In this document: piece by piece, positions 1 to 64,000 of the stretch | Numbering within the stretch: position 1 is the first letter of the stretch | Layout: every line of letters begins with the position of its first letter | NCBI RefSeq assembly: GCF_036365525.1 | Contig: NC_090371.1 | Coordinates: 255,810,434 to 255,874,433 of the forward strand | Reading direction: 5' to 3' | DNA: 64,000 nt | Source of the DNA: Heterodontus francisci | Lineage: Eukaryota | The notes under the pieces: model-generated | Told to the model about the DNA's origin: nothing | What the model saw: only the letters and a program-made list of their open reading frames with translations | The model's database searches: none | Translations under genes and position numbers: made by a program

Positions 1-76
1 ACAATCGTATTGAATGGCGGAACAGGCTCGATGGGCCATATGGTCTACTCCTGCTCCTATTTCTTGTGTTCTTGTC
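1..76 (+). mobile_element. CR1 LINE 3' tail
   Basis: TGAATGGCGGAACAGGCTCG...TACTCCTGCTCCTATTTCTTGTGTTCTTGT resembles the CR1 tail at 54480-54550. Confidence 0.75.
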
Positions 77-614
77 AAAGGTTTTTTTTGAGGAAAGGTG
101 TAATGATGCTGGTATTGAAAGGGACTGAGATGGTGCCTGAGCATCAGCAAGCAGTTGGGTGGGAAAGGAATTGATGGAACAGAAGGTGGGTCTCATGAGA
201 GGTTGGAGAGGGCAAGAAGAGATGAAAGAGAAATTGAAAGTGACAAGTGATTGGGATCAGGTATGTGGAAGGGGAAAATGAGAGCAGAAAATTAAAGGAA
301 GGAGAGGCAGTAGCAGAGGCAAGTGCTTGGAAGTTCTCTGACTTGGAAGCATAAAGAAATCCATGAACTCTTTGCACTTGGTATGTTATCTGAATCAGAA
401 GTAGAACAACATGTCAAGGAACAAGGGAACAGGCTATTTTACATGCAGTATTGCATAATGAGACAGGATTAGTAATCTTATCGTAAAGGATCCTCTGGGG
501 AAGAATGATCATAATGTAATAGAATTTCATATTAAGTTTGAGAGTGATATGGTGAAGACTGAATTTATGGAGCTATGAGGGGTGTGTTGGCTAAGGTAGA
601 TTGGGAAAAAGACT

Positions 615-850
615 TTTTTTAGTCATTTACAGGATGTGATCATCCCAGGTAAGGCTAGCATTTATTGCCCTCCCTGAAAATGGTAGCGAGCCACCTTCTT
701 GAACCACTTCAGTCCGTGTAGTGAAGGTATTCCCATAATGCTGTTAGGCAGAGAGTTCCAGGATTTTGGCCCAGTGAGAATGAAGGAACGGCGATGTATT
801 TCCAAGCCAGAATAATATGTGATTTGGAGAGGAACATGGAGTTGGTGGTG
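615..850 (-). mobile_element. 3' end fragment of the LINE family at 57790-59400
   Basis: Reverse complement resembles 59150-59390 (AAATCCTGGAACTC...GTGGTTCAAGAAGG...GGGCAATAAATGCT). Confidence 0.75.
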
Positions 851-1517
851 ATGAAATTAAATATTAGACAGACACATGACACACAACACTCATTCAAGTT
901 GACTTGAAGTGAACAGTGAGTGAAATATGATCAAAGGCATAATGATAAGGTCAGACATTCTTATCTTCATAACACTCATTCATGTATTTTTTCTCCCACA
1001 GGACCTTCACAAGTCCTGCAGGAGGTGGTCCAGGTTACCAATAATAACAACAACTTCTCAGATGAGGTCATTTCCTCTGAGGGTGCACCCTCACTTGATT
1101 CATGCAGACCATGCATAACCTGCACTCCCTTGGCACAAGTTAGAGAGTTTTCACCTGCTCACTCACACATCACAAACAAGCATAAGCTCAACTCTCGTGC
1201 CTTCTTTTAGATGGTTTTTAAAACCTATCTCCAATCAAACATTTGGTCATCTGCTCCAACACCTCATGTGGCTCAGTATCAGATTATGTTTGACAATGCT
1301 CCAGTCAAATGCCTTGGGTCATTTTACTAAGTGTTATATAAATGCAAGCTTTTGTTGATTTATAAAGGTTTATCATAACTTTCTTCCTTTTGTACTTTAT
1401 GCTTCTATTTATAAAGCCCAGAATTCTTTATGCTTTTTTCCCCCAATTTTTCACAGTATATTTATTACGGTGTTACCTCATTAAAGATGAACACTTGTCT
1501 CATAGTTTAATTTTTTT

Positions 1518-1849
1518 TTAGAGATACAGCACTGAAACAGGCGTTTTGGCCCACCAAGTCTGTGCTGACCAACAACCACCCATTTATACTAATCCTACAT
1601 TAACCCCATATTCTCTACCACATCCCCACCATTCTCCTACCACCTACCTACGCTAGGGGCAATTTACAATGGCCAATTTACCGAACAACCTGCAAGTCTT
1701 TGGCTGTGGGAGGAAACCGGAGCACCCGGCGGAAACCCACGCGGCCACAGGGAGAACTTGCAAACTCCACACAGGCATAACCCAGAACTGAACCCGGGTC
1801 ACTGGAGCTGTGAGGCTGCAGTGCTAACCACTGCACCACTGTGTCGCCC
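1518..1849 (-). mobile_element. tRNA-derived V-SINE (HE1-like)
   Basis: Minus-strand head GGGCGACACAGTGGTGCAGTGGTTAGCACTG...GGTTCAGTTC (A/B boxes); V-core GGTTTCCGCCGGGTGCTCCGGTTTCCTCCCAC; CR1-like tail. Confidence 0.85.
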
Positions 1850-2943
1850 TAGTTCTATTGTCTTTATCTTTTAAAATAATTCACAAATTTACATAACTAT
1901 TAGACTTTAAGGAATAGTTCATAAACTGAGGGCCAGTCTTCTCTGCTCCAAAATTTCAGTGTTCCCTCTGCAACCTCATAGCCTGTGGGCAGAGGATTAG
2001 TATGGGGATTGTGGAAGAGAGTGTGCTTCCCATCAGCCCAAGGGAATGGTTTGCTCCTGATGTGGAGGTGCTCATAAGGAACAAACTCTTGCTTCCCATG
2101 GCTGTGATGCTGCACCTTCAGGTAGCAGTTCAACATACAGACACTTACGCCAGGAATAGCAACAGCAAAGCTCAGGATCTTCCATGTACGTGCCCCCTGG
2201 GCTCCTCAGCACCAGCCGCAGCTGCCAGCTGCTGGGCGGCGCTGAAACTCTGGAGGAAAATCCAACCCCAGACCGCGGCTATCTTGTGAGAGTGGCTGAA
2301 TTCTTTATGCTTTTTTAACAGTCTTATAAACGTGACATGCCCCCTATGAAAATCTTTGTATGTGAATCCCAGTGTTTCTCTGTTCTGACACTCTTTTATA
2401 GTTTAGTTTATGTTGCCTCTCTTCATCCCTTCAAAATGCATCCTTCACACTTCTCTGCATTAAATTTCATCTCCCATTTGTCCACCCATTTCACCAGTCT
2501 GTGTCTGTCCTCCTGTTGTCTGCTATCCTCCTTACTGTGCACTGCATTTTTAAGTAAATAATTTACATTCTCAATACAACCAGTGTCCAGATTTACCTTT
2601 CATTCTTGGAAACTTCAGGGCAATCCTGGAGGTTTGGCAAAATTAACTGCAATGGCATAGGGAATCAGAACAGATGCAGTCTAAATAGTGCTATTAACTC
2701 TGGTTGAACATATTCCTGGAGGTTTCAGCATAGGACCTCCTGCCTCCAAATGCCCCAAGCAATCAAAAAGTCTTTTATCCCCAGCTCTAATAAATAAAGT
2801 GTTCAAAGAAAATGGAAAAAATGTTTTAATGCTCCCTGATAGATAAAATTTCTATTCCTGGAGATGCCAGGACAATCCTGCAAAGATGGTAACCTACAGT
2901 CTAAAATGATGCAACACCCCACACCAGGGCCACAAATTGGACA

Positions 2944-3282
2944 TGGCCTGTGGGGTGGTTGCCCTGGTTGGTCTTGTCCACAGCCTGTGCGGTGGTTGCC
3001 CTGGCTGGTCTTGTCCACAGCCTGTGGGGGGGTTGCCCTGGCTGGTCTTGTCCACAGCCTGTGGGGGGGTTGCCCTGGCTGGTCTTGTCCACGGCCTGTG
3101 GGGTGGTTGCCCTGGTTGGTCTTGTCCACAGCCTGTGGGGTGGTTGCCCTGGCTGGTCTTGTCCACAGCCTGTGGGGTGGTTGCCCTGGTTGGTCTTGTC
3201 CACAGCCTGTGGGGGGGTTGCCCTGGCTGGTCTTGCCCACAGCCTGTGGGGTGGTTGACCTGGCTGGTCTTGTTCACAGCCA
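2944..3282. repeat. 37-bp GC-rich minisatellite, ~9 copies
   Basis: Unit CACAGCCTGTGGGGTGGTTGCCCTGGCTGGTCTTGTC; explains the 37-aa periodic ORFs in all six frames. Confidence 0.96.
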
Positions 3283-3502
3283 TGGCCCTGAATAAGGAGC
3301 ACACGGTGCCCGCTAGTACGCTTGGCGCATTCCGTGACCAGTGGGTGACTGGAGTGCGGAGCGGATAGTAGTGATGGCATTATTTTTTAAGTTCATAAGT
3401 TTCCTTTGGTTTTGTGGTTAAATTCTTCATTCATTCAAAAGTGGTGAGGATGGCTAGACAGTTGTGTTTGGTTTTTGGTTGCTGACACCAGGGAACCCCA
3501 GT

Positions 3503-7300
<3,798 letters not shown>

Positions 7301-7457
7301 TGACACGTTGAAGGAGAACAGGCCAAGCTTTAACCAGCATCAGAAACCACCTTTTGCTTTTCACTTGGTTTTTAATGTCAACCTCTTGTGTCATTCATTC
7401 TGCCTGATGCTTTTACGCAGAAGCTCATTCCCAGACTGTAAACCAGATTTAAAATAA

Positions 7458-9770
7458 GAGCAAAATCCTGTGACTGCTGGAAATCTGAAAAAAAAAACAC
7501 TGCAGGAAATACTCAATAGTTCTGGCAGCAGCTGTGGAGAGAGAAACATTGCCTCTGATCTTTCATCAGGACTGGCAAAGGTTAGAAATGTAATAGGCTT
7601 TGAGCAAGTGAAAGCTGGGAAAGGGAAAGAAGAACAAAATGACAAATATGTCAAGGAATACTAATAGTTGTCGGAAAAGACGAAGCATTTGTCCAGAGAG
7701 AGCATTAATATAATAATGGACAGCTTTGTCTGAAAGCAAAAACATGAAAAACAAATTTAAGACCAGAACATGGTTTTAAAAAAAATCAAAATCAAAATGG
7801 TGATCATGGTCTGAAATTGTTGAACTGAACGTTGAGTCCAGAAGACTATAAAGTGCCCAATTGGAAGATGAGATGCTGTTCCTCGAGCTTGAGTTGAGTT
7901 TCACTGGAAAACTGCAGCAGGCCAAGGATAGAAATGTTGGTGTGAGAGTAAGGTGAACTTATTTCTTCCTATCTTGACTCTACTTTTCTCCCTTGGTCCA
8001 GTCTCTTCCACCTACATCCGTGACTCTTCTTATGCCCTATGCTATTTCAACAATTTCCAGTTTCCTGGCCCTAACCACCGTGTCTTCACTATGGACGTCC
8101 AATCTCTCGACACTTCCATAGCCCACCAGGATGGTCTGAGAGCTCTCCATTTCTTACTTGAAAGGAGGCCCATCCAGTCCCCATCCACCACCACCCTCCT
8201 TCGCTTGCTGAAATTGTTCTCACATTGAACAACATCTCCTTCAACTCCACTCACTTCCTCCAAATAAAAGGTGTTTCTATGGGCACCGTCCATATATCCT
8301 AGTTATTCCTTTCTTTTTGTGGCATATGTTGAACATTTCTTGTTCTAGTCCTACTCAGGCCCCCTTCCCCCATCTCTTTTTCTGGTACATTGATGACTAT
8401 ATTGCTGCCGTTTCCTACTCTCACCCGGAACTGGAAATTTCATCAACTTTGCTTCCAATTTCCACCCTTTTCTTACACTTCCCTTCCCTTCCTCGTCTTC
8501 TCTGTCTCCATTTCTGGGGAATGGCTGTCTGCTAATATTCATTATAAGCGCACCGACTCCCACGGCTACCTCAACTACACTTCCTCCCAACCTGCCTCCT
8601 GTAAGGACTCCATTCCATTCTCCAGTCTTGCCGTCTTCATCGCATCTGTTCTGATGATACAACCTTCACAACAGTGCTTCTGATATGTTTTCCTTTTCCT
8701 TCAACTGAGGGTCTCTTTTTTCCCCCCCCACCGTGGCTGACAGGGCCCTCGACTGTGTCCGACCCATTTTCCGCACTTCTGGTCTCACCTTTTCCCCTCC
8801 CTCCCAGAACAGTGATGGGGTTCCCCTTGTCCTCGCTTTCCACCCCACTAGACTCCACATCCAAAGGATCATCCTCCGCCATTTCCGCCACCTCCAGCGT
8901 GATGCCACCACCAAATGCATTTTCCCCTCCCCTGTCAGCATTCCCAAGGGACCATTCCCACAGCGACATCTTGGTCCACTCCTCCATCACCCCTGACACC
9001 TTGTCCTCTTCCCATGCAATTGCAGGTAGTGTAACACCTGCCCTTACCTCCTCTCTCCTCACCATCCAAGACCCCAAGCACTCCTTCCAGGTGAAGCAAC
9101 AATTTACTTGTACTTCTTTCAATTTAGTATACCGTATTCGCTGCTCACAATGTGGTCGCCTCTACGTTGGGGAGACCAAATGTAGATTAGGTGACCACTT
9201 TGCAGAACACATCTGCTCACTCCGCAAGCATGCTCCCAAGATTCCGGCTGCTTGCCATTTTAATTCATCACTCTTCTCTCACACCCACATTTCTGTCCTT
9301 GGCCTGCTGCAGTGTTCCAGTGAAGCTCAATGCATGCTCGAGGAACAGCACCTCATCTTCCGATTATGCGCTTTACAGCCCTCTGGACTCAATATTGAGT
9401 TAACAATTTCAGACCATGACCGCCATTTTGCTTTTGATTTAATTTTTTTATAACGTGCCATTCTTAAACTTGATTTTCATGTTTTTGCTTTCGGACGGAG
9501 CTGTTCATTATCCTGCCATTAATGCTCTCTCTGGACAAATGCTTTGTCTTTTACTACAACTATTACTATTGTTCCCTTTGACTTTTGTTCTATGACGTCT
9601 TTGTCATTTAATCTCTCCCACCCTCCGCCCTATTGAAGATCTTCCCTTTTGTTCTTCACCCCCTCCACTTTTCACTTGCTCAAAACCTATTTCATCAGAG
9701 CTGGCAAAGGTTAGAAATGTAAACTCTCAGACCTGAAACTCAGCATCCACTGAGCACTTTGTTTTTATTA
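7458..9770 (+). mobile_element. Degenerate Penelope-like element (RT + GIY-YIG) with an inverted copy of its 3' end, in ZNF330 intron 1
   Basis: RT motifs FTMDVQSL...IAHQDGLRAL and FFWYIDD; GIY-YIG FTCTSFNLVYRIRCSQCGRLYVGETKCRLGDHFAEH; ~7590-7955 is the reverse complement of ~9265-9690. Confidence 0.9.
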
Positions 9771-9994
9771 TAGACAGTGTTTCCCTGTATTTGACTGTTG
9801 AGATGCATGATAATGGAAGAATAATTTCCACTAGGCCTTCCTGAGCGTTAGCATGTGTTTAGTAGCAGTAGTGGTTGTCATTACGTGTGGACAATTACCT
9901 TGGGTGTTACAGCAGTGAAAAGCACATGAAATGAGATGTCTTCATCATTGGTGAGGTTTGTTTGTGTTATGCAATTGTTTGCAAAAGTGTAAAT

Positions 9995-10390
9995 ACCTGG
10001 GACTTGCAGTGATCAGTTACCTCAGTCTAGACTCTACTATTCCTTCGTTCTCCTGGCTGACCTCCCATCTTGCACCTTCCATAAACGTGAGCTCATCCAA
10101 AGCATTGCTGCCCATACCCTAATTCAAACCTGTCTTGTTCACCCATCATTCATCTGCTTGCTGACCTACATTGGCTCCATGTTTGCCAGTGCCTTGATTT
10201 AAAAATTCTTACCCTTGTTTTCAAATCCCTCCATTGCCTTGTCCCTCCCTATCTCCATAATGTTGTACAACCCTCTCAAATGTCTACACTCCTCCAATTC
10301 TGGCCTCTTGCACATCCATGATTTTTTTTTTATCACTCTACTATTGGCAGCTGTATCTTCAGGTACCCAGATCCAAAGCTCTGTATTTCT
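9995..10390 (+). mobile_element. L2-like LINE 3' fragment
   Basis: CACCCATC...GCTGACCTACATTGGCTCC...GATTTAAAATTCTTACCCTTG, an LHWLP...I.FKIL-type motif. Confidence 0.6.
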
Positions 10391-10570
10391 GTCCCTAGTT
10401 TCCCAGACTTATTACAACTGAGTGGCTTGCGAGGCCAGTTCAGAGGGCAGTTAAGTGTCAATCATCATTCATTCTCTTGAAATGAAATGTTAGGTTTCAT
10501 TGCTAAATTTTGTGATTTTTAAAAAAATTCTGCTTTAATAATGTTTTCTCTTTTGTTTCCAACAAAACAG

Positions 10571-10590
10571 GAATGCGATAAATGCCAAAG
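10571..10590 (+). CDS. ZNF330: ZNF330 coding exon 2 (20-nt microexon)
   Basis: Polypyrimidine tract, then CAG|GAATGCGATAAATGCCAAAG|GTAAG; encodes ECDKCQ(R). Confidence 0.93.
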
Positions 10591-10854
10591 GTAAGATATA
10601 GCAGAGAATTAATGCTTCCCTTTTTCATCGTTTTTTTTAAATTTAACATCTTTAGTCAAAGTGTAATACTATCATCATGTTAGCCTCTTGTACTTGTGCC
10701 ATGATATATTGTCAAAATTTCTCAATCACCATTGAAACTTGGCCTGATCTGAAGGAAGTTTTTTATCTCTCATTCCATTGGTTGTTCTGATTTTTTAAAA
10801 AAATCTACAGTGATCTCCGCAATCTGGACGGGCCCTGTTAATTGTCCAAGCTAA

Positions 10855-11040
<186 letters not shown>

Positions 11041-12189
11041 TAGGATTCAGCATGTTCTTGAATTAGTGCAATTGCTTTCATTTGAGTTTTCTTATGATGC
11101 CCAAGAATAAATGGGAAGATTATTAGGTGAAGATACCACTGAAAACTAAGAATAACCTTTCTGGATTGGAAATTAAACTACTTCAAAATGTTCTTTCTTG
11201 GGAAGGAGGTGGTATATTATGTTGAGATTAAGAGCACTTCAAAGTTCTATGTGCTATGGCTCTGTTATCTGAAATTACTTTGCTACACTAGGTAGGAAAG
11301 CTGTACATGTTGACAGTTTAAGCAGGATCTGCTATTGAATGATCCTGAGTGATCTTTTTGTACAAATTAATTTTCACATCGATTTATAGATAATGTAAAA
11401 AGTATAAAATTTTCCATGAGTGAGTCATCAGATTTGTTAGGGCTTGCAGTTTCATACACTGACTTTGCTGGAACGTGTAGATAAAGTTGTATGAATTTGG
11501 AGATCTTGTGAAATGTATCAGTATGTCATAAAATCAATGTAAAGATATATAAACATTACAAAATTAAATTATAAGTTTCACGAGTGCTCCCCTGATTTAA
11601 TAAGCTGCACATGACAAATATAGCCTGTGAAAGGCCACAGGTTGGCTTTTCAGATGGTGGGGGGGGGGGGGGTGGGATTAGGTGTAGTATTTAAATAGTT
11701 AAATATATTTGAGGCTTAGTTTGTGTCCTGGATTTCTGCAAAGAAATTGTGAATAGATGGCTATTAGGAATACTACAAACATTAGATTTTTAAATAACTA
11801 AGTATGATAATATGGCAAAAGAAGTTGAGGTTCTAGTGATTAAACTGAAGGAGGAGATATAAGTATTGGACGTTACCTGCGACTGTGAGTATTTCTTTTT
11901 AAAGAATAGGAACCTGGTGTCTGGAAGGCACTATTGAAATGTTTGGGTAAAAATCATAGTGTATTCGAGGTTTTTATATTTTTAGAATTTTTTGTGCATT
12001 TATGTATTGTTTTATTATACTTTTGTTTTTAAATGCTTAGTGCAGCCTTGTTCACTGAGATCTGTTTGTTTGTGTGTACTATTAGCAGGGACCAATTGCA
12101 TCAATGACTGCATGTCACTGGTTGAGCAAATTGATTGTTCCAGAGCTAGTGTAGTGAAAAGAGAGCCAAAGACCAAGTTGGGAGTTTGA

Positions 12190-12480
12190 AAGTGATGTGG
12201 GACATGTTTTATTTTCCAGATGTGGATACAGAATGAATTGGAGTTAGAAAAGAGTAGGGCAACGTGTGAGGTGAGGGATATAAAGATGTAGGAGATGACC
12301 ATGTCAGTGATCAAAATCATGGGGTTAAGAAGGTGCAGGAAATGTCAAGGGGGTGGTTATGAGTATGGGTAGAAGAGTCTAGACGGCAAAACCGGTTTAT
12401 GGAGGAGAGGAAGAGTGAATTCATAGAGATGGCAAGGGGAGCTGTGATGGAGGTTGAAATCAGAGGATGAGGAATCACTC
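12190..12480 (-). mobile_element. L2-like LINE fragment
   Basis: Purine-rich degenerate LINE2-like sequence; recognised by eye only. Confidence 0.4.
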
Positions 12481-13524
12481 AAAATACAAAACATGTGTTG
12501 CTACAAACATTAAAAATGTACCCATATAGTAAGAATAATATGATGCCACATTATTTAAAAAGTGAAATACAACTCTTTAAACTGCACAAATTTAATTCAA
12601 TTTAATTAAGCCTGTTTTTAAGATTATGGTATAACCATTATATCAAAAAATTCTTCATTTAAGTCAAATCCAGTCTCTCTGAAGACAAATAATCACTATA
12701 TTAAATTTTATAATGTGCTGTAGTACATCAAGCTCTCTGAAGCAAATCCATTAATAAAATTGATAAATACCTACTTTCTGGGTCCTGATTGGTCTGTTTT
12801 CTGATGAACATGTGATTGTTAATCTGATTAGTGTGTTCAGTTAGCAGGGACTGATCAGATGCTGGACCTGCACTCAGTTGCCAGGATACACTGACCTATC
12901 CAAATCCTTGCTCTGTTTATCTGGCATCGGGCTGTATTTCTGTGCTCCCCTCCCTGGTTGTGGGTTCTTGGAATCTCCAAGAGCAGTTCATTTCCCACCT
13001 TTGCATGCTGCTCCAGGCTCTTCTGACTTTATAGACTCCATTTGGATATTCAAGTGCTTCATGGAGTCATTTTGTTTTAATATTACTGGGGAGTCAGTTC
13101 CTGGGAAATTGCACATTCTGGTTGAAAAGGGCCTGAAAAAGTTAGCGAAACTCGGAGCGGGTGTAGCAGAACATAGGAGAAGGCCGTGGGGAGTGAAATC
13201 AGCCCAAGGCCGGAGAGGGGAAAGCACAATAGTTGGGAAGGTGGTTTTTTAAATAAAAGTGAGCAGGGGGATAAAGGTGGAGGAAATGAAGAAAAATAGA
13301 AAAGATAAAAACAAAATACAAAAGAAGAGCAGGAGTTTATGTGGAATGCTGGGGTCAGATTGAAGTAAGAGAAGGAAAGAGGACAAAGGAAAATACATTT
13401 TCTTTAAAAAGAAGGAACTGGCTGGGGGAATGGTCAGGTCACTACGGGTAGGACACCAATGACTGCTAGCAAGTGGGTACAAATTCTGAGCAACACTAGA
13501 GAATATTGCTAGTAGCTCTGTTTA

Positions 13525-13630
13525 GCAAAATACTGCAGATGCTAGAAATGTGAAACTAAAACAGAAAATGGTGGAGATGCTCAGCAGATCAGTTATCATC
13601 TGTGGAGAGAGCAGACAGGTTTGTGTTTTG
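13525..13630 (-). mobile_element. Penelope-like terminal fragment
   Basis: GCAAAATACTGCAGATGCTAGAAAT...CTCAGCAG...ATCTGTGGAGAGAG; the same motif recurs at 7458, 23190 and (opposite strand) 43540. Confidence 0.65.
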
Positions 13631-13728
13631 GATGCAGACATTAAAGGATTTAGTTAGGTATGTATTGTAGTTTCTTCACGCACAAAAAATGATTTTGTTT
13701 TTGTAAGCTGCATCTTTCTGTCCTCTAG

Positions 13729-13808
13729 GCAAAACAAAATGTATGTTAAAGAGCTCAGACTGTGTTGTTAAACACCCTGGTGTCTACAGTACAGGGCTCG
13801 CCATGGTG
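13729..13808 (+). CDS. ZNF330: ZNF330 coding exon 4
   Basis: TAG acceptor; encodes (G)KTKCMLKSSDCVVKHPGVYSTGLAMV; GTGAGT donor. Confidence 0.96.
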
Positions 13809-14331
13809 GTGAGTATTCACTTGGCTTTTCTGCATTTGTATAATTGGAGCAGTTTTCCCTTAGAACATTTTTGTGACTGCGATTTGTCACTCATACAGTG
13901 CACCTACCTTGCTTGTATTTTGAATTATTTTAATCAGAAATTTGGAGTCAATTTCTGCATGTTTTATCATTTAAGTTTAATCAGTTTGCTGTGATTCACT
14001 TATTAAATTTACAGTGCATATTTTGAATTAGTCCCATATTAAAGAATTTCTAGCAGAAAGATTCTAATTTAGTTAAAGAAACAGTGGGCAGGTTGTTTTT
14101 GTGTGTAGATTACTAATGTGCAAGTGCTGAATACAAATTTTTTTTGTCACATTGTGAACTGATAATCTGTAGAAATCTGCCACAAGAACAATATTGAAAA
14201 TGTATTTTTTAAATTCTTTGTTAGTAATGGTGAACAATATACAACAGATACCTGAAACTAAAGCTTAAACTACTTAAAACATAGGTAGACAGGAAGACAA
14301 TGATTGTATATTTTCTTTCTCCCCCTCTTAG

Positions 14332-14496
<165 letters not shown>

Positions 14497-16671
14497 TAAA
14501 GTTTTATTTTTGACAACCAGCATACACAATCGTTATCATATTCATGCTGAGTCTTGCAATATGGTTTTAGTTGCTGTGTTTGGGCAGGCTTGGTAACTAA
14601 TGGTGACAACATTGAGACCAAATAATGGTAAGCACTGTGAGTGGAATGTAAATTATATTCCAAGTCCCCTTATCATCTGCTTCAATTCAGGCAAAATAAT
14701 AAAAATGATAAATTTAAAGGGAAGCTGAATTGATGCAGGTGTTTTGGAGTGGGTCTATTGATGACTCGAGACAATTTTTTTCACAGTGACATTGTTCTCT
14801 CGATTTTAAAGCATAAAGAAAGAATTTCATAAAGATATTACCAGTGATATGTTAGATATAAGTCTTGCAATTATTTTCTGCCTGCACTACCCTTACTACA
14901 TATGTCATAATTTTCTAGTAGCATTTTCATGACAACATTTATACTCTTAAATTGTTATGTAAACATTGACGATGGGAATTCTCATTAACACTTGCTCCTG
15001 CCAGATTAGAAGGAGCTCTTCAGCCTCAAGGTGGTGTTGTACAGCTGTCTCGTCCCATTGCCCAGGCTCCACATCTCTCCTTCAAAATACCCTGTTTTTC
15101 TGCTTAGCCTGTTGTATCTTCTCTGCCTTCAACTGATTATTAGGCGCCAGTAAAAACTTCCCAGCAGCAAAAGACTTTCTGCGGATGTTCCCTACAACAC
15201 CAATTCGAAGTAAAGGCCTCTAGCCCCACTTAGATTTCTTCATCTCGAGTTCAGCTCTCTCCAAGTCTTCTGGCCTTTATTATGCAACCATTCTGATGTA
15301 TTTTAGTGCGTTCCCCACCGCCCCCCACTCCACCACTCCCCAACCAGCTTAGCTCCACTACAGGTCACTCTGGTCCATCTGCTCCCTAATGTTTCCAGCT
15401 GAATCAAAAATAAATTGAGCATCCAGTCCTCCTCCTAGCATGGTTTTCTGTTTACTTTACCTTTCTCTCCGAACGTCCACATTTGGTCCTGCTTCCGTTG
15501 ACTTTTGCTTAACTTTGTTGTCACTGATGATAAAAAATAGATCCTTGGAATCTTTTGGCCTCTTTTTCTTGCTGTTATTCCCATTGCATTTTTTAAAAGC
15601 AATTCCCCACTCCCACTCCCTAATGGACTCAGCAACAGACTCTTCTCCAATTACATTTGAAAACACACTGGCTGTTAACAGTTTTAAGTCTCAAGAAGAA
15701 ATTGGTCTCTGCCTGCGTGTTTTCTTGGCTCCATTTAACTTCCAGTCCTCCCCTCCTCACAACCTCCCCCCCGCCCCCACCAATCCCTGCTTTGGACTTC
15801 TCTGCAACCGTCCAGCCCCATCTTTACATCATCCATGTTTGTTTTTCTCCTGTCTGTCCTTTTTGAATTTGATTCTGGCTGCAATTGTCTTCAGGCTCTG
15901 TTATGTTCCTATATCTCAGAGCCCAGAGTACTGTTTTTACACCTTTTAAGAATTGAACATACGGTCCTGGGGAAGGATAGCTTGTAACTCAGCATTTCTA
16001 CCCCCACTCCCCCCTTGAGAAATTTTGGGAGCTGGGGCGAGAATGGGTGTAATTCACAACAGTTCCACCTGCCATTTTATTTATTGCTTTGCTCCATGTT
16101 ACCCTCTATCCTGCACCCTTCCAGCTTTCCACAATCCTTGGCCCGGTTATGCTTCAGCTCTCCAACTCCTCTTGTCCTGAAAACTGCACTTGATTTGGAT
16201 TGAACATCCTAGGTTATTGACAAGCCAATAATATACAATATAGATAAATATCTAAAAATAATTAGCAGAGCATATCACTAAACACACCATAACACTTTCA
16301 TAAATGTTAAACAAAACTATATCAGTATATTGTGCCATTCATGTCTGAGCTTTGCACAATGCCTGAGAAATCTGGCTCCCACGCACAAAAAAGAACCAAG
16401 TTCCTCACAATGTTCCCTCTAAGCAGCGTGGCCGTGCAGCAACTGAAAGTCCCCACACAGGCTGCGGACAAGTTACTGAGCATGTATGGTCGCGGAAAAA
16501 AATTTAAAGGGCCTGTGGACTTCAAAAAATATTTGATGGTATGTTAGTGGGAACGATATTGTCAGTATTGAGATGCAAGACTTTTGTTGCCTCAATTCTG
16601 AAGCTAATTCTTCACAAATGAGCATTACGCAACATTTTAGAATTGGTATCATTGTATACCTGCAACAATAG

Positions 16672-16962
<291 letters not shown>

Positions 16963-17839
16963 TGATATACACCTTGCTTATAAATGCCCTGTTTTAATAT
17001 ACTGAATTCATTTCTTTAAAGTTGCTTTTTATTAGTGGCTATCCAATGGCACATTTTAATGTCATATCTAATGTGGGGTAGAATCAGCTTTACTTTGGGA
17101 ACTGGGTTGAAGTCCAGCCAGGATTGATGGATTGGATGAAAATCTCATTTGTTGCCTGGAAGTGACCAAATAATTTCAGGACATCCCACATCTAATGAGT
17201 ACTTTCACAAAACAAACTGCAACTTAAATGGATAAAACAAAAGCACTGCAAACATTCAGAATGGAGTTGGATGCTATGATAGGGAGGAAACTAAGTTTCA
17301 ATGACAAGATCGGCTGAATGGCCTCCCTCATTAAAACTTGTCTTTGTGAAGTCATGGAGGCAGCTGGTGTGAGAAGTGAGAATGTTGCACTGGTCTATTG
17401 GAGGATTCTTTTCTAAATAGTGATTACAAAGTGGGTGACAGTCAAAATTGAGGCACTGGCGAGGTTTCTATGCTGTACGACTCTATGACTCTATCTGTGC
17501 TCTGCATCTAACAGGAGTCATCACAATATAGGAAGACTTTACATTTATATCTTAGTTATCATGGCTCCAAGAAATCTGTTAAGACAGTTCTCACAAATTA
17601 CTCTATTGAAGTGCCCACTGCTACGTTATGGTGCAAGAATTCTTCCATTTCCCTGCATTGACACCTCTCGCCTTGATGATCATAGTCACTCAGCAAAATA
17701 AGCATGGAGTGGCCAGATTTCTATGAAATTATTAAATAATTTGTGACCAGTGAAAGGACTATGTCAGTTACTGGATCAATTGATGGTTTGTTCATTACTA
17801 TGTTTTTACCTTACTGATCAGAATTTAATTTCTTTGCAG

Positions 17840-17886
17840 GTATCTCCTGTAATCGCCTGGGACAACATTCTTGTTTACGTTGTAAG
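17840..17886 (+). CDS. ZNF330: ZNF330 coding exon 7
   Basis: Encodes (C)ISCNRLGQHSCLRCK; CAG/GTAAAA boundaries. Confidence 0.95.
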
Positions 17887-18015
17887 GTAAAACTAACTGG
17901 CTTTAAGCCTTTTTTTTCTTTGTTCCATTGATGAGATTTGGACTGCACAGAATTTAATTAAATTTTGTTTTCCAAATGGCAATTTCAACTGAAGTGTAAG
18001 CCTGTATAATTTTAA

Positions 18016-18234
<219 letters not shown>

Positions 18235-20000
18235 TGACTTATTCACGTGTGTTCCAATAGCCTACTATTATGAGATAAGACCATTGTGCTACCCATTCAA
18301 TATTTAGATATTAGATTGGTTTGCTTAGTCTGTTTTTATTCAAAGACTGCATTATTTAACATAGCTTAGGAGAAGACTTTTGAAATTGTAAGGATATTTT
18401 ATTATAAAGTGACTGTAGAGTGATATTGTACTTTCACAGGATGTTTGAGTCATTGGTCACATGTATGCTCCTCATTGCAGAGTTCAAAGTCAGCATCCCT
18501 GTTCATAAGTTTCTGCAGGACTTCTCCCCACCTTGCATCTCAGCCTGTTTCCTCGACTCCATCATGAGTGGCAGAGCCTTCAGCTGTTGTGTTCTTCGCT
18601 CTGGAATTCCCTTTTGTCTTGTTACATTGCTACCCACCCTCAAGAACCTCCTGAAAACCTTTGACTATACCATCCCCCAGCTCTTGCCCTTGTTTGGCAT
18701 TTGGTCCCCTTGTAATACATCTTTTGGATGCTTATCTATGTGACATCTTCATTGAAAAGTTCAGAACAAAATATAAAGCCACTAAAATAATAGGTAGCCA
18801 TTTGAATTAAAAGCTTTTTTTTGTTTAATATATTAAAGGGTGTACAAAAAACATATGGATCGTGTGCACATTGCACTGTCATCCTGATGATACCTACTTG
18901 GAACAGTATATTAGTGCACTGTTCTGTAGTTTCAAAGATTGAGGTTTGAAATATAGCCCTTCAAAAGGTTTGGGTTTGAATTCATCCTAGATTGTTGGGA
19001 TAAAGTGCTTCATTTCTATATCTTGTGGACATAAAGTTCCTGTGTGAAATTGTTAACCAAATTAATTAGTGGCTCTTGAGTCAACAGCGTAAAACTGCTC
19101 ATAAATTGGCACTATGTTTGAAGCGTTACTGAGAGGCTACAAGGGTGGCTGGTCTAAGTAATGCAAAATACCAACTGGTGTAGTGGGGGAATGAGCCTGT
19201 CAGGTCAACGCAATTGCTACCTGAAATAGAAGTTTTGTTTTGTATCTGACTTTGCCATATTGGATTTCGGAGTGTCTGATATAAGTTAAGAGTGGAGAGT
19301 TGGTCTGTTCCCTCTTAATTGATGTTCCCGGCTGAGAATGCAGAATACTCATACCTGAGTGTGTGCTTATTCTTCAGGAATAGGGCTATGTGCATGACAT
19401 GAGATTAATTCAGGCTTGTCTCTGGAGTCATGTCCTTCAAAAAGCCAAGTATTTTTCTTTTTCTCCTTGTGCAGCTCTGCTTTAGTGGGACTGCTTAATT
19501 ACCATGTGTTACCATGTTTGTTTCTATTGTGAAGTACAATTAGAAAAACTCTGAACAACATTAATTTTTAGTAGGTTTAAATTTGCTATCTCTTGTGTGA
19601 AAGGTCAGATGACTCTTCTCATTTGGGTCAGTCGACTTGTCATGCCACTGATGACTTATCCTGTAATTTGAGATGTGTAAATTGCACCAGAAGTTAACCT
19701 GATCTTTCTCTACGATGCAATAAAATGATTCTTCACCCCAGTTGGCTGAAAATTTAGGGTTAAGACCTAGTGTGGCTAACTTGTGTAAATGTAGATCCCA
19801 CCTCCAAACTGGATGGAGGGATTGAGGAAGCAGGAAAGAGGAAGTATTTTATGTGAGGGGCGAAACAGTTATAACAATTATGATTTGTTATGCTAGTTAG
19901 AAATTGTTAAATAAAAAGAGAAATTGGAGGTACTGGGAAGACGAGCGTTGACCACTTATTATTTTTACATTTGTTACAATTATATGTCAAAATTATAATT

Positions 20001-20440
20001 GTCAGCTGTGGCGCAGTTGGTAGCACTCTGGCCTCTGAGTCAGAAGGTTGTGGATTCAAATCCCATTCCAGGACTTGAGCACAAACATCAAGGTTGAAAT
20101 TCCAGTGCAGTACTGAGGGAGTGCTGCACTGTCAGAGGTGGCATCTTTCAGACGAGATGTTACGCGCGGTTCAGTCTTCCCCCTCAGGTGCATAAAAGAT
20201 CCCATAGCACTATTTTGAAGAAGAGTTTGGGAGTTGACCCCTGTGTCCTGGCCAATATATATCTCTCAATCAACATCATAAAAACAGATTGTAGGTGGGA
20301 GCTTGCTGTGTGCAAATTGGCTGCCACATATCCTATGTTACAACAGTGACTGCACTTCAAAAGTACAAGAAGAAAGATAGAGATGTATTTATATACCTTT
20401 ATACACCTTTCACAGGCTTAGGGCATCCCTAAGCACTTTA
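20001..20440 (+). mobile_element. tRNA-derived Deu-domain SINE (SacSINE1-like) in ZNF330 intron 8
   Basis: Head TGGCGCAGTTGGTAGCAC...GGATTCAAATCCC; Deu-like core CAGTGCAGTACTGAGGGAGTGCTGCACTGTCAGAGGTG...TAAAAGATCCCATAGCACTATT. Confidence 0.85.
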
Positions 20441-20606
20441 TAGCCTGTGTATGTACTGTAGGAGCTAAAGGACTTGTATTCGTATTTGAATGCAAGTGTC
20501 CAACTTAGAAACTAAATGGCTCATGCAGAGTGGCCTGTGCAAGTGAACAGGTTTTGTGTGAATTAAAATCTCACCCCACATCCTGGCGCTCTAATGTTTA
20601 AAGTGA

Positions 20607-20978
<372 letters not shown>

Positions 20979-21117
20979 GGATGTATCATAATGGACACTC
21001 ATTGAGGATGGTGTATAACTTCATATTTAAAAATGTTCAAGTGAAGAATTAACATAAGGTGGATTGTAACTGCATCTTGCAGTGCAAATTTGTTGGTTGG
21101 TTTTAAAGTTACATCTC

Positions 21118-21149
21118 AATAAAAACTTTCTTCAAAACCTTTAAATAAA
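21118..21149 (+). terminator. ZNF330 polyadenylation signals
   Basis: AATAAA at 21118-21123 and 21144-21149, ~140-170 nt after the stop, followed by GT/T-rich sequence. Confidence 0.7.
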
Positions 21150-21349
21150 CATCATTTGCTGATTCATTTGTGTGCCAGTTTGCCTAAAAATGACTCGCTT
21201 GTAATTACCCAGACATGTGACATGTCTTTATGCATTTTAGTTTTTGCGTTCTTATTAGTTTAACCCATGCTGCCATCGAGAATACACTCTATACATGAAC
21301 ATTGCCACTGGTGTCATTCTTTGCTTGGTTGAATAAGAGTAGTGTCTAA

Positions 21350-23030
21350 ATAATTCTTCTCAATAGTGTTATTTTTTTGAGTTCATTCTTGGGATATAAG
21401 TGTCTCTGGCAAGGCCCTTTAGCAGATGGTGGTGAGCCAAGACAGTGGCCCAGCTGGCTGGCTGGCATGAGTAAGGGCATTAGTAGAGTTGGTGACAGGA
21501 GTGCAGGGATGTTGTTGTCCTGAGATGATAGCAGGTGCCTGTCCCAAGGAGCCAAGGCTACTCTCCTGGGAGTGCGCCTCAGCATTCCTATGACTCTGCT
21601 TGTAGAGTGTTGTAATGAGGAGATGGTGATGCTCTGATAAGTCTTGTCAACACTCGCCCCCAAAGCCAAGGTGTCAGCCGTCTTGAGATTCCATGACAAT
21701 TGTGAGAGCTATCAGGAGAGGCTGTATGGTGTGGGGGGAAATCAGGTAGGGATGGGTGCCACTGTGCCATTGATGGAGCTTACCACTCTGCCCATGTTAG
21801 ACAGAATGGTCTCCATACTGAGTGAGGCTTGACATATTGGAGCTGGGCTCCTCCATGCTCTGTAACTGCACACTGGCAGGCTATCCAAAGTACCTAGCAT
21901 TTCCTGGTGTATGTCCAACAAGCATCTTTGGTTGGGACCTTGAAGTCAGCATCTGAATACTCTGCAGCAGAGCTTGTGTGCAAACTTGTCCTAAGGTGAG
22001 CTGGCACCAGAGGCATGCTGACCACTCCTGGCCAGTGATCCACCACATAAAGGCACCTTTTTTAACCTAGCCTCTAAATTACGTGTGGTGGCAACATCTG
22101 AGCTGGTGCTTTCTCAGGTGAGATTGCTGCTGCATGTTCACCACTGGCTCAAGGGCTTCCACATCTTCAATGAAATGAAAGAGGAGGGACAAGGGTTCGA
22201 TTTTTGTGTGAAAGGAAGGCAGAGAATGAGAAGTGGCTGCTGAAAGTAGCTGAGGTTTATAGAGTGTGAAGTATTCAGGGAAAAATAATACATGCAAAGA
22301 AACGCTGTGACCATCTCTTCAGTTTTATTTCACCGTGGCCACAACTTTCCCTCTGCCCATGATGGTGAAAACACTTGCTTCAAGAGGGAGAGGCTGCACA
22401 GACGGGCTCTTCCTCCTCCACTGGCAGCTTTCTGCCACAGATTGAGCAATATGAACAGAAACGGGAACGAAAGCAGTGTGTTACTGAGCTCCTTGAGTTT
22501 TATTTTTTAAAGAGAATGTGCCTATCATGCTGGAATAAATGGTATACAATGTGTCAGATGTGGGTTGAGAATAGCAATTGTGCATATGAGTATGAGGAGA
22601 TAGAGGTATGTGTGGTATAGTGATTATCAGAGGGTAGATTGAGGTGGGGAGGGGAGTATTGTTAGTGAGGCTGTAGGTGGTGGACAGATGAGCAGAGTAA
22701 GAGTGGAGCATTCTTGACAGCATTAGTGAGGTTTGAAATTTTTCATCATTGTAACCATGTCTTTGCGAAGCTTTTGGTATTCACACGGTCTGCGACCTCT
22801 TCCGTGTCACTGGGGTTGTTGCCTGGCTTCCTCCTGCCCTGGGTGGGGGGAGGGGGAATAAGATGTCCCTCCTCCTGTTGACTGCTCAGACCAGAACCTC
22901 AACTGGCATCAGAAAACCTAAGTGCTCCATCTAGGACTCTTGAGTCATTTCTTGAATCCGTGCAGTCCCCCTGTTGACTGCAGCCAGAATGCAGTTTCTC
23001 TTCAGCTGCCTTTAAGTGACACCAGAGATG
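21350..23030 (-). mobile_element. Harbinger-type Myb/SANT gene remnant
   Basis: Minus strand near 22850-22935 reads (with a frameshift) ALRFSDA.EVLV*AVNRRRDILFP, a Myb_DNA-bind_5-type start. Confidence 0.6.
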
Positions 23031-23184
23031 CCTGATTTCCAGTCCCCAATAAATTCATAGACAATGAGTAGCATAGGTAGTACTGACTGCATGTCTGAGT
23101 GATTATAATCAGCAGGCAGTAACAATAGCCAGCGAATCTCCTTCGATGGCTTCTCTTCCTGCTCCTGCATTGTTACATAGTAAT

Positions 23185-23325
23185 AAAAAAGCAAAATAAT
23201 GCAGATGCTAGAAATCTGAAATAAAAACAAGAAATGCTGGAAAAACTCTGCAAGTCTGGCAGCATCTGTGGAGAGAGAAGCAGAGTTAACGTTTCAGGTC
23301 GGTGGCCCTTCCTCAGAACCCTGCA
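23185..23325 (-). mobile_element. Penelope terminal fragment with a hammerhead-like motif
   Basis: Minus strand reads GTTCTGAGGAAGGGCCACCGACCTGAAACGTTAAC, followed by the typical PLE end. Confidence 0.75.
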
Positions 23326-23564
23326 CTGTTACCTTTGGAGTCCCACAAGAATCTTATCATTGGCCCCCTCCTATTTCTCATCTACAATCTGCCACTCGAT
23401 GACATAATCCAAAGACCTAGGGTCAGGTTCCACATGTGCGATGATGGTACCTAGTTCTAACTCACCACTACCTCTCAATACCTCCACTGCCTTTGTGTTG
23501 TCAGACTGCTTCCCCAACATCCACTCTTGAATGTGCCAAAGTTTCCTTCAATTAAACATTGGTC

Positions 23565-25075
23565 CACTCCTATTCCTATATTCCAATTCAGCCCTTCGAA
23601 CCTGCTCCACCAATCAACAAGATCATGGCTGATCTGATTGTAACCTCAATGGCACATTCCCGTCTACCCTCAGTAACCCCTTGCTTATCAAGAATCTATC
23701 TACCTCTGCCTTAAAATATTCAAAGAATCTGCTTTTTGAGGAAGAGGGTTCCTAAGACTCTCAACCCTCAAGAGAAAAAAATTCTCATCGCTGTCTTAAA
23801 TGGGCAACCTCTTATTTTTAAACAGTGACCCCTAGTTCTAGATTCTCCCAGAAGAGGTAACATCCTTTCCATCCACCCTGTCAAGACCCCTCAGGATCTT
23901 TTATGTTTCAATCAAGTTGCCTCTTACTGTTCTACACTCCAGCGGATACAAACCTAGCCTGTCCAACCTTTCCTCATAAGAAAACCTGCCCATTCCAAGT
24001 ATTAATCTAGTAAACCTTAGAGTCAGAGTCATTTACGGCACAGAAGGAGGCCATTTGGCCCATCAAGTCCATGCCAGCTCTCCACAGAGCCATGCTGCAA
24101 GTCCCACTCCTTGGCTCAATCCCCCTAGTCCTGAAAGTCTATTTCTTTCAGGTGGCCATCCAACTTCAAGGTATCCAAACAAATAAACCTGATTTAGCAA
24201 TAGCCAACTTGGCAGATAAAAGACCTCCAGTGTCAAAGGTTAATATGGTCATGTTAGCTGGACAGACTAATTTTTAAAAGCCATCAATCACCTTAAATTA
24301 TGCAAAGCGCTGACAGTACTTTATTAATTGTTCTATTGTTATTTTGTACATCACCGTAAAAGAGAGCCTAATTCCTCCAGAGCTGCATAACCACAAAGAA
24401 TTTAGAAAGTAAGTCACTTAGAACTAATCTTTAATCAAATTCTAATGCTGATTATTTTCTCAACACTTACATTACAGAATGGAACAGTCTTTATACAAGT
24501 ACCAGAGTTTCGACAAGCTGTAACCAGTAGAGAAATTTGCTGTACCTGAACTGCTTCCAGCACATTTACATCCTTCCTTAAATGAGACCAATACTGTACA
24601 CGGTACTCCAGATGTGGTCTCACAAATGCATTACTGATGCATAACCTCCCTACTTCTGTATTCAATTCCACTCGCAATAAACAATAACATTCTATTAGTT
24701 TTCCTAATTACCTGCTGTACCTGCATACTAACCTTTTGCGATTCATGCACCAGGACACCCTGGTCCCCCTACATCTAAGAGCTTGGCAATCTCTCACCAT
24801 TTAGATAATATGCTTTTTTTATTCTTCCTACCAAAATGGACAATTTCATATTTTCCCACATTATACTCCATTTGCCAGATCTTTGCCCACTCACTTAACC
24901 TATCTATATCCCTTTGTAGCCTCATTATGTCCCCTTCACAACTTACTTTCCTATCTATCTTTGTGTCATTAGCAAATTTAGCAACCATACCTTCAGTCCG
25001 TTCATCCAAGTCATTTATATAAATTGTAAAAAGTTGAGGCCCCAGCACAGATCCCTGTGGCACACCACTTGTTAC
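23565..25075 (-). mobile_element. CR1 LINE 3' part, interrupted at 24019-24545
   Basis: [21 protein letters not shown]...KFANDTK and VRPHLEYRVQYWS; the sequence ...GTAAACCTT resumes as CTGAACTGCTTCC after the insert. Confidence 0.9.
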
Positions 25076-26641
25076 AAGCTTCTTCTCTCCTTTTGCTTGC
25101 TGCCTATTTTTCCTTACATCTCTGTGAAGTGCTTTTGGACATTTTCTGTAGTCAATGCACTATATAAATTGTTATTTTTCTTGGCCCTTGAACATGTCAC
25201 ATAGGAAACAATTTACCCAGATCAACTTCACCGCTTCCTTTTTTCATTTTTAAAACTTAGATCACCTCAAAGTCTCCTCTTTTCCTAAGATAACAAACCC
25301 AATTTGTTGTATGGCTGGCTAGAACTATTACAAATAACAGCACATTTTGATTTATAAGAGCTAAGAGCAAAGGATAGGTTTTCCTGCTTCCCCTCCCCAT
25401 TCCAATGCCCCAGGGTGAAGCAGTGCAGCTCCTTTCAGTCCCAGGATTGTCTGGTTTCCTGTTCTTGTGCCTTCTGAATATCCAGGGAACAGCCCAAGTG
25501 TAGGCCTAGCCCATGACGAGAGTTAGCATTAGCAGCAGTTCCAGGAAAGTCAGAGAGAGCTACGGGTCTTGGCCCTCTGTGATTAGGACTTTCTGGTTGT
25601 CAATAGAGGTAGACAAATTTGAAACCAGAGCTCACCAGCATGTCTTTGGCCTGCCCTGTGTTGACAGAAGTCTGAGGCTAGGCCACAGCACCATGTTCTT
25701 CAGACACCACTGTCCTGGGCACCCAGTTGACGGTAAGACAGGAGAACAAAATGGGAAGCTACAAATGTGCCTTCTTACAGCATTTGCATGAATTGTCTGG
25801 CTGGCACCTATTGCATTCATAAGCCAAAGTCACTCATTCCTCCTCGCCAGGAAAGCTCCAGAAATCCTGGGGTGACCTGAAAAGAATGAAGATATGGTGA
25901 TCCAGGGTATCTGGCCCTTTTTCCTAGCCTTAGTGTCTGGGGAAGTGAACATTTCTAGGGAGAAAAGGTCAGGAAAATAGTCCCTGAAATTTCTTAAACA
26001 CAATTCTCTGTGATTGCAGGATTCTTAACATTTTCTCCTCTTGCCGTTCCTGTGGCACCATAGTTTTACCAATGAAGAGTAGAATTTCTGCCAGTGTTGC
26101 CAAATCTCCTTTGGTAACTTTGATGGAGAGTTATTGGTAAATCTGGAGAAACATTTTACTGAACTGAGATTGGAAGAAACTCCATGGAAATTCCATGCGT
26201 GAGTGTCGATGGGAATGCGAGACGAAGAGAATCATTTTGAATGGGTTTACTGAATATGTAATGTCAGATACAATTTTTAATCAAGAATGCATCTGTGATT
26301 TCTACAGTTTATTAATTCATGTTTCTGTAATGCAAACTGTGAGCAAGGAAACCAATCTGAATTAGCACAAAGAGATCTGATTGTCGATAATTAGAAATTC
26401 ACTTTCACTTATTCAAGTGCTACATTTTGTTTAATTTGCTCAGCTTCCTGCTTAGATTATCACACAATTATTATTTCTTTACAGGACCCGATAATATCCA
26501 TAGCTGCATCCTTTCTCTAAGTAGCCATTTGACATTCCCATTCAGACTGCAATCCCAAGAATGAAGCTTTTCAGAAACCAAGAGAGAAGTGGATTCCAGG
26601 GATGATCTGATTGAGTGCAGTATTTTGGGAATACCAAGGCT

Positions 26642-26696
26642 ATGTTTGCGCACAAGTTCAATCTCCTTACACTACTGCTTTGCTGTATCACTGTGG
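26642..26696 (+). pseudogene. Candidate signal-peptide exon of a degenerate ZP-N-repeat gene
   Basis: Acceptor TTTCTTTACAG ending 26484; ATG with purine at -3; encodes MFAHKFNLLTLLLCCITV(G); phase-1 donor GTTGGT. Confidence 0.4.
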
Positions 26697-27534
26697 GTTG
26701 GTACCCAGATTAGAAGCTAAGAACTTCCTCATGAGCCAAAAGAAATCACTAAGTCTGGCCTTGGGAAAAAACATGAAGTAGACTCTCTCAGGTGCACCTG
26801 TGTTTTTTGCTCAAGGAAAGAAAGACCTTTGGAATCCAGTAGTATAAAAAGCACCAATGAATGTTAGGTGCATTTTGTACATATTAAACAGTACTAGTTG
26901 TAACGCAGGTGAGTCTTAATGGAACATCCACTGCTTTTTCAAGCATTATTTCTATTAAGGATCAATGAGCAGGTTACTTGACTATGTGTTGTGCATTGGG
27001 AAAATTCACTTTTAGAAGGCTTTGAATTGTAAATTTAAAAAATCTGTCATACATAATTGTGTCAAACATTAAAATAATCACTTTACCTCTCTGATTCTTT
27101 ACATAACCAAGCATAAGCCAGTGACTGTGTTCTAGAAGTTGGCTTACCTAAAAATGTACTTCACCTAATCCCACATATATTGGACATTTTGCCACCTGCT
27201 TTCAGCCTGTAAAATGGGTGCAGTGTCAGCAAATTTCTCACATTAGGCTTTGCTGTCTCAGGTAATGCACCAAACTCTCATGATGATTAATGCTTATGGA
27301 AGTATACCTGATGAATTTTCACAACAGCCTAGAAATTACCTTGCGCAGAGTATGTTTTTCAGATGTAAAGCTGGCGCCAAAGGGTTCAAAATGTCGTTCG
27401 ATGTGCACATGCGCATTCTGCGCCACATGCACTATTGGTTAGGGTGCCCTGTAGTTGCCAGGATGGTTGCCCAAAACAGGTGTTAGGCCCATTGCCTATA
27501 CAAAGCAAGACCTAAGTTCCTGTAATATTCCTGG

Positions 27535-27789
27535 ATTCAAGCCTAGTCTGATCAACCTTTCCTCATAAGACAACTCGCTCATTCCAGGTATTAGTCTAGT
27601 AAACCTTCTCTGAATTGCTTCCAACGCATTTACATCCTTTCTTAGATAAGGAGACCAATACTGTACGCAGTACTCCTGATGTGGCCTCACCGATGCCCTG
27701 TATAACTGAAGCATAACCTCCCTACCTTTGTATTCAATTCCCCTCGCAATAAACAATAGCATTCGATTAGCTTTCCTAATTACTTGCTG
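27535..27789 (-). mobile_element. CR1 LINE, left part (split by the RTE insertion)
   Basis: ORF IARGIEYKGREVMLQLYRASVRPHQEYCVQYWSPYLRKD. Confidence 0.9.
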
Positions 27790-30700
27790 TGAGAAGTATA
27801 CAACTCCAGCAGTCTCTGTCCATTCTCATTCATCCTTCCAATGCCATAGCGCCCAAGGCAGAAGGGCCATGAGTCATGGTCGGCCCCAATTCTGGCATTA
27901 AAGTCCCCCAGCAGGAACAAATGTTCGGTATTGGAAATGCTACTAGTGGTATTATGGAGTTCCATAGAATTGGTCTTTAACTTCAGGTGGGGAGCAGAGT
28001 ATTGGAGCATAGATGCTGAGTAGGTGTACTGGACCAGAGGCGGTGAGCAGTCGGATGGACAGTATGCATTCTGAGCCATTTGAAGGTGGCTCTATCATGC
28101 TGAGCAAAGAGTTTCTGATGGCGAAGCCCACTCCATGCTGTCTTGGTTCTTCAGGATTCCTACCCTGCCAGAAGAAGGTGTAGTCTTGCTCTCTTAGAGA
28201 TCCGCTCGCAGGGAGGCGTGTCTCCTGAAGTGCTGCAATGTGCACATTGAGTCTACTGAGCTTGATGTTAATGATGGCAGTCTTCCAAGAATCGTTGATT
28301 TGTGTAAGGTCTTCCGACAGGCCAGGACACGTAGTTCTGACATTCCAGCTTGCAAAACAAAGGGCTGGTACCTTCTTTCCTTTTTTTGTTGTGCTGTTTG
28401 ATGCGGTGTTACAGTCCACTTGTCGGGCAATGACCCTGAGCTCCAAGCACCCATTGAAGCAGGTGGACTGTGGCGGGGCAGAACCTTACTGACCGAGGGT
28501 TGCCCGGTTTGAGGCGGGCGGTAGCTGTCCAGTGAGATGCGATGATCTCTCCTACTAACAAAGGCAACCCGTGGCGCCCAATCTCTACGCCCATTGAGCT
28601 GGACTTATAACCCATAACTGCTACCTTCCATGTTGTTTTGGTCGCTGTGTGGTGACTATGGAGTGACCTCTCCATGGCGCATGCCTGGGCGGATGTATGG
28701 AGGTTGTGAGTTGCCCAAACGTCAAAACCCCCCTCTCGGCCTTCCTAGTGGGGTCCAAAGGAGTGCAGAGCACGGCGTTTGGCACCGGTATGGCTGCAGG
28801 AACTGCCGGAAACATGCCAAAGGTGACACATGACCGCCTTCGGGGTTCCGCTCCGGATTTTCTGTTAGGGTTTACTCTCTTAGCCTTGGTCTCTCCTGAG
28901 ATGCCCACAAGGCAACCTCTGCATCACCAATACGTTCTTTCATACTAAACCCTGTCACCGGGTTTCATGGAGACACCCAAGATCACGTTGTTGGCACCAT
29001 CTGGACCTCATTGTCACAAGGCAAGCCTCTATAAACAGTGTCCAAATCACATGCAGCTTCCACAGTGCGGACTGTGACATCGACCACTCCCTGGTGTGCA
29101 GCAAAGTTAGACTCAAACCAAAGAAACTGCATCACTCCAAGCAGAAGGGCAGCCCGCGCATCAACTTTAACAGAATTTCTTAACCACAGCAGTTACATAA
29201 GTATCTAAATTCACTTGAAAAAGCCCTTCAAAACACTCCTACAGGAGATGCAGAGACCATGGGCCCACATCAGAGACGCCATCGATGACTCAGCAATGAC
29301 CAACTATGCAAACGTGAGAAGCAGAATGCAGACTGGTTTCAATCTCACTTTGAAGAGCTGGAACCTGTCATAGCCGCTAAGCACACTGCACTGTTGAACT
29401 ACAAGAAAGCCACCAGTGAGTTAACATTCGTAGCACTGAAAGTAGCCAGAAGCGCTGCACAAAGAACAGCCAGGCGCTGCGCAAATGACTACTGGCAACA
29501 CCTATGCAGTCATATTCAGCTGGCCTCTGAAACCGGAAATATCAGAGGAATGTATGATGGCATTAAGCGAGCTTTTGGGCCAACTATCAAGAAGATCGCC
29601 CCGCTCAAGTCTAAATCAGGGAACATGATCACTGACCAATGTAAGCAAATGGACCGCTGGTGGAGCACTACCTAGAACTATACTCCAGGGAAAATGTTGT
29701 CACTGAGACCGCCCTCAGTGCAGCCCAGTCTCTGCCAGTCATGGATGAGCTGGACGAACAGCCAACAAAATCAGAACTCAGTGATGCCATTGATTCTCTC
29801 GCCAGTGGAAAAGCCCCTGGGAAGGACGGCATTACCTCTGAAATAATCAAGAGTGCCAAGCCTGCTATACTCTCAGCACTCCATGAACTGCTTTGCCTGA
29901 GCTGGGATGAGGGAGCAGTACCACAGGACATGCGTGATGCCAATATCATCACTCTCTATAAGAACAAGGGTGACGGCGGTGACTGCAACAACTACCGTGG
30001 AATCTCCCTACTCAGCATAGTGGGGAAAGTCTTCGCTCGAGTCATTTTAAACAGGCTCCAGAAGTTGGCTGAGCATGTCTACCTAGAGGTACAGTGTGGC
30101 TTTCGAGCAGAGCTGTAGTGGTGGATGATTTTAACTTCCCCTATATTGACTGGGACTCACTTAGTGCTAAGGGCTTGGATGGGGCAGAATTTGTAAGCAG
30201 CATCTAGGAGGGCTTCCTGAAACAATATGTAGATAGTCCAACTAGGGAAGGGGCCGTACTGGACCTGGTATTGGGGAATGAGCCCGGCCAGGTGGTCGAA
30301 GTTTCAGGAGGGGAGCATTTCGGGAACAGTGACCATAATTCCATAAGTTTTAAGGTACTTGTGGATAAGGATAAGAGTAGTCCTCGGGTGAATGTGCTAA
30401 ATTGGGGGAAGGCTAATATTAGGCAGGAACTGAAGAATTTAGATTGGGGGGCGGCTGTTTGAGGGTAAATCAACATCTGACATGTGGGAGTCTTTCCAAC
30501 ATCAGTTGATTAGAATCCAGGACCGGCATGTTCCTGTGAGGAAGAAGGATAAGTTTGGCAAATTTCGGGAACCTTGGATAACGAGGGATATTGTGAGCCT
30601 AGTCAAAAAGAAAAAGGAAGCATTCGTAAGGGCTAGAAGGCTGGAAACAGTCAAAGCCCTTGAGGAATATAAAGAAAGTAGGAAGGAACTTAAGCAAGGA

Positions 30701-33700
30701 ATCAGGAGGGCTAAAAGGGGTCATGAAAAGTCATTGGCAAACAGGATTAAGGAAAATCCCAAGGCTTGTTATACGTATATAAAGAGCAAGAGGGGAGCCA
30801 GGGAAAGGGCTGGCCCACTCAAGGACAGAGGAGGGAATCTATGCGTGGAGCCAGAGGAAATGGGTGAGGTACTAAATGAGTACTTTGCATCAGTATTCAC
30901 CAAAGAGAAGGACTTGGTGGATGATGAGTCGAAGGAACGGAGTGTAGATAGTCTGGGTCATGTCAATACCAAAAAGGAGGAGGTGTTGGGCGTCTTGAAA
31001 AACATTAAGGTAGATAAGTCCCCAGGGCCTGATGGGATCTACCCCAGAATACTGAAGGAGGCAAGGGAGGAAATTGCTGGGGCCTTGACAGAAATCTTTG
31101 TATCCTCATTGGCTACAGGTGAGGTCCCAGAGGACTGGAGAATAGCCAATGTTGTTCCTTTGTTTAAGAAGGGTAGCAAGGATAATCCAGGAAATTATAG
31201 GCCAGTGAGCCTTAAGTCAGTGGTAGGGAAATTATTGGAGAGGATTCTTCGGGACAGGATTTACTCCCATTTGGAAATAAATGAACTTATTAGCGAGAGG
31301 CAGCATGGTTTTGTGAAGGGGAGGTCGTGTCTCACGAACTTGATCGAGTTTTTTGAGGAAGTGAAGAAGATGATTGATGAAGGAAGGGCAGTGGATGTTG
31401 TCCACATGGACTTCAGTAAAGCCTTTGACAAGGTCCCTCATGGCAGACTGGTACAAAAGGTGAAGTCACACGGGGTCAGAGGTGAGCTGGCAAGATGGAT
31501 ACAGAATTGGCTCGGTCATAGAAGACAGAGGGTAGCAGTGGAAGGGTGCTTTTCTGAATGGAGGGCTGTGACTAGTGGTGTTCCGCAGGGATCAGTGCTG
31601 GGACCTTTGCTGTTTGTAGTATATATAAATGATTTGGAGGAAAATGTAGCTGGTCTGATTAGTAAGTTTGCGGACGACACAAAGGTTGGTGGAGTTGCGG
31701 ATAGTGATGAGGATTGTCAAAGGATACAGCAGGATACAGATCGGTTGGAGACTTAGGCGGAGAAATGGCAGATGGAGTTTAATCCGGACAAATGTGAGGT
31801 AATGCATTTTGGAAGGTCTAATACAGGCGGGAAGTATACAGTAAATCATTGAGGATGGGGATATTTGTGGAGCCACCTCCTCCAGTTAGTAGTTTAATTG
31901 TCCATCACCATAAATGGCAGAACCCTGGAGTATTGACAGGCAGAGAGATCTGGGCATACAGGTCCACAGGTCACTGAAAGTGGCAACGCAGGTGGATAAG
32001 GTAGTCAAGAAGGTATACGGCATGCTTGCCTTCATTGGTCTGGGGTCGCCAGACGACCAGAAGGATGTGGAGGCTTTGGAAAGGGTACAGAAGAGGTTTA
32101 CCAGGATGTTGCCTAGTCTAGAGGGTATTAGCTATGAGGAGAGGTTGGATAAACTCGGATTGTTTTCACTGGAACGATGGAGTGGAGGGGCGACACGATA
32201 GAGGTTTACAAAGTTATGAGTGGCATGGACAGAATGGATAGTCAGAAGCTTTTTCCCAGGGTGGAAGAGTCAGTTACTAGGGAACATTGGTTTAAGGTGC
32301 GAGGGGTAAAGTTTAGAGGGGATGTGCGAGGCAAGTGTTTTACACAGAGGGTGGTGAGTGCCTGGAACTTGCTGCCGGGGGAGGTGGTGGAAGCAGGTAC
32401 GATAGTGACGTTTAAGAGGCATCTTGACAAATGCATGAAAAGGATGGGAATAGAGGGATACGGGCCCTGGAAGTGCAGAAGGTTTTAGTTTAGACAGGCA
32501 TCAAGATTGGCGCAGGCTTGGAAGGCCGAATGGCCTGTTCCTATGCTGTACTGTTCTTTGTTCTTTGTTCTTCTTTGTTCAGAGAGATCCACCATTGACA
32601 TGCTGTTTTCCTTTCACCAGCTACAGGAGAAATGCCGCAAACAACAGATGCCCCTCTATGTTACTTTCATAGATCTCACCAAAGCCTTTGACCTCGTCAG
32701 CAGACGTGGTTTCTTCAGACTACCAGCAAAGATCGGATGTCCACCAAAGCTACTAAGTATCATCACTTTATTCCATGTCAATATGAAATGCACAATTCAG
32801 CATAGTGGCGCCTCATCAGGCTCCTTTCCTATCCTGAGTGGCGTGAAACAGGGCTGTGTGTTCTCGCACCTACACTGTTTGGGATCTTCTTCTCCCTGCT
32901 GCTCTCACATGCGTTCAAGTCTTCAGAAGAAGGAATTTTCCTCCACACAAGATCAGATTGCAGGTTGTTCAACCTTGACCATTTAAGAGCGAAGGCCAAA
33001 GTACGGAAGGTCTTCATCAGGGAACTCCTCTTTGCTGACAATGCTGCATTAACATCCCACACAGAAGAGTGTCTGCAGAGACTCATCGACAGGATTGCGG
33101 CTGCCTGCAACGAATTTGGCCTAACCATCAGCCTCAAGAAAACGAACATCATGGGACAGGATGTCAGAAATGCTTCATCCATCAATATCGGCAACCACAC
33201 TCTGGAAGTGTTTCAAGAGTTCACCTACCTAGGTTCAACTATCACCAGTAACCTGTCTCTCAATGCAGAAATCAACAAGCGCATGGGAAAGGCGTCCGCT
33301 GCTATGTCCAGACTGGCTGAGAGGGTGTGGGAAAATGGCGCACTGTCACGGAACACAAAAGTCCGAGTGTATAAAGCCTGTGTCCTCAGTACCTTGCTCT
33401 ACGGCAGCAAGGCCTGGACAATGTATGTCAGCCAAGAGCAACGTCTCAATTCATTCCATTTTCGCTGCCTCCGGAGAATGCTTGGCATCAGGTGGCAGGA
33501 TCATATCTCCAACGCAGAAGTCCTCGAGGTGGCCAACATCCCCAGCATATACACCCTACTGAGCCAGCGGTGCTTGAGATGGCTTGGCCATGTGAGCCGC
33601 ATGGAAGATGGCAGGATCCCCAAGGACGCATTGCACAGCGAGCTCGTCACTGGTATCAGACCCACCGGCCGTCCATGTCTCTGCTTTAAAGACGTCTGCA

Positions 33701-34016
33701 AACGTGACATGAAGTCCTATGACATTGATCACAAGTCGTGGGAGTCAGTTGCCAGTGATCGCCAGAGCTGGCGGACAGCCATAAAGGCGGGGCTAAAGAG
33801 TGGCGAGTCGAAGAGCCTTAGCAGTTGACAGGAAAAAAAACAGAAGCGCAAGGAGAGTATTAGCTCCGACAACCAATTTTATCTGCACCGCCTGTGGAAG
33901 AGTCTGTCACTCTAGAATTGGCCTTTATAGCCACTCCAGGTGCTGCTTCACAAACCACTGACCACCTCCAGGCGCTTACCCATTGTCTCTCAAGACAAGG
34001 AGGCCAAAGAAAAAAA
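27790..34016 (+). mobile_element. RTE-clade LINE, near full length, 5'-inverted, with a 12-bp TSD
   Basis: APE motifs FASWNVRT, AALQETR and LLGDFNARIG on the minus strand (27790-28910); RT motifs GKAPGKDG, FIDLTKAFD, GVKQGC and LLFADN on the plus strand; A-rich end; AATTACTTGCTG at 27778-27789 and 34017-34028. Confidence 0.93.
30113..32579 (+). mobile_element. CR1 LINE nested in the RTE
   Basis: 424-aa ORF with [23 protein letters not shown] and FADD; (TTCTTTG)n tail; CAGAG duplicated at both ends, splitting the RTE motif GFRAE/RSTIDM. Confidence 0.93.
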
Positions 34017-34370
34017 AATTACTTGCTGAACCTGTGTACTAACCTGTTGTGATTTATGCACGAGGACACCCAGATCCCTCTGCATCTCAGACCTCTGTAA
34101 TCTCTCACCATTTAGATAATATGCTTCTTTTTTATTCTTCCTGCCAAAATGGACAATTTAAAATTTTCCCACATTGTACTCCATTTGCCATTCTTTGCCC
34201 ACTCACTTAACCTACCCATATCCCTTTGTAGCCTCCTTATATCCTCTTCACAACTTACTTTCCTACCTATCTTTGTGTCATCATCAAACCTAGGAACTGT
34301 ACCTTTGGTCCCCTCATCCAAGACATTTATATAAATTGTAAACAGTTGAGGACCCCAGCACTGATCCCTC
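34017..34370 (-). mobile_element. CR1 LINE, right part (continuation of 27535-27789)
   Basis: ORF FDDDTKIGRKVSCEEDIRRLQRD; begins with the TSD. Confidence 0.88.
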
Positions 34371-34374
34371 TATG

Positions 34375-35080
34375 CTGAACGGGGTTCATGTGCATAGATC
34401 TTTGAAGGTGGTAGGATGTATTGAGGAAATACTTCGTAAAGCATAAAAGCATATGGGATATTGGACTAAATAGAGGTATTGACTACAAAAGCAGGGAAGT
34501 TATGCTGAACCATTATAAAGCTCTGGTTAGACCACAACTAGAGTATTACATCCAGTTCTGGTCACTGCACTTGTGAAGGATGTGAAGGTCCTTGAGACGG
34601 TGCAGAGGGGATTTACCAGAATGGTTCCAGAGATGAGGGAAATTAACTACAAGGTTAGGTTGGAGAAGCTGGAGTTGTTCTCCTTGGAGCAAAAGAGATT
34701 GAGGGGAGATTTGATAGAGGTGTACAAGATCATGGCAGGTTTAGACAAGGTGTATAAAGAAAGCTGTTCCCATTAGATGATGGTAGAAGGACTGGGGGAC
34801 ACAGATTTAAGGTTTTGGACAAGAGGTACGGGGGAATTTGAGGAGGAACTTTTTTACGCAGCGAGTGGTAATGACCTGAAACTTGCTGCCTAGGAGGGTG
34901 GTGGAAGTGGAGATGGACAATGATTTCAAAAAGAACTTGGCTAGGCTCTTGAGAAATAAACTCGCAGAGCTACAGGGATTGAGTCGGGGACTGGGACTAA
35001 CTGGATTGCTCTACAGAGAGCTGGCATGGACTCGATTGGTTGAATGGCCTCCTTCTGTGTTGTAATGACTCTATGTCTCT
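34375..35080 (+). mobile_element. CR1 LINE 3' end
   Basis: ORF LETVQRGFTRMVPEM...FSLEQKRLRGDLIEVYK; TGAATGGCCTCCTTCTGTG tail. Confidence 0.85.
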
Positions 35081-35299
35081 AAGAGGACTGTCAGTTAAAG
35101 GACTTCTAAGTGATGCCTGCAAGGGGCAGCAAAGCTCAAGTTATTATTGAAGTGTTTTTGTCTGTTTAACTGTATCCCTTGGCCACAACTGCCAGTACTG
35201 CTTATCCTCTGACTTCACACGTCTTGCAATTCCTTCAATTCAGTACCACCCTAGACCATCACATCATACTTATTTGACCATAACTATCTATGCATGTCT

Positions 35300-37400
35300 A
35301 CATAATATGAATGAATAACCAAACATGGCATTAAGGCATCTTTTCCTGTAACTCCATAAATAGCTCAGTATAAAATAAGTGTGCATTCTTCTTTATTACA
35401 AGCAACCCTAAACATACCATCTTTCTCCTTTTCTACTGATTTCCTTAGGTGATAACCTGTATCAGGAGATATGATTGGTTGCTCCTGTGGTACAAAAGGT
35501 TCATGGGATTTATGTGGCCCTCCTCTTACACTAGCTTCATCCTGGGATGGATCCACTGCTGGCTGCATCTCTCCAGCTTGTGCCTGGCAGCATGGTGTCA
35601 CCTCCTACTTGCCAATTGCATGGTGTTCTGAGGCAGCTCGCCAGATGCCTAGCACATGCCATTGAGCTGAGAAATGGCAGCCTCATGCATGCTGCCTCCT
35701 GCTGTCACCATTGCACTGAACTCTGGATCTGTGTCCGCAGAGAACAGCGGGTTGGCTGATTTAATGATAGCTATCTGACCCTCAAAGCCCTGACAAGCAA
35801 CTGCCTGCATCCTGGCCTTCAATGTCTGAAAGCTGGTGTGAAGGGTGTCATCTAATCTGTCCCCAACTGCCACCCAGGACAGCAGTCTGTGCTTTCACAG
35901 AGGCTACTGAGGTGGGATGTGGGAAATTGCTGCTGATTGCAATGAATAATGAATAAATCAATAATTCTTGCAACATAAATGAAACGTTCCTGATGTTGCT
36001 GCAAATAAAGGTTATAGAATCTAGAATCACAGCTGTCTGTGGCTACATGTTATCAGAGATTTCCCTCAGAACCAGTAGGTGTGATGTTATTCAAAGGTCC
36101 TCCTTTTCAGATGCACATCCATGAGTTCTGGGTACTTAACTCTGAAGCCATGGGCAGCCTTTTCCTCAGACCCCGCTAGGAAGAAGGCACATCCTCACTG
36201 TTCCCCACTGCTCTGTGAATCACCATGTTACACCCTCACAAACACTATCAAATTCCCACTGGTTGAAAGTACCTGAGCTGATATGTGGGAGGGGGAAAGC
36301 AAATGGCACAGAGGAGTAACATGAAGGGAGTGCTCCAGAGGAATATGGGATCAGATCTTTCTCTAGGGACTGCTTTGTATGTAGCGTTGTGCTTTGGGGC
36401 AAAAACCTGACCTGGGGGTTGTTTTCAGCATTATCATCCTCATCGTTATCATTATAGTTGACGAGAAAGCAATTTCTTCCCTCCTGTTCATTCTCCTCAT
36501 TGCGATCACCTTCTCCTATTGCTGAGAAGGGCCTGAATGATAAAAGGCACAAACTAACAATGGCAGAGTGTAACCCCCTTGGGCTTAAGAAGGTAGAGAT
36601 GGTTGTGAAAATTATTGGCTGTGTGATGCATCACAGGGATGCCATGGAGGTTGTCTAGTTGTGTAGCCACTGCTCTGCATTTTCCCAGCAATTCTGCTAT
36701 CTCCCATATCTAGAGCAAAGTGCTTTCCCAGTGGCTCCATGGATTTCTCCTGCAACAAAATTGAGAGAATTAGGTGAAGCATTTGAGGGCTGCCTGCAAG
36801 GTGGTGTCAAGCAGGTGATTTAAAAGCCTGCTGATATCACCGTGTTAAAATGGAGAATGGGGCTTTAAATTTTTGCAAGCAATTGATGTTAGCGGAGAAG
36901 GCAAATTGCCTGATAAGATCACAAGTTGGTGTAGTGTGATGGGTTAATTTTAGAGGGTGTGCAGTGTGTTGGTGCCCGAGGAAGGAAGAGACAATGGCTG
37001 CTGTGTTACCTTGTCTGCCCTCATCATAGAACTGTCTCCAGCAGTGGTCTGCAATTCAGGGGGATTGGAGAGGTGGCAGCCAGTCATTGCCACTTTCCTC
37101 CAAAAGCCACATGAGGCACTTTTAAGAGGCTTCGTCCCATGAGCATGCAATAATATTGGTCTCCTTTGCTGTATTTCCGCCAGAAGTGTCTAAAGTCAGT
37201 CTCATTAAAATCATGTGCTCTTCTTTCCTCCCCCTTCCAATGCCCCATTGCTGTAAAAGTGGAACAATGGCTCATATGAACCATCTATTACACTTGCCTG
37301 ATTGTAAAATGTTCATGACTTTCCTGTTGCTCCCTCGGCCCACTTCTGCAATCTTGCACCATTCTAGGCTTTTCATAGTTCTGCTACTTCTATTCACCCA
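35300..37400 (-). mobile_element. Harbinger-type Myb/SANT remnant
   Basis: Minus strand RRAHDFNETD... near 37180-37230; general resemblance to the other Harbinger remnants. Confidence 0.45.
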
Positions 37401-37407
37401 ACATGTG

Positions 37408-37655
37408 TGTCACATCTCAGGATGAAGAATCATACATGAAGTCACAGATTTAACTTTAACAAAGTTATAACAAATGTTTAATAAAGACTTCTGTAGAGTT
37501 CTTGCTTACTGCTGCTCACTGTGGCTACAGAGCCTATCTGGCCTGACAACAATCCCCAGGTCAAGTGTTTTGCCCAAAGCACAATGTTACTTCCGTTTTC
37601 CCTTCCAAGTACCATATAATCTCTAATACTCAAGCCCACAAATACAATCATGACA
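37408..37655 (-). mobile_element. 3' LTR of Gypsy element 1
   Basis: TGTCA...TGACA inverted termini; preceded on the minus strand by the polypurine tract AAAGGAGGAA (37656-37665). Confidence 0.8.
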
Positions 37656-39560
37656 TTCCTCCTTTATCAGACTAAAACATGTCCATGATTTTTGAACATA
37701 ATCACAACACATAATCTTCATATCGTTTTGGTGGTCTCCTCTCGCGCTGTGGTCTGCCTGTTGTCTCAGGAACTCTGGTCACCACATCAAGTTTAGGAAA
37801 TGTTGTTGGCCCCTTGGGAACCGATATTTCTCCCTCTGAATAGCAAGCTGTCTGCCTACCAACAGCATCACTGGCTTGGACATCTGGATTGCTGGATGTC
37901 AGCTTCGCCTCAGCTCCTACATTTGGTTTATCTGCTGTGTCTTTGTCACCATGATACTTTTTAACGCATGAAGAATTTCTGTCATACAGTACTCCTTTCG
38001 GTGACTGCACAGTCACACTGTTTCCCTTCTTGGCAAGAACAGTACAGCTTGGGATAATATGGTGTGTCCATATTACTACTCGGACTCTCCCCATGTCAGC
38101 AATACTTCAGCACCTGGCATCACATCAGACTTCTCTAGCTCTCCTTCTGTGGTCTGCATAAAACTTTACGGCACCCTTTTTCTCAGCATCATGATCTCAA
38201 ACTCCTGATCAACTCTAATGTCCATCAGTTCTGATATCTTGGTGCATATTTTGCATCCAAATAGCAACTCAGCTGGGCTCTTTCCCATCATAGTGTGTGT
38301 ATTTGCTCTATACATGGCCACATTTGACAACAACACCTCCTTCCAGTCTTTACCCGCAGCCTGAACAATTCTCATCCGTTTCTCTAAGGATTGATTTTGT
38401 CTTTCTACTTCCCCATTTGCCTGCGGCCATTTAGGTCTTACTCTGTATTGGTGAATACCGCTGATTTGCATATAATCTGCAAAGATCTGTGAAATGAATT
38501 GTGGTCCATTGTCTGAATACAAAGTGACTGGTAGACCATGCCTTGCAAATATTTCAGCCAATGCAAACACTGTTTTCTCTGCCGTTGTCGACTTCTTTAC
38601 CACATACTCATAATAATGGCTGTGATAGTTGGTCACCACCAGTATGGACTCTCCTGATAAAAATGGACCTAAGAAGTCAACTGCTACATCCTCCCATGGT
38701 CCAGCCAGTAACTGTGCACTGTGTGCTGGTTCTAGTGGATTGGGTCTACTGACAAATTGACATCCATGGTTCCACATCTTTCTCCATCTCTGGCTACCAT
38801 ACTTTGGTTCATAAGTTTTGCTTAGTACCAACTACTCCCAAGTGACCCTCATGAGCTAGCATCACTAGTCTAGGCCTAAGCTTTCCTGGCACTATAAGTC
38901 TGTTACCTCTGAGAATACACTTCCCAATTGTACACAGTTCTTCTTGTATAACAATGTATGCCTTGAATGGGCAATTCTCCCAATTTCCAGTTTGGATTCT
39001 CTATCTGATGTCATTCAATTCTGAATCATTGTCTGACTCTCCTTCAATCTCTCTAGTTGTGATTGCTTTTGGTGTAGCACGAACTGCCACAAATCGCACA
39101 AATGATTCAGCTTCCTTCTCTAGTGAAGATCTGTGTGTTTGTCCTTCAACTGACTCTATGATGTCTCGGTCAACAAGTTCCTTGATTTTAGCCTCAACTT
39201 TCCCTCTTAGACCAAAAGGTGTTCTGCGTACAGGCTGAGCTAGAGGCTTCAGGTTCTCGCCAATGGTTAATATGACTTGGCGGATGTGCAACTTCCCAAT
39301 TCCTTGAAACACTGGTCCAAACTCCTCTTGAAGCTCCGCACAGGATTTCACAGAATTCAATTCACTGTGTAGCACCCCCAAGGCTTGGCCAGTTTCTCTA
39401 CTCAGGAGAGGCTCATCATCCTCCTCAATCACTACGAATTCTGCCTCCACAATCTGATCCCCAGTTCTTACACTTGCACTGAAACATCCAACAGTTTGAA
39501 GTGGGGTTTTAGACGTGCAAGGATAAAGCTTTTTGACACATTTTCAAGATGTGCACTTGA
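37656..39560 (-). mobile_element. Gypsy (Ty3) element 1 pol remnant; RT/RNaseH largely deleted
   Basis: Integrase motifs GPWEDVAVDFLGP, YSDNGPQF and PQANGEVERQN; C-terminal RPQRERRPPKRYEDYV; protease end EPLLSRETGQALG and RT start PVRRTPFGLRGKVEAKI. Confidence 0.9.
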
Positions 39561-40540
39561 TTCTCTGTGTCCACCTCTACCACCCTTTCCAGCAGTGAGT
39601 TCCAAGCCCCCACCACCTTCTGGGTGAACAAATTTCTCCTTAATTCCCCTCTAATCCCACTGCCAATTACTTTAAATCTATGACCCTGGTTATTGACCTC
39701 CCTGATAAGGGAAATAGGTTCTTTCTATCCACTCTATCTAGGCCCTTCATAATTTTATACACCTCAATTAAATCTACCCTCAGCCTCCTCTGTTCTAAAG
39801 AAAACAAACCCAACCTATCTTTCCTCATAGTTAAAATTCTCCATTCCTGACAACAGGAATGTACCCTCTCTAGTGTGATCACATCTTCCTGTAAAGCGGT
39901 GACCAGAACTGTATGTAGTACTCTAGATGTGGTCTAACTAGTGTTTTCTTGAATAATCTCCCTGCTATTATATTCTAGACCTTGGCTAATAAATGAAAGT
40001 ATCCTGTATGGCTTCATAACCACATTACCTACCTGTCCTGCTACCTTTGGGATCTATTGACATGCACTCCAAAGTCCCTCTGTTCCTCTACATTTCTTAG
40101 TACCTTACCATTTATCTTGTATTCTCTTGCCTTGTTTCCCTCCCCAGATGCATTACCTCACACTTCTCTAGATTGAACTCCATTTGCCACATTTCTGCCC
40201 ACCTGCCCAGTCCATTGATATCTTCCAGCAATCTACAGCTTTCTTCCTCACTGTCAATTGCACAATTGTTTTTGTATCATCTGTAAACTCCTTAATCATG
40301 CCCCCTACATTTAATTCTAAATCATTGATATATAGATGAAAAGCAAGGGACCTAGCACTGAGCCAGGCAGAAATCCACTGGAAACAGCCTTTCAGTCACA
40401 AAAACCACCCATTGACCATTACTCTTTGCTTCCTGCCAATGAGTCAATTTCAGATCAACCTGCCACTTTCCCTTGGATCCCATGGGCTGTTATTTTTCTG
40501 ACTAGTCTGCCATGTGGGTCTTTATCAAAAGCCTTATCAT
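39560..40540 (-). mobile_element. CR1 LINE 3' part
   Basis: ORF LGLFSLEQRRLRVDLIEVYKIMKG; degenerate RT motifs upstream. Confidence 0.85.
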
Positions 40541-41189
40541 GGACTAAAATGCTTTATTTTGTGTCACAAGAAGTTCCACAGTTTTGAGGTGCTGGGAAAG
40601 AATGAGTCAAATTAACAGACTGTGATGTCAAAACAGTAGAGATGTAGGAAGGAGGAAAAGCATGTTGAATAGCATATGGGTAGTTTAGAAGCGAAAAAAG
40701 AGGAAAGTTCAGTGAGGTACTGGTCATACAAACAGAGAAAGACAACAAAGGTGAAGAAAAAATGGTTGGAGGCTAGAGGTGAGAGAGGGAGCACTTACCA
40801 AGTGATAAATATGTTCTTTTCTTTTGTTTAGCAACAGAAAAGAGATGCTAGTTTAGGATGGACTTGCCATTTTCGAGTTCAATCAAATTTCTAGGCCATA
40901 ATATTTAGAATACATTGCCTCATCAATCCTTATTGCAGCTGCAGAGAAAGAACATGTTGTTTCTTGTGGTATTGCTCTATTACTATATGTTCCCTGGTTA
41001 ATGTCCCATTTATTGGCAATGTTGCACAAATTGAACAATATAGTGCAAGGTTTGATCCAGTACACTTCTTGTTACTTTGCTGCTCCCATGTCTTCCAGAG
41101 TCTCTTGGTTATGTTGTCCACGATCTAGTCTGGCCCTTCCTGTTGTGCATTTACTTGTGCTCTTGGCAATTAAATACCACCTTTGCTTG

Positions 41190-41400
41190 GTGTCCTAGCC
41201 AATATTTATCCCTCAACTAACATCACTAAAACAGATTATATGGTCACTATCTCATAGCTGTTCTTGGGAGCAAATTGGCTGCCACGTTTCCTACATTACA
41301 ACAGTGGCTGCATTTCAAAAGTACTTCATTGACTGAAGCATTTTGGGCACGCTGAGGATGTGAAAGGTGTTATATAAATTCAAGTTTATTCTTTCTTTGA
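41190..41400 (+). mobile_element. Deu-SINE 3' fragment
   Basis: TGTCCTAGCCAATATTTATCCCTCAAC...CAAATTGGCTGCC...TTCAAAAGTAC resembles 20240-20370. Confidence 0.75.
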
Positions 41401-42164
41401 AGGAAGAATAACGTGCATGGTTTAATCAAGCATATTCCACTGACAATATACATTTGCTTCTTCCGACACCATGCACAGTGATGGTAAAATTTCATTCTGC
41501 TGCTAACTGTTTGCTTTTGCTTTGCATCCACATTTCATAATGATATGCTTTTGTGTTTCTGAGCATTTCTTATAAATGATGCAGGTCTCCATTCAGCTTA
41601 TTCAGCATTACTACATTTCTTTGTGGAGCATATGACTTATTCTTTTGTGTATAAGGGCTATAATTAGAAGCTAAAAAGGCAAATCTCTTGCTCACTTGCT
41701 AGATTGTCCTAGCTCATAACATGGCATTGTATATATCAATCACATTAATTTTTGGCACTTTGTGGTTTTCCCTGGTATTAATATTTTTGTAATTTCCTCC
41801 CATGTCTGTTGGGTACATGATCTCCACTCAGTGATATATCCCACATTTGCCTAACTTGCTCATCAGTGGGAAAGGAGGCAGATTTCTTTCCATCTCTCCC
41901 AATGGTGACTCTGTATCACAAGTTAGTCAAGAGCTTTGATGGTGTCATTACAAGCTTTCTGCCACCTCCTTTGATCCACTCACCCTCAAATTTCTCTAGG
42001 ATTAATTATATTTTATGATTCTGCATTAAATATAGGATTAAATGACTACTTATCTTATTAAAGAGTGCCTGTGAGCATCATTGCAGGCATGATTTGATTG
42101 ACAACCAGTTAAAAAGAATTCTATTACATCATTTCAAACTTATTCCATGTGGTGCATAAAATGA

Positions 42165-43912
42165 CTTCAGCCAAAAGCCTTTATTTACATATCATGACTT
42201 CAGAGGTCACATGAGGACGGCAAGACAAACTGTACAAAGGTATTTGTCCAAACATCGCTCCTGTGCATAAAAGAAAAATTTGCATTTACATTGCAACTAA
42301 ATAAAAATCATAAAGGCCTGCACATTTACACATTGATAAAGCAGAAAACTTAATAAATTTGACAAAACTCACAAAGATGTACCAACAATTTCTGTCTTTA
42401 CTTAATTGTAAGTCTGTTCAGAACCTTAGGGAGCTCCCAACACACTCCAAAATGCATAGCCATCCAGTTAATACAGAACTCTAGAATATCCAACTCTGAG
42501 GCAAATCAACAGAGGCTCTGTCTGAAAACAAAGAGGTAAGGCAGTCTTATTAGCCTTTTAAATCAAATTCGATTTTCTTTCCTTGAGGAGTTGTTTTACA
42601 ATTCTAGCACTCAGCTCCTTCAAAGGCTTCTTTTAAAGCTTCTTCAGTTGTGTCAATAGAAAGGCCACAAACAAATAATATCTTTCTGGGACTATCACCA
42701 CTTCTGTGACCTTGATTGCTGAAATTCAACCTCACAGTTCTCCCATCGATTTCTGTATTGCGGTGATTCTCAAGAGCTTCTTTAGCATCTTCAATAGATT
42801 CAAATTTAACAAATGTAAATCCTTTTGGTCAGCCATTCCTTTCTGGTGTTTTGATCAATGATGCTTTTTCAAAAATACTCTGAAGGGTTTCTTCTGTGCA
42901 GAATATGCTGAGTTATTTACAATGAGTGTATCAGAATCCGGTTGTGCTTGTCTACCCTTTACATTTAACACACTCTTATCGCCAGTGAAATCAGTAATGA
43001 TGGCCTTGCCCTCAACGTCAGGGTTTTGTTTCTTTTCCAATGCAATATCTGCAGTTGCTTCATTTTCAAATTCAAGATGCACAATGCCCCGAGTCCCTGA
43101 ACCATCATGAGCAGCAGCAATTCTAAAATCAATAGCATCCTCAAAAATCTCTTTGAGGCCATCCTGAGTTATCTTGAAGATTTTTGGGAGATTTTTGACA
43201 AACAGTGTCCTGCAGTCCCTTTCTTTTTCACTGTCTTCATTGCTTTTCTTGCTGCGTGCATTGTCAAGTTTGACTGTTTTTTTTTCAGGTTTGCACTTGC
43301 TGCTGTTCAATATTCAGTGTATTTACACCTAATCTGTATTAATGCTTTGTCTTTCAACACACCATTAACATATTGTTTGCCTTTGCTCCGTGACCTTTTG
43401 GTCAGCTATGTGGCCTGGTCCAATCTAGACGTCCTTTGTTATCTCTTGCCCCACCCCCACCTCACTTGCTTACAACCTGTGACTTTTTAAATATTTGTCA
43501 GTTCCGATGAAGGGTCACGGACCCAAAACGTTAACTCTGCTTCTCTTTCCACAGATGCTGCCAGACCTGCTGAGTGGTTCCAGCATTTCTTGTTTTTATG
43601 TCAAGTTTGACTGGTTTGTTTCCATTGAATTCCAATGCCTTTTCCAGTTGTTCTTTGGTTTCATAGTCTATGTAATCGAATGTCCTCCTAGATCCAATAC
43701 AGACATCTGTGACTGAAAATTTCTTTTTGGTGAGGAAGCCATTCACGACTTTCTTTAGTTCTTCAAAAAGCTTTTCAGAGTTCAAATTTCCAACAAATAG
43801 CGAAAAGGATGCATGATTTTCATTCTTTCGCTTTCCAGCTTTCTTTAGCACAACTATCTCTTCTTCATCCTTTGCCTTTTTAGTCACAGTAGCTGCACGC
43901 TTGGGAATAGAT
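42165..43912 (-). pseudogene. NCL: Processed nucleolin pseudogene (RRM1-RRM3, partial RRM4, C-terminus, 3' UTR)
   Basis: FSLFVGNLNSEK; ERDCRTLFVKNLP...VHLEFENEATA; SDTLIVNNSAYSA; LFVCGLSIDTTEEALKEAF; C-terminal TPQGKKIEFD. No introns between RRMs; frameshifts present; minus-strand AATAAA at 42180-42185. Confidence 0.9.
43277..43598 (+). mobile_element. Penelope-end insertion in the nucleolin pseudogene, 15-bp TSD
   Basis: TGTCAAGTTTGACTG at 43262-43276 and 43599-43613; PLE end GATGCTGCCAGACCTGCTGAG; decayed hammerhead motif at 43501-43535. Confidence 0.88.
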
Positions 43913-45154
43913 TTCTCTTCTGGTGTGTGGAAGGTTACTAGTCCAAGCTTTTGATTTGTTTCAGTTGAGGGGAGTTTGCTTCGTGTCCACTATCTGGAAC
44001 TCACGTTCTTTTTTCTTCCCAGTGCATTGAACTCTCAGATTACTTTGTCCTCTTGGGGTGAGCATCGTTCTATCATACAGCCTCAGCTTTACCTTCGATG
44101 GCTTCATATTTGGGTCACCATCTTGTGCAATTTCACACAAGTCTGTGAAGCTCATTATGTTGCATGTAGAGCCAGTCTCTGTTTGACATCTCACATCATC
44201 TTGATGCCCTCCTTCTGTAGTCATCATTCCAACAGTCACAAACCACTTTCTACCTCGAAAGTGGTTGGCGCTAACATGTTCTACAGTGTAAAGTGATGCA
44301 TCAGAATCATCGTCTGACATCTCTCCAGCTATCATCTTTACAGGTTTGCTTTTCCTCTTTCTAGCAAAACACTTGTGTGAAAAGTGGTTCAGCTTCTTGC
44401 AGTTAGAGAATTGCTTTCTCCACATGCTTCCTCTTCTTTCTTGTAGTGTCCTCCACAGTATTTACATCCCATACTCTGGCCTTGACCTTTCTTCTGGCCC
44501 TTCAGAAAGTTGTCCTTCCTTTTCATCATTTACTTGGGTTTGGAAGAATTAGACTGTCTCTTAGCGTAGTACACAGCCTCATTGGTTCTCCCATCAATAC
44601 TCCTTCAGTTGCCCAAGCTCACAAGACTGAGCCAGATGTCTCAGTACAGTCACATACTGATCAATATTCTCCCTCTCTTCCTGAACTCTAGTGTTAAACA
44701 CATAGCATTCACAAATGACATTGGGACTTGAAGGCCTCCAAAATCTCTGAAGTCTTGCTTTGGTTTCTCCTCAGTGACATCTAGGGTGCAATACAGCTTG
44801 TAACACTCCTTCCCCATCAATGATAACAGAGTTGCTATTCTTATCTATTCAGGTTTCTTGTCCAACTCTTGTGGCAATCTCATCATTCTGCCACTGAGAC
44901 TGGAAGAATTGCCAATTCCCTCTCAAATCTCCCTCCATGTCCACAGGAACAGGCACTGGAAAATTCGAAGCCATAATGATTAACGCAGCTGCCGATGTCT
45001 TCTGCAAAGCTGCAGACAGGAGTTTTCATTAAAACCAAAACTTCCCTGCCGGAACTCCACGGGGCCTAATTGTTCTTTGATGTTTTGCACTTCTGCTGTC
45101 TGCCTTACAGCTATCAAAATCCTCTCAAATCCTGGCTACTCACTTCTGACACCA
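43913..45154 (-). mobile_element. Gypsy element 2: PBS, gag and protease
   Basis: PBS TGGTGTCAGAAGTG at 45141-45154; gag MASNFPVPVPVDMEGDLRGNWQFF from 44974; zinc-knuckle remnant SNCKKLNHFSHKC; protease CQTETGSTCNIMS...KLRLYDRT. Confidence 0.88.
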
Positions 45155-45156
45155 TG

Positions 45157-48101
45157 AGTGGAATTTAATGAGCCCCCCCGGAGACAGGCTAGGATGTGGG
45201 AGCCCATAGAATTGCGATGGAAGGCGGGGGTGGAAGGCCCATCATCTTCCCGTTGCACTGTGATTAATTGTGGGTGGGAAAGGCCGAAGATGGCCTTCCC
45301 ACACGGAAGCCAACCGATGCCCTTAAGTGGCTAAATCAGTAGCCACTTAAGGGTTTCTTCCCACCACCGCTGAAATTAAACCAGCAGCAGGGGTGGGGCC
45401 TCCGCCACGCGGGTAAGTCGCTCAGTGAAACAAGGCAGCCTCCCTGTGGGCTTTGGTGGGGGGGGCTTCCTCTGTAGGCAATCCATGGCAAAATAACACC
45501 CCCCTGCCCTCATCGCCCACCTTCCCTCCTCCCCAATTGCCGTGGCCTGCTGGACGGCCCCAAAGACTTTGCCTCACTTAACTCTGGGTCCGGACTCCTG
45601 TGCTAGGCCTGGTCTCAAGACTCCTGTAATACCAGCAGTGGCCACTACTCCCAGTGGAGATGCCGATACTACTGAGGGGATCCCCTGGACTTTAATAAAT
45701 TGGTTGTATCCCTATGGCAAGAGTGTATCCCGAACATCAGCAAAACAGAATTTCTGCATGTAGATTTCTCAGTCATTTGGAACAGAGACTCTTAAACATA
45801 GTTTCTGCATGTGTTGGGTACTCAGCTGACCAAACAAAATCTAGACAGCACCATTCTTTGGATACATTACAATGACCTAGCACTTTATAAGGGGAAATGG
45901 TCATGAGAGCACTCACTTCAGGGTAATCCAGCAGCCAAACAGCAGCTTGCCACTGTGGGAAGACACTGAGCTGATCTTGGCTGTTTGGGCTCCATAGCAT
46001 CGCTGGTGTCAGTGTTATGGAAGCCCGGAACTGCAAAAATGTCAGCCAGGCCATTTCTGGTGCAGCCTGCATGGTGTGCTATGGTTTTAAGGGCGTTAGT
46101 GCAGGAGTGCTGTGCGTATGCAGAGGCATACAGAGTGGGCAGATTGTGATATCAAACATCACCCATCGATGATTTGGCACATGAACTGCTATTTTGGACC
46201 TCGCAGGTCCAATTAAGTCTCTCTTTTAATCACTCACAACTGAACAAGCATTCAACTGCATGAGGACACCCGCCTCCTCCCCCCCCCCCCCACAACTAGC
46301 GCTATTTAAAGGGATCACCACAGGGCTTATAGTTGAGGTGCTTTTGACTTCCTTTTGCTACTGCAGTGTGATTGAAGGTAATCTGTTAATGGAGGAGTTT
46401 GGAAAAGTTTTTGGATTCACAAGGGTGTGTTGATAGACTTTGACAGGGTGATCAGAGGAGTTGGAAGGCCTGTCAGGAGAAAGCCTGCTTTCAGTAATGT
46501 GGCCTATATTCGCATTCCCTCTTGGGCTACAACATTACAGGGACATGGAGCTTGGCAACAGAGAGGGAACGCTGTGTGCAGCGGGAGGAGGAGGAGGGTT
46601 CTCAACAGAAGGCCGTACCCACCAAGGGTCTTCAGAGAACACTTCTCCTACCTCCACCTCAGCTAGGAGCAATGTCTGAGGCCTTGCAAGATGTCCTCAA
46701 GCAGCTCTGGGCCTTGAGGGTTTGGCTTCAGACTGCACCATCTCTGCATGGGTGGCAGCAGTCTGGACTGGCTGGCTGAAAGGACACTGGCAAATGGCAG
46801 TGGTGAGAGCACGAATGGTGTCATCCTGAGAGAAGTCAACAGGTTTGTGCACTATAGAGCCACTGCAACTTCCCCAGGGCAGTGCCCAGCAATCCTAGTA
46901 ATCTGTTGGAGCACAGATTGCTGGACTTCTGTGACAGCCTGCACGCCCCTTTGAGCATTGAGATCCGCAGCCATGATGGTAGCAGTCTGAGCCTGCATGA
47001 CACCAAGCTGGAATTGCTTGGCAACAAGCATGGATCTCATGACCTCAGTCTGAACTTCCAATACAGCACTGAGATATTGGGTGGCTTCTGCCTGTGCTGC
47101 AATGAAAACTGAGACATCAGCTGCAACACGCTGGGTCCACGAGTGCTGTCATGGAGTTCGCTACCACGTTCGCACTGGAAAGGAGAGGCTCCAAGGCCTG
47201 TGTGAAGCCCTGTGTGAAGTTGGAACCAGACAGCTCCATGCTCCTTGAAAGTGACAACAGGCTCTGTGGTAGGCCTGCCAATGCATAAAGCATCTCTGTA
47301 TGCATGCCCATCAGTGTTCTCCTGTACGCTGCCCCAATGAGGTCCTCTGCAGCAGAACACATCTGCAACCTGGGCCTCTGGTGAGCTGTCACACACGCTA
47401 CCTTTTCCCCCTGCCCTGGTTGCAGCCCACTTGCAGAAGGTGGCTTACCATGCGCTGTTCCCAAGTCTGTACTACTATCTAACTATGTATAGTGTGTATT
47501 GGGACTGTGATGCATTGAGCAGTGTGCGACCGTTGGGTTGGAGATGTAATCTGAAGATGCATTCATTGAACTTTTTACAACACTGCAGCCTGATCCTCAG
47601 GGTCAGACTCTGGGAATTTACCTTCCTGGCCACCCGCATCCATTCTCTTCACAGGGCATGCCTTGAGAGCCTCCTGACCCTCTGCGGAATCATGGCCTAT
47701 CCCCTCCTTTGGACCTCCTGGACTAAAGTCTCCAGCACTGCATCTTTGGGGACTGTCTCTCTGTCCTGTTGCTCCATGACCAGTTTTCATCGTTCCAGCA
47801 AAGCCTTTCTGAAACTGTTCCATCAACTACTGTAGCATAAGTGAACTTTCCCTTTAAGAGGGGCTGGCTGCCTTTAAGAAGTGTAAGCTAGCTATACATT
47901 GAGCTAGCCACGCACACATCTGGGACGCCTGTTGGATGTGCAGCCAGTCAGCAGAGAGTTTCATGCTGGGCTGTATGCTGCAGTCATGTTCATGAGCACG
48001 CAGCATGAAGTTTGTGTGCTGTTTTCTTCAACTGGACCAGGCTCTGGGGAATTGTGCATCATGATGTCCGCGTCCGCCAATGGGCCTATTTAAATTTCCC
48101 C
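45157..48101. mobile_element. Internally deleted Harbinger transposon(s): transposase N-terminus (+) and Myb/SANT gene (-)
   Basis: Plus strand RRRRVLNRRPYPPRVFREHFSYLHLS (46585-46670); minus strand DAVLETLVQEVQRR...EWMRVARKVNSQS...QCCKKFNE (47560-47750); TIR-like ends GTGGAATTTA / TAAATTTCCCCC. Confidence 0.75.
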
Positions 48102-48990
48102 CCTTATTTCTTGCAGCATGTGTTACATCTTTCAGTTTTCCTTAATGTGAGCCATCTATCTGATTACTTTTGCTGTGTCGATCTTTGTCCTCAGTCTAAA
48201 AGAAATGTGTGTGTGTGTTTGTCTTAGTAAAGTTCATGCCCAGGGCTACTTTTACGTGTGATACAATTAGCTCTTTTTTTATGTGAATATACAGATATGA
48301 AGACAGGAAAGAGTAATAAATAATATGGCAAATGGAAGGCAAGTAAATAAAAGGAAAAAAAAGGTGACGGTCTTCAGTTTTCCTTTTGTTATATTGTAGA
48401 TCAAACTATTGAGTGGACTTCTGTGGACCTATTTTGAGAATAAATGTAAACCTTCACTGTGTATTTTATAAATTTGTTTTTCTGAATACTGACAAACCCC
48501 TTTGACGAATAATATCCAGCTTTTTGCAATTTCATCAAATCATACCTTGTAACCGTACTGAATGGAACTCTTCAGTTTTTGATCCAATACGGTGATTGCA
48601 AAAAGTCAATACTTTTGTGATTGCTTTATTTCATTCTTAAGGTAACACCATTTGAAAATTGTACTTACATAAGACTAGCAATAAATAATTGAAAGGATTC
48701 ACGAAACTCAACATATTCCAGGAATGCAGGAGACTGATGAATATTTAGCTATCTTCAGATTATTTCCAATGAATCAAAATTACAAGTAATTATTTAGAAT
48801 AAACTGTCGAACAGAAGATACAATAAAAGTTTCTAATGGTTCTTTTTTATTACATAACTCCATAATAAAGAAATCATAACTACAATACCAGAGATTTGAT
48901 AGCTATTTTCTCAATCTCCTGCCTTAAGTTAAATCCCCAGAGAAATGGCATTAAAGTGCATTTTCAGCCATTTGAATTGTTTCTGTAGGC

Positions 48991-50140
48991 TGTCACAAAA
49001 GTTATCTGTGTGCCTTTAAGACTGAGAAAAAGGATTTCTCTGAGAACAGTGAATGCTGAACTGGGTGAGGCAATCAGTTTTTCCAAGCTTCTCAACAGAG
49101 CGAAGTGTCACATGATTGGCTGCTGGGGAGTTTTTAGCTTCGCTTTTGCAAGAGGAGGCCAGTTTTGGCTGGAACCTGTTTGGAGACCAGAGAAAGCAAT
49201 CTCTCTCTGAAGGAATGTAAAAGACCAGTTTGCTGTTATAAACTGGGTAAGAACACAGCCCAGAAACCTTTTCTGTTGAGGAATAATTCCTGTATTAAGT
49301 GAAATTCAAATTTCTTCATGAAGTTAAAAGAACTTTGAAAAAGTTGCAAATTTAAGGTATGGGAGCTGAAACCCTTGTTGCTGTTTATGTCTGAAGAAAG
49401 AGAAAAGACCCAGGAAGAGGAGTTGTAACACCCTGTGGAGAATCACTGTTTTGGAGAAAGGCTCCTTTGTTGATAGGAAGCCTTGCATGATTAAGGGTGG
49501 AAAGATTCCTGTTGTCTCCAGTCTCTGGAAACTCTCTGCCTCAAAAGTGAGTCTGGTTGTCTTTTTGTGTGTTTGAAAGATCCTGAAATCTCAGGAAAGT
49601 TTCTGCTGTTGGACTGCTACTTAGAAATCCAAGTAGACCTGTTGCTGCATCCTTTTGGTGTGAGATCTGTATGATGCCTACAGCAGACAAATTGCCTTGA
49701 ATGCCTACCCACCACAGATGGTTCATTGATTTCACCTGGAGACTTCAAGTGTCATCTGACTATTTGACTCTGGGACACCTCACCAGAAGTTACAACCCCG
49801 TTAGTTCCTAAGAAACCTTTGCAACTTAAACCAATATTTTAAAACCAGTTAACCATTGGGTTTTGGAATGGATGTGTGTGCATGAGGGTTAGGAAGAATA
49901 AGAAGTTATAAAAATCTATTCATACATATCGATTTATCTCGTTATCGTTTAAAATTGGTTTATTAATAAATAGTTAATTTGTTGTTTAAAGAAACTCGGT
50001 TTGGTATGCTTTATTCTGGGGAATAAATATGGTATTTAATTTGGCTAATTTCCAGTAAGTGGGAAACTTTACTAATAGGTTGTGACCTGTGGAGTAGTGG
50101 AACTGAATTAACAGTGCATTACCCGACCTTGGTTGTAACA
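48991..50140 (+). mobile_element. Probable solo LTR (~1.15 kb)
   Basis: TGTCAC...GTAACA termini; internal AATAAA; no coding content; TSD imperfect. Confidence 0.55.
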
Positions 50141-51039
50141 AGCAGTTCTACTGATGTCCTGCCAAAGTTATGGCAGAGATTAGATGAAGTTTTGCAGAAT
50201 TTCAGGGCCATTGGCCTGGATTTTCATCAACAATCCTTCCTCAATTTGGCTTGGATAATGGCTAAAACAGCAAGGTAAACCAGCAGTGAGGTCGATAACT
50301 GCTTCCTTGCTGTGACCTTAATTTCTCTCCTCCCATCCCTGCCAGGACTGCTGCACGCCATTCTACCCTGCCTGCCACATGCAAGTACTGGCAAAAATGT
50401 AGAGCCCAGGTTTCCATCCCATTTGCTTGCTGTCTGTTCCTCTTGCTAGCACTCCCCAGACCTGCCAGGTGAAGCCTGTAGTCATGCAGGACGGCTTTGA
50501 AGTCCCTTGATAGAGGGAGAGGGCATAGTAGCAGCCTTCACAGGCCCAGTCCCTTACATACTGAAGGCTTTCATTAGAAAAAAATTTTGATGTCTTTGAG
50601 GCTTTGCTGCTACTCTACATGGCCTCCCATATCTTCTTATGCTGTTGCGGTGGTCTTGTTGCAGTACTGCCATGTTTCCCCTTGTTAACAGCAGCAGACT
50701 CCTTCTTAGTGACAGGATTCCTGCAGGGCACCCGCCGTGGGCTAAATGAGCCCCAATCCAGAAAAATAGGTCAGGGTCATGGACAAGTTGGAGCAGAAAG
50801 TAGAAATCCTCACCTGATTCTGTAGGAATGGTATTAGGAAAATATAGCCTATTAACCAAGAATGCCCTGCGTATAAATGAAGAGGTCTGAGAAGCCCCAG
50901 ATATTGGGCCTCAAACCTCATTCAAATAATGAGGAAGCACTGCAGGAGAAGCCCAAGAAGGTGAGTGGAGAAAGATCTAACTGATAGAACCCCTCCATCC
51001 CTGAAAATGAGGCTGGCAGATACAACCCCAATTCAGGTG

Positions 51040-52325
51040 TGAGCCAATTGGACAAATGCAGGTTAATTAAAGAAAGCCAGCATGGACTTCTTAAGGGAAA
51101 ATCATGTTTAACTAATTTGCTGGAGTTTTTTGAAGAGGTAACAGAGAGGATTGATGAGGGCAATAAAGTTGATGTGGTGTACATGGACTTCTGAAAGACG
51201 CTTGATACAGTGCCATACAACAGGCTTGTGAGCAAAGTTATAGCTCATGGAATAAAAGGGACGGCAGCAACATGGATATGGAATTGGCTGAGTAACAGGA
51301 AACAAAGAGTAGTGGTTAATGGAGTGAAATTCCCCAGGGGGTCAGTGTTGGACACCTTGCTTTTCCTGATATATGTTAATGACCTAGACCTTGGTATACA
51401 GTTCACAATTTCAAAGTTTATGGATGATACAAAACTTAGAAGCATTGTGAATTGTGAGGAGGATAGTGGAGAACTTCAAAAGGACATAGACAAGTTGGTG
51501 GAATGGACGGACTGATGGCAAATGAAGTTCAATGCAGGGACCTGTGAAGTGATTCATTTTGGTAGGAAGAACATGGAGAGATAACAGAAAATAAAGTGTA
51601 AATTCTAAAGGGGCTGCAGGAGCAGAGGGACCTAGGTGTATATATGTATAATTCATTGAAGGTGGCAGGACAGGTTGAGAGAGTGGTTAGTAAAGCATAC
51701 AGTATCCTGGGCTTTATTAATAGGAGCATAGAGTACAACAGCAAGGAAATTATGTTGAACTTGTATAAGACACTAGTTCAGCCTCAGCTGGGGTATTGCG
51801 TCCAGTTCTGGGCACCACACTTTAGGAAGGATATGAAGGCATTAGAGAGGGTGCAGAAAAGATTCACAAAAATGGTTCCAGAGACGAGGAACTTCAGTTA
51901 TGAAGATAGATTGGAGAAGTTAGGACAGTTTTCCTTAGAGAAGGCTGAGAGGAAATTTGATAGAGGCATTCAAAATAATGAGGGACTGGACAGAGTAGAT
52001 AGGGAGAAACTGTTCCCACTCATGAAAGGATCGAGAACAAGAGGGCACAGATTTAAAGTAATTGGTGAAAGAAGCAAAAGCGACATGAAGAAAAGCTTTT
52101 TCATGCAGCAAGTGGTAATGCACTGCCTGAGAGGGTGGTGGAGGCAGGTTCAATTGAAGCATTCAAAAGGGAATTAGACTGTTATCTGAAAAGGAAGAAT
52201 GTGCAGGGTTATGGGGAGAAGGCAGGGGAATGGCACTAGGTAAATTGATCATTTGGAGACCCAGTGCAGACATGATGGGCCGAATGGCCTCCTTCTGCAT
52301 TGTAACAATTCTGTGATTCTGTGAA
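51040..52325 (+). mobile_element. CR1 LINE 3' part
   Basis: PRGSVLDTLLFLIYVNDL, FMDDTK and YCVQFWAPHFRKD; (ATTCTGTG)n tail. Confidence 0.9.
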
Positions 52326-53119
52326 TTTCTAGGTTAGAAAGTATTAAATACAAGGCTACAGATGGAAAATTATATGAAAGGAATAAATATGATCCTGTGT
52401 TTAATATTTAAGGACTGTTGTGTTCAGAAAGCTACATTTTCTCATGCTCAGTGTAAGGACTGCAGCCAAAAGACCATACTCCCAAGGAACTAAAATGTCC
52501 ATATATGGGTGAAGTAATTTGGGAATGAGAATTGCAGGGTGAACTTTGAACCTTATTAATAATGAAGTGTACCTTGGGAGTACAATGAGTTTCCACTTTA
52601 ATCTTCTGATCTCTCTAACCGATGGACAAGCAACAGTCCAGCAGACTGCACAGGGTCAGTTTTAACTTAAGGCATGTTTGGAGTTAGCAGGGCAATCCTC
52701 ATGCAAAATTGAGTATGAGGTCCAGGCCATTTTAACTCCCAGCCCCCCATTAGCATTTGGCAGAGTTGTCTCCCATCCAAACTGGTGGGAACAACATCAG
52801 TGTCAGTGTGTGGGTGCAGGAAATCAGACAGGAGTCTGAGGTCTTCAGGGAACTAAGGGAATAGTCCCCAGCATAAAATTAGTGCTGGGAGGGCGGGGGG
52901 AGGGGGTGGGTTTGTAGAGATGCCAACATTAGAATGAAGAGGCAAGATTGCAGTAGGAGAGGGCCAATGATTCCTTTTGGAGCTCAGGTGAGTGCTCGTA
53001 CTCCACCTGGACCAGAAGGAATCCTTGGAAATGTTAAATAAAAATACTTACCTTTGGCTCTTTTTGTCACTCTGCTGACTCCCAACATGGACTAGCTGTC
53101 AGGTTTGGCCTGTTAGGGC

Positions 53120-54555
53120 ACCTGAAAGGTAGCAAATGTAACCCCACTATTTAAGAAAGAAGGGAGAGAGAAAACAGGGAACTACAGACCTGTTAGCCTG
53201 ACATCAGTAGTAGGGAAAATGCTAGAATCTATTAGAAAGGGTGTGATAACTGGACACTTAGAAAATAATGGTAGGATTGTGCAGAGTCAACATGGATTTA
53301 TGAAAGGGAAATTATGTTTAACAAACTGATAGAGTTTTTTCAGGACGTAACTAGCAGAATAGATAAGGGGGAACCAGTGGATGTGGTGCATTTGGATTTT
53401 TAGAAGGCTTTCGATAAGGTCTCACAAGGGTGGTTAGTAAGCAAAATTAGAACACAGGGAATTGAGGGTAATATACTGGTATGTATTGAGAATTGGTTAA
53501 TGGACAGAAAACAGAGATTAAGAATAAACGGGTCATTCTCAGGATGGCAGTCTGTGACTAGTGGGTACCGCAAGGGTCAGATCCTGGGTCCCAGCTATTC
53601 ACAATCTATATCAATGATTTGGATGTGGCGACTAAATGTAATATTCCCAAGTTTTCTGATGACACAGAAATAGGTGGGAATGTGAGTTGTGAGGAGGATG
53701 CAAAGAGGCTTCAAGGGGCTTTAGACAGGATAAGTGAGTGGGCAAGAACACGGCAGATGGAGTATAATGTGGAAAACTGTGAAGTTATCCACTTTGGTAG
53801 GAAAAATAGAAATGCAGAGTATTTCTTAAATGGTGAGAGATTGGGAAGTGTTGATGTTCAAAGGGACCTGGGTGTTCTTGTCCATAAGACACTGAAAGCT
53901 AACATGCAGGTGCAGCAAGCAGTTAGGAAGGCAAATGGCATGTTGGCCTTCATTGCAAGAGGATTTGAATACAGGAGTAAAGAAGTCTTGCTGCAATTGT
54001 ATAGAGCCTGGTATATTGCATAGTTTTGGTCTCCTTACCTAAGGAAGGATATACTTGCCATAGAGGAAGTGAAATGAAGGTTCTCCAGACTAATCCCTGG
54101 GATGATGGGATTGTCCTATGAGGAGAGATCGAGGAGACTGGGCCTGTATTCTCTAGAGTTTAGAAAAATGAGAGGTGACCTCATTGAAGCATATAATCTT
54201 TCTTACAGGCTCGAATGATGCAGGAAGGATGTTTTCCCTGGCTGGGAGATATAGAACCAGGGTACACAGTCTCAGAATAAGAGATAGGCACTTTAGGACT
54301 GAGATGAGGAGGAATTTCCTCACTCAAAGGGTTGATATGAATTCTCTACCCCAGAGGGCTGTGGAGTCATTGAGTAGGTTCAAGACAAAGATCAATAGAT
54401 TTCTAGATATTAAAAATATCAAGGGATATGGGGTTAGTGCAGGGAAATGGCATTGAGGTAGAAAATGAGCCATGATCTAGTTGAATGGTGGAGCAGGCTT
54501 GAGAGGCCGAATGGCCTACTCCTGCTCCTATTTCCTATGTTCCTATGTCCTATGA
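53120..54555 (+). mobile_element. CR1 LINE 3' part
   Basis: FSDDTEIGGNVSCEEDAKRLQG...; (TTCCTATG)n tail. Confidence 0.9.
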
Positions 54556-55354
54556 TTCCCTGAGTTAAAGTTGGCAGAGGGGGTGGGGGGAGGGGAGGGA
54601 AGTGAGGGGGCTAGTGGTGCAGTAATGTATTTGGAAAAAGGCACAATCCCCACCCACCCTTTTTGCAGCTACCTACCCCATTCGCGCTGGGTGAGCTGGG
54701 TGAAAATCAACAATCGACCTCTACATTTCAGGTACGGGAAAACAGTACAAAATGTGCATTCTATGTACACACAGGCAGGCTGCATACAACAAGGGGTAAT
54801 CAAATTTTCAAATGACCTCAATCTGGCCAGTTACCAAAATTCTGCTAAAAATATAAAGAAGGCTGATTTTGTCGAGGTGTGAGCAGCTGCTGAATGCAAC
54901 ACTAGTGTTACGCAGCACAAGTGTATTCATCAGGCAGGGCTGGAAAAGTGCATCAATTTCTGACCCCTGTAATTAGCATGAACTGGACGTGGCCTGTGTG
55001 AGTGTAGAATGAACCCATTAGCTACACCTTCAGTAACCCAAGCTTTTCAATTCTGTGTTACTTTTACAGTTTTGTGTTCACTGCCTATTTTTGGCCTCCA
55101 TTCATTAACAGTGTAATATTTTATGTGCTGATTATGGAATAGAAAGCTGATTTCCTGGCTCTGGAATTGTAACAGCTCCTGTTACAGTAGAGGAATTGTT
55201 TGTCACGGTAACAGTCTTGTGCCAAGTTCTGCAGTCAAATCTGGATGAAACAGTGTCTTTGAGACTGAAAGTATGAAATTTTGCTGTAGGTTACAGATCA
55301 CAGGAGAGAAATCCTTTTCCTTTATCACTGTCAAAAACTTCCCAAGGCACTGGC

Positions 55355-55665
55355 TAGAAGAAGTTTACAGCGCAGAAAGAGGCCACTTGACCCATCGTGT
55401 CTGCGCTGGCTGAGAAAGAAGAGCCACCCAGCCTAATCCCACTTTCCAGCATTTAGTCTGTAGCATTGCGGGCTACGGCACTTCATGTGCACATCCAGAC
55501 ACCTTTTAAATGAGATGAGAGTTTATGCCTCTACCACCCTTTCAGGCAGTGAGTTCCAGACCCCCACCATCCTCTGGGTGAAAAAAGTTCTCCTCATCTC
55601 ACCTCTAATCCTTCTACCAATCATTTTAAATCTATTTCCCCTAGTCACTGAGCCCTCTACTAAGG
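55355..55665 (-). mobile_element. CR1 LINE 3' tail
   Basis: ACAGCGCAGAAAGAGGCCAC...GAGTTCCAGACCCCCACCATCCTCTGGGTGAAAAAAG pattern. Confidence 0.75.
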
Positions 55666-55699
55666 TAATAGAATCACAGAATGTCCAGGAATTGAAGGT

Positions 55700-57500
55700 T
55701 AATTACCAAGACACTGCTGCTTGCAACCCTGGAGAAAATTGTAGGGGCATAAAAAATGTTTATTTAATTTACTTTGAACACTTCTGTCTATTAGTTATTA
55801 AAATATTGATGATGGGATAAAAGGCTGATTGACTGACAGTCAAGCATTGTCCAATCGAGTAATGAAGTGCCTTTTGGCTTTCCAATTGGCACAGAATGAC
55901 GGTGTGCAGCGAGGATGGATGTGCTGGGCAACTAATGATGGGAATGTGGGGGTGGGTTATACAATGAAACTTCCAGGAATACATTCAACCAGAGTCGCTG
56001 ACCCTAATTGCAGTACTTCATCCCCATTGGCTCTTCCACTATTCTGTACCTTCTCGTTATAGAGCCTCATCTAATCTGTGCATTGTCCATTATGTCCCAT
56101 GCCATAGTCCCCGACCTTCATCACATGCAAGCAAGTAATATTCTACTGAAACAAACCTCTTGCATGCTTCACATATCTGACTTCAAAATACTGCTGGTGT
56201 TCACCATTATGCATTGGGTGGCAGCATTGTTTTCCCACAGCACAATGTGACTGAAGGAAGGTTAATCTTCTGTTGGAAAAAGCTGCACACAGTAGGAGGG
56301 AGAAAAATCAAACTGGAGATGGCCCAACAACAATATGTGGTTTAACATAATTTGAAAAGCAAGCCATGGAGATTCCAGAGGATACTGTCTTTCAGCAGGT
56401 CAGGGACTGGGAAGCAGGAGGACATGTTCCTGTGTAGGCTCCATACAAAACAGACAGTATTTGTTCATGTTTTGAGCAGAGGCATTACTACACATGCTGA
56501 AAACCATTGGTGCTGCATAGCTGCTGCCTGCCCTGGACAATTGTGCATACAATCCAGCAGGGTTCTCTCTTCCATTACCTCTTTATTTATTTGCAATATG
56601 AAGAATCAGTAGTTCTCTCACTACATCTTATTCCCACAGGCACCAACTCAGAGACATCACCCAATGGATTCTAGACAGTCAGTTCCAGCACGAGCAGATG
56701 CAAGCGGTAGAGGAGGAACCAGAGGCTGCAGAACAAGGTTATTTTAGTCCACAGTTGGTGAGGCCGGGGATCACAGTCTCAATGGCTCAGCTTTTAAAGA
56801 ATGGATGCTTAACTGAGCATAAAAGATCGTTGGAGTCATTGGCCAAACTGCCTTCCAGCTTCTGATGCGTTGCAGTTAAAATGAAGGAGTCCAACTTCTG
56901 CATGTGTGCGGTGCTATTGGAAGGATTCCAAAGTATGCAGTGCATTTTGAAGCAAGAGATAGATCAAAAGACACCTGGAGTGCAGTTCCCTAATGTCACA
57001 GGCAATCATTCCAAATTTTGAATCTCTCGGAATGTTCGAACTGAAGCTATAAACCCTTGGGCAGAAACATGACCTCCTTCTTCAACAGGTTATGGATTCA
57101 GCATGGCAGAATAAAAGAAGCTATTGATGAGGGTCTTCAATGAAGCAGTGGCTGCAATAGGGTCTGTTCCCATACAAATGACAATGCACAGTGACTCAGA
57201 GGTTTCCAACAGGGCCTGGTTGGAACTGCAGAGGGATGAGATTTCTACCTATTATGTTGGAAACTTCACCACTGCAGTCCTGCCCCTACATCTAATGACT
57301 TCACCAGATCCAGTAAGCAGGCAGGACCAGGCTGAAAAAGCATCACTGATCAGTCACAACCTGAATTGCCCTGGCTGAATCTCCTCAATCCTAAGAGTTT
57401 CTTATGGAAATGCAGTTGCCAGTCTAAACTCCCTGTCATCCAAAATTTCTTTCTCCACCTACTGTAAATAAGTAAGGTCCAGCAAGATTCCAAAAACCAA
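55700..57500 (+). mobile_element. Possible Harbinger Myb/SANT-gene remnant (C-terminal part)
   Basis: Resembles the reverse complement of the other Harbinger remnants; no clear motif. Confidence 0.35.
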
Positions 57501-57789
57501 CAGTGGCAATGCTTTCCCAAGTGATTATTTGTATTTTTTCAGGTGCACGCCTCTGGCGACTGCAATAATCTCTTAGCAGCAGTTACACAAAAGGCCTTAC
57601 TACTTTTAAGAGCAAGATGCTGTAACTTTCTTAACAAGGCACTGCAGGAACACCACAGCCTGAAAGCCTCCACCCTTGCTTTAATGGCCAAACATTGCTG
57701 CTGATCTGTGACCAGTGGAGAATCAGGAAAGCTGATCACATGTGACCCCTATTACATTTTGTTTACATGGCTGTGATCATTTTAGGTAC

Positions 57790-59400
57790 AGCTAATCAGC
57801 CAATTCGATTCACTCCACGTGACATCAAGAAACGACTGAAGGCATTGGATACTGCAAAGGCTATGGGCCCTGACAATATTCTGGCAATAGTACTAAAGAC
57901 CTGTGCTCCAGAACTTGCTGCGCCCCTAGCCAAGCTATTCCAGTACAGCTACAACACTGGCATCTACCCAGAAATGTGGAAAATTGCCCAGGTATGTCCT
58001 GTACACAAAAAGCAGAACAAGTCCAACCTGGACAATTACCGCCCCATCTGTCTCCTCTCTATCATCAGTAAAGTGATAGAAGGTGTCGTCGACAGTGCTA
58101 TCAAGCATTTGCTTAGCAATAACCTTCTCACTGATGCTCAGTTTGGTTCTGCCAGGGCCATTCAGCTCCTGACCTCATTACAGCCTTGGTTCAAACATGG
58201 AAAAAGTGCTGAACTCAAGAGGTGAGGTGAGAGTGACTGCCCTTGACAGCAAGGTGGCATTTGACTGAGTATGGAATCAAGGAGCCCTAGCAAAACTGAA
58301 GTCAATGGGAATTGAGGGAAAACCCTCCGCTACCTGGAGTCATACCTAGTGCAAAGGAAGATGGTTGTGGTTGTTGGAGGTCAATCGTCTCAGCTCCATG
58401 ACATCACTGCAGGAGTTCCTCAGGGTAGTGTCCTAGGCCAAACCATCTTCAGCTGCTTCATCAATGACCTTCCTTGAATCATAAGGTCAGAAATGGGAAT
58501 GTTCGCTGATGATTGCACAATGTTCAGCACCATTCACGACTCCTCAAATACTGAAGCAGTCGGTGTCCAGATGCAGCAAGACCTGGACAATATCCAGGTC
58601 TGGGTTGATATGTGGCAAGTAACATTCGCGCCACACAAGTGCCAGGCGATGACCATCTCCAACAAGAGAGAATCTAACCATCTCCCCCTGACATTCAATG
58701 GTATTATGATCACTAAATCCCCCACTATCAACATCCTGGAGGTTACCATTAACCAGAAACTGAACTGGAGTTGCCATATAAATACCGTGGCTACAAGAGC
58801 AGGTCAGAGGCTAGGAATCCTGCAGCGAGTAACTTATCTCCTGACTCCCCAAAGCCTGTCCACCATTTACAAGGCACAAGTCAGGAGTGTGATGGAATAC
58901 TCTGCACTTTCCTGGATGGGTGCAGCTCCAACAACACTCAAGAAGCTCAACACCATCCAGAACAAAGCAGGCCACTTCATTGGCACTCCATCTACAAACA
59001 TTCACTCCCTCCACCACCGACGCACAGTGGCAGTAGTGTGTACCATCTACAAGATGCACTGCAGCAGCGCATCAAGACTCCTTCGACAGCACCTTCCAAA
59101 CCCGCGACCTCTACCACCTACAAGGACAAGGGCAACAAATGCATGGGAACACCACCACCTGCAAGTTCTCCTCCAAGCCACACAACATGCTGACTTGGAA
59201 CTATATCGCCGTTCCTTCACAGTCGCTGGGTCAAAATCCTGGAACTCCCTTCCTAACAGCACTGTGGGTGTACCTACCCCACATGGACTGCAGTGGTTCA
59301 AGAAGGCAGCTCACCACCACCTTCTCAAGGGCAATTAGGGATGGGCAATAAATGCTGGCCTAGCCAGCGACGCCCACATCCCATGAATTAATTTTTTTTT
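57790..59400 (+). mobile_element. CR1/L2-group LINE 3' half (distinct family)
   Basis: [36 protein letters not shown] and YKAQVRSVMEY. Confidence 0.9.
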
Positions 59401-60509
59401 AAATCCCAGGTGAAGTGGAGGTGAGTAGGATCATTGATCATAGCTGGGACAAGGCACTAGATGGTCCTTTTGAGTTGCACTTATCCTGTCTGCAAGTTGC
59501 TCTGCTACAGAAAGCACACTTCAAACAAGAGACTCATCAAAATTGTTCCAATAGGTCTTATACATATGAAATAAAACAAGACAGATCTCAAATTTGTCAA
59601 ATAGGGATGTTAAGTACAAAATAAGGATAAATCTGTGCAAGAAACCCGTTAGTCTATGGTTTTTGTACATTCTGTGAGTGTGTGCACTTTTGGAGCACTC
59701 CATTACAGAAAGGATAATGGAGCCACACAAAAGATGCATTATAGATTCTCTACAGGGATGAAAGGATATAGTTACAGTGAATAATTTGAAAAAAAAGTAC
59801 TTTTTCATTGAAGCAAAAAGGATTAATAAAAGTCTTCAAAATTATGAAAGAGTTTGAGAGGATAAATGGTGAAAGATTATTGTTGGTGAATCAGTAACAA
59901 GAGAGCATGAAAATAAGATTAGTTCTGGAAGCGAAATGTGGGTGGTTTTAGAGGGAACATCGTGTATTAGAATATAAAATACATTTTCACAAATGGTTTA
60001 GGAACATAGGAAAATTAGCAACAGAGTAGGCCATTCAGCCCCTGGGCCATTCAATTAAATTATGGCTGATTTGCACTGCAACTCCATTTTCCTATCTTTG
60101 CTCCATATCCCTTGACACCCTTACCTAACAGAATTCTATCTATCTCAAACTTGAAAGCTTGAGTTTGTGGAGCTGAGTCAATCATGACACTTAAGCGGTA
60201 ATAAAATAAACATCTGAAGAAATATATTGAAAGCTATGGGGAATGCAAAGGGAAATAGAATTACATTAGACAACTCCCACATAAAACTACCATTGGCATA
60301 AACACGATAGGCCAAAGGGCCTCGTCCTGTGCTGAGATTCCAATAATATGTTTTATTCCCCACCTCGTAGCTTAGACGCCCAGACTACCAGTATTCCATT
60401 GATAAGTATATTTCCTGTATCTACTACTAAAGAGGCTGAAAGATACCATATATTTCAAAAGGTATTGTAAACAAAAGATCTAGGAGAACACCATATTTAA
60501 AGCACCATA

Positions 60510-60705
60510 GACTTAGTAGTTGGCAGGAAAAAAGACACCCCAACAAACAAATTTCTCTGCAGCACCTGTGGAAGAGCCTGTCACTCCAGAATTGGCCTTT
60601 ATAGCCACTCCAGGCGCTGCTTCACAAACCACTGACCACCTCCAGCGCGTATCCATTGTCTCTCGAGATAAGGAGGCCCAAAAGAAGAAAGAAGAAAGAA
60701 ATAAT
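60510..60705 (+). mobile_element. RTE LINE 3' end fragment
   Basis: Resembles 33815-34016 (CCTGTGGAAGAG...GAATTGGCCTTTATAGCCACTCCAGG...AGGAGGCC); (GAA)n tail. Confidence 0.85.
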
Positions 60706-60781
60706 GTTAGGTGACCACAGCAGAAATTAATAATAAATTGCTAATTGATCCACTGAAGCTTTAACTCAGCCAAAGTGTAAC

Positions 60782-61668
60782 TGTCATGCTCGGCCCCCAT
60801 CTGTCAAGAATGAGGCGCATTAACTTTAGTCATGAACATTGATTTTAAACTGTTGCTGGAGTGAAGAAAGAACTTGTTAAACAGATCAGCCGTGGCTGGA
60901 AAAGACATCTGCATATTAACAGACGTTACTTGTGTAGACAAAGAACCATTCCCTGACACATTCAACCCACAATGGATGTTGATCACCAGAGATTGTGGGT
61001 AAGAGGAGCATTCCAGAGACTGCCAAGGTGATACAATCTAAGACATGGTCAGACCAGTTAGTCACATGACTAAGCTGCTTGGCAACCTGGATTTTTCTGA
61101 ATTGTACAAACAGTTTGAACTCAGAGAATGTCTGTTTAATCCTGGACTGAGAAGAACTCTCCTGTCTGCTCCCATCTCTTTCTCACAAGCCTCTGAATCC
61201 ACTGAAGAGACATGAACCCTAATAGAGAAATGTCTCCTACAGTGAACAAGGTTTAAGGAGAATACTGGGCCCCAATGAAATGTAAGATCTACCTACAATC
61301 AAGGACTCTACAATGAGCTTGAAGAACAATAACAAAAACTCTTCAGATATTGCCTCAAACTTTTCCACTTTATTTTTCTTTTGCTCTTTTCTGTCTCTAT
61401 TTGCGTATGCATGCTAGCGTGGGCGCGTCTTGTATCCTTACACGTCAACCGAATTAGTGTTTAAGTTTGATAAATTTCAATCTTTCTTCTTTAAACCTAA
61501 GAAACCTGTTTGTGCTGGTTTCTTTGTCTTATATTTGGAAAGCGGTGAACAAGGATTCACCAAGGGGCAGCTAAAAAAACAGTGTGTATAAAAATAAAAC
61601 CCTGCTATGGTAAGACCAGGTGAAGGCTGAGAGGGACCCCTAGACACCTTTCTCACCTAGCCATAACA
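60782..61668. mobile_element. Solo LTR with a 5-bp TSD
   Basis: TGTCATG...CATAACA termini flanked by GTAAC at 60777-60781 and 61669-61673. Confidence 0.85.
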
Positions 61669-64000
61669 GTAACAGTAATCTATTGCTATTGTGTTCTGTG
61701 ATATATTTTTTCTATTTGAATAGGGGAGTGCTCAAAATCCTGAAATCAATCTTGTTTGAAGAGACTATAAGAAATCAGAATTATTTGCATCTTTTATTAA
61801 TTGAAATTAACATATGAATGCCTAGGTGACAAAACAGAACACAGTGCATTGACGTCACCAAAGTAGCACAGACAAGTTCTTGGAATTTATTAGCAGCAAA
61901 AGCGAGGCTACATTTACTAGAGATTAATTTTTAGCATTAAATTTTTCCAACATTCTTTCCATGAAAATCAAAACATCATCATTACAGTAAGAATTCATCA
62001 GTTCGATGTAAAAATCTATTTAACTAAAGCATTAAATTGCAGATAAAATGTCAAGTGTCCATTCTGCTTTTTAATTATGAGGGGATAGATGCATTGTAAA
62101 TTAATGATTTTGTCAGCCTGTCTGATGATATGAAAAACCATTGATGCCCTTAAATTCAATACCCAGAAATCTTACCAGAATTTGATACTGATTCAATTTG
62201 ATATTGCACCAATTTGAATTATACAATTCTATCCCATAAATCAATTGAAAAATTGTACGTATTATCGATCTAATTGTAAAGGATTTTAGGTTTTGTAACC
62301 AATTTGGTGCAGTGAGTCACTGTTGTACTATTATTTTATAGTTTATAAATATAATGCCAGGTGTGAAACAGTGATTTAGAAGCAAGGGAATCCCTGGATT
62401 TTATAAGAAAACTGATAGCAGGGTTAGGAAAGGTTAGAGATAAAGTTAATACTGTAATCATTCAGAACAACCAATATTTTAGAGAACACCTGATCTTGAA
62501 GGCAATCATTTGCAGCATGTATGGAGGGCATGTGTTCAATCAAGTTCAAAAACAGATGCAGAAAACAATCTGTTCCCAAATTTTGTATTGGAAAAATAAA
62601 TGAAACTCTGGAGATCAGATGGGAATATGGAATGGTGCAAAGATATGAGTTAGTGTATTATGCCAGGAAGCCCTGCAAGCAAAGTGACATTATTTGGGCA
62701 CTGGTTCATATGATAGTGGCATTACCATCGCTATCTGTTGGTGAGAAACCAATGGAAGTGTTCAAAGTTGAATTGGAGGATAAAATATACAAGGAATCTG
62801 TGAACTATCCAAGGATACTAGTAAGGAGAAAGGAAGGGATCTGGAAAGCACCAGACATTTAATGTTGTTCCAGAGGTGGGGTGTGGTTGTGCAGACATGA
62901 TTTTCTACAACACACATTGCCAGCTGGTGGTGTCACCTGGGATGACGAATCCATTAATTGTACTATTAAAATCACTCAACAGAATTCAAAAAGGACCAAC
63001 ATTGTCTACTCGGAGGGAGTAGATTGTTTTATAACTAATGAAAAGTACTATGCACATATGGAACACTTCATTTCCAAGTAAGCAGATTCTTTTCGAGCCT
63101 TGAGGTGGGGAATGTAGACAGACGTGAGTCAGGTGGGGATTGCCCCTAATAATTCTAATGACTTTATTGAACATTTCTCAATATTAAAGGCACTTACACA
63201 TTAAAACTAAGAATCTGCAATATAAGCAGGTTCTAAGAGGTCATATTCAGGACAAGATTAGAACCTGTGAACAAATATTAATGGACTAATAACCTGCAAG
63301 GACAGACATGGTATATTCTAGGCACTGAGCCAGATGGTCAAGGATTGAACTGAATATAAAGACATCATTAAGACCATCAGAAAAGACAAGACAGGAAGGT
63401 ACAAACTGTGAGGAAAACAATGATAGTGTCGCAGAGACTCACTAAAGACGATTACATAATTTACAAGATGACTTAATGGGTTAAATGTCACATATTAATT
63501 AAATATAACTAGCACATTTTGACATGTTTCCAACACATTAGCAAGACTATAAAAGGTGCAACATACGAAAGCTCAGGGAAACTTTTAACCTTGGCCAGTG
63601 TAAGCTGATTAGAACTGCATGCTTACAGCTCTTCCTGATGAGTCCTCACATGAGTAATTGTCTGTAGCAGTAATCTCAGTGTCACTGTTTGTAGTGGGTT
63701 GTGTAATATGAACATAAAACATTAGACCGACATCTCATTGTTTCCAAGGTTTTAAGCTTGTTTTTAGGGATCAGGATATGGGTTTTCCTGTAAAAATGCA
63801 ATGTACATTTAGCCTATTAGGGGTCAGGTTGAGCAGAGGAGGAATGCTCCATTGTCTTGCCATGTAGGTAATGAAGATTGTGGTACAGAGGATATGACAA
63901 GAGGTGGCTGAGGCCAGCAACAGCAGCAGCACTGCACCAAGGGCATGGGTGAAAAGCTGAAAGGAGTTGAATTAAAAAAGCTATGTCATCAATTACCCTG

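Follow-up and report, generated by a model that had tools for sequence, protein, structure and literature searches.

A decayed Ty3/Gypsy copy carrying host nucleolin in place of its polymerase core in Heterodontus francisci, probably formed by template switching

Organization of the locus

The window analysed here is a 64,000-nucleotide stretch of Heterodontus francisci DNA (NCBI RefSeq assembly GCF_036365525.1, contig NC_090371.1, positions 255,810,434 to 255,874,433 of the forward strand). On its minus strand lies a chimeric Gypsy-nucleolin copy, in which a primer-binding site (from 45,154) is followed by Ty3/Gypsy gag-protease (44,974-43,914), intron-free nucleolin (43,921-42,322) and a Gypsy 3' end. 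The chimeric copy is real, and it is dead, bearing stops, frameshifts, deletions and a 322-nt insert and differing by about 12% from the parent mRNA; it is predicted to yield no protein today. The parts of the chimera and two neighbouring elements, in positions of the window, are as follows.

45,155-45,156, minus strand: last two bases matching the end of the family LTR; family contigs match to 45,156 and continue into LTR sequence
45,142-45,154, minus strand: primer-binding site, beginning TGG; read from the sequence and found directly after the LTR end in other copies
43,914-44,974, minus strand: remains of Ty3/Gypsy gag and protease, decayed and reaching the beginning of the linker between protease and reverse transcriptase (RT); from relatives, tblastn and DNA contig depth (665-2,506)
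43,914-43,921, minus strand: 5' junction, at most 8 nt common to the Gypsy family and nucleolin mRNA; from contig ends
42,322-43,921, minus strand: intron-free nucleolin retrocopy; from tblastn, Pfam RRM_1 and RNA-like contigs
43,277-43,598, no strand assigned: later insert of a 322-nt high-copy repeat; 15-nt target duplication, DNA depth above 400,000
42,255-42,321, minus strand: likely Gypsy internal 3' non-coding stretch; not reached by the mRNA-like nucleolin contigs, with a required depth (about 650-750) close to that of the Gypsy interior
42,141-42,254, minus strand: 3' LTR of the same Gypsy family; end fixed by contig joints (bin depth 1,382), start putative
45,157-48,103, no strand assigned: neighbouring decayed DNA transposon, tentatively PIF/Harbinger-like; from inverted ends, a weak Myb match and repeat depth
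37,400-39,543, minus strand: neighbouring separate Gypsy element, far end approximate; own protease end, integrase, purine tract and LTR from 37,655

The primer-binding site is one that we take to be of the tRNA-Leu type, and the two bases beside it are the sole remnant at the place where a 5' LTR is expected.

Evidence on other copies was drawn from public contigs aligned to 40,900-49,100 at 80% likeness, in one DNA run and three RNA-like runs that all stem from a single sample, probably the source of the assembly. The contig figures rest on the 12 of 143 joint rows, 24 of 4,919 loose ends and 32 of 115,847 pieces that were listed; contig depth is no copy number, and the RNA-like runs consist of contigs and are silent on transcription of the chimera locus itself. 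Gypsy pol was sought by tblastn of 155 queries on the window, which gave 238 alignments, and Rfam gave 0 matches across 40-50 kb. Elsewhere in the window, tandem arrays occupy 2,946-3,281 (a 37-nt unit repeated 9 times) and 3,498-6,983 (a 61-63-nt unit repeated about 56 times).

Gypsy gag-protease and the 5' junction

A first-pass annotation of this DNA had read gag and protease as running on the minus strand directly into nucleolin cDNA, and tblastn of relatives bears this out, placing them from 44,974 to about 43,914. The start codon at 44,974 opens a gag-protease broken by several stops and frameshifts, within which a 166-codon frame (44,461-43,964) has 277 relatives at E<=0.001. Likeness to relatives is 25-51% identity; two of the five pol-bearing relatives, when looked up, proved to be named K02A2.6-like. 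Among the eight relatives scanned with Pfam, five, the long ones, show the Ty3/Gypsy order of RT, RNase H and integrase, an order tested in relatives only, the chimeric copy itself being without the pol core. Pfam assigned no family to the gag or protease frames themselves. Word-based protein searches, which do not in themselves show absence, found the gag-protease frame in 0 of 122 candidates among longer proteins and the junction frame in 0 of 69 candidates of like length.

The frameshift that had been noticed just upstream of the junction was sited at about 43,966 by tblastn. Alignments of most relatives end at this frameshift, at 43,967, and one relative, P0102, carries on in the next frame through PEE to 43,915, a position that corresponds in relatives to the linker towards RT, roughly ten residues beyond the end of protease. 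Past the junction no Gypsy pol resumes, as had been stated: between 39,600 and 43,900 tblastn gave no match to RT, RNase H or integrase, and all 7 matches within that interval stem from the single nucleolin among the 155 queries.

Pol sequence does occur at 39.5-37.4 kb, where it had been assigned to a separate element. That assignment is upheld, and a continuation of the chimera is ruled out, by a protease end and a purine tract (37,665-37,656) of the element's own. The element (39,543-37,400, minus strand) has RT and RNase H deleted and integrase kept, and its LTR, which starts at 37,655, fails to align with the 3' LTR of the chimera. The deletion inside the element is clean and lies near 39,135. 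A LINE-like repeat cuts the element on its 5' side, from about 39,570, and a 48-nt inverted pair (36,381-36,428 and 37,543-37,590, 83%) has one arm inside the element's LTR.

The junction of protease and nucleolin reads, as first described, in one stop-to-stop frame (43,989-43,531), which comprises 152 codons and no methionine. At the protein level, P0102 aligns through PEE to 43,915 and shark nucleolin aligns from EE at 43,920, Glu-Glu sitting at the overlap in both parents. At the nucleotide level, RNA-like nucleolin contigs follow the window as far as 43,921 before diverging (a loose end, two contigs), and from the Gypsy side two contigs agree with it down to 43,914 before parting from it, one of them with 374 other letters. 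The overlap amounts to 5-8 nt: contig ends give up to 8 nt (two plus two contigs, at 80% likeness), and a calculation from depth in the three RNA-like runs yields 4.8-5.1 nt if every nucleolin contig reaches into the bin. An overlap of at least 8 nt would arise by chance with a probability of about 1e-4 for DNA of even composition and 9e-3 if the DNA is very rich in purines, and overlaps of this kind fit template switching and DNA-level deletion alike.

The in-frame register was considered as a sign of selection or function and set aside, as it is expected by chance in 1 case in 3. Here its chance is likely higher than 1 in 3, since both parents have Glu-Glu at the overlap. The fusion in frame to the nucleolin RNA-recognition motifs (RRMs), moreover, extends to RRM1 only; beyond it the description fails, as the later insert closes the junction frame after RRM1, and the frame has no methionine with which to begin.

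The nucleolin retrocopy

The RRM2 frame has shark and ray nucleolins as its best relatives (64-73% identity), and by tblastn shark nucleolins match the window at 64-78% identity. Residues 93-113, 166-272, 269-392, 388-489 and the last few residues of the Heptranchias nucleolin (P0001) are matched. The retrocopy spans from about residue 93 into the 3' UTR, with RRM1-3 and the start of RRM4 (Pfam RRM_1). It lacks the larger part of the acidic tract, a run of 13-14 residues ahead of RRM1, and the greater part of RRM4 together with the Gly-Arg tail. In a word-based search with RRM2, 10 of 1,032 candidates matched, named nucleolin or hypothetical, and the 8 of these that were examined are without a Gag part, which again does not in itself show absence.

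The nucleolin piece follows shark nucleolin proteins colinearly and aligns with the mRNA-like contigs without gaps, and its sole long interruption is the insert that bears the 15-nt duplication. This 322-nt repeat lies after RRM1, with its target duplication at 43,613-43,599 and 43,276-43,262. Besides this insert, the first reading of the locus passed over a frameshift at 42,897, a stop at 42,831 and three deletions inside the nucleolin piece; there is also a 6-nt extra stretch at 43,179. Four mRNA-like contig pieces differ from the window, without gaps, at 27 of 190, 26 of 246, 25 of 173 and 19 of 166 letters, or about 12% (10.6-14.5%), and the nucleolin copy is old. In another part of the window (7,489-9,695), long inverted arms in several pieces, 77-92% complementary, are related to the repeat that interrupts nucleolin.

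The 3' junction and LTR

The 3' end of nucleolin was misread at first; the same Gypsy family resumes after it with a non-coding 3' end. Nucleolin had been said to end at its own AATAAA; mRNA-like contigs instead leave the window at 42,322 (one of them with 323 further letters), and the AATAAA lies in the Gypsy LTR. The bin that holds it (41,996-42,269) has depths of 4.1, 1.4 and 7.8 in the RNA-like runs, as against 3,000-72,000 over nucleolin, and a depth of 1,382 in the DNA run, as against 8-9 in the unique flank. Near-absent from mRNA-like contigs, the stretch is LTR, and the AATAAA was rejected as a signal of nucleolin's own.

The end of the LTR is given by DNA joints, among those listed, that connect 45,156 to 42,144 (1 letter between, depth 19.5) and 45,156 to 42,146 (3 letters, depth 17.6). 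These joints show that, in other copies, the primer-binding site is immediately preceded by a stretch that ends near 42,144, which identifies it as the LTR end, at 42,141 in the window; because the family joints define the LTR end there, the AATAAA at 42,185-42,180 belongs to the LTR. A TGG near 42,147, considered as a leftover of the tRNA primer, sits inside the family LTR and was discarded. The LTR start would be the TG at 42,254, which follows a tract (42,264-42,255) with 8 purines in 10 positions. With this start, the LTR would have a length of 114 nt and a depth of about 2,900, and 42,270-42,321 would then need a depth of 650-750, like the Gypsy interior.

The earlier observation that no poly(A) tail is visible holds, as there is no run of at least 5 A in 41,900-42,330. 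A duplicated flank round the nucleolin piece was not seen by eye in the junction sequence, where hallmarks can decay at 12% divergence. A short imperfect direct repeat (42,335-42,322 and 42,293-42,281, minus strand) involves the nucleolin end and the Gypsy-side stretch and may relate to the 3' switch.

The missing 5' LTR and the adjoining DNA transposon

Paired LTRs with an integrase-type target duplication are not found in the chimeric copy. A 5' LTR gave no match in a self-comparison of the window or in local alignments with shuffles; a tiled scan of both strands reached a best score of 36, against a shuffle maximum of 41, and in an end-anchored test 97 of 300 random sites were equally good. 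Only 2 matching bases precede the primer-binding site, and next to them stands the right inverted end of a 2.95-kb DNA-transposon remnant (45,157-48,103), whose inverted ends are identical at 14 of 21 positions and whose match to Myb_DNA-bind_5 (E=0.018) is below cut-off. PIF/Harbinger elements (PHIS) are marked by a DDE transposase, a Myb/SANT protein and a 3-nt target duplication (PMC4482050). Contig depth is at repeat level inside the remnant and single-copy beyond 48,300. DNA beyond the left end of the transposon fails to align with the LTR, and no matching duplication was found beside its right end. A 6-nt sequence from the left end is found again at the far LTR end, in whose last bases the window departs from other copies; such a match, spotted after the fact, arose by chance in 682 and 1,469 of 20,000 random trials (3-7%). 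Farther out, a stretch of about 1.1 kb at 48,990-50,133, with a TG start and a CA end on the minus strand and repeat depth at its edge, is possibly a solo LTR of another family.

Loss of the 5' LTR by later deletion or recombination is the ordinary reading. Its absence lowers the proof of integration and not that of the capture mechanism, because one-sided loss is reported in older copies by Tan et al. (2016; Genome Res 26:1663, PMC5131818), among whose older LTR retrocopies one flank was lost in 4 cases, in zebrafish and chicken, and disabling changes were gained in 14 of 21.

It is also conceivable, if unlikely, that a 5' LTR was never there. A half-finished reverse transcript of a nucleolin-carrying Gypsy family, reaching from the primer-binding site to the U5 end and made before second strand transfer, would have been patched into a break separating the transposon end from its target duplication, and the family's founder would have encoded an in-frame Gag-protease-nucleolin fusion. 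Half-finished retroelement cDNA naturally ends at the primer-binding site, and the clues to this reading are that the element starts 2 nt before that site, exactly at the transposon end, and that the 6-nt sequence of the transposon's left end reappears at the LTR, with the chance of 3-7% given above. If the reading were true, the founder fusion would matter, given that nucleolin binds the nucleocapsid of retroviral Gag and alters particle assembly (PMC7471995).

Sibling copies

At least two other DNA contigs (2 among the 8 listed) cross the nucleolin-to-LTR junction. One piece, at 42,183-42,510, has 54 other letters and 3 gaps (depth 4.8), and the other, at 42,184-42,526, has 45 other letters and 16 gaps (depth 5.8); the two contigs diverge by 13-16% from the window, and unrelated sequence would give about 97 mismatches in the 139 non-nucleolin bases alone. 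They are too different for alleles and too alike to be unrelated, and the nucleolin-to-LTR junction is therefore present in at least three places, the hybrid having likely spread to at least two others. Such siblings are shared for the 3' junction only, as no other-locus contig crosses the 5' junction among the pieces listed.

Nucleolin-like DNA has further copies. Another intron-free nucleolin copy is represented by a DNA piece at 42,610-43,126 with 71 other letters, and at seven listed nucleolin sites 17, 15, 12, 18, 4, 6 and 5 DNA contigs differ from the window. A contig depth of about 130-190 over nucleolin, as against about 8 in unique DNA, suggests 15-20 nucleolin-like copies, chimeric or not, with the reservation that depth is no copy number. 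In Scyliorhinus torazame, scyTo_0003024 (P0006) is a second, damaged, near full-length nucleolin prediction, possibly another retrocopy.

Origin of the chimera

The locus is interpreted, with good confidence, as a dead Ty3/Gypsy copy that contains host nucleolin in place of RT, RNase H and integrase, likely by way of two template switches. Template switching, or LTR-mediated retroposition, was already the explanation proposed in the first-pass annotation, and it remains the best reading; the case is stronger than first thought because the 3' LTR of the family follows the nucleolin piece. A nucleolin insertion flanked by a target duplication, with the same Gypsy continuing on the far side, had been named as what would speak against it. 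The same Gypsy does continue there, but discontinuously, with RT, RNase H and integrase absent and with no poly(A) or target duplication, a pattern that supports capture over insertion.

The events probably ran as follows. Nucleolin mRNA would have been packaged in a Gypsy particle, where minus-strand synthesis would have proceeded through LTR and purine tract and along some 60 nt of the element's 3' end before jumping into the nucleolin 3' UTR at about 42,322. The mRNA would then have been copied back to the acidic region, followed by a jump to the protease-RT linker at the observed overlap of at most 8 nt. The product would have kept the primer-binding site and gag-protease, both still present, along with likely the purine tract and the LTR, and was likely re-copied by helper elements as a non-autonomous element, because two other contigs carry the same 3' junction. 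The present copy has decayed, as recorded in its divergence of about 12% from the parent mRNA, its stops, frameshifts and deletions, the later insert and the missing 5' LTR.

Template switching is favoured by Gypsy sequence of the same family and orientation on either side of nucleolin, by the absence of the entire span from RT through RNase H to integrase, and by a nucleolin piece that is cut at both ends, in sense orientation, with a 5' overlap and with neither poly(A) nor duplicated flank. Against it stands the frequency of large internal deletions here (RT and RNase H in the neighbouring element, three in nucleolin), so that a DNA-level deletion would give a like picture, also at short overlaps; some small probability is thus left to a later genomic deletion that joined the two parts. 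A distinctly improbable scenario of this kind is that a LINE put a 5'-truncated nucleolin into a genomic Gypsy, that a later deletion took the nucleolin tail, the poly(A), the target duplication and pol, and that the result was then re-copied. A 5' truncation with a short overlap is usual for LINE-made retrocopies, internal deletions are frequent in the window, nucleolin-like DNA is multi-copy (12-18 contigs at four sites and 4-6 at three), and the catshark P0006 offers a second, damaged nucleolin prediction. However, two events would be needed, with the deletion halting about 60 nt short of the purine tract, and neither poly(A) nor target duplication remains, whereas a single switching event accounts for both the sense orientation and the clean replacement of pol.

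Repair at the DNA level, in which part of an existing nucleolin retrocopy would have been copied into a break in a Gypsy element via short overlaps, is very improbable. It would account for the overlap at the 5' junction, donors were available among other intron-free nucleolin copies (such as the 42,610-43,126 piece), and in mouse zygotes breaks are reported to be repaired with captured cDNA or DNA (PMC4516963); a 3-kb loss with a templated sense insert of about 1.7 kb that spared all cis signals is nevertheless less economical than template switching. Hardly credible is the proposal that the LTR formerly lay in the 3' UTR of nucleolin itself and supplied its poly(A) signal, the 3' junction then being inherited and the siblings being ordinary retrocopies. 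Both sibling contigs do end at 42,183-42,184, at the AATAAA, but these are contig ends and not loose ends; current mRNA-like contigs are without the stretch (depth 1-8), the LTR in the window carries on for 40 nt after the AATAAA, up to its exact end, and the primer-binding site and gag of the same family lie on the other side.

Relation to known systems and significance

LTR-mediated retrocopies, in which the ORFs of an LTR element are replaced by partial mRNAs, have been described in fly and mosquito, in zebrafish and chicken, and in mouse and human (Tan et al., 2016). In that study, overlaps occur at 25 of 29 junctions, with a median of 6 bp, LTR-mediated copies make up about half of the informative retrocopies in mosquito, zebrafish and chicken, and such copies were copied further as non-autonomous elements (PMC5131818). 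The chimera resembles the cases described there in that an mRNA cut at both ends takes the place of part of the internal ORFs, flanked by discontinuous stretches of a single LTR element, with a short overlap at the 5' switch, no poly(A), no LINE-type duplication and likely further copying. It differs from them in its host, a cartilaginous fish, in its nucleolin cargo and in the loss of the 5' LTR exactly at the primer-binding site, and it is much older than the fly cases, at about 12% from the parent as against less than 1% (PMC5131818).

Host mRNA inside an LTR element is likewise known from HERV-K/FAM8A1 and maize Bs1 (as cited in PMC5131818), from which the chimera is set apart as a Ty3/Gypsy element without env and, compared with the three host genes of Bs1, by carrying one. 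LINE-made processed pseudogenes are similarly intron-free and 5'-truncated, going by the hallmarks summarized in PMC5131818; unlike them, the chimera is 3'-truncated, without poly(A) or target duplication, and has LTR-element sequence on both sides. With the K02A2.6-like Ty3/Gypsy Gag-Pol elements of invertebrates and deuterostomes it shares a primer-binding site, a likely purine tract and a short LTR with AATAAA, but it is without RT, RNase H and integrase, and its gag and protease are broken. Nor is there an open fused frame with a start codon, as a functional chimeric retrogene would have, the breaks occurring throughout.

A search of the open-licence literature found, among the entries listed, neither a nucleolin-Gypsy chimera nor a shark case of LTR-mediated copying. 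As an old and still readable example, the chimera extends LTR-mediated gene copying to cartilaginous fishes, and it suggests that in vertebrates non-autonomous Gypsy families can serve as vehicles for captured host mRNAs.
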